Part shown: positions 1 through 64,000 of the stretch, piece by piece
How the letters are laid out: the number at the start of each line of letters is the position of its first letter
Position numbering within the stretch: the stretch's first letter is position 1
Source: Eledone cirrhosa
Lineage: Eukaryota
Reading direction: 5' to 3'
Assembly: GCA_964016885.1 (NCBI GenBank)
Contig: OZ024742.1
Coordinates: 354,826,001 to 354,890,000 of the forward strand
DNA length: 64,000 bases
Notes under the pieces: generated by a model
Database searches by the model: none
What the model was told of the DNA's origin: nothing
The model's input: the letters and a program-made list of their open reading frames with translations, nothing else
Made by a program: the position numbers and the translations under genes

Positions 1-137
1 ATTCTTTCCATTGGAAACTCTCTGAATTTCCATTCTTTTGGTTAGTGAAACCGTCGGTCACAACACTAGAACAGGTGAATATTTATATCGTATTTTAATT
101 TATTTAAAATATTGTTTAATGTTTACTTGTTTCGCTC

Positions 138-193
<56 letters not shown>

Positions 194-259
194 TCTTCCT
201 GTCTGCCTTCGGTTGCAAAGATTTTCGAAATATTTACTTCTGCGTTCAAGATGAAGCTG

Positions 260-2790
260 GAAATACCACGGGAGATATGTTTAAGGGTTTTTTTGTTCTT
301 TTTTGATACGTCAAAGTAACATTATCGAAAAGATTGTGTTATTAAAAATATAATGTTATAAAAAAAAAAGAGAGGGACAATTCTCTTTTGAACATTTGTT
401 TATGGAGTATATAAAGTGTATGAGAAAATAACCGGTTTCGATGTATTAAGATCCATATTGTCAAATTCAGTGACAAAAGTTAATTAAAATGGGAGTACAA
501 AAAGGTTTAAAATTAAAATAAAAAACGAATGTTTGAGTAAAATGTGTTCGATAATGCCTTCTGAAAAGTTGGCAGGGAATGATGCAAAGTTGTTTTGTTG
601 GCGTGATAAATGGGCTGTGACTGTTTTGTTTAATCTAGACGTCAATAGTTCAAAAGGGGGTAGGGGGTTGTGTACATAGCCCCCCCCCCCCCCCCACACA
701 CACACACATACATGTGTAGAGAGAGTGTGAGGCTGCATATACAAGAGTACACACGTGTATGCATAAATATGTATGCGTATATATGTGTAGGATTGTGTGT
801 GTTTTTACACTTTGTCTGTTCAGAAAATTGGCAAAAGTTAGCAGCTGAAATCCAAAGGATTCCCAGAATCCAAATAAATTAAAATTAAATAAGTCAAGAG
901 AGTTAAGACAATTCTTTAAAAAAACTTCAAAACATACCTTTCAAACGGAACCTTAAAATCATTCTCTCTACAAAAAAATAATTCTTAAAGAGAAATTTTC
1001 AAAAGATCCTAAAAGTTCTTTCCAAAATCGAGACACAGTGCATGCATATATATAAATGAATGAGTAAATAGATAAATACATACACGCAGAGAGAATTAAG
1101 TAAACATTTTTTCTACAAAATACCGAATATTGTCAAAAGTTAAAGGCTAAGCACCAAAGGGTCCTCAGGATCCAAAAGTGTAAACATTAGAAACAAATTC
1201 ACTGCGCGTGTGTGGGTGAAGAAACAAATGAGGGTGATTACATATTTGGTTTTGGTTTAAATTTATTAATACATAGATTTTCCTTTATCTATTATTTGTT
1301 GTTGAGTGAAAGAATCGGAGAACTTGTAATGGGGAAGAATTTTAAAGTTGGGGAGAGTCATTCCTGCACAATCTGCAATGTGGCTGCTTAAGGGGATTTT
1401 CCCGGAGATTATGTCTCGAATCGAATTTGTTGGCGATGGATTTTCATTATTTTGCGTAATGACACACGTATGTCCTATATTGTTATGTTGACAACCACCA
1501 CATGTGATTACATAGATTAGGTTCTCCGAGTTGCAAGTGAAGTTGTTTTTCACTGTGAAAGTTTGGCCATCTTTGAACATGAATGTTTGCCCTTCAATTA
1601 AGTATAGGTATGTTCGACAGTTCGTTCTTCCGCATTTTGATACCATGAGGTTGGAGATAGGTTTGTGTGTCTTTGTTCATGTGAGCATGTGTTTTAGTGT
1701 TGTTGGTTGCCTTTTGTTTTTGATGATTTTGTGTGTTTCTAGAATGTTTTTTCATTTTCTCATATTTTAATAGAATGGGGAAGTGTTTGTGTAGGAGGTC
1801 GAATATTTCGTCGGTTTTGGGGTTGAATGTGGATACATATGGTAAGGTATTGTTTGTGGTGCTGTGTTTTGGGTTGTTGGGTTGATGAACATTGGCGTGT
1901 TTGGCTTTATCTATACCGTTATTAATTATGTTAAGTGGGAAGGCTCTTAAGATCAGTGTGATTTGAGTTCATTTAGTCTTTGTTCCCGTTTAGCTGGGTC
2001 TGATACTTTGGTGCATATACGTTTGGCTACATTGAAAGGGATGTTAAGTTGTGTATGTTTTGGGTGAGTTGATGTGAATAGGAGGTACTGTTTGGAATAG
2101 ATGTGTGTCTCTATTTTTCCATCTGTTTTTAAAATGAGAATATCCAGGAAGGCTAATTCCTTGGGGTTAGATTCTATTGTGAATTGTATCTTATTGTTAA
2201 TTTTGTTAATCATATACTTGAAAAGGGTGATTGTATTTGTGTCTTCATGCCATAGAATGAAGCAATCGTCGAAGTATCTCTTCCATTTTGTTTAGATGTG
2301 TAAGGAAAGAATCTCCGAATAATAGAAGGGAATGTTTGTAGATTTGTTGTGCGTGAAATCCCATGACTAAGTTAGCGCATGTGGGAGCTGCTTTGTGCCC
2401 ATTGCAGTTCCTTAAATGTGCTGGTATGTTTAGTCATTGAATATACACAAATTATTCTGTTAGATAAATCAGAGTCCATCAATAAAGAAGTGTTTTGTTG
2501 ATGCATGGTGGTTTTTCTGATTGGAGAGAGTCTAGCCAAAACTGGATTGTTGTTATTCCATAGTTATGGGGTATGTTAGTGTAGACATTTATTACGTCGA
2601 AGGAAACTAGAATAGTGTTTTCACATACAGTTTTGGGTAGTTGGTTCAGTATATCCAGGTCATCTCGTATGTAACTCTATATATGTTATAGAAACGGCTT
2701 CAGTAGGATGGCCAAGATGTTGCTAAGTCTGCGGGTTTCACATGATGGGCCTGCTTAATTGGTCTGAGTGTTAAGTCTTCTGGTGGTGTC
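260..2790 (-). mobile_element. Degraded Neptune-like Penelope retroelement (RT, C-terminal GIY-YIG, 3' UTR/pLTR with HHR)
   Basis: Fragmented ORFs: IQFTIESNPKELAFLDILI...HPKHTQLNIPFNVAKRIC (RT thumb, 1953-2213) and NNFTCNSENLIYVITCGGCQHNNIGHT (GIY-YIG, 1266-1646). Multiple stops and frameshifts. 3' boundary approximate. Confidence 0.85.
427..467 (-). ncRNA. Type I hammerhead ribozyme, U3-A8 core variant
   Basis: Minus strand: AAT TTGACAA TATG..CATC GAAA CCGG TT ATT. Stem I AAT/ATT, palindromic stem III, GUU site. Confidence 0.65.
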
Positions 2791-2791
2791 A

Positions 2792-2836
<45 letters not shown>

Positions 2837-2992
2837 TGGTTATTTCCCTACTCCTGACAGATGTGTAAGGGCACCGTATTAATATGATATCCTTCTGAGA
2901 CGTTCTAACCCTGACGGAACCCAATATATCTCTCTCTCTCTGTTTCTATCTCCCTCTCGCTCCCCCTCTCAATCTCCCCCTCTTTCTGTATA

Positions 2993-3046
<54 letters not shown>

Positions 3047-3049
<3 letters not shown>

Positions 3050-3285
3050 ATAGTAATAAATGTGAAGACTAAAATCCAAAGAGGGCTCGATAAGGATAAA
3101 TATATATCAAATATACAAGAACCCTAAAGCAAATATTTATTAAAATAACAGATTAAAGTGTGAGCAAAGAATCGCTGCTTTCACCCTTAACGAGATCTTC
3201 TGAAACTAAGGTTAGTTTCAGAAGATCCCGTTAAGGGTGAAAGCAGAGATTCTTTGCTTAAACTTTAATCTGTTATTTTAATAAA

Positions 3286-3290
<5 letters not shown>
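3047..3290. mobile_element. Palindromic PLE pLTR cassette (family N) between (TA)n tracts
   Basis: Arms 3132-3209 and 3212-3290 are reverse complements around a 2-nt GG apex. Same family at 190-250, 33961-34046, 48518-48970, 55645-56365, 60845-61260 and 62690-62770. Confidence 0.85.
3214..3264 (+). ncRNA. Type I hammerhead ribozyme, U4A core variant (family N)
   Basis: AGTTT CAGAAGA TCCC GTTAA GGGT GAAA GCAGAG ATT CTTTGC TT AAACT: 5-bp stem I, stem II, 6-bp stem III, CUU site. Minus-strand copies at 3157-3207, 48628-48678 and 60863-60913. Confidence 0.7.
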
Positions 3291-3833
<543 letters not shown>

Positions 3834-3873
3834 CAATAACAAAGAACGCCTATAGAATATGCATATCTTTACT

Positions 3874-3919
3874 TGCTAACATTGTTTCATCCGCACTATA
3901 AGTGGGACTCATCAGAGCA
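3874..3919 (-). ncRNA. Canonical type I hammerhead ribozyme
   Basis: Reverse complement of 5890-5935. Confidence 0.88.
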
Positions 3920-5889
3920 TAAAGGTTAATTACATACCACACAAGCAATAACAAATCCAAGACATTGAAGAAATAAAGAATGAAAAATAATAAAAGATAA
4001 AAGATATTGAGGAAGTAAAAATAAAAATAATAATAAACATTGAAAAATAAACAATGAAAAATAATTGAAAAATAAGGGGTGCTATCAGTCACAGTTGGGC
4101 GGGGTGCTGTCAACATATAGTTACATACAAGCATACACATGGATAAGAGAACAGACAAGCATACAAGCATACACATGGATAAGAGAACAGACAAGAATAG
4201 ATAAGATAGATAGGATTAGGTAAGAGTAGATAAAAAATAGGTGAAAAATAGGTAAAAAATAGACTTATAATAAATATAAGAAAATATAAAAAAACATACA
4301 TATAAAATATAAAATATACAGATAATAGTGATACAGGGTAAGGAATGAAATAAAATAGAATAAAATAATATAAGATTAAAATTAAAATTATATAAAATAG
4401 AATATAATATAATATAATAATAAAATAAGATAAAATAAAATAAAATAAAATAAACTAAAATAAAATAAAATAAACTAAAATGAAATAATATAATATAAGA
4501 TATAATTAAATAAATAAAATTAGATAAATAAAATTAAATAAAATGAAATGAAATAAAATAAAATAAAATAAAATAATGTAAATTGAGATAAGATATATAT
4601 TTTTTTAGAATATATTTCTTGAATATATCAGGGGCCCACGAAGGCACTAAGTGTCACAGTTATCAGTATCACTTGACCATTGCAATGCAATGGAGACGTC
4701 CCAGGTTGGGCAGTCTCAAAAGTTCACTCGAAAGTCACGGGTGTGCATTCACACAGTTGAGCGGTGGGGTAATCACAAACCGGTTCATACCCGGGCAGGA
4801 GTCCAATGGTCAACAGAGGTACATCGAAGGAAGGTAGGAGAATTCACGTGCAGCAGCAAGAGGCAGACAGGTGGGCCGAAAGCAAGCAGGTGCAGGCGGG
4901 CTAGCCGAAAGTAAGCAGACACAGTTGGGTCAGGCGGGTTAATATGCATACTCAACAGCGCATACAAAATATATATAAAAAATAATACATATATAAAAAA
5001 TAGCTTCGATGTACCTCTGTTGAGCATTGGACTCCTGCCCGGGTGTGAACCGGTTTGTGATTACCCCACCGCTCAACTGTGTGAATGCACACCCGTGACG
5101 TTCGAGGGAACTTTTGAGACTGCCCAACCTGGGACGTCTCCATTGCATTGCAATGGTCAAGTGATACTAATAACTGTGACACTTAGTGCCTTCGTGGGCC
5201 CCTGATATATTCAAGAAATATATTCTAAAAAAATATATATCTTATCTCAATTTACTTTATTTTATTTTATTTTATTTTATTGCATTTCATTTTATTTAAT
5301 TTTATTCATCTAATTTTATTTATTTAATTATATCTTATATTATATTATTTCATTTTAGTTTATTTTATTTTATTTTAGTTTATTTTATTTTATTTTATTT
5401 TATCTTATTTTATTATTATATTATATTATATTCTATTTTATATAATTTTAATTTTAATCTTATATTATTTTATTCTATTTTATTTCATTCCTTACCCTGT
5501 ATCACTATTATCTGTATATTTTATATTTTATATGTATGTTTTTTTATATTTTCTTATATATATTATAAGTCTATTTTTTACCTATTTTTCACCTATTTTT
5601 TATCTACACTTACCTAATCCTGTCTATCTCATCTATTCTTGTCTGTTCTCTTATCCATGTGTATGCTTGTATGTAACTATATGTTGACAACACCCCGCCC
5701 AACTGTGACTGATAGCACCCCTTATTTTTCAATTATTTTTCATTGTTTATTTTTCAATGTTTATTTTTATTTTTATTTTTATTTTTATTTTTACTTCCTC
5801 AATATCTTTTATCTTTTATTATTTTTCATTCTTTATTTCTTCAATGTCTTGGATTTGTTATTGCTTGTGTGGTATGTAATTAACCTTTA

Positions 5890-5935
5890 TGCTCTGATGA
5901 GTCCCACTTATAGTGCGGATGAAACAATGTTAGCA
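5890..5935 (+). ncRNA. Canonical type I hammerhead ribozyme
   Basis: TGCT CTGATGA GTCC cacttatagtgc GGAT GAAA CAATG TT AGCA. All core bases intact. Predicted cleavage after 5931. Confidence 0.88.
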
Positions 5936-6069
5936 AGTAAAGATATGCATATGCTATAGGCGTTCTTTGTTATTGATTATATCACGGCTCTGTCCTCAGA
6001 CATCGAGCTAACCTTATACTGCCTGTTGGATAAGTGGAGTATTATACACCCCTGATCCTCTCCCTAGTA

Positions 6070-6111
<42 letters not shown>

Positions 6112-6115
<4 letters not shown>

Positions 6116-7400
6116 GTAGAACATGTGTAATAAGGCCAAGACAATGCAGATATGGACATAGAAAAAAGAATGCAATAGTGAGAGATATTGATGAGAATTC
6201 GTCTTTCACCTGGAATTTATTTAAATGTCCTTAATTTTCGAGATAATATCTCTTCTTCGGAGGGAAGTAAAAGTCTCAGACCAGCGTCTGAAATTTCCAA
6301 TGAAGCCATGCTGACCGGAAATAGTATAGAGTTCTAACTTTAATATCAAAGAATTAAAATTAGGTGGGTAAACAGTAGTCTCCCTTTAAGAGGGGTTTGT
6401 TTATGTTTTTGTTGTGTTTTTTTAATTTTATATGCGTGCCTGTATATGTGTGTGGGAGAAAGCATGAAGGTGTAGGTATGTGGGTGTGTGTGTGTGAGTG
6501 TGGGAAGATAGGTCTAATCGTAAAAGTGAGGGGTAGGTGTTATCTAGTGTTAGAACTGGTTTTGTGTGTGTATGTGTGAGAGAGAATAAGTGGAGGTGTG
6601 CGCGTGCGTGTGTGTGGGGTGCGTAAAGTGGGGCTAGAGGCCCTATCAGGTTATAAATTGGGTGTTGAGCTCTAGTCTATTATTGATTGGTGGATGTGTT
6701 CTATCTATAATGAGTGCTTCCTTGATTCTAAGATTGCCGAGGTTTCTTTCTTTATTTTCTATCCTAACTGTTATGTTTTTATCAGTGTTTTTGCATTTAA
6801 CTAGGTGTTTCTTAAATGAGGAAGCGTTAGTATTGAGGTGTTCTTTTATTCTTATGTGGAGTGGTCTGGTGGTGCTACCTACGTAGAAGTTGTTGCATTT
6901 GTCACACTCTAGTCTGTAAACTACGTAAGCCTGGTGGCATAGGTCTGTGTCGTTGATGGGGCAGTTGGCTAGTCTGCAGCAGTTGTCATGTCTGGTGGAG
7001 TGTCTCTTAGCTAGCCGTCCACGCAAAGAAGGACCCGAATGGGCCAGTTGAATATCCAGACCTTCTCATCTGATGGTTCTGCGGATGGCTGTTGTTGTTT
7101 CTTCACTGAAGTGTGGGAGCTTCAGGAAGCAAGTGTTAGTGCCTCGGGTGTGGTGTCCTCTGTTCTTTCTGGCACGGTTTGTGGTGGATGTCGTGTATCC
7201 GTTCAGTCCGAAGAGGAGATATTATCTCGAAAATTAAGGACATTTAAATAAATTCCAGGTGAAAGACGAATTCCCATCAATATCTCTCACTATTGCATTC
7301 TTTTTTCTATGTCCATATCTGCATTGTCTTGGCCTTATTACACATATTCTAACGTTTATACCTCATTACACAATGCTTCAAGTGAACTATAACCTCCTCC

Positions 7401-7401
<1 letters not shown>
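6112..7401 (-). mobile_element. 5'-truncated Poseidon/Penelope-like PLE (GIY-YIG only) with inverted pLTR
   Basis: ORF 6646-7026 VVYRLECDKCNNFYVGSTTRPLHIRIKEH...LRIKEALII. pLTR 6112-6261 is inverted at 7207-7358. (TA)n on both sides. Confidence 0.9.
6229..6263 (-). ncRNA. Minimal type I hammerhead, U4C core variant
   Basis: CCT CCGAAGA A GAGAT ATT ATCTC GAAA AT TA AGG. Copies at 7207-7239 (+), 55014-55048 (+) and 10588-10622 (-, core GTGAAGA). Confidence 0.65.
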
Positions 7402-9751
<2,350 letters not shown>

Positions 9752-9928
9752 TATATACATATATATACACACAAATGAAGTATTTCCGTAGGAAGGATAA
9801 AGGAAAAGAGAGTGCACTATGTAGGCTATATGTATATATATATATATAAACACACACATACAAAAGCAGACACACACACCCATACACACACATAGACACA
9901 CACACACACACACATACATATATATATA

Positions 9929-10029
<101 letters not shown>

Positions 10030-10051
10030 ATATATTTATATACAGATATAC

Positions 10052-10082
<31 letters not shown>

Positions 10083-10365
10083 TGCACACACACACACACT
10101 TAACACTAGCAGAAAGCAAAAGAGAGCGTCGGACAGAATTATGAACTTGTATTTAAAAACTAATATTTTTTTCTTCTCCATTTTATTATTATTCAAATAA
10201 ATATACAATTTATCTGTACTTTTACACTTCCATCGTTGAAAATGCATTTAAAGTTGAAACCGTTACACGATTAAATGCGGAAAGCCCCACTTTATAAATA
10301 AATGTTTGAATATGACAGGAACAAATCCATCCATTATTTACTACTGTATTTTATTGCTTTTACTA

Positions 10366-10425
<60 letters not shown>

Positions 10426-10428
<3 letters not shown>

Positions 10429-12889
10429 AGGAGGTTATAGTTCACTTGAAGCATTGTGTAATGAGGTATAAACGTTTGAATATGTGTAATAAAGCCAAAA
10501 CAATGCAGGTATGGACATAGAAAAAAGAATGCAATTGTAAAGGATATTGTTGACAATTCGTCCTTTACCTTAGAATTATTTAAATGTCCTTAATTTTCGA
10601 GATAATATCTCTTCTTCACAGTGAAATAAAGGTCTCAAACCAGCGTTCTAAATATCTTGCCAAGCCATGCTGACAGGAAATAGTATAGAGTATCTGTTCT
10701 ATCTCTAATGTCAAAGAGTTAAACTTAGGTGGATAAAGAGTAGTCTGCCTTTAAAAGGGGTTTGTTTAGGTTTTTTTTTTTTTTTTAATATTTTATATAC
10801 ATGCCTGTATAAGTGTGTGGGTGAATGCATGAAGGTGTAAGTATGTGAGTGTGTGTTTGTGAGTGTGAGAAGATAAGTCTATTCGTAAATGTGGGGGATA
10901 GGTGTTATCTGGTGTTAGAACTGGTTATGTGTGTGTATGTGTGAGAGAGAATAAGTGGAGGTGTAAGCGTGTGTGTGTGCGCGTGCGTGTGTGTGTGGGG
11001 GGGGTGTAAATATGGGGCCGGAAGCCCTATCAGGTTATAAATTGGGTGTTGAGTTCTAGTCTATTATTGATTGGTGGTTGTGTTTTATCTATAATTAGTG
11101 CTTCCTTAATTCTAAGATTACCGAGGTTTCTTTCCTTAGTTTCTATCCTAACTGTTATGGTTCTGTCGGTGTTTTTGCATTTAGCTAGGTGTTTCTTAAA
11201 TGAGGAAGCGTTAGTATTGAGGTGTTCTTTTATTCTTATGTGGAGTGGTCTGGTGGTGCTACCTACGTAGAAGTTGTTGCATTTGTCACACTCTAGTCTG
11301 TATACGACGTAAGCCTGGTGGCATAGGTCTGTGTCGTTGATGGGGCAGTTGGCTAGTCTGCAGCAGTTGTCATGTCTGGTGGAGTGTCTCTTGGCCAGCC
11401 GTCCGCACATAGAAGGACCCGAGTGGGCCAGTTGGATATCCAGTCCCTCTCGTCTGATGGCTCTACGGATGGCTGTTGTTGTTTCTTCACTGAAGTGTGG
11501 GAGCTTCAGGAAGCAAGTGTTATTGCCTCGGGTGTGGTGTCCTCTGTTCTTTCTGGCACGGTTTGTGGTGGATGCCGTGTATACGTTCAGTTTGAGTACT
11601 TCCAGAAAATGAGTGGTGTGTGTATCTCGGTCTCTAGCGTCGGTGCATTTGTTCCGGATACATGCTAGTTCGTTCCTTATGTATCCGAACTTGGCACCGA
11701 GTGGGAGGGCCGATCCGAAATGTAAGAACAGGTCCCTGCTAGCGGCTTTTTTTATAGAATCAGGTGTGGATGTTGCCTTCCTCCGTTACCCTGAGTTGGA
11801 AGTCCAGTAGGGATAGGGATCCGCGGTCATCGGGGTGTTCCATGCTGAACTTTATACTGGCGTCCTTGCTGGAGAATGTTGTGTATATTTTATCTGCCTC
11901 CTCACGGGATGATGTAAGGATGAGTATGTCATCTACATATCGGGTGAAGAAGGCATGGGAATGGCAGGTGTTGAGGGCTCGGCATTCTAGCTGGTTCATG
12001 TAGGTGATGGCCAGCAGGCCCGATAGGCTGGATCCCATGGGTAATCCTGTTGTCTGTCTGTATGTGTCGTGGTGGAAGGTGAAGTACGTGTTTTCTACTG
12101 TGAAGGACACAAGCTGGTGTATGTCCGTCGGGTGGAGGCCGTAGCAGTGAATGTCCTCTGCGACCACGCAGTCCGTCAATAAATCGACAGCTGAATGAGC
12201 GGGGACTGTAGTGTAGAGGGGGACAACGTCGAGGCTAAAAGCGTATTTATTTAGTTTAAGTTGTTCTGGCTGGAGTTGGTGTAGTCTACGTATGACTTCG
12301 TCGGAGCTACTGACATGCCTGGGAAAGGTGGAGAGTAGAGGCTTGAGGACCTGGGAGAGGAGCCAGGAAATTTTGTATAGGGGTCCTTCTATGCTAGAGA
12401 CGATGGGTCTTATTTGCGTCTTAGTACTATTCTTGTGGGTCTTGATGATGTGGTAGAAAGTGGGCAGTCTGCTATTTCTAGTGGTGTAGTTGAGCTTAAC
12501 TTTATTTGGGAGTTGTCTTCTATTCCAACTAGATCGCCCACTCCGTCCACCGCCTGCCAACCGCGAGCTTGAAGAAAAACTCTCGAGACTAAAACATTCC
12601 GTATTTAACATCTTACGGAAACAGAAGAAGACAGCCCCAAACCTCTCCAGGACACAACAACCCGCCCTGAAGAACCTACGGAATAGGGAACTTATATACT
12701 TACCATCCGACAAAGGTAAAGAGTTTTGCGTCATCTCTCAAGCCACATACAATAACCTAGCCTTTGAACACCTTAGCGACAGTGAATTATACACAGTGAT
12801 CCCGGACATGACAGCAGCCCTGATCGAAAAACAGACCAACTCCATTTGGTTCGATATCTGTAGGAGAAGACAACTCCCAAATAAAGTTA
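10426..12889 (-). mobile_element. Poseidon/Penelope-like PLE with 5' inversion
   Basis: RT (KTHK, IRPIVS, SLDVVPLYT, GLPMGS, RYVDD, SLLDF) 11760-12520 and GIY-YIG 11030-11410 on minus. The upstream N-terminal part (PSDKGKEFCVIS) is on plus at ~12521-12889. pLTR 10426-10630. Confidence 0.92.
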
Positions 12890-12947
12890 TGGATGAAAGG
12901 CAAAGTAAACCTCGGCGGGATTTGAACTCAGACCGTAAATGGACGTA
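12890..12947 (-). mobile_element. Internal tRNA-SINE fragment fused to the PLE inversion end
   Basis: ggatgaaaggcaaagtaaacctcggcgggatttgaactcag matches the SINEs at 15423 and 47668. Confidence 0.8.
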
Positions 12948-13217
12948 ATATATATATATATAACGGCGATGAATTAGTTTTCGCCGTGATGGCATTAGCT
13001 TGTGCCAAGCTGAAAGGTTATTGAAATACACTGTTTTCTGTTATATAAAAATTACAATAACAACAGAACAAATCCGCTTCTTAAAACACTGTGTTTCCTT
13101 CAAAATATACACAACAAACAAATCAAAACAGGTAAATAATGTATTATTTTAAAAAAAATTAATAAAAAAAGAAAAAATGGCGTAGGCATACAATACAACA
13201 GGAGGAAACATAATAGC

Positions 13218-13258
13218 ACCACTGACGATGTTGTAGATGTGCAACGAAAGAACTTTGT
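13218..13258 (+). ncRNA. Hammerhead motif with weak stems I/III
   Basis: CTGACGA TGTTG..CAAC GAAA GAAC TT. Core and stem II intact. Confidence 0.5.
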
Positions 13259-13289
13259 TAGACCATATATATGTGTTTGTGTCTATACT

Positions 13290-13453
13290 ATATCTGTATT
13301 TTTGACCGTTGGTCAGTCAATGGTAACATTGAGGACCGAATAAATTAAATTAACAGATATAAAAGACAGAAGCGAAAACCAGCCAAACAGTGAGTGCGTT
13401 CTATTATTAATTCTGGCAATATTATTACACAAATATGACCCTCCCCAAGTATG

Positions 13454-13458
<5 letters not shown>
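13290..13458. repeat. Dispersed ~170-bp repeat next to (TA)n
   Basis: Similar copies at 25350-25525 (same orientation) and 50265-50410 (inverted). Confidence 0.8.
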
Positions 13459-13494
<36 letters not shown>

Positions 13495-14057
13495 GCCTCT
13501 GAGCGTAAGCATATCCTTCTGTGGCCAATATTAAAATTCGGTGCTAAGACGTCACTGAGCTGGATCAGACATAACATTTCGTCTACAGATTGAAATGTTA
13601 TACAGGTCCAATGTTCTTGGGTAACACAAATGAGAATATTGTCCGTGCTTTCTTCTTTAAATTAAGGGCCATTATATATAGGAAACATAATTCATATGAA
13701 ACATATATATTTCTGCTTCTTGGAATTAGTCATAATCTCATGCTGAATTGGTTTCGGCTCTCAGTCATTGCTATTTCCTTCATATAGGTAAATAAACACT
13801 GAATATTGTTTTCCGACGTTTCACATACAACCCCTCCACCCCCCACACACACACTCTGAAGACAATAGCACTAATCATTACTTCTAAGGTTCTACTATGT
13901 TTGAATAGTCAATCAAGTAGTAAATGTATATGTATGAATGTACATCATTTGATATCCTCATATACACATTACTATATACATTACATTGTATTTAGTACGT
14001 TTGTTGGGAGGAAATGTTATTTATTGGTATCCTAATGTTGCAATTGTTTGTGTGCAG

Positions 14058-14095
14058 GAGACACCACCTTCAACTAATAGTGCAACTAACGATAA
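14058..14095 (+). CDS. Candidate short host exon (ETPPSTNSATND)
   Basis: tgtgcAG acceptor, weak GTtaat donor. Ends in phase 2, compatible with the exon at 14515. Confidence 0.3.
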
Positions 14096-14514
14096 GTTAA
14101 TTCCACATCGAATAAAATAAAGAGACTCTCAATAATTTCCCGTCCCTGCTTTAACACTTCATGTCCGTAAATGTTTGGAGTGACGAATTCCTCCTCGTGT
14201 CTCTATACACTGCATGAGGTTATATTCACAAAATACAATCGAAGACAACGAAATAGTTTATTCAGAAATATTACGTTGTCAGGTTTTCGTTAATATTAAA
14301 TAATCTCTTCTGACGCCAGTCCCTACCAAACGTGTTTCAGAATCTACTGTTTCATATATATTAGGACTATTCTACATACTGATATATATAGTTACTGCTG
14401 TTGCTGCTGTTGTTACTGTTATTGGTATAGTTGATGCGGGTGTTATTATTACTGCTGCTGTTACTTTTGTCTAACTCCGTCAATTTCACTCTCTTCATCT
14501 CTCACTATTAAAAG

Positions 14515-14668
14515 CACATGGGCACACAGACACTGGCCACTCTGTGGCTCAGGTGGACAGAATAAAGAAGGAGTTTCCCCGAGGGAGGAGGATGAAAAGA
14601 CGTGTTGCAATAGCCTTTCCAGCTGGCGAGGCTCATATCTGCGTCTAGCTAACTCCATGCCGAATGTG
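14515..14668 (+). CDS. Candidate host exon (TWAHRHWPLCGSGG...SWRGSYLRLANSMPNV)
   Basis: Pyrimidine tract + AG, GTGAGT donor, open 51-codon frame in unique GC-richer sequence. Phase 2 to phase 0. Confidence 0.55.
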
Positions 14669-15422
14669 GTGAGTAGAGATGTGGTCCTAAGGTCAAGAAT
14701 ACCAGATGTCTCCACTGATATTGTAACTATATACTTTAGTGTTATTTCTATATTGTATCTCATAGGTGTTCAGACTTAATATGCGTAAGTGAATTTCAAT
14801 AGCCATGCAAATATACCTAATGTCCACAAACACACACATGAGTCGTTTCTTGTGGTTTTAGGGATGTTGTGTTTAGCTTGTCATTGGTTGTTTCTAATAT
14901 ATTTATTTGTACTTTTTTACAGTAGTATTTAAATGAGTTTATTATTCACGGTTATATAAATAACATTACACCTGTCTTGTAATCTGTTAGCCTGAGATCA
15001 ACTAATAGTTTGGATGTTAAATGTAGTGAAATGGCAAATATATTTCATTAGATGTAACAGACCAATCCAAATAATTTTAGATCTCATTACCAACCTAGAA
15101 GTTCAACGATGTATAGAAAATATAAGCCTCACAGGAAAATACAATTGTGGTGTTTCACACCACAATTGTATTTTAGTACAATACTTTAGTTTGGAAATAA
15201 TGAGGGGGGCCGAATAATGTAACACCATTTTTACGATTCAGGAAGCATCAGACTAAAACGTCAGAAGAATAAAGATGGACTGTATCAGTAAAAATAAAAT
15301 TAGAAACATTGGAACTAGTTTGGATGGTGTGGTAAAAGAATACCCTATGGTATGGGGAGATAATTCAAAGGTGAAGTGTCACATATTAAAATCAAATATG
15401 TTTGTCACTCATGCCAAATTAT

Positions 15423-15609
15423 AATTGTTTTTACGTTTGACACAAGGCCAACAATCACCCAGTACATTACTGGTACTTTATTTTATCGACCTAGTTAAGA
15501 TGAAAGGCAAAGTTAACCTCGGCGGGATTTAAATTCGGTCGGTAAATGGATGTAACCGTGGTGCAAAGCATTGCGTCCGACCCTCTACTGATACTGCCAA
15601 TCCACCACC
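15423..15609 (-). mobile_element. tRNA-derived SINE (octopod type)
   Basis: A box TGGCAGTATCAG, degenerate B box, core CCTTTCATC..GTCGATAAAATAAAGTACCAG, tail GGCCTTGTGTCAAACGTAAAAACAATTAT. Confidence 0.85.
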
Positions 15610-15778
15610 ATTCATGACAAATTATAATATGTACCTGAAGACAAAATGGTGAAGATGAGATGTGTAACTTAGGCTAATATCAAATAAAATTCAATGCATT
15701 TTATTATATTTTTACGTTACGAAACAAAAAAAAAATATATATATATTAAAGCACATTTAGTCCTGGAACCGATATATA

Positions 15779-15976
15779 GAAGGGTCGGTTGAAAAGATCA
15801 TAGGCTGACTACTAAGAAGAGATGCAAAGCTGTGAAATATTCCATGCATTATTAACAATACTTCTTACTAATAAATACATTGATTCTATCTAGATGCCAA
15901 ATTCAAAAATAAACCTCATTTGATCAATGCATGACAATTTATTGGCCAACCGAACGAACATTTCAGCTGTACTTTG
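15779..15976. mobile_element. Degenerate mariner-type MITE
   Basis: TA-flanked. Left end GAAGGGTCGGTTGAAAAGATC, imperfect inverted right end GAACATTTCAGCTGTACTTTG. Confidence 0.5.
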
Positions 15977-16087
15977 TAATGCTTGTGGAAGCAGATATAT
16001 TTCAATTACATACATAATATGCGAACACAATTGAGTTTACGCAATCATGTTTTTTAATCATATATATATATATAAATATATAAATAG

Positions 16088-16984
16088 GATTTCGCTTGAA
16101 GCATAGTTTTATACAATATGTATAAATATTTCGTATCTCCAAAGAAATACGGTTTTAGGAAGCCGTAGCAATGTAAACACCGGGGGGCTAACGCCCTCTG
16201 GTGATGTCCAGCACAAGCAAGTGGGACAACCGCTTATGCATTTCAGGCTTAACTAGCCTACGTCAGGACGGTCCCTCCCACAGCTCGCGACTGCTGGACT
16301 AGAAGACAGGCGAGAATATATACTTTTCTCGTCTGTGTAAATGAGGTGATTAATCTCATCTGCATATGAAGCTGCATAATTTGGCTCAACTTATAATAGA
16401 AAAGAAATAAGATTTCGATTCAAGCATAGCTTTATACAATATGTATAAATATTTCGTATTTCCAAAGAAATACGGTTTTATGAAGCCGTAGCTATGCAAA
16501 CACCGGTGAGGAGGGGAGGGGGTGGGAGTGGGCTAACGCCCTCTGGTGATGTCCAGCAGAAGCAAGGGGTACAACCGTCTATGCATTTCAGGCTTTACTG
16601 GCCTTCGTCAGGACGGTCCCTCCCACCGCTTGCGACTGCTTGACTAGAAGACAGGCGAGAATATATACGTTTATCTTCTGTGTAAATGAGGTGATTAATC
16701 TCATTTGCATATGAAGCTGCATAAGTCGACTCAACTTATAATAAGTAAGAAATAATAAAAAAGAAAATGTATATATTCTCGCCTGTCTTCTAGTCCAGCA
16801 GTCGCAAGCGGTGGGAGGGACCGTCCTGGTGAAGGCCAGTTAAGCCTGAATTTAATAGACGGTTGTCCCCCTTGCTTCTGCTGGACATCACCAGAGCGCG
16901 TCAGCCCCCGGTGTTTGCATAGCTACGGCTTCCTAAAACCGTATTTCTTTGGAGATACGAAATATGTATACGTATTGTATAAAG
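16088..16984. repeat. Two tandem ~330-bp repeats plus an inverted partial copy
   Basis: 16088-16410 and 16410-16752 direct. 16767-16984 inverted and abutting the PLE endonuclease region. Confidence 0.88.
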
Positions 16985-19600
16985 ACATGTGTAGTGTCGC
17001 CAATCTGGTGGAATGTCTATAGTTTCTGTCTTTGAACGAGCTCTTGTGGTTGTACATCATCGACTGAAAAGTCGTGGATGTAGCTCCGATGTACGTGTGG
17101 CTATCGTTGTGCGTAGTAACCACACATCTTTATACAACGCCCTTTGTCAGGAACATTCCCTGCAGTTACATGTCCGTGCATTCATTTTTGCAACTCCTGT
17201 TACGTGTTCCTTGCGTCTTATTTGTGTGCTCTGGCGGAATGGTGGATTCAATGTTCACCACCAGCTGGTATCTGCTGGCAGGTCTGGGGCCTTCCGCAGC
17301 CGCAGGTCTGCCCCCAAACACGTCCCCAGAAACATCAGCCACTTCCCCGTGCTCCCCCCGCAACTCCCCCGGTGGGTCCGGTGCCTAACCGTTGCGCCTA
17401 TGAGGTGTCCTCAATTTCAACGCCTTCATCCTGGCCATGTAGTCCACCATGTTGGGTGCCGTGTAAAATGAGAACTTCACGTTGTGCCGATTGAAAATTG
17501 TGTGATACCCGTGTGAAGCCGGGAAACATTCGTCCAATGCACTGAAGAAGAGACCTGGTACGTTAGTGCGTACATGTTTCGAGCAGGGTGCATTAAACCA
17601 TGTGACGTTTATAGATCTATTTCCATTTCGTCGTCTGCTATTAGTGGTGCTTGCATCGTCAAGCTGCTCTCTCGGTTTAAGCCCTACTCCTAATTGACCC
17701 CCCATTCTATCCCTATGCTTAGAAATGTCACTTAATCTGTGGAATGGTCTTCGATCTCTAAGTTGTTATGGGCACGGTTACTAGCCCTATTTTCCGTCTC
17801 TGTCTCGCTACCCTAGTATCCTTACATATCATTACTGGTATTCTTAGTCATGGTATTACCCCTATAGCACCGGCCTGGGTTATCTACTTCACTCTCTATG
17901 GTTTGGCCGTCCCGGTCCGTGGATTTATTACTGTTTAGTCTGTATGTCTTGTGGTCCCTAGGGTTCCAGATTCTCTCAATTGTCTATGCGTTTTGCGGCC
18001 ATCACTGCCGTGTTTAATTCTCCTATCTATACTGTTGGGTGTTTGATTATGTGTAGGTTGTCTGCCTGAGTTATTACTAGCTTTATCAGGGTCTTTTTGT
18101 TCTTCTCTATGCGGCCTGCCCTTGTCCGGGGTATACGCTATTGATTCTGTATACCCTGCCCTGCCCAGTGCCTCATTGTAGTAGTCGGCGTGCTGATTGA
18201 ACACATACACATTGGCGGACAGTGTGGATACTCGGGTGGATAACCCCTTCACTATAGCGTCAATAACCGACTTGGGGTGGTTTGAGTGACTGTTTACATA
18301 CTGCAGGTTCTCGTTGGGCTTGTGATATGGTCGGTATAAGCCTGTATCCAGTTCCAAGTATACGTCTAGGAAATGTACTCTATTAGTGCTATTTTCCCAT
18401 CGCACGGATAAGCCGTGCTGCTAAAAGAAATGGGAGATGCGCTTCCGCATGCGCTCCAGCTGGATAGAGTTTAATGAGCGGAAGGTAAATAGGGCGTCGT
18501 CTCTATATATCCCTCCGCCTATCCCTGGAATCTCCTGTGCTAACCTATGGAGTAGATACATTCCCACCAAATACGACACCTGTGCGGAGTCGCTCGAGCC
18601 CACGGTGATGTCGAAGCTGTCGGGTCTATCTCTCCTTTCCCACAATCTACCGACAAACCTAGTGAGTGTATTTCTAGTAGCTATAATGATGGCTACTAGA
18701 ACTCCAGTTAAGTTGGACCTTGCCATAGCGCTCATGAGGGCCTTGTTTACAATTAATAGTGAGATAGACGCGTAGTAATTTGCTATGTCCAGCTGCACAA
18801 AGTTCACTTGCTGCTTGGTGGGCAGCGCTGTAAACCAGTCTATTACCTCCTTAGTGGAAGTCTATAAGCTAAGTTTATTTCCACTCATAAGAGTGGGCAG
18901 TATCCTATCCATAATATTCTTACTGGCCCTACTTAGGTCTGACTTGGAGGGTGCTATTAATCTAACCGGGTGTCTGGTCTTAAAGTCTAATTTATGGTCC
19001 TTGTTGAAAATCCGCGGTTTTCTAGGTACGTGTTGTTCTGTCTTGTCTGCTACTTCCAAACCTGTCATTAAGCTTTGGGTCGTGTAGTTAATTATGTCAA
19101 TGTTGTCCTGTCCCGTAATCGTATAAATGTTCTTAATCTCTTTCTCCATGCATTTTCCGTAGATTCCGTGGTTCATCCTGTAAATGTTACTCGTCTTATC
19201 TGAAGGTACAAGTAAGTCCGGCAACTCTCCATGCTTTAATCTTCGATCTGAGCTCTTTCGTGTACTGGTTTCCACGTGGTGGATTACTGTTGAATTGTAT
19301 GTTCCTTGCGATGCCTACTGAGCGGTTTTCGAAGGTTTCCAGTGCCCCGTTTTGCGGGGGGTGTTGTCTGAACTTGAAAATCTTCCTAAGGCGGTCGCGT
19401 GGGATGTCCTGAGTCTGTTGTGTGTTCCCGTGGTCGTAGTGGAAGGCCAGCCATCTCATCCGCCTGACAAATGAGTTGGTGTGGTGGATGAGTAGGTGAA
19501 GGTAGGTGTTGTCCGAAAGTATCGTGATGTATTTGGACGAGGAAGAGTACTGGAATCTCTCCATGGCAATTCGCTTCAAGCGCTCGACTTGTGGAGAAGC
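16985..19600 (-). mobile_element. Degraded Nematis-like PLE ORF
   Basis: SFVRRMRWLAFHY, VPSDKTSNIY, KDHKLDF..PVRLIAPSKS, VQLDIANYY, GGIYRDDAL, VHFLDV, VTWFNAP, TYIGATST. Many frameshifts. Confidence 0.9.
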
Positions 19601-19604
19601 AAAA

Positions 19605-21615
19605 TAATTGGTGTTGGTTGCTTAAAGCGTCCGTATGCGATAGGCCGTATGAGCACTCAATGCCCTCGTAGAGGGAGTATGATATCACAGAAAAAAGAGA
19701 ATCACTGATGCGCCGAAAGGAATTTATTGGACATATTTCGAATGTTTCTCGGGCAACCAGCTCGAGGCAAGATCGATATGGATATAACTGACTCTGAAAT
19801 CAAAATGTCTTCGATTCGCGATGCTTAATCAGCTACTTGGATGATGGACATGATGCTTGTCTTGAGGTTAATATCGCAGATAATTGTAATGATGATGTTA
19901 ATTTTAATTTTAATTTAATTTTGATTTCAATTTCAATCTTGTCGTTCCATGCCGCCGATATACACACACACACAACGCATAACGCTGGCACATTTTATCA
20001 TACATACACACCACTAACATTCCATATATATTGTTATGAAACACATCCTCTTTACTTTCCATGTATATACTAAACCCGTGCACATCTCATATATACTTTT
20101 ATCAAATGGAAGTTAAACATAACCACAATATATATAACTTGTTTGTGCACGCATACACGGCCTACACCTATTCACAAGCAACGAGACCTGCATTATGTGC
20201 AGCCTCCTACCCAGTACATTAGCCCAACAACCCCCATCTATTTCATATAAACATTTGAACCACAGCCCACAACTACTGTATGAAACTTTAAGCACACCTC
20301 GATAATGTCCGGTCCCCCTCTGCATCCTTGTCATGTATGCATTCTCTTGTTCTAGCATTTTATTTTATTGTATTTTATTTTATTATTGTATATTATTTCA
20401 TTATTTTATGTTATGTGCATACAGGTTTTTTTTTTAAATATATTAGTACAAGGATATTGTGCTGCCGTAACATGTTGGCATATTGTGCAGATACCCTCGG
20501 ACTCACACCGCCACGTGATCAAGTTAGGTCAAGGCCTCAAACGCGTTGTCTCATACAATACTGTGTGCACCAACTGCGCAGCGGCACGTGGGGGGAGGGC
20601 TACCTATATGCATCCGGTGCTGAGCACGCGGTATGTATGCGTGCCTACACAGACATGTATGTGCACGTGTGTGTGCATGCATGGGTCGATGTATTTGTCT
20701 GAGCATGTATGCGTGGGTGTACGGATGAATTTCCATGGATTGTTCTTTTGCCATCTGCCTATATAAGTGTGCGGCGTCTTGGCTATGCACGCTACCTTGA
20801 GTCCAGTGTGTGAGTGTAGAATTGGGTCTATTTGTTGAAAACACCTTTGATATAGCCCTCCGTTTGAATGGCTGTTGAAAGCTTTCTTTTTAAAAACGCC
20901 TTTTTAAAAAACGTTCTTGTACAGGTTCTTTCTTTTTCTTTGTCCTTTTCTTTTTGAAATATGTATGGCGGAGTGTCTCCTAAGGTTGTATCCAACTAAT
21001 TTTACGCTAAATATCCCCATAACTTGTTTTTTTTTTTTAAATTCCGCAAAACATTATTTATGATGAATGCCGTATACAGCATAATTATGGGTTTGTACCT
21101 GACAGATGTAGACTAAGGCGCCTACGGGCAATGAAGAAGTCGAAGTGATGCCAGCCGTTCAAGATTACAGCCCCTTTTCCACCACAGTAGTAATTCTGAT
21201 ACATGAAGAAATTTTGATTGACAGGTGGAGAAAGAGAGGGAGCAAGACGTGGGCAACCATGAGTGGCTAGAAATACCGATGACGTGTACAATTCTTGACC
21301 ACTCTTGGAATGACAACAACAGGATCTAAATCAACAAACGAAGAAATTCGATGTTAAAAGAATATAGGAAAATCTCATTCGTAGAATCGAGACGTATCTG
21401 ACGACCTTGTTGATTTCAGAGTCTGGTGTGATCCCCATATCGATCGTGCGTCGAACTTTTCACCAGAGAAACTTTTGTAATATGTGTAATACATTCCTTT
21501 CGTCGCAACACTGATTCTCTTTTTTCTAGGATAGCATGTTATGCTCTACAAGAACATTGAGTGCACATACGGCCTACCGCATACGGATGCTTTAAGCATC
21601 CAACGCCAATTACCA
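19605..21615. repeat. Diverged ~210-bp inverted repeat at the 5' side of the Nematis-like element
   Basis: 19605-19810 vs 21403-21615, e.g. ttaaagcgtccgtatgcgataggccgtatg / catacggcctaccgcatacggatgctttaa. Confidence 0.75.
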
Positions 21616-21759
21616 TATATATATATATATATACATATATATATAGGTTGAAAAAAAAATGAAAACGAAATTTCATTTCTCACTCTTAGTATGGCACTTA
21701 CTTAAATGTAAGTATGTATGTATACGTACATACATATATGTATACAGACGTACAGTAGC

Positions 21760-21799
<40 letters not shown>

Positions 21800-21868
21800 A
21801 AAAAGAGATGAAATCGAAAATGCAACTGAAGTCTTATTTTTTTTAAAAATATATATATTTATTTGGTT

Positions 21869-21906
21869 CCTTTACCGGTTTCGCAGTTCTTCTGCTTTTC
21901 AAAAGG
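21869..21906 (-). ncRNA. Type I hammerhead, U3-A8 core variant
   Basis: CCTT TTGAAAA GCAG aagaa CTGC GAAA CCGG TA AAGG. All three stems perfect. Confidence 0.75.
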
Positions 21907-21928
21907 TGAGTTGAGATGGAGGGTCTGT

Positions 21929-22000
<72 letters not shown>

Positions 22001-22006
<6 letters not shown>

Positions 22007-22612
22007 CAGGTACACATACATATATGCACGCATCAGTTTAGCGGACGCTTATTATAACGCCGCTTTGTTCGTTTGTAAACAAACTGAACAGCCTGAATTT
22101 ATGCCATACGGTGTTAAGGCAACCACGTCACCTTTTTGTTCAACACTGACACAGGAACGATGTACTAGTTTCAAGCTTGTTAGCTATCATCAGCACCGTT
22201 TACCCATCTGCCAGATAGTTGAACGTTCGAAAGAATATACTTTCCTTATGAAAATTAACGGCTGAGCAGCCTAATTTGCATATTTTCAACTTATCGTTTT
22301 CGGTATGCCTGACCGATTTAATTCACTCAATATGCAAATTAGGCTGCTCAGCCGTTAATTTTCATAAGGAAAGTATATACTTTCGAACGTTTAACTATCT
22401 GGCAGATGGGTAAACGGTGATGATGATAGCTAACAAGCTTGAAACTAGTACATCGTTCCTGTGTCAGTGTTGAACAAAAAGGTGACGTGGTTGCCTTAAC
22501 ACCGTATGGCATAAATTCAGGCTGTTCAGTTTGTTTACAAACGAACAAAGCGGCGTTATAATAAGCGTCCGCTAAACTGATGCGTGCATATATGTATGTG
22601 TACCTGTATGTA
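22001..22612. mobile_element. 612-bp palindromic HHR cassette between (TA)n tracts
   Basis: Arms 22001-22284 and 22329-22612 near-identical, 44-nt spacer, no coding content. Confidence 0.92.
22158..22198 (-). ncRNA. Canonical minimal type I hammerhead
   Basis: CGGTG CTGATGA T AGCT aaca AGCT T GAAA CTAG TA CATCG. The plus-arm copy 22415-22455 has C3A. Confidence 0.88.
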
Positions 22613-22698
<86 letters not shown>

Positions 22699-22751
22699 TG
22701 CTACTGTACGTCTGTATACATATATGTATGTACGTATACATACATACTTAC

Positions 22752-22836
<85 letters not shown>

Positions 22837-23212
22837 CTACGAAGCCGAATGTTTGGCTTTTTGAAGTGTTGAGAATATAGCTATTTATTTAAGTAGAAAT
22901 AATGTGATCAAGCTCAGAAATATAATAAAGATTGCTTATGAAACAGGCTGAAGACATTTAGGAGATGGGGAAAATAATTTGCCATCATGCAGTATGAGGA
23001 ATTGAACAATGATTCTTCCCAACACTGACTAGAAACTTTAGCCATTAAGGGATCGAGTCATTGACGAAATTCATTCTGTCAGTTTTAACTAGATAGCTGT
23101 CAGCAAGCAGGCAAAGAATCTGACAGGTAGACATCCGTCAGGAAAGGAATAGTGAACGAGGCCGATTTTTCGGCTTTTGGAATGTTGAGAGTATATGTAT
23201 ATATATATATAT

Positions 23213-23555
23213 GGTGGCTGCCCTCTCGTTATCGAGTATGGCCATTGTACGATATACCATTTTTAATTAATTCTATCGTGCAATGCCTGTGAGTGAAGAT
23301 ATTTTTTTTTAAAGTGAGGAAAGACTGTGCACTGAGCCAAACCCACTCTCTGAGTGACAGTAGCTATGACACTAACAGAAGAAAATATCAACATTATCGG
23401 TAACTATGAGCCGCAGGTTTTATAACGGAGTTATGCCAGTTTCCTGAGTAACTTTTTCCTAGAAGAATGCCCTGACAAAGGCTAGAGGCCCTTCACTCCC
23501 ACTAGTTTAACCGCGCAATCGGGTGTCCAGCCCGACAATTTCAAAGTCCCCGCGC
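23213..23555 (-). mobile_element. Possible RTE-related non-autonomous retroelement
   Basis: Resembles recalled RTE 5' UTR motifs (gccctgacaaaggctagaggccc). (TA)n-flanked. Confidence 0.35.
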
Positions 23556-23853
23556 ATATACATACATATACATATGTACATGTGTATATACATATTTACA
23601 CACTTTTTGATGGCCGTTGACTCTTATGAGTTCTTCCGCCCTTTGTCAGGTAATGTTTTTGTCCCGCAGGGTGTGCAGAATCACCCTTCTTACCAAGTAA
23701 AGTTGGCGGCGCTGCCGGTTTAGTCGATGCGACATGTACTGGGTAACATCTTACCAGTTCCACTAAAGAGTGACCCGACATACATACATACATACATACA
23801 TACATACATACATACATACATACATACACACACACACAGACACACACACACAC

Positions 23854-23900
<47 letters not shown>

Positions 23901-23924
23901 CAGCGTTTCATATAAATATAAATA

Positions 23925-23986
<62 letters not shown>

Positions 23987-24381
23987 AAACGTGCTCAATC
24001 TCAAAGACGGGAAGATAAGTTGCCATCGGCAGCTACAAGGAGAATATGGGATCTCTATCTCTAATAGGCAAATTCTTTCCCCATTTTTAAGGTTGTTTAC
24101 CATATCTTGTAAGCTTTCTTCATAGTTGCATTTTAAACTTATAGCCTGGTTTAAATGATTATTTATCTGGTTGATTTATACGGCTAGGGTGAGGAAAAAC
24201 TAGGTATATTTTATCTAATAATTCTTCAAACTTGCAATTTTACATATAGCTCTGATTAATAATTATTTGCTTAATCAAATATTTCATTGAGCCACATCGT
24301 GAAAGGTAGCCACACTCATATATGTATCTGTGACTATGTCTGAATATATGTCTAAATATATACATATATCCCTATGAATTT

Positions 24382-24427
<46 letters not shown>

Positions 24428-24430
<3 letters not shown>

Positions 24431-24753
24431 TTGTCTCCCGTTATTTGCACGGATTACATTCATAGAGCACCTTCAAAAGTGAAAAATACCGCGGATGTTG
24501 GACGTGGTACATATAAAATGCCTATAAATGTCAAAACCTAACGTATAGTATAGGCCCTCAAAAACGCTATATTATAATTAATAATTTATTGTTAAAATGC
24601 GTGAAAAAATTATTATTGCCACGAAAAAATCGCGGAAGAAGTCGCGGAAGGTATTTACTATTTGGCCAATATGTGTTGGGTTCCACGAACAGTTATTAGG
24701 TTTTAAGGAAAATTCCGTGAATAACCGGAAACATGAATGCCGAGAATACACTG
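24428..24753. mobile_element. Tigger/pogo-type MITE
   Basis: TA|CAGTTGTCTCCCGTTATT...AATGCCGAGAATACACTG|TA. Imperfect TIRs, TA target. Confidence 0.65.
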
Positions 24754-25177
24754 TATATATAATATTTACGGATGTACTAGCATAGTGTCCTTTATCAAAG
24801 GGCGGTATATGAAGGAATATACGATATGTATGTGTATAATATACATAAATGTGTCTCGGTTTCAATATCTGAAATAGTGATCAGTGGGCATACATCTCAG
24901 GGCCGCAGAATAAACGTAGTGATTCTGAATATTATCCGCCACCCGTCACATTTACTGACACGGTAATCAGACAAAATACGTTTATAGCTTATATAGTTTT
25001 GCGCAAGAGATATTGGCTGGTGGAGGTTTTATCTCTGTTACGCTGAAACAAAAGGAATACATTTTTTGTCTAACACATGGCGTTTTGCTTGCAAACAAAC
25101 CAAGTATTAACGCTATTAAAATATGATTATTATTCACTGAAGTATGAAAATATATACATATACATACATACATACAC

Positions 25178-25277
<100 letters not shown>

Positions 25278-25282
25278 GTATG

Positions 25283-25353
<71 letters not shown>

Positions 25354-25939
25354 CTGTATTTTTGACCGTTGGTCAAATAACCATTGATAAACATTGATTG
25401 CCAAATGAATTAACGATGGAGATATAAAAGACACAGAAGCGAAAACCAACCAAACAGTGAGTATGTTCTGTTATTATTTCTGGCAATATTATTACAACAA
25501 TATGACCTTCCCCAAGTATAACGATATATTTAAATATACTCACACATGTCTTCTTAGATTTTTACGGACGTATAATAACACAGACGCACACACAAACATT
25601 CGCATGTGCTCGCTCACACGTATACCTCTTTATACAAAACGTTTTTTTTCCCCGTTTCAAGTACACATGCTCCATCATCCACTTACACACACACATACAC
25701 ACATATATATATATTTATGTATATATATATTGAGATTGTACGTATCTATAACCATTAAAGTACAATTGTTGTGATAGACGGTATTTCAAAGCGTGAGGCC
25801 TCGTCATTAATATTAAATATATTAGAAATAAAAATGCTTTTAACCCGTATTGCAATTTGAATGACAGGAAGCCCATTTATCTACATATATACTGAATGGA
25901 GATTGAACAAATATTTATGGTATGCATATGTCTGTATAC

Positions 25940-26001
<62 letters not shown>

Positions 26002-26003
26002 CA

Positions 26004-26060
26004 AAGCCGTTTCGACGGTTATTTCTGGACTCAGTCCAGAAATAGCCGTCGAAACAGCTT
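26004..26060. repeat. Short palindrome containing an HHR stem II and GAAA
   Basis: Apex at 26032. Same family as 30787-30914. Confidence 0.8.
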
Positions 26061-26112
26061 GATCTCTGCCATCGGGATCATCATTTTTGCTATATATATA
26101 TATATATGTATA

Positions 26113-26781
26113 TGAGACTAAAACAAAATATCTGGTAGAGAATGTTGAGAAGCCAGAGGGGATCACTAAGGTAGGCGGGAAGCCGCTGGAATTGGTTGAG
26201 GACTTCCTGTATTTGGGAGCAAAGATTGGGAATACGGAGGATGATGTGGTTGAGAGGAAGAGCAAGGCCTGGGCGGCGTGCCACAGCTTGAGATTGGTGT
26301 GGAAGTCGGACCTTCGTAGAGACCTGAAAATCCGCCTCTTCATTGTTGTAGTAGAGTCTGTGCTGCTGTATGGGTTTGAGACTTGGACACTGACCAAGAA
26401 ACTCACTCAGATGGTGGATGGGTGCTACACGAGAATGCTGAGGATGGCTCTGAACATTAATCAGTATACACTGAGGATGAATAACTCAGAGCTGTATGGG
26501 AGCATCCCAAAAGTCAGCTCAAAAGTGACACAGAGGAGACTGAGGTTAGCTGGACATGCTCACCGACATCCAGAGTTGACATTGCACTCAGTACTCCTTT
26601 GGGAGCCCCTACATGGACACACTAGAAGAGGAAGACCAAGGTTAACGTATGTTGATGCCTTAAGCACAGACACTGGTCTGTTGGAGATGCAGGACATGGC
26701 AGCGATAACAGAGGGACAGAGACCGCTGGAGAATACTCGTCCATGGATCTAGGGAATTTTACCCGCCCTAGATAGATAGAT
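26113..26781 (+). mobile_element. RTE-type LINE 3' fragment
   Basis: LELVEDFLYLG, SVLLYGFETWTLT, RRLRLAGH, RGRPRLTYVD, followed by a (TAGA)n tail. Confidence 0.88.
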
Positions 26782-27188
26782 GTATATATATGGGGCAATA
26801 AATAATTCCGACCTTAACTATCAACGCATCTCTTCAAAAGTAACCAGTATAATAAAACCCCTACCATAACATTTTGATTAAGATATCTGCAAACTACTCT
26901 CTCCTACTTCTCCAAACCCTGCATATATTTCTCTCTCTCTCCCTCTCCCCTACCTTTCTCTCTTCTTTTTCTACTCTATCTTCCCCAACAACCCCACTTA
27001 AGGGTATTTACATAGTACATTTACCATTCTGCTCTGAGGAAACAGTGGTCACAGCATTGGATATTTGAGTTCTGCAAATACTTGTGAATTTGCACATAGC
27101 ATAACAAGGCTGTAGTACCACCGTGGAAACACTTGTAAGCACACGGAATAAATTACCTTTTTATGATGTCTACCTGTTATTATTCATT

Positions 27189-27280
<92 letters not shown>

Positions 27281-27569
27281 TAAATACAATTTACAATTCA
27301 TTAATATATATGTGTGTGTTGTGTGTGTAGTTTGTATATACTTGAGAATCTGTGTGCATGTAAGTGTCTAAATATATATATGTATATCGCTGTATGTGTG
27401 TACATGTATACATCCGTATCATATATGATATCTGTAATCATATGTGATATATTTAATCATATATGATATAAAAAATCATATATGATTAATTTAATAAAAA
27501 GACCGTTCCATAAAAATACGTAACAGTTTACAGTAGCATGGATGATATTATCGTTTGCCTGTTTTGTAG

Positions 27570-27774
27570 GTGTATTCTGATGTGGAAATGAGTTGCGCCT
27601 TGACTGGCGCCAAGATGTATCGGCATTTGCCTTTCCCTTGGACGACATCGATGGCGTGGAAACGGGTGGGTGTTATGCAGGGTCGACTACTTGTTTTCTA
27701 TAAAGAAATTTACCCGGATTTGTGTTTAGGAAGTGCAAATCTGGTCTTTAACTCTCTTACCTATACTTCTGCAG
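27570..27774 (+). CDS. Candidate host exon with PH-domain-like N-terminal strands
   Basis: gcctgttttgtAG acceptor and GTAAGT donor. Only one open frame: VYSDVEMSCALTGAKMYRHLPFPWTTSMAWKRVGVMQGRLLVFYKEIYPDLCLGSANL... Phase 0 start matches the 14668 donor. Confidence 0.68.
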
Positions 27775-28052
27775 GTAAGTGATCGAATTCTGAATTTAGA
27801 TTTTAGATAGAATCGAAAACCTTTATACCTTGGTTGGCATTCACACTGATGACGAAGTTTTCGATTTGAAAGGAACTGAAAGAAAACATAAGATGAACAT
27901 AAAGAAATGATTGTGATGGTGATCATGATGATGATGGTTATGATGAGGCCAGATTGGATGAAGTTGTTTGTTATAACGATGATGATCTTGATAAATGGCC
28001 AGGTGATATAATTTCTTCATTATATACATGCGTTATGACATCGTATATACAT

Positions 28053-28143
<91 letters not shown>

Positions 28144-28171
28144 GTGTGTATATATATATATATATAATGTG

Positions 28172-28279
<108 letters not shown>

Positions 28280-28613
28280 TATATATATATATACATATAT
28301 ATACATATATATGTGAGTGTGTGTGTCTGTGTGATTCCTGTGCTTTGAACAAATTGCATTTATGCAAGATTTTCTTTCCCCGTTTATAAATTGAAATTAA
28401 TGATAATCAAAATAAAATATAATTATAATTAAATGCGTTGTAGTAAAAGAAAAAGAAGAAAAACTACCTAGCAAACAAATAGTATTAACATCCATAATTG
28501 TTTGTTTATTTATTTTGTAAATCCTTTTTCTAAATGAAATTATCGTTTATTTAAAGTTTGTCAACAGAGAACGTAATCTAAATACAAGAATATGAAGATG
28601 TATATGAATGTAT

Positions 28614-28686
<73 letters not shown>

Positions 28687-28709
28687 TCACTCACTCACTC
28701 ACTCACTCA

Positions 28710-28751
<42 letters not shown>

Positions 28752-29563
28752 CTTTCTCTATCTCTCTCTCTTACTCTCTCTCTATCTCTATATCTATCTC
28801 TTTTATCCCCTCCCCTCTCTATACATTTGTACTACCTATCTTTCACCCCTTCTCTCTCCATCTATGTATCTCTCTCTCCCCTCTTATTACCCACTTTCTC
28901 TCTCTCTCTCTTATTACTTATTATTCAATCTTTCTTCCTCTGTTTATACTCCTAGACTTTCTTTTTTCTGAATTCATTTTTGTTTTACTAATTGTTGGGA
29001 ATTACTGTTTATTCCGATCATAATATTACATTTTCATCAATTTTCATTAATATATATTGTTTGTGTGTGTATTGGATTAAGTGAATGTCTATGTTTAAAT
29101 GTCCATATGTTTTGTAGAAATTAAAAACAAAAAGAATAGTTTTCAAACATGTTAATGACATTTGAAAAATTATCTAAATTTATGTTCATTATTAAATATT
29201 GCACCTGATAAGGAAATATATGAATCAGTTTCAATTTCTGTTTAAAGCTAAATTCATATATTATTACTATTTCTGTCATTAATAGCTATTATAGTAGATT
29301 ACTATATTCTAGCATTCCATTTCTCCAACAAATAAATATGTGGACACTTCCTTTCTAAAGTAATCCTATAATATATTAGAGTAACAATCCACTCAGGTAT
29401 TCATTTTCAGGATTTTATAGAATTCTATATATAAGGTATACTGAAAATATGAATTTAAAAGAGGTGTAATCTTTTACTGACTCCTAGTCATATGCTGATT
29501 GATATGGACATTCTATAATATTGGATTTCTAGAACTATTCCATATATATATGTGTGTATATAT

Positions 29564-29653
<90 letters not shown>

Positions 29654-30062
29654 TTCTGTGTGAATATGTGTGTGTGCATATGTGTGGGTGTAAAGTAGTA
29701 GTATATTCAATATGAAGCAAATATATATATATATATATATATATTGTAACAGCGTTATCAAAGCTATATATATATATATATATGCGTGAGTGTGTGTTAA
29801 CGGCCCAAATAGACCGAGAAACCAATATGGTCAAATACGTCAACAGTTTGTGTACAATGAAGTCCAATGGAAAGAAAAGTATGTGATGTTTCGCCTTAAT
29901 CCCTTCATCGAAGTACAGTAATAGAAGATGTGTATACGAATGGAATAAGGAAATACTTCAATGCAACCATTTGCTTCATACGGATGCATCCTAGTATATA
30001 TATATAAATACGCACACACACACACGCACACTCACACATACACACACACACACATACACACC

Positions 30063-30103
<41 letters not shown>

Positions 30104-30140
30104 CCTCATTCTTGCTCTAGTGTTTGCATATAAACAGAAC

Positions 30141-30182
30141 TGCAGACACTAATGTTTCTGGGCATAGCCCTTCATCAGTACA
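30141..30182 (-). ncRNA. Canonical type I hammerhead
   Basis: TGTA CTGATGA A GGGC tat GCCC A GAAA CATTAGTG TC TGCA. GUC site. Confidence 0.85.
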
Positions 30183-30673
30183 GTTCACTGTTCACCTGCC
30201 AACATTCATAGCTAGTGAAAATATATGATATATTCAAAAAGATACAGTGACCGATAGGCCTAATTTGCATAATAGCAGACTGGCTGATCAGTCTGATTTG
30301 CATATTCGCAGATCCCCTGATCAGCTAAATTTGAATATCAGGAGACTGGCCAGTTAGTTTCCTGTATCCGAGCGATAAATGGCCGGCTTTGCCACATTCA
30401 AATAATAAAAAAATCGCTCTACATGGCAGAATATATATGTAATTAGTTAAGATAACTTGATAATTCAACTCTATAAAGGCAAAGGATAATTTAAAGGTGG
30501 AATGTGATTTCATAGTCAACAGTAAAATAAGTGAACGACGGTTCAGAGTTTAATCGGTTTATTTCCAATCACAGTAGTTTCACAGTATCACAGAGCTCAT
30601 ATAAATGATTCAAATAACCAGCAATACATTACATAATTTAATGTAATTGAATCCAGGTTAGTTCATTCTCATA

Positions 30674-30710
<37 letters not shown>

Positions 30711-30786
30711 CGAAGTAAATGTGGTAAGGAACCAGGTGGACCATAACGCACCAAAGTACTCAATACTTAGGGTAGTAGAGTGGGTA

Positions 30787-30909
30787 ATAGGAACGAGTAG
30801 GACCCCGACGGCTGAGCTCAAGCCGTTTCGACGGTTAATTCTGGACTAAATTTAGTCCAGAATTAGCCGTAGAAACGGCTTGAGCTCAGCCGTCGGGGTC
30901 CTACTCGTT

Positions 30910-30914
<5 letters not shown>
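30787..30914. repeat. 128-bp spacerless palindrome made of the 3' half of an HHR
   Basis: Apex 30850/30851. The arm reads ..GAAA CGGCTTGAGCTCAGCCG TC GGGG. Confidence 0.9.
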
Positions 30915-30952
<38 letters not shown>

Positions 30953-31080
30953 GACCAACAAATACACACACACACATATTATTATATATAAACACACACA
31001 TACCGCCTATGGAAGCCTCTTAGTTACCATCAGAAACACATATATATATATATATATACGTATATATATATATGTATATT

Positions 31081-31114
<34 letters not shown>

Positions 31115-31949
31115 TATATAGTGAACAGATATATATATATATATAAATATATATAAAGATATATATATATATATATACATATATAATATATATGATTACA
31201 TACACACATACGTATATATATACATATATATGTGTGTGTGTCCATGTGTGTGCATGCGCATGTGCGTTTGTGGATATATATTAATGGGAATACATACTAC
31301 ATACATTGACGCAAATTTATATATATATATATATAAAGAATGAGGGTGTCAGAGAGAGAGAGAAGAAGAGAGTGAAAGAAAGATTAAATCTAGTACTATA
31401 TGGATGATGGGGAATGTTTCAGCTGAACTTTTCCTAAAAAACCATTACATTCAGGTTTGTATTTTGACTAAGCATATCTCATGATGTATTGGAGGATTTC
31501 AAGAGTTTAGCTGCCAAATATAAAGACGAAAGATAAAGGGTTGACGCTGTAGCCGTAGCAGTAACAGCAATAATGAGAACAGAGTGAATCAAAGATGAAG
31601 ATTAAGATTCGAAAAACATTTTTATGAAACATCAGATAACTAAACTGGAGCCTGTGGAAAACATATGTAGAATGTAAGGCAAGAAATCCATACACGTAGA
31701 TATAAGATTTATATATGGATAACATATATGTGTGTGTATGTGCGTTTATGTGTAATTGTTGGTGTGTGTGCTCGTATATGCGCATGCGCAAGGACATAGT
31801 TTAGGAGACACACGGATCCATAAAGAATCCAACACAGCCTATTGTCAGTAATAGAAAATCAATCAGTGATTGAAGATAAAAAGATCTATGTGCATGAATA
31901 GATTCTACCGGACAGAGATATAACGTTTATACAGACGTTGATATATATA

Positions 31950-32143
31950 TATTTAGTTTTGTTACCCTCGATTACTCTCAGGATCTCCCGCCTTCTCTCC
32001 CACTCACTAACTCTCTCTCTATATATATATGTATAGGTCTATATATCTCCCTCTCTATCTCTCTCTCTATATATATAGAAAGAGAGAGAGCGGGAGAGAA
32101 GGAGGGATATGCCGAGATTAATCGGGGGTAACAAAAGTAAATA
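31950..32143. repeat. Imperfect palindrome around a (CT)n-(TA)n-(AG)n centre
   Basis: ttttgttaccctcgatta..ccttctctccc vs gggagagaagg..taatcgggggtaacaaaa. Confidence 0.7.
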
Positions 32144-32184
32144 AGGTACTAAATACATCAGTGGGTGAGAACAACAAAAATTAA

Positions 32185-32285
32185 TATAGAAATGACTTCT
32201 ACAGAATTAGAACTGTTTCATTCGCATGAAATCATCCATATGAATGAAACAGTTCTAGCCACGTAGAAGCCATTTCGATATTTCT
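32185..32285. repeat. Palindrome folding back inside an HHR core (family of 57057-57222)
   Basis: cttctacag..agaactgtttcattc / gaatgaaacagttctag..gtagaag. The core is cut at GATGA. Confidence 0.7.
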
Positions 32286-32522
32286 ATACATATATTCAAG
32301 TCTGCATGTAATAACTACTTGTACATATGAACACATTCAAAACATCTGCTGCTCCCTCACACATAAAACATCCACATCCACACATACATTAACTTCTATA
32401 CCCACAGGCGCACTCTCGAAGACATGTATACCTACCTCCCTAGTTAATGTCTATATTCCAATAAAATAATATTCTGCCTATGTTAGAAACATACTAAAAC
32501 ATTTCATTTCAATTTGGTCCAG

Positions 32523-32560
32523 TATTCTCAGCTGAAAATGACTACCGAGAATGGTGGGAG
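32523..32560 (+). CDS. Candidate host exon FSAENDYREWWE (PH C-terminal-like)
   Basis: ggtccAG acceptor, phase 1 start, weak GTttaa donor. F-x-A-E...W pattern typical of the PH final strand and helix. Confidence 0.4.
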
Positions 32561-33051
32561 GTTTAATACTGAGAATATATACCATCCAGTGGAGAATCTT
32601 GTACTGTCAGTCGTTTCACGCCACGCAAACGACGATAGTAACCAGCCTTGTGAACTTCCAGATTCAAAGCAGAATGTTCTGTGCGGACCCATGACATCAG
32701 AGTCTGTCTTAGAAGTGTTATATTGACATACGAAAATTCTAGGAAATTTTAAATCATGGCGGATTTCTTGCACCAAAAAGATTGAGTGTGAGGGAATGGA
32801 AGAGTACAGAGATATAATAATGGATCGAATGAATGAAAAGCAAATAAACAACAGCGGGGTTTGAATTCATGAGGTAGAGAAACGGAACTAACATCACACA
32901 CCATTCTATCCGACGTTCACTCCCATATTAAAAAAAAAACAGAAAGAAACTTTAATAAATTTTGTATGAAGTAATTTCGTTTTGAGGTACACTGTAAATT
33001 TGCATTACGTCCTTCTTCAAATATTTAATATCATTTTCACTATATACACAC

Positions 33052-33185
<134 letters not shown>

Positions 33186-33192
33186 GTTTATA

Positions 33193-33228
<36 letters not shown>

Positions 33229-33634
33229 GGGGGGCGAGTGCAGGCCAGTTATATTATTATTATTATTACTATTGCTGATATTGTTTATGCATTAATGATA
33301 TTTTTCCTGGGATAAGGCACTCGGCGTTTGATGTTATCACATTCAATTTGTGTCCATTGTTGGAGCTGGTTCATTCCGCCTCACTCTATGTATTTCCACG
33401 GTGACTTACCAGAATGTTCTACTGCATGTGTCTCTGTGTGATTTATATATATCTGTATGTGCATGTGAGTGAGGGTGGGGAACATTTGGACGATGTTTAT
33501 TGAATAGTGCCTTTAATCTGAGTGGATTGTGCAAATGTTCATATCCATAAAGATACTGGTCTGTAACCCAACGCAGGAAATACAGAAGAATATAGATAAA
33601 TATGTATGTATCTAAATCCCTATACATATGCTTG

Positions 33635-33691
<57 letters not shown>

Positions 33692-33783
33692 GATTCTTAA
33701 ATTCGTATATATATATATAAAGTATAAACATTTATACATATATTTACATGTATACAAGTATAGACATTTATATACATACCTAC

Positions 33784-33877
<94 letters not shown>

Positions 33878-34042
33878 GTAGGTATGTATATAAATGTCTA
33901 TACTTGTATACATGTAAATATATGTATAAATGTTTATACTATATATATATATATACGAATTTGCTCTACGGTTCTTATATATTTGATATATATTTATCCT
34001 TATCGAGCCCTCTGTGGATTTTAGTCTTGAAATGTATTATTA

Positions 34043-34148
<106 letters not shown>

Positions 34149-34261
34149 AATAATTAATATCTAGTAACATATATATACATACAGATGCATATCAATGCAG
34201 GCAAATATATAGGTCTTGTCTTAGTAACTTTGTGGTTCAATGCATGGGGTTGCAGAACAAT

Positions 34262-35134
<873 letters not shown>

Positions 35135-36729
35135 TTGCGTGTGAGTGTCTCTGTCTGTGTGTGTATAGATATGGATGAGAGTAGGGCTATGTGGTTACTT
35201 ATAATGGGTGTTAGAAGTAAGGAGACAATAACAAAAGGTGGACAGTTTGCCTTCGTCAGTAGTTAACTATGGGTCACGGATGTTTCGGCGCATTATTAAC
35301 TATACATCTGTCCGTAGCGTGCCGATAGCCTTTTAACTATCAAAAGGCCATGAGGAAGAAAAAGAAAAAAAAGAATGACAGAAGAAAAAAAGGAAAAGAA
35401 AAAACAAGAGATAAAAAAAAGCTACCGAAAAAAGTGGAAACACGGGACTATGGTATATGTAAGCAAGTAACTGACAGAATGGAGATCAAATAAAAAAAAA
35501 AGAGGTTGGGTTTGAGACCGGGGCAATAATAACGCAGACAGAAAGAGAAAACGACGGAGGGAACAGAAGCGAGAGAGAGTATAAAACAGAACGGGTGAGT
35601 GAGAGGGATAGATAAGGAGAGACAGAGAAATAAAGAGAACGGGAATATATATATATATATATACAAATTAATATACATAATTATATACATATGAATAGTA
35701 AACGCTGAAAAATAGAAACTGGAACAATCACGAAAATACCCCAACACTCAAACTTAAATCACTGCGATGTTTGGTACCCGAATGCATTACTCCTCTTTCA
35801 TACAACAGTTAAACATAATACATGTCCTGTGACACATTTTGTGCCGCTCCCTATGTCACCGTGATCAAAAATCTCCAGCTATCATCTACATCATAAAGGA
35901 GTAGGAAAGTATCAAATACTATATACTCCTTTTCGCTGCCATTCGCGATCCCTAATGTTTCCGGTTAACGCAATACCAGTCTGTTAATGTACACAGGGAA
36001 AAGAGGGTTTTCGTATGAAGATAAGCTTAAGACTCATGTGTGTTTAAATAATCGAATATGCTGTTATAGTTAAATAACTGAGTATGTTGCAAGTGTGATG
36101 CCACTGAATTAGGTTCTTCCAATCTACATACGAAGTCTGTTATCTAACCATCCTTCTCTGAGTCTAATTCTGGGTCTCCTGCCTGTTTTGGTTTTGCCCA
36201 TAAAATATGTCTAGTGATTCATTCCTAATGCATACTAACCGCAAGCCCAAAGTATCTGAGCTGGTAATCACTCAATTAGGAAAAGAAGTGCCTCTACCTT
36301 GAGTAACTCTTTGATCTCCGAGTTACTCACTCTATCGAGTAACGTAACTCCCAAATCCTGAAGTGTATATGTCATTATATATGTAGTGTAGTTTGAACTA
36401 AAAAATATCTGAACACGTATATATAGAAAACCGGCGAGTGGAATACTGTCTAATTTTGGGAAAGAATATAAGGAAATCACAATGTCTAAAACAAAAAAGG
36501 GAATTCATTGGTGACAGAATGTCAGAACTCCTGAAATTAATTTAATTCTTAGGTTGGTATCTGCGATAACGAACCATGCTTAGAAATGACAGATTTCACA
36601 CACAGTTCTTTAATGTGTATTTTTACATAGTCAGCTCTATTTTATTATTATTTAATGTGTGTATGCACACACACATGTATAAACACATACATATATATGC
36701 GTATATAATATATATATTTATATATATAA

Positions 36730-36814
<85 letters not shown>

Positions 36815-36846
36815 CTGTATATATGTATATATATAAATATATATAT

Positions 36847-36885
<39 letters not shown>

Positions 36886-36905
36886 AACACACACATGCGC
36901 GCGAG

Positions 36906-36987
<82 letters not shown>

Positions 36988-37104
36988 TAAACACACTCAC
37001 GAACGCACACACACACACACACATGTGCGTGCGCACATATATATATGTATCTATATATACATATAAAGTGGTTACACAACAGTTCAACAGTTAGTTCACC
37101 ATAC

Positions 37105-37142
37105 CGAGAACAATTGTTTCTCCTTAGCGGAACCTCAGCTCG
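37105..37142 (-). ncRNA. Minimal hammerhead (A9U) forming half of a ~78-bp insert
   Basis: CGAG CTGAGGT TCC gctaa GGA GAAA CAATTG TT CTCG. Confidence 0.65.
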
Positions 37143-37193
37143 TATATATACATATACATACACACATTCACACACACACACACACATACACAC

Positions 37194-37280
<87 letters not shown>

Positions 37281-37580
37281 TACACACACACACAGCACAG
37301 ACACACACGCACGCCCACACACATATATACATTTATAAACAGCTATAGATGTTTGTGCGCCTACGTGTCTGAATACTCTGACAAGCTTTTGCTCATCAAA
37401 ATAAAAGTATACTGAAATAATTAAAAAACATACTTCCTATATAAACAAGGAATTAAATATTCATGTAAGTTAAATAAGGATGAGAGTGATTACAAATATA
37501 CATATTTAGTATACAAACCTTTATACATATATACATGCATGTTTAGACATAGACAACTATTATATATATATATATATACT

Positions 37581-37769
37581 GGGCGGTGGATTGGTAGTAT
37601 CGGTAGAGAGTCGGACGCTATGCTTTGATGCATAGAGTTACAGCCCTTGCCATTCTGAGTTCAAATCCCTCCGAAATTAACTTTGCCTTTCATCCTTATG
37701 GGGTCGATAAAATAAAGTACCAGTAATGCACTGGTTATTTGGTGGCCTTGTGCCAAAAGTAGAACCATT
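37581..37769 (+). mobile_element. Full-length tRNA-derived SINE
   Basis: A box TGGTAGTATCGG, B box GAGTTCAAATCC, core CCTTTCATCCTTATGGGGTCGATAAAATAAAGTACCAG. Confidence 0.9.
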
Positions 37770-38136
37770 TATATATATATATCTGTGTGTGTGGGGGGGG
37801 GGGTATATGGGCGTGTGTGTGTACGTGTGTGTGGGTGTGCGTGTGTGCGTACCTGTGTGTGTGAGCACGTGCGTGCGTACATACTCACATATATATCTAC
37901 AGAAGTATTCATGTATGTACATTTTTACATATATTTATAAAAAGGGTTCCTCAAAGGATATTTCAGATATTGTATCTTTCAAGACACAAAACAAACTAAA
38001 AAAAACTCATACGTTGATCTGATCTGTTATATTGATGGGAGAATGACATCGAGAAGTATGTTAGATGTTTAGAAAAATAAACAGCAATAGCTAACATACA
38101 TATAAGTATAATTATATATGTATATATAAGTATAAG

Positions 38137-38168
<32 letters not shown>

Positions 38169-38213
38169 TTCAATACACACATAACCCCCCACACACACAT
38201 ACACACACATATG

Positions 38214-38282
<69 letters not shown>

Positions 38283-38814
38283 ATATAATATAATAAATAT
38301 ATATATATATGAATATATATAAGTATATATATATGTGTGTGGTGGGAGTATGTTATGTGTGTGTATGTGTGTGAATGTGTCTATGTGTGTGTGCGCGTGT
38401 GGGTGTATGTGTGAGAATGTGTATGTGTGTACCTGTTTGTTAGATGTATAGAACAACTAAAATTGAAAGGTAAAAAAAGTCGACAGTTATCAGAATCTCG
38501 GCAATGATAAGAATAATAAGATAAGCTGTATTTTACTGTACGTGCCAACACGAAAAATGCTTGGATTTAGAGTGATGTTATGCTAATGTGTTATATGATA
38601 TGGTTGTTTCTGTTAGATTGACGTGTAATAGAACCAGAAAGTGCACAACAAACATTTATTGATGAACTGTCGGACAAAAATATGCATATGTGTTCAATAC
38701 CTCGTAGCCATATATCTATATTTTTAAAACATTATTTCTTACAAATGCGAGGCGATTAAATAATATCTCTATATCATCATCATACACAGAATATATATAT
38801 GTATATAAGTATAA

Positions 38815-38851
<37 letters not shown>

Positions 38852-38917
38852 TATATATTGTATATATACATGTCTGTATATATATATTGCATATATACAT
38901 ATATGTATATATATAGT

Positions 38918-38959
<42 letters not shown>

Positions 38960-39046
38960 ACTATATATATACATATATATAAATATATATGTATATATAT
39001 ATATATATATATATAAACATATATATATTTAAATATAAATATATAT

Positions 39047-42000
39047 TGTTCCCCGCACACACAGACACACAACCCTCCTCCTGCCTTGACCCTCTGACCA
39101 GTTCCTGTTCCACGCGCACCCCACATCTCCCCTCTTCCGACCAATCTCTTCACGGATTACACATATCTGAACCTTGATCCCGAGAATCTACCGCATCCCA
39201 GGATTTTACTCAGCACTCCACCACATCTTTTTACGGAATTACCTTTACGACTCACCCGAGACACACACTCAAAACAATTGTTTTCCCACACCCCACCTAC
39301 ATCCACAACACGCATAACCACCACACACACACGTGCGTACCACCACATATTTACACATTCAGCCTCCGGAATCCTCTCTCCCCACCCCTATATCCACACA
39401 CGCACACACACTCCGACCTACACCCCACCCACACACACCTCTTCCTGAACATGCAACCCCGTTCTTCCCCCAACCCTTGCTTTCACATACACACACACAC
39501 ACGTACACCTACACACACACACCACCTTCAGCCCTCAATCTTTGCCCAGTACACCGGCCCCACGCCCGAAATGTACGGTCGTGACATCGACGACTGTATC
39601 GGAGCCACGACCCTCACCCGGGAACAGCCCTACTCCTTTCTCTCCTTCTTCTGCTCCTTCCACCCCTCCCTCCACTTCACCACCTCTATCTCCACCAACC
39701 ACGTCCACTTCTTAGACATCTCCGTCGCCTTCAACCCCTCCCACCACTCCCTCGTCACCTCCGCCTTCTTCACACCCACCGACTCCCACTCCTACCTCGA
39801 CTTCACCTCTTCCCACACCACACACACTGAACACTCTATTCCCTACTCCCAACTCCTCAGGATCCGCTGCCTCTAGAGCCGAGATGCTGGCTTTGAGTCC
39901 CAGGCCCTTTCCCTAGTCAGCCATTTCATCCGCAGAGGTTACCCCCTCTCTCGTCCACACGGCTCTCACCCGCGTCCGACCTGTCCACCGCTCCACCACC
40001 CTCACCCCACGCCACCGCACACCCACCCACCATCTCCCCTCCCCCATCACCTACCACCCCTTTACCATACCTCTCCACTGCACCATCCTCCGCCTCTTCC
40101 GACGCCTCCAGTCCGACCACTGCACCTCCCACATCTTCCCAACCCACCACTCCCCTCCTTCAAACGCGCACGCAATCTTCGCACCCTCATCGCCCACAGC
40201 TCACTACCTCCAACCCACGCCCCCCCCCCGGTTCCCTTCTCTGTTCTAGGCCCGGCTGCAACACCTGTCCCCACATCACCAACAGCACCACCTTCCAGGG
40301 TCCCTACGGCCACTCTCTCTTTGTCCGGCATGCCTTCCGTTGCACCTCCTCCAGCCTAATCTACGGACATCACTGCACGTAGTGCAGCGCGACTTACGTC
40401 GGACAGACTGGACGTCGCCTGGCGGACAGATTTACTGAGCACTTCCGGGATATTCGTCTCGGTGGTAGTTCCCCCATCGCCCGCCACTTTGGGGCCCTTG
40501 AAATTCCGTACACCACCTCACAGTCTGTGGCCTACTCCAATGCCACGGAACACCCGCCAATCTCCTAAAGGTCGAACAACGAACCATATTAACCCTACAG
40601 ACACACACTAGCCCCCGGCCTGAACTCCCCACCCTTATCCCTTTAGCTTTCGACCGCCCTCCTCCCCCACACACATCCCCCATTAACACCACTAACACAA
40701 CTCCTCCTTCTCACCGCCCACCCCACAACTAACTATACCAACACCTCCACCCCTCATCCGACCACCCTTCCCCAACTAACATACTAACATCCCTCCTTTC
40801 TTCTCCTCCCCCCTCCTTATCATTCGCACACACCCACCGGTACATATATACATGCGCTCACACTAAACACACACCCTACTACCACCACTAACCCTCACCC
40901 CCACACATCCACCCCACCACCCCGCAACTAAGATCTCTAACACCCCCAACCCTACGCACACGAACACACACACCCTCTTACACCACCCACTCTACACACC
41001 CTACCACCACTGACCCCCACTCACACTCGCATTCAACCCTTTCTCCACCTCCAGTATACTAACACCCACTAACACCCCCTTCACCACACACCCACTAACA
41101 CCCCCTTCACCACACACACACTCATCCAAACACGCACACACACACACCAGTACACTACACTCCCTCCATCGGGCCCCACATCCTTCTCTCCCCGCTCCAC
41201 CCACACCCTTTCTCAAACACACCTACTTCCCGCTAACACCTCTACTAATACACACACACCCTCTCCTCACTCCAACGTTCATACCTACCCATCCTCTCCC
41301 CTGTCCACCGCACCTTTCGCACACACTGACACACCGACTTTCTTCACTTACCATTCTCCCTACTGCTGCTATGCCCCTGACCACCTCCCCGCACACACTG
41401 ACACACAACCCTCCTCATGCCTTGACCCTCTGACCACTTCCTGTTGCGCGCGCACCCCACATCTCCCCTCTTCCGACCAATCTCTTCACGGATTACACAT
41501 ATGTGAACCTTGATCCCGAGAATCTACCGCATCCCAGGATTTTACTCAGCATTCCACCACATCTTTTTACGGAATTACCTTTACGACTCACCCCAGACAC
41601 ACACCCCAAAAAAATGTTTTTCCCACACGGCACCTACATCCACAACACGCATAAACACCACACACGCACGTGCGTACCACTACATATTTACACATTCAGC
41701 CTCCGGAATCCTTTCGTCCCACCCCTCTATCCACACACGCACACACACTCCGACCTACACCCTACCTCACACACACCTCTTCCTGAACATGCAACCCCGT
41801 TCTTCCCCCAACCCTTGCTTTCACATACACACACACACGTACACCTACACACACACACCACCTTCATCCCTCCCCGCTCGGACACCCCGTCTCCCTCTCC
41901 CCACTCCACCGCCACCACCCCTACACGCCCCACACCGTTCCACCACCTGTTTTACCCCATTTTAATTTTAATTTGATCATGCCTTTATTTTTTATTTCAT

Positions 42001-42206
42001 TTGCACCGTTTCCTCCCACCCCAGTTTTGCTATATGTCTCTCCACCACTCCCCTACACACCCGTTGAACTCTCTCCCCACACACTTTTCACCTGAAGATG
42101 GGATTATGCCCGAAACGTCGTTCCCCACCACCACCCCACTCTCAAGAGCGTGAAACTAATAAACCTTTGTTCGTACCGCCTCTCTGTTTTGTTCCCGTTC
42201 AATTGT

Positions 42207-42210
<4 letters not shown>
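39047..42210 (+). mobile_element. C-rich Neptune-like PLE in partial-tandem form
   Basis: RDIDDCIG, VHFLDI, PTDSHSYLD..SIPYSQLLR, then degraded GIY-YIG (YVGQTGRRLADRFTEH, ~40395-40445). 39053-39528 directly repeats 41391-41865. HHR near the 3' end. Confidence 0.85.
42088..42122 (+). ncRNA. Minimal hammerhead motif
   Basis: AC CTGAAGA T GGG attatg CCC GAAA CG TC GT. Confidence 0.72.
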
Positions 42211-42281
<71 letters not shown>

Positions 42282-42396
42282 AGATAAGCAGAACAAGTAA
42301 AATTAAACCAATTTTTCAAAATAAATCAAAATTAATATACAATTAAAATTAATCAAAATTAAAAAATATAATATAAATATTTACCTATTCAAATGG

Positions 42397-42473
42397 CCCT
42401 AACTGTACAGTTTCCGTTGCAAAACATTAGATATCACATGGATATTAATGGAAAAGCAAAGATCATCAGAGAA
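42397..42473 (-). ncRNA. Type I hammerhead with 48-nt stem-loop II
   Basis: TTCT CTGATGA [48 nt, TTGC/GCAA] GAAA CTGTACAG TT AGGG. Confidence 0.7.
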
Positions 42474-42632
42474 GCATTTTCCTTTCCTAGGGTTAAAAAC
42501 CCCAGGAACAATAAAACGAGTGACCTCACTCCAACTAATACAGGTCTGAAAGGTCGTGAAAGTGACCCATAAATACGTTGGTGTATAGTGAAGGCGGGAA
42601 ATCGTAGATATGTATATATATACATATATATA

Positions 42633-42703
<71 letters not shown>

Positions 42704-42819
42704 ATAAATTAACGGAGGCATAGGCCCACGCTATTCGCTGTAATTCAACATATTATATATATATATAGAGAGAGAGAGATAGATATATAGATAGATAGAT
42801 AGATAGATACATGTATATG

Positions 42820-45800
42820 GTGTTGAAGTATAAAGACGTGTTTTCACTTCTCTCCCCAAGTAAGCAGCAAGTCACACAGCTACGAAAGAAAACCAAACAA
42901 ACCAAATTGTCCGGTCAAATACATTTACATACAACTATATTCTTATATATTTGAAACCACGTGTTTACCAACTTCTGAGTACATTTTACTTTAACTACAA
43001 ATTATTATATACTTTCGTATTTTCATTAATTTCATTAATTTCAAATAACTAGAATATATTTATATATATATATACTCATATTCATATATACACTTCTCAC
43101 TCACACACAAGAAAAACAAAAGAAAACAAAAAAAAATATATTGAAATACTTAACTAAAACACACACACTCAAAACTAGAATGGCTAACCAGCAAAAATCC
43201 AAACAGAACTGGTCTGATAATGAAATCGACATTCTAATAAACACATGGCATTGCCTTACCCAAACAGAAGACATAGATGCTTCATGTCTGAACGACATTG
43301 CTAAACGTACAGTTCACCTTTTGAAAACCCGATCTGAACAACAGATTCAAAATAAATTAAAGCAAATCGAAGTTGCTTTTAAATTAATCAATAAACATTT
43401 GGATAAACTACGGTGTGTTTTGTTCTTCGGACGCTGTCCAGCAGCAGCAACAGCAGCAATAAGAACAACAGCAGAAACAACGGCAACAACAACAACAGCT
43501 ACAACAACAGCAGCAACAACAGCAACAGCAGCAGCAACAACAACGACAACAGTAACAACAACACCGACAACAACAACAACAGTGTGAACCACTCCCTGAT
43601 TCATCAACAATGGCCGATCTACTAAATGAAACTATTGACCTCCCAGTAGCCACTGTCTCACAGCAGGAAAGGCCCCTTCCTTTCTCTGCCCCAGCAGTCC
43701 AATCATCACCACTGCCAACATCTCCTATGCCTACTACTACTAATACTACTACTACTACAACATCTTTGCCTACTGCTATCTCAAGGAATTTACCTTCTAA
43801 TACCATACGAGAACTCTCCCTCCCACAGCTCACAAATGTCGTCAAAACCTACTCAAACCATCATCTACACCTCTCACAACACACACACACACACATACAC
43901 ACCCACTCGAAACCCCATCATTTGCCGCTACTCTCTACGCTATAGAATATGTACGGATAGTGGCTGCAAATTCACCCATTTACCTAGGACAAAACGGTCT
44001 ATCCCCACAAACAGCCACCACCATAATACATATACTATTTTAATACCAACACAACCATCAATAACTCAAACAAGGAATACACAGATCTGCCGCTTTTCCC
44101 TGCGAGACAGATTGTGTTTACACCGGGATTGTCCATTTACCCATCTCCCGGGGACCCGTCGGACAAAAGAAAATAAAAATAAAAATAAAAGCAAAAACAA
44201 AAACCATAACCTACATAAAAATAACCACTACCACAGTCACCAACAGATTCCAAAACAGGAAACTTCTTCCTCTTTTTTAGCCATAATGAATCTGGCAAAA
44301 GAACTGGAAAAAAAACATTCGAGCTGTCACCCAGCACCATCCTCCACTATCACCCCACTGCACAAACTCCCATTGCTGCCATTAACAAACAAACAAATTA
44401 ACAACACACCAAAACAATTAAAACCATCAACTCTCACCTCAACATTTTTGCTTAACGCCCAAGGCATCAGACCTTTCACCAATACTCAAAAATGGAAGAT
44501 CAAATTCCTGGAGGACTGGGTTGATGTCCATCCAAACCACATCCCTTTCTTCGTCCTCACTGAAACCCATCTCAGTAACCTCCACTTGGAAGCCAAGGTG
44601 AAAGTGAAAAATGTCAAAGCCATCCGTGCTGATCGCGCTGGCAGAAGAAAGGGTGGGACTGCCATTTATGTCCATAAGTCTTTCTCAACAGAGGCTATGA
44701 ACATATTTACTAATGGATACTACGAAGCAGTCACTGTATTCAGTCAAACCAACAACCTAATAGTAGTTGGGCTCTATAGGCCACCCCAAACGCCTCTACC
44801 ATGCTTCAAGGAATGCCTCAACGGTATAAAGTGTTTCATCCAAGAGTGTCACCCTGACAACATCTTAATGATTGGGGACTTCAACCTCCCCGGATTTGAC
44901 TGGTCCACAAACAGCCTGCCACCAGGTTCTTCTGCCTCAACCTCTGACAGGGAAGCAGTGGAAACGCTTCTTGACTTCATGGATGATTTCTTCCTGTCCC
45001 AACTGGTGCTCGAACCAACGAGGTGCCACAAAAACGTCCTAGACTTAATTTTCAGCAATCACACTGACAATATCCACAATATTGCAGTGGAGAAAACTCT
45101 ACTCTCTGATCATGACATACTTCTCTGTGATCTGAGATTCAACCGTCCAATATACAAACCCAATGTCATCTCTCCTGTCTATCCGTTTGACGCTATGGAT
45201 TTCCACAATGCAAACTGGGAAGCGATCAGTCATGATCTTGCACATGTCGACTGGCCTTCACGCACACTCATACACCCACTAACATTAAAAAGTCCTGGCA
45301 GACATTTGTGGACACTGTTACAAACATATGTGCAAAACACACCCCATTAAGAACTATAAATAAATCTAAGAGCAGAATCCCTAGAAATAGAAAAACGCTC
45401 ATCAGGAAGATTAAGAGAACTAACAAAAATATCAACAAGCTGAAATTCTGTCAGCAGCAACACATCAACTTGACTGCCATTTCATCACTAGACATTAAAA
45501 AACATAACCTCCAAAACAATATGATGTATGTCATCAACAATCAGAGAAGAGCTGAAGAGGCCTGGGCCATTGAGAAGATCAAACGCAATCCCAAAGTGTT
45601 CTTTTCATTTACAAAAAAACACAAAATCACTGGCTCTACTGTTGGCCCTCTAATTGATGAAGATGGCACTCTTCAAGACAATGCTAAAACCATGGGTGAG
45701 ATACTGCAGAAAATTACTGCTCTATTTTCAGCAATCCTGATATGGCCGATCTGGGCTGTATCGGCGATGTTACTCCCCATTACACCTTATTGGACATAAC

Positions 45801-47472
45801 GTTTGGCGCCTCTGATGTCTTAGCGGCAATAAAAGAAATCAAGCATAATTCAGCAGTAGGTCCCGATAGGTTCCCTGCTTGTGTCTTGAAGGCGTGTCAA
45901 CACCAACTTACATCTCCTCTTGCCAATCTGTGGCGGAACTCACTGGATGCTGGATATGTGCCAGAAAACCTACTATCCCAGTCTGTTGTCCCAGTTTTCA
46001 AAAAAGGAAACAAATCCCTTGCCGTGATTTACAGTACAATCTCACTACCCTCTCATATCATTAAGGTATTTGAGAGAGTAGTGATATCGCGAATGACTCA
46101 CTTCCTTGAGAGTAACAATATGCTGAACTCCAACCAGCATGGATTCCGTAATGGAAGGGACTGCCTGACGCAGCTACTGCATCACTTTGATGACATTTCG
46201 AGAGCTTTGGGAGAGGGTTCCAACACTGATGTTATCTACCTTGATTTCAGCAAGGCCTTTGACAGGGTTGATCACAACATTCTACTGAGAAAGCTGTCCA
46301 ATATTGGTGTCACTGGAAAGCTGATGCAGTGGATCAAGAGCTTCCTGTCAAACAGAACCCAACCTGTTGTAGTCGAAGGAGTGAAATCCAGCAGAGCCAA
46401 AGTCAGTAGTGGGGTCCCACAAGGCACTGTGTTGGGCCCACTTCTCTTCATCATCTATATTTATGACATCAATGACATCATCAAACACAGCAACATTAGA
46501 ATTTTCGCTGATGATTCCAAGCTCCAAAAGGTCATCAATGGCAAGGATGACTGGATAAGCCTTCAGTTAGACCTACTGGCTGTTACCCACTGGGCGGAAA
46601 AGAACATGTTACTGAACGAAGACAAATTCGAACTGATCCACTTTGGAAATGAGGATGCTCTGAAACTCCCGTACTCCTTTCCCTCCAGTGAAACTCTCGT
46701 GGTATCTAACAACATCAGAGACTTGGGAGTAACCGTGGACAGCAACATAAGCTGGGCCACGCATATAAGCAGCAATGTTGACATGGCCCGCAGAATGTGT
46801 TCCTTGATCCTCAGAACCTTCCAGTCGAGAGATTCCCACACCATTATCCTTCTCTTCTCCACTTTTGCCCGACCTCATCTTGAATACTGTTGTCCACTGT
46901 GGTCTCCCCACACGAAACAAAGTATCATGAAACTTGAAGCTCCCCAAAGGGCAATCACGAAAAAGATAGATGGCATGTCAGACCTTGACGACTGGGATCG
47001 ACTAGAAAAGCTGAAACTTTACCCACTTCAACGTCGCCGTGAGCGTTATATTATCTGCATGATGTGGAAAATGTTTAATCAGCACAGCCCAAATGATGTT
47101 GGCATAACCTTCATAATACACCCAAGGTTTGGGCCCCGTGCTATCCGTCCCAAACAAAAATCTAAATCGCAACTCATAACAACAATACGGCACAATTATT
47201 TCACCTCAATTGGCCCTGCTCTCTACAATATCACACCAGGACACGTCAGAACAGAAACGGACCACACACATTTCAAGAAGTCTTTGGACAAATTCCTCCA
47301 AGTAATCCCGGACAAACCACCCACACCCGGATATGTCTCGGCAAACAGTAATTCTCTTCTCGAATGGGCCATGGTGCCCAAATCCTGAATTGAAAGACTT
47401 CGCCAGGTGGTGCTATTAAGTTAAATATGGCCAGGGTCAATACTGGCGAAAACATTTCAAAGTTATTCAAAG

Positions 47473-47474
<2 letters not shown>
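42820..47474 (+). mobile_element. Near-full-length CR1/L2-group LINE (Myb/SANT-like, 2x CCCH, APE, RT), frameshifted
   Basis: APE motifs LTETHL, GGTAIYV, YRPP, GDFNLP, LDLIF, SDHD. RT motifs NQHGFR, YLDFSKAFD, SGVPQGTVLGP, FADD. Tail (TTCAAAGTTA)2 runs into (TA)n. 5' end approximate. Confidence 0.92.
45742..47388 (+). pseudogene. LINE reverse transcriptase domain (open 548-aa stretch)
   Basis: Full RT motif set, separated from APE by two frameshifts. Confidence 0.9.
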
Positions 47475-47503
<29 letters not shown>

Positions 47504-47507
<4 letters not shown>

Positions 47508-47989
47508 ACAAACATTTATTGATGAACTGTCGAACAAAGATATGCATATGTGTTCAATCCCTCGTAGCCATATATCTATATTTTCAAAACATTATTTCTT
47601 ACAAATGCTGGCCTGGTTTCAAAAGTAGAAACAATTAATTCTTACAAATACGAGGCGATTAAATAATTGTTTCTACTTTAGGCACAAGGCCAGCAATTAC
47701 CCAGTGCATTACTGGTACTTTATTTTATCGACCCTGTAAGGATGAAAGGCAAAGTCAACCTCGGCGGGATTTGAACTCAGATCATAAAGGGACGTAATTA
47801 TGCTGGAAAGCATGGCGTCCGACCCTCTACCGATACTGCCAATCCACCGCGAGGCGATTAAATAATATCTCTATATTACCATCATACACATAATATATAT
47901 ATATATATATATGTATATAAATATAAATATAAATATATATATATAAATAAATATAAATTGTATATATACATATATGTATATATATTGTA

Positions 47990-48000
<11 letters not shown>
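47504..48000. repeat. Direct duplicate of 38644-39040 carrying two SINE insertions
   Basis: cacaacaaacatttattgatgaactgtcg...catcatacaca is near-identical at both loci. Confidence 0.88.
47668..47849 (-). mobile_element. Full-length tRNA-SINE with 17-bp TSD
   Basis: TSD CGAGGCGATTAAATAAT at 47651-47667 and 47850-47866. Empty site at 38736-38764. Confidence 0.93.
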
Positions 48001-48022
<22 letters not shown>

Positions 48023-48063
48023 GTATATATGTATATATATATATATATGTATATATGTATATA

Positions 48064-48107
<44 letters not shown>

Positions 48108-48139
48108 CATATAAATATATATTGTATATATACATACAT

Positions 48140-48204
<65 letters not shown>

Positions 48205-48305
48205 TATGTATGTATCTATATATATATATCATACATACATACTTACATTTAAGTAACTGCCTTACTAAGAATGAGAAATGAAATTTCGTTTCATTCTATT
48301 CCAGT

Positions 48306-48336
<31 letters not shown>

Positions 48337-48456
48337 ATATATATATATATAAATATATATTATATATCTACATATAAATATATATTGTATATATACATAT
48401 ATGTGTATATATAAATATATGTATATATATATATATACATATCTATATATTTATAC

Positions 48457-48520
<64 letters not shown>

Positions 48521-48975
48521 ATAATAATAAATTTGAAGACTAAAATCCAAAGAGGGCTCGATAAGGATGAATGTATATCAAATATATAAAAACCGGAGAG
48601 CAAATATTTATTAAAATAACAGATTAATGTTTAAGCAAAGAATCGCTGCTTTCACCCTTAACGGGATCTTCTCAAACTAACATAGTCAATCTGTGAAACG
48701 CAGAAGTGAATATTTCAAAAAACGTTGCGACCGGAGGAAGACAGGAAGACAGGAAGGTACGGGTATGTTCTTTGTAGAAATATTCAGATGTTGTTTCTGC
48801 ATGATGAATATAAGTCAATTGACTTACGTAAAATATTAACTTCCTCTAATAATTAATCCTACTAACCCAATCATCGAGGACACTACACTTCGGCTTTTGA
48901 CACTTAGTATTCTATATCGCAGCTCTTTGTATTTCTCTGACACCATCTTCACTTACGAGTTTGTAACCTTGTTAT

Positions 48976-49055
<80 letters not shown>

Positions 49056-49299
49056 AAGCAGGAAATTGCTTATTGTGATGCAATTCGTGGTTAAGAAAGC
49101 CAGTTTCATGGATGGTTTCAACGTACGGTTATGGGTAACTCCACAAGTTTGTAAGAATTCCGTTCAATCTTGGAGTATAAAGTATAAAAGAGAAAACACG
49201 TGTAAGCATTAAGAAAAGGATTTTATCTCCAGGTATTTACGACCATTTCAATGGTAAGTGCAACCTTATATTGCTATACTGCAAATAGCAGCCACTCAA

Positions 49300-49337
<38 letters not shown>

Positions 49338-49339
<2 letters not shown>

Positions 49340-50259
49340 TCTCGCTTTAACTCTCCTGCTCTGATCTGGTGCTACAGTAAAGCCAAAGTCATGGTGTTGC
49401 TCCAGTGCAAGGCGCATACAATATTCCACTACGATGATAAAAAGGAAGGGAGCCAATATATCTCCCTGGAGCACTCCAGCCAGTACGTCAAAGAACTCTG
49501 TCATCCCATTAGGTGTAATGACGTGTGCTTTGGTGTTGGTGTAGAGCAGTGATATCAGGTCCACTAACATCTTGGGGATTCCATAAGCCTGTAAGATCTT
49601 CATCAGGAAGTCACGGTCCACAGAATCAAAGGCCTTCCTAAAGTCAATAAAACCATGATCGCAGGAAGGCATTTTGCTCTAGCCCCTCTAATATCCTCCT
49701 CATCAACAGGATGTGACTGGTGGTTGATCTTCCCTCTCTGAAGCTATTCCTAAGCTTCCTCTCCATCTCAGGCTGGATCCTGTTAAGAATCATCCTGTTG
49801 AGGACCTGGAAATCCGCCTCTTCATTGTTGTAGTGGAGTCTGTGCTGCTGTACGGGTCTGAGACTTGGACACTGACCAAGAAACCCACTCAGATGGTGGA
49901 TGGGTGCTACACGAGAATGCTGAGGACGGCTCTGAACATAAATCAGTATACACTGAGGATGAAAAACTCAGAGCTGTATGGGAGCCTCCCAAAAGTCAGT
50001 TCAAAAGTGACACAGAGGAGAATCCGTTTAGCTGAACATGCTGACCGTCATCTAGAGTTGACATTGCACTCAGTGCTCCTGTGAGAGCCCCTACATGGAC
50101 ACACTGGAAGAAGAAGACCAAGGTTAACGTATGTTGTTCCCTAAGGACAGACACTGCTCTGTTGGAGACGCATGACATGGTAGCGATAATGAGGTACAAA
50201 TACCGGTGGAGAGAAGTCGTCCATAGATCTCGGAGATTTTACCCGTCCTAGAATAGAAT
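49338..50259. mobile_element. RTE-type LINE with 5' inversion
   Basis: Minus 49338-49801: FIDFRKAFDSV..GVLQGDILAPFLF. Plus 49802-50259: SVLLYGSETWTLT and a (TAGAA)2 tail. Confidence 0.85.
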
Positions 50260-50409
50260 ATATATTGTTATACTTGAGGAGGGTCATATGTGTGTAATTA
50301 TATTGCCAGAATTAATAACAGAACACACTCACTGATAGGTTGGTTTTCGCTGCTGTGTCTTTCATATCAGTTAATTTAATTTATTCGGTCCTCAATGTTG
50401 CCATTGACT

Positions 50410-50561
<152 letters not shown>

Positions 50562-50593
50562 TATATGTATCTATATATGTATATATATATATA

Positions 50594-50838
50594 TGACACA
50601 GAGGAGACTGAGGTTTGCTGGACATGCGCACCGACATCCAGAGTTGACATTGCACTCAGTGATCCTGTGGGAGCCTCTACATCGACACACTGGAAGAGGA
50701 AGACCAAGGTTAAAGTATGTTGATGCCCTAAGGACAGATACTGGTCTGTTGGAGACGCAGGACATGGCAGCGATAATGAGGGAGATAGACCGCTGGAAGA
50801 AGTCGTCCATAGATCTCGGGGATATGTATCCGCCCTAG
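50594..50838 (+). mobile_element. RTE-type LINE extreme 3' fragment
   Basis: RRLRFAGHAHRHPE..RGRPRLKYVD. Another copy at 57447-57585 (-). Confidence 0.85.
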
Positions 50839-50839
50839 A

Positions 50840-50871
<32 letters not shown>

Positions 50872-50872
50872 G

Positions 50873-52661
50873 TATAAATTTACAGGAGGCTGGACAGGTG
50901 TGAATCCTATGATCATTTGAATGACCGGGTTCAGTATGAATCCGGTGACATCATAAGTTAATTCAAAATATAACGAAGGAATATAACAGATAAAAATCCT
51001 TGGTGCTGAAAATCAGTGACATGGCATTGCTGATCCACGTTGAATATTAAGATACGAACTTACACCAGGTATCCTCTATATCTATAGGTATAACCTTGTA
51101 TTATCCGAATGCCCCTCAATATTTCCTATATTTCCTCTGTGTTTTGATTTCTTCGATATGTTCTCTATACTTCCGTTTTACTCCATGCATCACCACCCTA
51201 GTTATGAATGCATTTTATTTTTGTATTTTTATTTATTCATGTATCAGGCTTTTATTTTTGTATTTTGCTTATTATTCCTTTTATTTATTTACTTACTCGC
51301 TATATTCCCAGTACATAACTAAGAATGTGCTCATTAGTACACGACCCTAGAATATTACTCTCTGTACCCACATATCTGTTTCTTTATTCACTCCCCCTAC
51401 CTACCCTAGAAACACACTACTATAACCCGGACTAAATGGAGACTAGTTATAGTCTATTAGCGTATTTCATCGAGTTTTACCACATTTAACCCGACACCAC
51501 GGGTGTGAATAACATAATAATCGTTTGGTAACACGCGTCGATCCGACGGATGTGCCGGATTTCCGCCGGACCTCGGGCGGTTTAGGCTTCCTGGAGTGCT
51601 TGGAAAAATAAACTTCACCTTCTTTCGATAAACGAAATTACTCGGAACGGTTGCTTCGACCTGTGGCCAGGTCGAGCTTGGGACGAGCCGCGCCGCCGGC
51701 ATTGACGCCCAAATAGTACCTTTTATTTCTAATCTTAGTCATAACCTTTAGGTGTATCATGCCTCTTCCTATTGCACTTAACTAAATCCCCACCCTGTGT
51801 GATATAATTTCATCCGTCTGGTATATACGATGGCCAGCCGTCACTGGGGGACTTCACACCAACACACCCGACGCCTAAGACAGTTTCATTCCTAGAGTGC
51901 TTGGAAAACCTAATTTCCATTTCTTTCGCTAGACGATATTACTCGGAACAGCTAACACGTGTGAGGGGGTGGCTGGGGCGGGGTCCGCAGTCGTCGCTGG
52001 CTATTGACCGCTAGCAAGGGCGTAATATTTACTCTATATACTAGCCTGAAATTGATCGTGACTATATATATATTACATTTAAACATTTTCATAAAAGCCT
52101 CCTTATGTTAATTGTCACCTTCTCTCTATATGACTTACACACACTCTCTCTTTCTCACTCTCTCTATCAATATCTCTCTCTTTTTAATTCTACTACACAC
52201 TCTCTTTGTTTTACTCTCTCTGCCACTCTCTGTCTCTCTCTCATTCACACTCACTCTCTACCTTTTTAATCTGTATGTCTGTCTTTGTTGAAGTTATTTG
52301 TTCTTGAAAAAGAATGTTTCGCGGCATTTTCGAGCATGCCTAGCCAGCCTGATGGATGCGTTACCTCCGCGCTGACATTTCCATCTGACAGGATGGTAGT
52401 AGTACATTAAAAGCTTGCGTCGCCACAATAGATGGTCATATGTAGACCTAATGATCAACACTAGATAGCGGCCGACAAAGGTAGAAGCTGTTAAATTGCC
52501 GGTCGCCCTCCTGTCTCTGATTTTCAGCACCATGGCTTTTTATCTGTTTTATTCCTTCGTTATATGTTGAATTACCTGATGATGTCACCGGCCATTGAAA
52601 TGATCATATTATAATACACTTTTCAAGGATTTACACCAGTCCAGCCTCCTGTTATTTTATA
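50873..52661. mobile_element. Non-coding element with ~150-bp inverted termini containing an HHR-like motif
   Basis: 50873-51020 vs 52513-52661. CTGATGA..GAAA TGATCA TA at 52576-52608. Confidence 0.65.
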
Positions 52662-52847
52662 ATAATTAACTCCGTACTCGCACCACCAGCTACACAAACG
52701 AAGACGGATGAGTTGCATTACGTTGAGTACTCTCCAAAATATTACATCGAGGTTGACCACACGGAATGACCAGTTCTATCCAGTGGTGAACCAACAAACC
52801 CAAATAAATACGTATGTTTATATTAGTGTTCATCTCTCTTGTTTATT

Positions 52848-52911
<64 letters not shown>

Positions 52912-52914
<3 letters not shown>

Positions 52915-53539
52915 ATTAATAAAGTAATGAATAGACAAAGAAACAGTTCCTGATATTAAAAAAATTCATCATTTTCGATCGTTTCTAGGATATATATTTG
53001 TTAGTGTTGTTATGCATATTCTATAGATCTATGTCAAATATTTATACAAACCATCAGAGGGAATATAGATACCTACACATATATATGCCGTCTTCAGAAA
53101 TAATGTTATTTATTTATTGAAAAAACAAAGATTTAATACAATAGGTCTGTTTGGGAATAGGTTTTGAATTGACTATATCTAAGGATATCCTATTAAATAA
53201 GCGTCAGGAATTAATAATATCGTGTAATCACAAACTGAGAAAAACCTTTAAATGTTATAAACTTAATTAATATACATCTTAGAAATTAATATATAAACTG
53301 TTTTTAATTTAGTTAACCTATAATTAGTATTCTACTACTGATGAACTACATAATTTTACTTTCCTTCTTACAACTATCATTTCCTAAAACTGATACCATT
53401 AAATAAACATATATAATGCTTTAATTTCAGGTTATGACTCTATGTTCCTTGAAATCTCTATATATTTATTATAAATTTAAATCCCACCCAATAATTATGT
53501 GTATGTGTATGTATGTATGTGTGTATATGTATATGTATG

Positions 53540-53590
<51 letters not shown>

Positions 53591-54532
53591 ATGTGTGTGT
53601 ATGTGTACGTATATATATATATATGTATATATATATATTTTATTTTTATATTCTTTTAATTTCCCCTCATCTTTAACAGCACTCTTCAACTACATCTAAC
53701 TCTTATTTATCATATCTATATGCATTAGTATAATTTTATCAATATAAATATATCCATCACTTGAATAAATGTATATTCTTTTCATTGATGTATTTTTTTC
53801 ACTAATACTCTTATCGTAAAATTTTAGTCTCCTTAGATATTTGCATTGGCATTACTATTTTATAACAGCAACTGTTCGTATACCTTTTACTGACCTGACC
53901 TATTTTCACCCCTAAAATAACCTTCTCATTCTTCACACTCCATTCAAAACTGAAATCTACCTTCATCTACCCCTAAAATAAACTTCAATTACTACTATTT
54001 TACCATTTGGCCAATTATTAACTCTCTATTGGTTAATTCTAAACGTGTTACCAAACAGACAGACTATATCAAATCTTTGTTGATTTTAATCAATGAAACA
54101 AATATAATTATTTCTGAGGTCAGCATACGACCTATTTCCATCCCTAAAATAATCTTTCATTCATAATATTCTTTTCCATCCAAAACTGAAATCTACCTTC
54201 CTCTACCCATAAATTAAGGTTCTTTTACTACTAGATTACTATCTTGACCTACACTATCTTTCTATTGGTCAATTCAAAATCTGTTCCCAAACAGACCTAG
54301 TGTATTAAATCTTTGTTTTTTCAATAAACACATATCATTATTTCTGAAGACGTCATATATATGTGTAGGTATGTATATTCCCTCTGATAGTTTGTATAAA
54401 TATTTTACATAGATCTATAGAATATGCATACCAACATTAATACATATATATCCTAGAAACAATCGTAAAATGATGAATTTTTTTTATTATAAGGAACTGT
54501 TTCTTTGTTTATTCATGACTTTATTAATTTAT
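52912..54532. mobile_element. Non-coding element with ~265-bp inverted termini and an internal ~230-bp tandem duplication
   Basis: 52912-53175 vs 54266-54532. 53897-54120 repeats 54129-54350. Confidence 0.82.
54336..54475 (+). ncRNA. Type I hammerhead with 105-nt stem-loop II
   Basis: CATTATTT CTGAAGA [105 nt] GAAA CAATCG TA AAATGATG with an 8-bp stem I. The minus copy 52967-53105 has palindromic stem III CGATCG but lacks U16.1. Confidence 0.7.
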
Positions 54533-54662
54533 CTTGACTCTGTTTTCCGTTAATTTACACCGAAAATAGTTTTTGAATGCATCTTCTCTTTTCATGATAT
54601 CCGGATTACATTGAGTTCTTCATACGGATTGGACACTACCGTACATTTTTGGTAGATTTATC

Positions 54663-54703
<41 letters not shown>

Positions 54704-54810
54704 TATATAATATTTTGAGAATAGGCTCTCAGTCCTTTACAATAATTAAGCTCCAGGAAAGGGGCATTTCCGAGCAGTTAATGTATATATATATATATAT
54801 ATATATATAT

Positions 54811-55168
54811 GGGAGGAAGTTATAGTTCACTTCAAGCATTGTGTAATGAGATATAAACGTTTGAATTTGTAAAGCCAAACAATGCAGGTATGGACATAGA
54901 ATAAAAATGCAAATGCAAAAGATATGTTGACAATTAGTCTTTTACCTTAGATTTATTTAAATGTCCTTAATATTCGAGATAATATTTCTTAACCGCTTTA
55001 ACCGCTTTACTTCCCTCCGAAGAAGAAATATTATCTCGAAAATTAAGGACATTTAAATACATCTAAGGTAAAAGACTAATTGTCAACAACATCTTTTGCA
55101 TTTGCATTCTTTATTCTATGTCCATACCTGCATTGTTTTGGCTTTATTATACATATACAAACGTTTAT
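54811..55168. mobile_element. Solo palindromic pLTR of the Poseidon-like family at 6112/10426
   Basis: Arms ~54853-54990 and ~55022-55167. The spacer contains (AACCGCTTT)2 and the HHR 5' part. Confidence 0.85.
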
Positions 55169-55538
55169 ATATATATATATATATATATATACATACATCT
55201 CCAATATATAATTTATTTTTTAAATACATCTCCGTAATCTATCTCGATCTTTCTTTCTTTCCTTCTTTTAATGGCCGACTGAAAAAGCACGTGTGTCATT
55301 TTCCTCCCCATCTCTTTTCTTATTTTCCCTGTTCCTTCCTCTCATCATCCTTTACTTTCTATTTATATATATATATCAGATAAATTCAAGTCATAATACA
55401 TCGTAATACATCGTAATCATACTTCGTTATCGATCTATATTAGGTTAGTTACAACAATTCGGATAAGGAAAATATTTACTTACATGTATATCACCAGCTG
55501 TTGTCAAAAATGACTGGGGATTCTTTTCTTTGTTTTTG

Positions 55539-55616
55539 TGCCTCTCTTTTGTTCTGTCCTACGCCATCTTGTTTCTCTTGAAACAAGATGGCGTAGGAGA
55601 GAACAAAGGAGAGGCA
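55539..55616. repeat. 78-bp palindrome
   Basis: cctacgccatcttgtttc TCTT gaaacaagatggcgtagg. Confidence 0.8.
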
Positions 55617-55675
55617 TTAACTAATGAATATATATATATATATATATTTATTAAAATAACAGTTTAAGGTTTAAG

Positions 55676-56360
55676 CAAAGAATCGCTGCTTTCACCCTTA
55701 ACTGTATCTTCAAAGAATCGCTGCTTTCACCCTTAACGGGATCTTCAAAGAATCGATGCTTTCCCCATTAACGGGATCTTCAAAGGATCACTGCTTTCAC
55801 CCTTAACGGGATCTTCAAAGAATCGCTGCTTTCACCCTTAACGGGATCTTCAAAGAATCGATGCTTTCACCATTAACGGGATCTTCAAAGGATCACTGCT
55901 TTCACCCTTAACGGGATCTTCAAAGAATCGCTGCTTTCACCCTTAACGGGATCTTCAAAGAATCGCTGCTTTCACCCTTAACGGGATCTTCAAAGAATCG
56001 CTGCTTTCACTCTCAACGGGATCTTCAAAGAATCGCTGCATTCACCCATAACGGGATCTTCAAAGAATCGCTGCTTTCACCCTTAACGGGATCTTCTAAG
56101 AATCCCTGCTTTCACTCTGAACGGGATCTTCAAAGAATCGCTGCATTCACCCTTAACGGGATCTTCAAAGAATCGCTGCTTTCACCCTTAACGGGATCTT
56201 CAAAGAATCGCTTCTTTCACTCTGAACGGGATCTTCAAAGAATCGCTGCATTCACCCTTAACGGGATCTTCAAAGAATCGCTGGTTTCACCCTTAACGGG
56301 ATCTTCAAAGAGTCGCTGGTTTCACCCTTAACGGGATCTTCAAAGGATCGCTGCTTTCAC

Positions 56361-56365
<5 letters not shown>
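55676..56365 (-). repeat. 35-bp tandem array (19 full units + 25 nt) derived from a hammerhead core
   Basis: Unit CAAAGAATCGCTGCTTTCACCCTTAACGGGATCTT with an exact 35-bp period from 55676 to 56341. Matches the family N HHR. Confidence 0.95.
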
Positions 56366-56423
<58 letters not shown>

Positions 56424-56424
56424 A

Positions 56425-56971
<547 letters not shown>

Positions 56972-56972
56972 G

Positions 56973-57012
<40 letters not shown>

Positions 57013-57056
57013 ATGTATAATATATTAATATATAATATATAATGTTTAATATATTA

Positions 57057-57222
57057 ATATAGAAAATATTCTACAGGACTAGAACTGTTTCATTCGTGAG
57101 AAATCATCAGGAAGCTGACTGTCCAAGTAAATATGGTGGTATATAAATATACTTGGATAGTCTGCTTCCAGATGATTTCTCACGAATGAGACAGTTCTAG
57201 TCCTGTAGAAGTTTTTCTATAT
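57057..57222. ncRNA. 166-bp palindrome with two hammerheads (57068-57114 minus intact, 57165-57211 plus mutated)
   Basis: CTTC CTGATGA TTTC tcac GAAT GAAA CAG ttctagtc CTG TA GAA. The plus copy has CAGATGA and GAGA. Confidence 0.78.
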
Positions 57223-57644
57223 GAAACATTTATAGTCTGCTATGTATTGAGTACCTTACTTACTGTGATTAACCCTGATTGAACCCGGGATAAACTAACG
57301 TAATTAGATTGACTGAATTGTTCAACCTAATTGTCACTCATTCCTAGCACTGGTTAATTGCTTCAGGTTACCTTTGGTGTTTCTATGGTGAGATTTTTTT
57401 TTATTCTAATTAATTTTGATGCAGTTTTGGTCGACAGAAACCAGGCTTCTATCTAAGGCGGGTAACATTCCCGAGATCCATGGACGAGTTCTCCCCAGCG
57501 GTCTCTGTCCCTCATTATCGCTGCCAAGTTCTGCGTCTCCAACAGACCAGTGTCTGACTTGGTCTTCCTCTTCTAGTGTGTCCACATTAAACAAGGCTTA
57601 ATATACTTAAATACTACTATTTGTGCCTTGCAAAACTTTGACAG

Positions 57645-57759
57645 CTCTTATACTATTGGAAGGAATTCTATGATGATTCCACTCAGTTAATACTGCTTGG
57701 TCTTTTTCCCACAGTTTCGAAGGCATTGAAATCTGCCATGTGTGTTACATCTTCCCCGA
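57645..57759 (+). CDS. Candidate host exon LLYYWKEFYDDSTQLILLGLFPTVSKALKSAMCVTSSP
   Basis: ctttgacAG acceptor, GTAAGT donor, open frame, phase 0 to phase 1. An alternative acceptor lies at 57714. Confidence 0.45.
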
Positions 57760-57875
57760 GTAAGTAATAAATAGAATCATAAAGACTCTACCTTTGAAGA
57801 CTGTATTCAACCAGAATTTCTCTTAGTGATATACTTGTGTCATCATCCTGAGCCAGATGTTTTCATACATTAATC

Positions 57876-57931
<56 letters not shown>

Positions 57932-57937
<6 letters not shown>

Positions 57938-60189
57938 TAAACGGAAAAGAAAATGCTGACAAATTGTTCCCAGTGAAAAATAGTTTAATTAGGAATAAGT
58001 GAAAATGTGTAATATTATTGGTTAGTATTCAGTTTTGGTTTTAAGTCTTACCGGTTGCGCATTTCTAATGCTTTTCAAAAATAATTTTGAGATAGAGCGC
58101 CCGTGATGTTTGCTCTAAGCTGATTAGTTTTGGAAATTATAACTGTTTTATGTGAAAAAAGTGGCTCCAGATGTATTAAATTAAGTTTCGCGCCAGTTCG
58201 TGTTGCAAAAACTATTGTGGTCAAAACAATTTTGATTGGTCGGTAGAGGTCATGTGAATGTTAAAAATTGATTTTGCGTCAAATGTAGGTTTGTGTCGGC
58301 TTTTCAATAACAAACCATTCAGGCAGAAATCTGGGACCGCTATGGAAACGAAAATAAGCCCCCACTTATGCCAACCTAGTCATGGGATACCTGGAAATCA
58401 CCCTCTACACTAAAGTCCTAAACAAATTTGGAAACACTCCCCACTTACACATAGAAAGGAACTGGAAGCGATATCTAGATTACTGCTTCATCCTTTGGCA
58501 CGACAAAATTGAGAAACTTAAATCATTTTACATCTTTATAAATGGGCTCAACACGAATATTAACTTCACGATGGAATACAGCCATCAACAACTCCCCTTC
58601 CTCGACATCCTCATTAAGATCCATAACAAACAAATAGAAACAGACATATACTACAAGCCCGCAGACTCCAAGAAATATCTTCCTTTCAACTCTTGCCACC
58701 CTAGACACGTTACAATCAATATTCCCTACAACTTAGCCAAGTGAATATGTAATATAGTCTCCAATAAAAACACCAGCTTCTTACGGCTACAAGAACTAAA
58801 GGACACACTTATAGGCAGGGGCTAGCCTGCATCACTAATTGACAATGGAATCCAACGTGCCCTAAAACTCAGTACCCAGGACCTTAGACACATTAAAGTA
58901 AATCAACCAAAACTAAAAGCTCTTCCATACATCTCCACACACAACACCCTCAACAATGAGGCCGTTGACACCATCCTCCAGAACATCCCTGCGTTGAAAA
59001 AGGACCATAGAATGAACCAAATCCTACGAACACACGATATCATAAAGAGCAAAAGACAATCTAAGTGAATGAAAAAGATTCTAACACATGCCAAAGTACT
59101 GCCCACCACAACAACGAAACCCACAGTAAAAAAAATGCGATAGACCCAACTGTGGCATATGCATCAACCTAATAGAGGGTTCGGAATTCTATTTCAAAGA
59201 AGGAAAACGTTTTATAGTAAAACACAATTTCACATGCGCATCAGAAAATCTAATATATGTATTAACTTGCTCAGGTTGTCGAGAACAATACATAGGCCAG
59301 ACTAAAAACAGCCTCCGCCAAAGCATGACTGTCCATAGATCCCTAATTAAAATACAGGAATACAGGAAAATACCACTGAGTGAACACATTGATACCCGTG
59401 CCGCCCCAAATCATCCCAACTTCAGAATCTGTCCCCTCTTCTAATTTAAAGATAATGCCACCCACACCCAGCGCATCAGCAAGGAATCTCACTTTATTAA
59501 CAAATACGGACCCCGTCTAAACACTTCTCCCTAAGACGAACCCACAACATACACACGTCAACATACATACCTACATCAGCATACATCTCTATCCACATAT
59601 AAACACAATGACATACGTAAACACACATGTTCTATGGTGCAACACAAATATACACAAATTTGCATACCTTTTGATGTCTATAGATATAAACATGCCGACA
59701 CACACACATACATAAACGCACACATGCATTGCACACTGATGGTCACATACATATTTGTATACAAGTATTCCAATACGGCAAGGCTCAATGTATTCCCCTT
59801 GCAGAAGTACAATCTGGACACTCTCACACACACCTTGGTATTGTGCCAATACTATATATCATTTCACACCTTTTATTATTAAGGTTTTTGATGTTCTATT
59901 GAGAGAATCGTTTTTACTGAAAATGTCGAAAAATGTGCATCATTTATACCAGTATCACACAAATACTGGTCCACCCACACACACACATACACATATATAC
60001 ACACACACACATATATATACACACACACATACACACGCGTACATTAACATACAAAGAGACATATACACACACACACACACTTCTCCGTATAAGACAAGAG
60101 CTGAAAAAATATTTGTTAACATGTTAAAATATCCCCCACACACGTACAGACACATTCCTACTACCATCCCTCTACCACGAATTACTCTG

Positions 60190-60242
<53 letters not shown>

Positions 60243-60800
60243 TCTTAATAGGCATTTGAACTGTCAACAGGCTGCGGTTCGCACATACATCCCTGCTGAC
60301 AATTATCACAACAACGAACATCTTTACTACTAGTACTACTACTACACACACACATATTTTTTTTGAAAGACTTATTTTTCAATGACTTCTCAATCAGCCG
60401 ACACAAACATACATTTTGCGCAAAATCAATTTTTAACATCCACATGGCCTCTACCGCCCAATCAAAATTGTTTTGACCACAATAATTTTTGCAAAACGAA
60501 TTGGCGCGTAACTTATTTTAATACATCTGGAGCCACTTTTGTCACATAAAACAGGTAGAATTTCAAAAAACTAATCAGATTAGAGTAAACATCACGGGCG
60601 ATCTATCTCAAAATTATTTTTGAAAAGCATTAGAAATTCGCAACCCTTAAAATTTAAAACCAAAACTTAATACTAACCAATACTATTACTAATTTTTACT
60701 TATTCCTAATTAAACTATTTTTCACTGGGAACAATTTGTCAGCATTTTCTTTTCCGTTTACCAATATACCATAACTCGTGTGTTACACCTCTATTCTTTT
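57932..60800 (+). mobile_element. 5'-truncated Neptune-like PLE with ~370-bp inverted pLTRs
   Basis: GTAM, WKRYLDYCF, LPFLDI, SCHPRH..NIPYNLA, FTCASENLIYVLTCSGCREQYIGQT. Arms 57932-58301 and 60396-60767. Confidence 0.9.
58046..58081 (-). ncRNA. Hammerhead-like motif, U3-A8 with GCAA replacing GAAA
   Basis: TTT TTGAAAA GCAT tagaa ATGC GCAA CCGG TA AGA. The plus copy 60617-60652 shares both core changes. Confidence 0.55.
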
Positions 60801-60801
60801 A

Positions 60802-60844
<43 letters not shown>

Positions 60845-60851
<7 letters not shown>

Positions 60852-62770
60852 TAACAGATTAAAGTTTAAGCAAATAATCGCTGCTTTCACGATTAACGAG
60901 ATCTTCTGAAACTAAAAAATCAATCTTTGTACGCAGAAGTAACTATTTCAAAAAACGTTGCAACCGATGGAGGACAAGAAGACGATACTTTGGTTCGTGG
61001 AAATGTTCCCTGGCAAAGAACGAAAAAAACGAAGATAATACGTCATTATTTGGACCGGTGAAACAAATAGGCGCAAAGACAAAACAACGTTGATGGTATA
61101 AATGAAGTGATAGACAAATATTCTTTGAGGGGGTCCATGGAGACGTTCCCTGGCAATGAACGAGAAAAACAAAGATAATACGTCAAAACCACGTAAAAGG
61201 TATAACTGAAGTCGTAGACTAAAATTCTATCTAGGAAACCGAATGATTCTCAGCTTCAAAGTTAAGAATAAAGTAAATAAAATACTTAGGTAATCCACAT
61301 TAAATATATACATACACGCACCCATGTACGTACATACACAAGTATACGCGAAAACACTCGCCATGGGTATACAAATAGAAGCATGTACATAAAAAAAGCC
61401 GCACGCCCATACAGAACCCACTCAACGCTTGTACCCGCACACATACGGACGAATACACCAAATACACATAAGACTATATATAAAATAAATACATATATAT
61501 ATATGTGTCTGTGTGCGAGTGTATACATATAATTAAATACATGTATATAAATAAATAAATACTTATATAACGCGCGCACACACATACCCACATGTAAAAA
61601 CACGTATGTTCGCAGATGTACGTCAAACAAAACACAAAGTACACAAATACACACACCCTACATATGTACGAACCCGCATACTCACACAGACGCAAAAATC
61701 ACGTATACACAGAACCAAATGCACATGTAGCAGAATATATAATATCATATATACGGCTATAACATATACAAGCAAATATACGAACGAGAAAGTATACGTA
61801 CCTTCACAAAACATACAGGTAATATATACTTACCTATACAAATAAGTAATGTTATAAACATAACATATACTTAGCTACCACATCAAGACGTAACATATCC
61901 GCGTATAGTTCGTACTATCCGTTAGGGTATAATGTGGAGCTGTAATATGAGAAAGATTTGTGCAATCTATGTTTACAAGCCGAAATTGCCTCAGATTTTT
62001 TGTTTAAGATGTGGTCTTTGGCGTAGGGTATTTCCAGGGCCTCAGCGGCGTAGAGGTCACTTGTTCTTTTATTTCCGTTATACGATCTAGCCTTAGCTAG
62101 GATCTCCCAGTGCAACTTATCTTTTGTGTGGTTGTCTTTTAGACTCCAGCTATTAGCTGAAAGTGACATCATATTCCTTCTTAAAGGGTTAAGAAAAGAA
62201 CGGGTATGCATGTAAAGACACTGCTTGATTTTATTGCCGGTTAACCCTATGTAGGCCCTACAGGACGTGAGTGTTTCAACCTTACATTTGTAGACAATGT
62301 TACTAGAGAAGCATTTCCCGGATAGGGGGCAGTCAACACGATTCCTGCAATTACAGTTAGTACTACTTACAGGGTTGCCCGTTTTCCTACGACTAGGTAA
62401 TTTAGGTAATTTTGAAGCTGTGATGTTATGTGCAAGGTTAAGAGTCGTAGTGTAAGATATTTTAATGGTATTCCTATTAAAAAGTGTACTATATTTATGT
62501 GGTTGGGGGAAATGCTTCATAATAAGGGAGAGAAAGATCTTAGCTAATGGTGGGTTATCCCATGTAATACATCGGGATCTATTTTTCCTAGGTCTATTCT
62601 CGTACTCTGTATATGCTACCTTAATGACAAATCCACTCCGAGCAAGTGCTTCATTGTAATATGTGGAATGGTCGTTGAAAAAATATTCGGTCTATGTTTC
62701 TTATATATTTGATATACAATTATCCTTATCGAGCCCTCATTGAATTTTCGTTTTCAAATGTTATTATTAC
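60845..62770 (-). mobile_element. Nematis-like PLE 3' fragment carrying the family N pLTR
   Basis: ORF 61915-62520 NCNCRNRVDCPLSGKC..IVYKC..YIGLT..CKH. pLTR at 60845-60985, inverted end at 62690-62770. Confidence 0.85.
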
Positions 62771-63043
62771 TATATATATATATATTTGGGTCCCAAAACA
62801 CATATATTTCCGTGACTTTGTTTAATCGGTGTATGTGTAAATATTTAAATTTAATAATCTCCCTTAAGATTGAGATACAATTTGGGCGATATTGGGCTGC
62901 GCTTTCTAGCAACCAACCCACTCGCCGTAAGCAATCAATCACACTCTTTCTGACTTGACCACTGCCACGTCACAGATCTCAGCCATTTTGAATTCGTGTT
63001 TGGCGGGGGCCACTTCAGAAAATAATTTGTCCTAGCGAGTTTG

Positions 63044-63120
63044 TCACCTGAAGAGCTCTAAACTTGAGATTTATCATTAATAGGATATCTCAAAATGAGA
63101 GCGAAACCCATGAGTCGGGA
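63044..63120 (+). ncRNA. Type I hammerhead with 48-nt stem-loop II
   Basis: CTGAAGA GCTCT..TTGAGAT..ATCTCAA..AGAGC GAAA CCCATGAG TC GGGA. Predicted cleavage after 63116. Confidence 0.75.
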
Positions 63121-63466
63121 TTTAGTGATTTAATCCTGGTATGTATATACGCATTTCTAACTTTAATTGTATACCTAATTGTGTATGGTCGACCGTATAT
63201 TTAATTAATTTCCACGTGCTCTTGAAATGTTAGGTAAATATTCTATACGCTGTCGTTTATTTATTTACTGTTTCTTCGTAGGTGCCTTTTAATCTTAAAG
63301 CCTGGTCTAATTGATTTTGTGTGTGGTTAATTATGCTAATTGGGAGAAGAAATGATGTATATATATTATTAAATAATTCTCTGGACATGCTTTACTTTAT
63401 AGTATTTCGCTCTGATTATTTAATTCATTAATTCTTCATTGAGCCACATCGTGAATGGGTGCCAAA

Positions 63467-63668
<202 letters not shown>

Positions 63669-63790
63669 TAATGTGTGTATAGTGTATTTGGCAATATACT
63701 GTATGTTTCATTAAGCACATTTAAAAAGCCATTCACTATGAGTTTTAAAGTAGTAACTATGTCATACTTATTCTCTGCAAAAAACAACAG

Positions 63791-63834
63791 AGAGTGGGCG
63801 AAAGACAGTCTGTTTTTCGCTTGTGAACGTTTAA
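63791..63834 (+). CDS. Possible terminal coding exon (K)SGRKTVCFSLVNV*
   Basis: caacAG acceptor, phase 1 compatible with 57759. Weak pyrimidine tract. Confidence 0.25.
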
Positions 63835-64000
63835 CAAGACCACACACTCAGTTGCCTTTGTTGAGAATTATCGAGGCTGGCTTCTGATATATACTATAAT
63901 ATATATACATTAATGTATACATCCCTATTTCAGAGAACCAATACTTATATATATATATGAATGTATATATAGTATGTTTGGCAATTTACCGTATGTTTAA

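Follow-up and report, generated by a model that had tools for sequence, protein, structure and literature searches.

A head-to-head stub of a Hydra-type Penelope-like element in Eledone cirrhosa, probably formed by twin-primed reverse transcription

Results and discussion

A palindromic stub within (TA)n sequence

The window analyzed here, a stretch of 64,000 nucleotides from Eledone cirrhosa, contains a 202-bp insertion at 30710-30911. It lies inside (TA)n tracts (left flank 30680-30709, right flank 30912-30947), which mask any target-site duplication, and it is composed of two mirror arms and an 80-bp tail joined to one of them. The right part is a palindrome (30790-30911, or 30787-30914 including the ATA/TAT ends) with a perfect centre, arms of 61 bp, a spacer of 0 and two mismatches. 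Its score of 53 is far above chance, as the best palindromes in 20 shuffles of the TA-masked window score 9 to 12. This spacerless palindrome had been reported in a first-pass annotation made from the sequence alone and is real; the leftward extent of the element to 30710, via the one-arm tail, had been missed.

Read from left to right, the tail (30710-30789, minus strand) has as its outer end a putative reverse transcription (RT) start site, site A; in full-length units the tail sequence continues into the 5' UTR and ORF. The tailed arm (30790-30850) is the 3' half of a hammerhead ribozyme with its sense on the minus strand and a private change at 30835. At the joint (30847-30854) the axis falls between 30850 and 30851 and there is no loop; the A+1 of a TT-AGT motif is located at 30854 on the plus and at 30847 on the minus strand. 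The tail-less arm (30851-30911, sense on plus) ends at a second putative RT start site, B, followed by TAT in both the element and the target. As first described, each arm holds the GAAA-stem III-TC part of the ribozyme (30872-30894 on the plus strand, with a near-palindromic loop on stem III, mirrored at 30807-30829 on the minus strand), and the CTGAnGA box is absent from both strands. The homologous cleavage site falls after 30894, and base 30871 is a private C-to-A change. Lacking a 5' box upstream of stem II, the palindrome is not itself a type I hammerhead. No Rfam family matches anywhere in the window at the gathering score.

Genome-wide searches were made in the 3.0-Gb assembly. The top matches to the insertion are all built in this way (1,497 candidates, 40 of them scored, with 30 loci fetched). 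As an exact pattern, the symmetric core of the palindrome is present at 10,676 loci, where such counts cover only centres at least as long as the search patterns. The locus is one of more than 10,000 stub insertions, a dead copy of an element type already known.

An older-subfamily copy is found at 26004-26090 (plus strand), with a centre of ACT-C-AGT containing one extra base at 26032. Its plus arm is tail-less and the other arm is lost beyond 26004. The relationship proposed earlier for 26004-26060 is confirmed: the copy carries T/G at the corresponding position, and its AATT/AATT is replaced by ATTT/AAAT. The T/G pair, taken for a meaningful wobble, is indeed present at both loci but represents a sporadic minority state (262 loci against 10,676 symmetric ones, 2.4%). 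We inspected 40 of these 262 loci in listing order, skipping eight places already listed: 37 could be oriented, and of these 21 have the wobble base in the tail-less arm and 16 in the tailed one; the other 3 are not orientable. Since the frequency matches the ordinary arm-to-arm divergence (40 of 1,520 sites or 2.6%, in 38 gap-free arm pairs) and either arm carries it, the wobble is a private mutation, which the two loci probably share by chance. The supposed compensatory pair AATT/ATTT turns out to be a subfamily variant found in both mirror arms, which mirror copying produces automatically; only 194 loci are discordant.

The parent element

Un-inverted native copies were reached through locus L065. 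The parent occurs as tandem units of 3.53-3.55 kb with an ORF of 717-719 amino acids, and the 3' end of this ORF and the 5' UTR contain the sequence of the insertion. By inspection, the 717-aa ORF has the RT-like motifs FDIESYY and YRDDG and a VIY...YIG near its C-terminus. Domain labels rest on these motifs, given that no match was obtained against Pfam (E 0.01) or PDB sequences (E 0.1). The motifs SDKTG (DKT for DKG), CNCPDRSIC (the CxCX5C linker), CNLC (CxxC) and CKH (CxH), the C-terminal GIY-YIG-type domain, the (TA)n insertion preference and a hammerhead near the 3' end are all as in the Hydra clade, as far as this is described in PMC8557442. There are differences: the unit is 3.5 kb against generally less than 3 kb, RWR stands for RWK (present in a neighbouring family), and stem II is long and the 5' box CUGAGAA, UUGAGAA or UUGAUAA, in contrast to the canonical CUGAnGA and short stems of the Hydra ribozymes listed in that source. 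Judged by its motif match to the clade description, the parent is a Hydra-type Penelope-like element (PLE). An intact, young 717-aa ORF is available at L236:3957-6110; it has no Pfam match at E 0.01.

With an open pattern 1,614 matches are obtained, and among the 100 listed, 98 are native pLTRs and none has CTGAnGA. In native pLTRs, stem I is followed by a variant 5' box (CTGAGAA, replaced in younger subfamilies by TTGAGAA or TTGATAA), then by the 5' strand of stem II, a loop of 30-32 nt and the 3' half. For the youngest native subfamily, the predicted minimum-energy fold has stems I, II and III in a hammerhead shape with a long stem II, while the fold predicted for an older subfamily differs from this three-way shape (z -1.6). 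From the sequence, position 3-8 would be U3-A8 in the young subfamilies, a variant also described for PLE hammerheads (PMC4209133), and C3 with A8, a mismatch, in an abundant older subfamily. An earlier idea that the youngest subfamily has no long parent (initially 0 matches) was dropped once long copies with a different 5' box were found.

The native copies bear directly on the original explanation of the palindrome, according to which its centre is the native stem II and a cDNA folded back on it and copied itself. A long stem II with this same 3' strand is indeed present in the native ribozyme. The palindrome centre differs from it, however: un-inverted copies show another 5' strand (resembling the mirror arm, not identical to it) and the 30-32-nt loop, of which palindromes retain no more than the final 0-14 nt, in mirrored form. 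Among 50 listed of the 1,271 palindromes with long centres, at most 1 crosses the native loop and 5' strand. A CTGAnGA box preceding the arm, the check suggested at the time, gives 0 matches genome-wide. When CTGANGA is searched within 4-34 nt of the 3' half, the 13 matches are on reading palindrome centres or chimeras, L038 aside. Considering also that the wobble is sporadic and that the apices of a second family (family 3, below) lie in stem I, we regard a cDNA folded on native stem II as a highly improbable origin. The feature is real; the stem II nucleation model is wrong. What remains of that description is the identity of the sequence as the 3' half of a retroelement hammerhead and the origin of the left arm as a mirror copy produced during insertion.

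Complex insertions of EN+ PLEs have been described in which an inverted, 5'-truncated pLTR is combined with a one-sided tail (PMC8557442; PMC3846280). The present family shows the same traits: a single ORF with RT and GIY-YIG (by motifs), pLTR-forming tandems and an inverted truncated copy with a one-sided tail. At locus L104, the same two ends flank a 1.25-kb inverted arm around a truncated ORF, and among 100 native-pattern matches listed there are 18 inverted pairs 0.2-4 kb apart (counted by eye). These long forms place the stub at the short end of the range covered by the published inverted-pLTR-plus-tail structure. As far as those two sources describe them, the published insertions share with ours the head-to-head arm, the tail at one end, partial tandems, (TA)n targets and palindromic junctions. 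They differ in that the tail measures 30-40 bp against 80 bp here, and in that the commonest product here is a 200-bp stub whose two arms end at the same base.

Outer ends of the arms

One tailed and one tail-less arm are seen in 40 of 41 palindromes (first 40 places listed), the remaining one having no recognizable tail. The same plan holds in two other samples (23 of 28, with 2 others carrying two tails, and 37 of 40). To describe the ends we used 63 bystander arms, that is, arms not used to select the loci; this number includes both arms of the window palindrome and some loci that overlap. Outer ends fall at +61 in 22 and at +141 in 34 of the 63 (56 in total). Only 1 of the 63 starts near the hammerhead cleavage site, and there is no pile-up of copy ends there. 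In loci L053 and L227 an arm begins at the homologous cleavage site, which hints at occasional copying of cleaved RNA.

The two outer ends would correspond to RT start sites, by analogy with an anole element (PAc, of the Poseidon type) studied in vitro. In that element, two RT start sites delimit the tail, and cleavage and extension occur on both strands of the target (PMC11167929); the same work reports a predicted dimer and the use of uncleaved RNA. PAc thus resembles our family in its two internal start sites bounding the tail, in the cutting and extension of both strands, and in that hammerhead cleavage is dispensable. It belongs to a different clade, and run-off at a natural cap and inverted arms are outside what PMC11167929 addresses in the part drawn on here.

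Inner ends gather at TT-AGT

For each of the two arms, the A of TT-AGT is the most frequent inner end (22 and 21 of 100 oriented loci). In these loci the tail-less arm is longer in 37, the tailed arm in 47, and both are equal in 16; some arm extents are overestimated, as every native loop variant was allowed in scoring them. Bystander arms start at -4 to +7 in 30 of 63 cases and much further upstream in 15, these being mostly the partners of long copies that had been selected. Joints in short-read contigs enter at 30850-30859 in 12 of the 15 listed (with 62 further ones beyond these), however long the partner arm is. Contig depth, which is not a copy number, rises approximately tenfold at the joint site and drops past the tail. 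Short tandems restart at the TT-AGT site after a jump into the 5' UTR or the start of the ORF (5 loci of 30). These tandems, of approximately 200-260 bp (L207/L208, L211, L213, L214 and L216), are possible seeds of retrozyme-like arrays. We also considered the TTTAG motif as a 3' splice site and dropped this, as many arms keep the native upstream T-run.

Two other hammerhead families are present in the window. For family 3 (window 3137-3284) we found 952 palindromes, the arms of which stop at the same TT-AGT, located there in the 5' strand of stem I. In family 2, the ends gather approximately six bases before CTGATGA (25 stored examples, descriptive only). The apices are thus non-random, as had been predicted; they are not tied to a ribozyme helix. 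Since families 1 and 3 stop at TT-AGT in different helices (loop II here, the 5' strand of stem I in family 3), the apex follows the sequence motif TT-AGT. The palindromes at 32185-32285 and 3132-3290, listed in the first-pass annotation as further cases, are indeed fold-backs, of these two other hammerhead families.

Long centres consist of A/T runs and repeated templated inserts in both orientations (50 listed of 1,271). One might argue that such repair-like inserts are traces of a later collapse, in which cruciform cutting and repair removed the centre of long inverted insertions and left short ragged palindromes. Perfect palindromes are unstable, and long inverted pairs do exist in this genome. 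Against this, non-palindromic tandems and simple truncations begin at the same base, the youngest copies, with identical arms, are already short, and a fixed base shared by two families is left unexplained by collapse. We consider it very unlikely.

The variable centres also speak against a palindrome that propagates itself as a MITE- or SINE-like unit. More than 10,000 near-identical copies in TA targets could suggest such a unit, yet centres vary from copy to copy within every subfamily, subfamily variants are common to both arms without any inherited asymmetry, and long parents exist in each subfamily examined. This origin is the most improbable of those weighed. A MITE in the sense of a DNA transposon was rejected because of the variable centres and the tail outside the repeat, as opposed to a fixed interior between terminal inverted repeats. 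A non-LTR retrozyme, which has tandem non-coding units each with a complete hammerhead according to the part of 10.64898/2026.07.22.740005 used here, was rejected as well, the locus being a single stub with half a ribozyme and a coding parent.

A candidate capped transcription start

In native copies a TATA-like word begins at -29 or -31 from the A of TT-AGT, although such words are common in AT-rich DNA. Reading the shared inner end as a transcription start draws on the initiator consensus and the usual TATA spacing. A TATA and an initiator-like motif are likewise noted as a pair in a rotifer pLTR (PMC3846280). For L1, an untemplated 5' G is an accepted hint of cap copying, whereby the copied cap adds a C to the cDNA (PMC9341517).

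The cleanest test for a copied cap uses a context picked to exclude a templated CAG: here C and G follow the cDNA end in a ratio of 72:28 (first 100 of 485 matches listed, counted by eye; p approximately 1e-5). Two-base inserts are CG in 7 cases, GC in 1 and mixed in 8 (p 0.07). Three-base inserts of the form C-W-G occur in 50 of 50 loci listed (of 88) and in 49 of 50 (of 72), but these inserts and a ratio of 450:182 can also be obtained from a templated CAG/CTA insert, so that the ratio is confounded. With T as the third insert base, C and G are about equal, and three-base inserts of G/C are found at only 3 and 2 loci. Direct TA junctions show no excess of C (C:G 22:30; control one base in, 15:10). 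Family 3 has a C:G ratio of 51:49 overall, where the G rows are probably long native variants, and 27:2 only in a subset that was chosen afterwards. Taken together, the TATA-like box, the initiator-like motif and the extra G suggest that the A of TT-AGT is the transcription start, and the cap reading is favoured.

The shared inner end could alternatively reflect an RT stall or an RNA cut in distal stem II or loop II (stem I in family 3), again with twin priming. The long stem II predicted for the native RNA extends over the stop site, and the negative cap test at TA junctions would agree with a stall. However, the stop is at the far edge of the helix rather than at its entry, the two families stop at TT-AGT in different helices, and neither the extra-G excess nor the TATA-like box at the expected distance would be accounted for. 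This alternative is unlikely.

One strand or two at the joint

Centre loops measure 0-2 nt in 39 of 109 palindromes and 4 nt or more in 65; the palindrome at 30790-30911 has none. The commonest centre has a 6-nt loop (28 of 109), looks like a fold-back and is not accounted for by a cap. Either orientation of this centre to the tail is represented (10 and 8). At seven subfamily sites the two arms agree in 34 of 38 loci, against 22% expected under random pairing of pooled copies. This agreement implies that both cDNAs usually derive from one RNA or one active source, and it is equally compatible with one template, one burst or two cDNAs. Clear chimeras are rare: in L107 and L151 the haplotypes of the two arms belong to different subfamilies, the outcome expected from two RNA templates.

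Part of these data would be expected if one cDNA reached the end of the RNA, folded back and copied itself into the second arm. This self-priming is in line with the larger loops, with the inverted templated inserts at joints and with the concordance of the arms, and it has been proposed for palindromic junctions of Adineta elements, with an antisense template (PMC3846280, as far as described there). A single strand folding back, as originally envisaged at our locus, is contradicted on several points. Either arm may be the longer one, the commonest centre is found in both orientations, an extra base is seen on both inner ends, and chimeric arms exist in L107 and L151. In addition, loops of 0-2 nt are too tight for a fold-back, and a second primed cDNA is needed because self-copying of a tail-less cDNA cannot supply the tail. 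As the source of the second arm we find self-priming quite unlikely. Transient fold-back probably shapes many joints, at the end of the RNA rather than on stem II. We read the junction as two run-off ends, different from the published self-priming; two identical cDNA ends paired through their terminal AT would give the zero-loop joint at 30850/30851.

Proposed mechanism

In L1 twin priming, a nick in the second strand acts as a second primer and leads to an inversion, and in LTR retroelements RT primed near the 5' end of the RNA yields a short run-off, the strong-stop DNA. We think it likely that the locus is a short head-to-head insertion of a Hydra-type PLE formed by twin-primed RT at two start sites, run-off at the presumably capped 5' end of the RNA, and end-joining. 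Both nicked strands of the (TA)n target would prime RT, one at each start site of the element, and both cDNAs would run off the RNA end and then be joined head to head. With a transcript starting in the upstream pLTR, the start sites would be 61 and 141 nt from the 5' end, giving strong-stop-like stubs, and a cDNA that jumps instead of being joined would give short tandems. The hammerhead would be a passenger and the copied RNAs uncleaved. The direct evidence consists of the parent, the tailed and tail-less arms, the sharp outer ends, the inner ends piled at the A of TT-AGT, and the ragged joints with A/T runs and templated inserts; from these, we infer the joining of two cDNA ends.

L1 resembles this scheme in its second-strand nick as a second primer and in the cap copied as an extra G (for the 5' G, PMC9341517). 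It differs in that its second primer is placed at variable internal sites and its arms do not overlap, whereas here the sites are fixed and the same stretch is copied twice.

A more far-reaching version is tentative, and we give it somewhat less than an even chance. PLE insertion would then be obligatory twin priming, its dominant product would be a head-to-head pair of strong-stop cDNAs, each with a copy of the cap, and every stub would pinpoint the transcription start at single-base resolution. The TATA-like box of this family would overlap the 5' strand of stem II, with loop II as the spacer between TATA and initiator. The transcript would begin inside the hammerhead, the 5' copy being unable to cut and the read-through 3' copy being whole, and jumps from the capped end would lead to partial tandems and pLTRs.

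The formation of tandem and inverted PLE structures is named as unresolved in PMC8557442. The architecture of an inverted arm plus tail is already published. In the open-access literature searched, no paper was found that connects the inverted junctions of PLEs with run-off at a capped start. The family studied here offers a natural dataset, with more than 10,000 independent joints, an ORF that is young and intact, and two outer ends already mapped, and it lends itself to an in vitro test of two-ended run-off against fold-back. If the run-off reading is true, stubs would map PLE promoters without RNA data, an uncleaved, capped RNA would be the template in vivo, and the long-open insertion step of PLEs would become testable. 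The locus itself is dead, but its joint, repeated 10,000-fold, carries a testable clue to the insertion mechanism.

Other elements in the window

The family-3 copy extends from 3047 to 3284, with a tail at approximately 3047-3136 and the palindrome at 3137-3284, the arms of which end at TT-AGT in the 5' strand of stem I. At 3219-3225, as in most stored family-3 copies, the 5' box reads CAGAAGA, an A replacing the conserved U4. A family-2 copy at 32113-32285 (approximate boundaries) consists of a tail and an asymmetric fold-back with its joint inside the core, and a family-2 palindrome with a 20-nt spacer at 57057-57222 has arms reaching approximately 20 nt upstream of CTGATGA. On the minus strand, at 55650-56365, a 35-bp piece of the family-3 hammerhead is repeated head to tail approximately 19 times, up to the normal tail-less end; the array looks like repeated slippage of the RT template, telomerase-style. 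A fold-back of a further family is present at 55539-55616 (37-bp arms, 4-nt spacer), and a similar one flanks L033.

Long inverted repeats at 4160-5673 (670 bp), 21933-22680 (352 bp) and 34263-35014 (305 bp) are probably long inverted PLE ends; the first is bracketed by a mirrored CTGATGA...GAAA at 3915 (minus) and 5894 (plus). Remnants at 11030-12737 (minus), 43650-47388 (plus) and 26063-26752 (plus) presumably represent another PLE type and two non-LTR retrotransposons. Broken ORFs resembling, by eye, the same kind of PLE protein from other families are found on the minus strand at 8026-9816, 17935-19621 and 61915-62691.

What the first reader, a model, noticed from the sequence alone, without database searches (positions are those of the whole stretch)
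55676..56365. 35-bp tandem array that amplifies only the catalytic core of a hammerhead
Seen: on the minus strand each unit is AAGA-TCCC-GTTAA-GGGT-GAAA-GCAGCGATTCTTTG, exactly the core + stem II + stem III of the family N HHR (3214-3264). Unit junctions rebuild a TTGAAGA box via a shared G. Stem I and the CUU site are omitted except at the terminal unit (~55668-55676). Variants recur every third unit (3/6, 4/7; 10/13/16, 11/14/17), a 105-bp higher-order period. Known: HHR satellites of newts and schistosomes repeat whole ribozymes. Inference: reiterative copying of a short structured RNA template by a telomerase-related PLE RT, or DNA-level amplification. It may give a multi-core RNA.
Basis: partly seen in the sequence, partly recalled or inferred. 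Interest (0 to 1): 0.82.

Follow-up and report, generated by a model that had tools for sequence, protein, structure and literature searches.

The report
Minisatellite born from a Penelope hammerhead
About twenty head-to-tail copies of a 35-base piece of a jumping gene's ribozyme-like RNA motif sit in one insertion; they are predicted not to form a working ribozyme, were partly multiplied as DNA, and likely began as a slip during insertion, so this is probably a one-off genomic scar and not a new RNA machine.

Summary
The array is real: 19 full 35-bp units plus a 24-bp part on the minus strand, between two (TA)n tracts, with variants recurring every third unit (shuffle p about 1e-5). The unit is most of the hammerhead-like motif at the 3' end of a very abundant Neptune-type Penelope-like family, and the array ends at that family's commonest terminus. 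The unit lacks core positions 3-4, the end of stem III, the cleavage triplet and stem I; neither internal nor terminal units are predicted to fold a hammerhead, and the parent core is itself non-canonical. The 105-bp pattern shows DNA-level copying for 10 of 19 units. Units are as diverged (4.1%) as other family copies (3.6%), and the unit's 5' edge falls where family copies often break, so the first junction was likely made at insertion. No second array was seen: the junction is not among 15 of 87 joints shown in four runs, and none of 40 hammerheads in 79 related loci is arrayed. Telomerase-like reiteration is not excluded for the oldest nine or so units but has no positive support. Verdict: a retroelement-derived minisatellite of modest interest.

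The parts
55676..56340 (-). 19 full 35-bp units: core A6-A9, stem II with a U-U base, GAAA, stem III up to G16.3
56341..56364 (-). 24-bp partial first unit; starts in loop II and joins the (TA)n tract through a shared TA
56026..56270 (-). part of block A (units 3-11, 55956-56270): three related 105-bp triplets, 3-4 differences apart; units 3-9 shown here carry five of the marker variants
55746..55920 (-). block B marker units 13-17: two related 105-bp triplets, 1 difference apart, 8 differences from block A
55673..55675 (-). CUU triplet, the only cleavage-site triplet of the family register in the array
55644..55672 (-). 3' strand of stem I and the family's short tail, ending at the commonest family terminus (equivalent of 48604)
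55628..55643 (.). (TA)n tract at the 3' end (likely the target)
56364..56530 (.). (TA)n tract at the 5' end
3214..3264 (+). intact parent hammerhead-like motif (stem I 5 bp, CAGAAGA core, stem II 3 bp, stem III 5 bp, CUU), right arm of a tail-to-tail hairpin insertion 3039-3288
48512..48820 (-). family copy with long tail; used as the reference for read laying
60839..62780 (-). 5'-truncated Penelope-like copy: inverted family-like tail (about 62675-62780), ORF fragment, long 3' UTR, the same hammerhead-like motif (60863-60913), short tail; (TA)n on both sides
61915..62691 (-). 258-aa ORF fragment: RT C-terminus, cysteine linker and GIY-YIG region of Neptune type

Best explanation
This is a minisatellite made of a 35-bp piece of the hammerhead-like motif of a Penelope-like retroelement; its first junction was likely made by the element's reverse transcriptase during insertion into a (TA)n tract, and 10 of its 19 units were later copied or homogenised at the DNA level. 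Inferred steps: cDNA synthesis began at the usual tail end, ran through the uncleaved CUU site, stalled at G5/A6 where family copies often break, and re-entered a template three bases 5' of the cleavage site, giving a very short version of the partial tandems that these elements leave. A few units then multiplied early by slippage or unequal exchange. Shown from the sequence: after three or four substitutions per 105 bp had built up, whole 105-bp blocks were duplicated three times and one single unit once. The product is predicted to be catalytically dead.
For: The 3' end sits at the family's largest loose-end class (2,243 and 2,359 reads at the 48604 equivalent in X6 and X7). 9 of the 12 inverted joints shown have one end within 48663-48679, and 2 of them at 48670, the unit's first base; read depth falls from about 7,100 to about 1,200 across this zone in X6. 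A direct go-back of about 67 bp that covers the core and re-enters 4 bases from the array's re-entry point is seen in X6 and X7 (64-70 reads, 1-2 starts), as is a direct tandem of about 320-330 bp (19-25 starts). Units differ from their consensus by 27 of 665 bases (4.1%), four other arms by 11 of 308 (3.6%; Fisher p 0.86), and the unit consensus equals the family majority. Triplets within a block differ by 1-4 of 105, between blocks by 6-8. Partial tandems, inverted truncated copies, tails and (TA)n targets are described for these elements (PMC8557442 passages); internal initiation on uncleaved RNA is shown in vitro (PMC11167929).
Against: The junction has one base of microhomology and nothing in it separates a reverse-transcriptase jump from a DNA repair event. 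The reading of the inverted joints as 5' truncations is inferred from the window's own hairpins; the tool does not give their orientation. Part of the fall in depth reflects indels between reads and reference. A 35-bp window falls within 2 bases of the observed register in 5 of 43 positions of the short arm (12%), so chance is not excluded. The 67-bp go-back is one locus or two. Age equality has wide error (17 distinct alleles).
Confidence: 0.5

Rival explanations
1. Purely DNA-level origin: one ordinary family copy inserted, an early slippage or repair event duplicated 35 bp, and the array grew by slippage and unequal exchange between two unstable (TA)n tracts. The overlap with the ribozyme motif is incidental.
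For: DNA-level copying is shown for 10 of 19 units. The window holds 111 TRF rows and about 0.11% of reads in X6 and X7 touch this family (13,810 of 12,467,656; 14,135 of 12,785,554), so rare accidents have many chances. No second array seen. Minisatellites derived from transposable elements are common (PMC9659126 passages).
Against: No sequence upstream of G5 survives anywhere in the insertion, which a simple internal duplication would leave unless it was lost later. The multimer is about as old as the family's insertions. The unit's 5' edge coincides with two independent inverted joints.
Confidence: 0.3
2. Reiterative synthesis: the reverse transcriptase cycled several times over the G5-G16.3 stretch of the folded motif, as telomerase or DRT2 do over their templates, and laid down up to about nine units in one insertion; DNA-level duplications came later.
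For: After collapsing the duplicated blocks about nine full units remain that share no variants, apart from one allele in the partial unit and block B, and they are as old as the insertion. The two ends of the unit lie next to each other in the predicted three-way junction, with stem I as a possible boundary. PLE and telomerase RTs are sister groups (PMC8557442 abstract).
Against: The alignment region would be one base, against five in telomerase and a flanking ACA repeat in DRT2 (PMC12039810 passages). A built-in cycling habit should leave many arrays in so large a family, yet depth shows no spike over the unit and the junction is not among the 15 joints shown, the weakest of which have about 40 reads. 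0 of 40 hammerheads in 79 related loci and 0 of 14 motifs checked in the window are arrayed. It cannot produce the lag-3 pattern.
Confidence: 0.14
3. The array encodes a functional multi-core RNA, or is the copy of a 35-nt RNA circle (a miniature retrozyme).
For: Junctions restore U4 and give a UUGAAGA box; the family has tandem units of about 320-330 bp that look like retrozymes; dimeric hammerheads exist (PMC6155905 passages).
Against: Internal unit: stem I 1 of 5 pairs, site AAG, hammerhead fold +4.0 kcal/mol against an alternative at -10.0. Terminal unit: stem I 2 of 5, stem II 1 of 3, +8.7. Parent: -5.8. C3 is replaced, and C3 mutation abolishes cleavage in a PLE hammerhead (C3G; PMC11167929). 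Variants hit GAAA and stem II freely. Self-cleavage would give a 3' end at U17, not G16.3. Retrozyme units reported so far are 51-972 bp and keep whole motifs.
Confidence: 0.04
4. The array, or its length, is an assembly artefact.
For: No indexed run holds more than 0.20 of the 51 sampled words, close to the 22% of distinct 31-mers that do not cross a junction (98 of 441).
Against: 17 distinct alleles arranged in two nested duplication blocks are not what collapse or stutter gives. Contigs drop rare variants, and organism A may not be the window's individual or species.
Confidence: 0.02

Closest known systems
Partial tandems and pLTRs of Penelope-like elements, Neptune clade (PMC8557442, passages)
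   Same: Sense-strand hammerhead-like motif near the 3' end, tail, (TA)n target, 5' truncation, inverted truncated copies; direct repetition of the 3' region.
   Different: The repeated piece is 35 bp, lies inside the motif, leaves out the tail, and is repeated about 20 times.
Minisatellites derived from transposable elements (Alu, B1, MaLR examples in PMC9659126, passages)
   Same: A single-locus array of a short piece of a high-copy element, with higher-order variant blocks made at the DNA level.
   Different: The source is a Penelope ribozyme motif; the term Penelope does not occur in that review and searches listed no such case.
Non-LTR retrozymes and newt/schistosome hammerhead satellites (PMC7229834 passages; bioRxiv 10.64898/2026.07.22.740005 parts 1-2 of 5)
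   Same: Tandem repeat linked to a type I hammerhead and to Penelope-like elements.
   Different: Those repeat whole motifs in units of 150-450 bp (51-972 bp in the preprint), self-cleave and give circles; this unit has no complete motif.
Telomerase and DRT2 repeat addition (PMC12039810, abstract and passages)
   Same: Would share repeated copying of a template bounded by RNA structure.
   Different: Both use an alignment repeat at the template ends and make the product routinely; here one base is shared and one array is known.

Membership tests
Type I hammerhead (parent motif 3214-3264) | Three stems around the core, open stem I | tested here: met
   5, 3 and 5 pairs; fold -5.8 kcal/mol but not the MFE (-11.5)
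Type I hammerhead (parent motif 3214-3264) | Core C3 U4 G5 A6 N G8 A9, G12 A13 A14, A15-U16, H17 (consensus as in PMC7151607) | tested here: not met
   U4A in all four arms; all other positions met in 3214-3264.
Type I hammerhead (parent motif 3214-3264) | Position and architecture of PLE hammerheads: sense strand, near the 3' end, self-complementary loop III, U-U allowed at the base of stem II | tested here: met
   U-U also in an axolotl motif
Type I hammerhead (parent motif 3214-3264) | Self-cleavage | not testable with these tools
   needs an in vitro assay
Type I hammerhead (array units) | Stem I, C3-G8 pair, A15-U16 pair and NUH site | tested here: not met
   internal and terminal units both fail
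Non-LTR retrozyme | At least two consecutive units, each with a complete hammerhead | tested here: not met
   criterion; result
Non-LTR retrozyme | Unit of about 150-450 bp (shortest reported 51 bp) | tested here: not met
   35 bp
Non-LTR retrozyme | Expressed as linear and circular RNA | not testable with these tools
   no RNA run was available to lay
Penelope-like element insertion (Neptune type) | Family end linked to an ORF with RT, cysteine linker and C-terminal GIY-YIG | tested here: met
   ORF 61915-62691 lies between two family-like ends; 6 longer homologues at E 1e-32 to 1e-17, one with a Pfam GIY-YIG hit at 6.5e-4, below cut-off; Atlas hits 0.96-0.97. The 5' inverted tail is only about 84% like the family, so the link rests on one locus
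Penelope-like element insertion (Neptune type) | Ends at the family tail inside (TA)n; 5' truncation | tested here: met
Element-derived minisatellite | Units of 10-60 bp (recalled range) matching part of a dispersed element, with DNA-level turnover | tested here: met
Telomerase/DRT2-like repeat addition product | Alignment repeat at both template ends | tested here: not met
   one shared G; 4 of 8 bases match across the junction by inspection
Telomerase/DRT2-like repeat addition product | Recurrent products in one register | tested here: inconclusive
   not among 15 of 87 joints shown; 72 hidden; RAD libraries sample part of the genome; no whole genome held

The most novel reading that the evidence does not exclude
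A Penelope-type reverse transcriptase cycled over the core of its own hammerhead, using stem I as a template boundary, and wrote up to about nine 35-nt repeats into a (TA)n target in one event: a genomic fossil of telomerase-like repeat addition by telomerase's closest retroelement relatives.
Probability: 0.14. Interest if true: 0.78.

Novelty: new variant of a known kind. Interest (0 to 1): 0.27.

Why it matters
On the best reading it is a small example of how Penelope-like insertions seed minisatellites, and the read data point to the hammerhead region as the place where copies of this family most often break. If reiteration were true, it would give a defined RNA template and product ladder for testing whether Penelope-type enzymes have repeat-addition processivity, which bears on the origin of telomerase. 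A side result may matter more than the array: a very abundant family carries a fixed U4A core with a CUU site, so either this variant cleaves or the family spreads without cleavage.

Tried and rejected
No whole genome is held, so the genome-wide search for other arrays was not possible. Rfam: no hammerhead hit in the window, the parent, the array or the canonical control, so its silence says nothing. A 26-base family pattern found 0 matches in metagenome and viral contigs; the protein alignment found no relative in viral contigs. Run search: no RNA holder listed; best share 0.20. Organism B (X4) gave 5 contigs on the family reference, none showing the junction; too few to judge. A four-base TTTG microhomology route through the variant at 48673 was dropped: that variant is not the family state (about 98% of X1 depth reads the other base) and it predicts a 37-bp unit. 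An alternative register for stem III or a trans-acting use of the junction arm was rejected by inspection and (at most 3 of 5 stem I pairs with a family RNA). The 139-codon open frame on the plus strand (55912-56331) has no ATG and follows from one stop-removing site duplicated with block A; by my estimate about one chance in four. The flanking hairpin (55539-55616) and the element at 56540-56970 belong to other families. Earlier findings by place, sequence and a seven-word query gave nothing. The direct-repeat listing was swamped by (TA)n.

Full report
Observation. The array lies at 55676-56365 with period 35, 19.7 copies and 92% matches. Read on the minus strand it runs from a (TA)n tract into a 24-nt partial unit, 19 full units, CUU, a 29-nt tail and a second (TA)n tract. 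Shared variants fall at lag 3 nine times, at lag 6 twice, at lag 1 once and never at the other six lags tested; 1 of 100,000 shuffles reached nine at any lag.

Source of the unit. The unit matches four other arms in the window: both arms of a tail-to-tail hairpin at 3039-3288, a copy at 48512-48820 and the 3' end of a copy at 60839-62780. The last has an inverted, about 84% similar tail at its 5' end and a 258-aa ORF fragment between the two ends. [quoted passage not shown] The linker marks Neptune or Nematis elements (PMC8557442, passages); I call it Neptune-type without a tree. The link of family and ORF rests on this one locus.

Is the parent a hammerhead? 3214-3264 can form stems of 5, 3 and 5 pairs around CAGAAGA and GAAA with a CUU site; a block-shuffle null gave 1 such motif in 10 shuffles against 3 in the window. 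In 79 loci of related elements (the best 80 of 112 confirmed stretches, many near-duplicates) 37 carry 40 motifs, all on the sense strand, all with C3 U4, several with the same U-U at the base of stem II. So the parent has the place and shape of a PLE hammerhead but departs from the core consensus (PMC7151607, passages) at U4. Position 4 is not listed as variable among the best-supported differences in four runs, while C3 is the majority (202 rows hidden). Activity is untested. Rfam does not see it, nor the canonical control.

Can the array be catalytic? The unit starts at A6 and ends at G16.3. For a consensus internal unit the hammerhead register has 1 of 5 stem I pairs, 3 of 5 stem III pairs, AAG at the site and costs +4.0 kcal/mol, while a long alternative hairpin gives -10.0. 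The terminal unit has 2 of 5 stem I pairs, 1 of 3 stem II pairs and costs +8.7; the parent gives -5.8. C3 is U at every junction; C3G abolishes cleavage in the anole element (PMC11167929, parts 1-2 of 4). Variants hit GAAA and stem II. A multi-core ribozyme is very unlikely.

How it grew. There are 27 differences in 665 bases, from 17 alleles, 8 of them shared; independent errors give 7 or more recurrent alleles in 0.4% of 20,000 trials, even ignoring spacing. Triplets 3-5, 6-8 and 9-11 differ by 3-4 of 105 bases, 13-15 and 16-18 by 1, and the other three pairings tested by 6-8. Three or four shared changes per 105 bp are far above RT error rates (recalled, about 1e-4), so they built up in the genome before the blocks were copied. 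Three 105-bp events and one single-unit event account for 10 of 19 units; conversion between existing units would look the same and is also DNA-level. About nine units and the partial one remain unexplained by this.

When it began. Units are 4.1% from their consensus and the four other arms 3.6% (11 of 308) from theirs; the tail differs at 2 of 32. The unit consensus equals the family majority in reads. The multimer is therefore about as old as the insertions, which favours an origin at or soon after insertion.

What the reads show. Four runs were laid on 48516-48860. The family is very abundant: 13,810 of 12,467,656 reads in X6 and 14,135 of 12,785,554 in X7. The largest loose-end class is (TA)n at 48604, the point where the array's tail ends. 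Depth in X6 is about 7,100 at 48636-48647, 5,850 at 48660-48671, 3,590 at 48672-48683 and 1,200 at 48708-48719; indels explain part of the fall. Of 15 joints shown (of 87), 12 change strand, 9 of these have one end at 48663-48679 and 2 at 48670, the unit's first base. I read these as 5' truncations, by analogy with the window's hairpins. Three direct go-backs are shown: two describe a duplication of about 67 bp that covers the core and re-enters at 48640, four bases from the array's 48636 (1-2 starts each), and one a tandem of about 329 bp (19-25 starts). The array's own junction is not shown and depth has no spike over the unit. The weakest joints shown have about 40 reads over X6 and X7, against about 13,000-fold depth, which would put the junction below roughly 0.3% if the list is ranked by reads; RAD libraries are partial and the ranking rule is not stated. 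The best holder has 0.20 of 51 sampled array words, about the 22% of words that any family copy could supply, so the array may be private, polymorphic, from another species than organism A, or dropped from contigs.

Analogues. None of 14 hammerhead-like motifs checked in the window has a neighbouring direct repeat longer than 13 bases. None of 39 TRF rows of period 15 or more in the 79 related loci is core-like; one lies near a motif without covering it. These short metagenome contigs would tend to lose arrays. Literature searches listed no core-only array; one search gave one paper, a preprint on retrozymes whose units are 51-972 bp and by definition hold whole motifs (parts 1-2 of 5 read). 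I saw passages only of PMC7229834, PMC6155905, PMC9659126, PMC7151607 and PMC8557442, the abstract and passages of PMC12039810, and no supplements.

Mechanism and verdict. Shown: origin from the family's 3' end, insertion-type ends, DNA-level block copying. Predicted: no catalysis. Inferred: cDNA synthesis from the tail through the uncleaved site (as for the anole element in vitro), a stall at G5/A6, re-entry just 5' of the cleavage site, then early expansion (0.5). A purely DNA-level start remains strong (0.3), since the register has a 12% chance of being this close within the short arm and the junction shares one base. Repeated cycling in the manner of telomerase or DRT2 is not excluded for the oldest units (0.14), but lacks an alignment repeat and any second case. 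It works like a transposon-derived minisatellite seeded by a Penelope partial tandem; it is not a retrozyme and not a ribozyme array. Novelty: new variant of a known kind. Interest 0.27.

Noticed in passing
joints 48819 to 48516 and 48817 to 48523 (reference window 48516-48860): The family also occurs as head-to-tail units of about 320-330 bp that hold the whole motif (52-69 reads, 19-25 starts; also in X1 contigs), a retrozyme-like form with a non-canonical U4A core and CUU site.
   Followed up: partly
window 3214-3264, 48628-48678, 60863-60913: A very abundant family appears fixed for U4A and G15.2-C16.2, whereas 40 of 40 motifs in related elements have C3 U4 and C15.2.
   Followed up: partly
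joints 48680 to 48640 and 48697 to 48640: A direct duplication of about 67 bp covering the core but not the cleavage site, in both RAD runs, 1-2 starts; unit number unknown.
   Followed up: no
window 55912-56331 (+): 139 codons without a stop and without ATG across block A, because position 12 is changed (to two different bases) in every third unit; probably chance.
   Followed up: partly
window 3915(-), 5894(+), 13222(+), 16611(-), 22193(-), 27846(+), 30178(-), 42092(+), 57110(-): Further hammerhead-like motifs with canonical CUGANGA cores from other families, several inside long inverted or direct repeats (4160-5673, 16069-16907, 21933-22680).
   Followed up: partly
window 56540-56970 and 63124-63475: A separate family with about 30-bp inverted ends between (TA)n tracts; two copies 83% alike.
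   Followed up: no
window 55539-55616: A 78-bp hairpin with no other copy in the window lies just beyond the array's 3' (TA)n tract.
   Followed up: no
window 60992-61185: A 140-bp-spaced internal repeat in the 3' UTR of the truncated Penelope-like copy.
   Followed up: no
window 43650-47388 (+): Broken ORFs of a non-LTR element with endonuclease-like and RT-like motifs (read, not searched).
   Followed up: no
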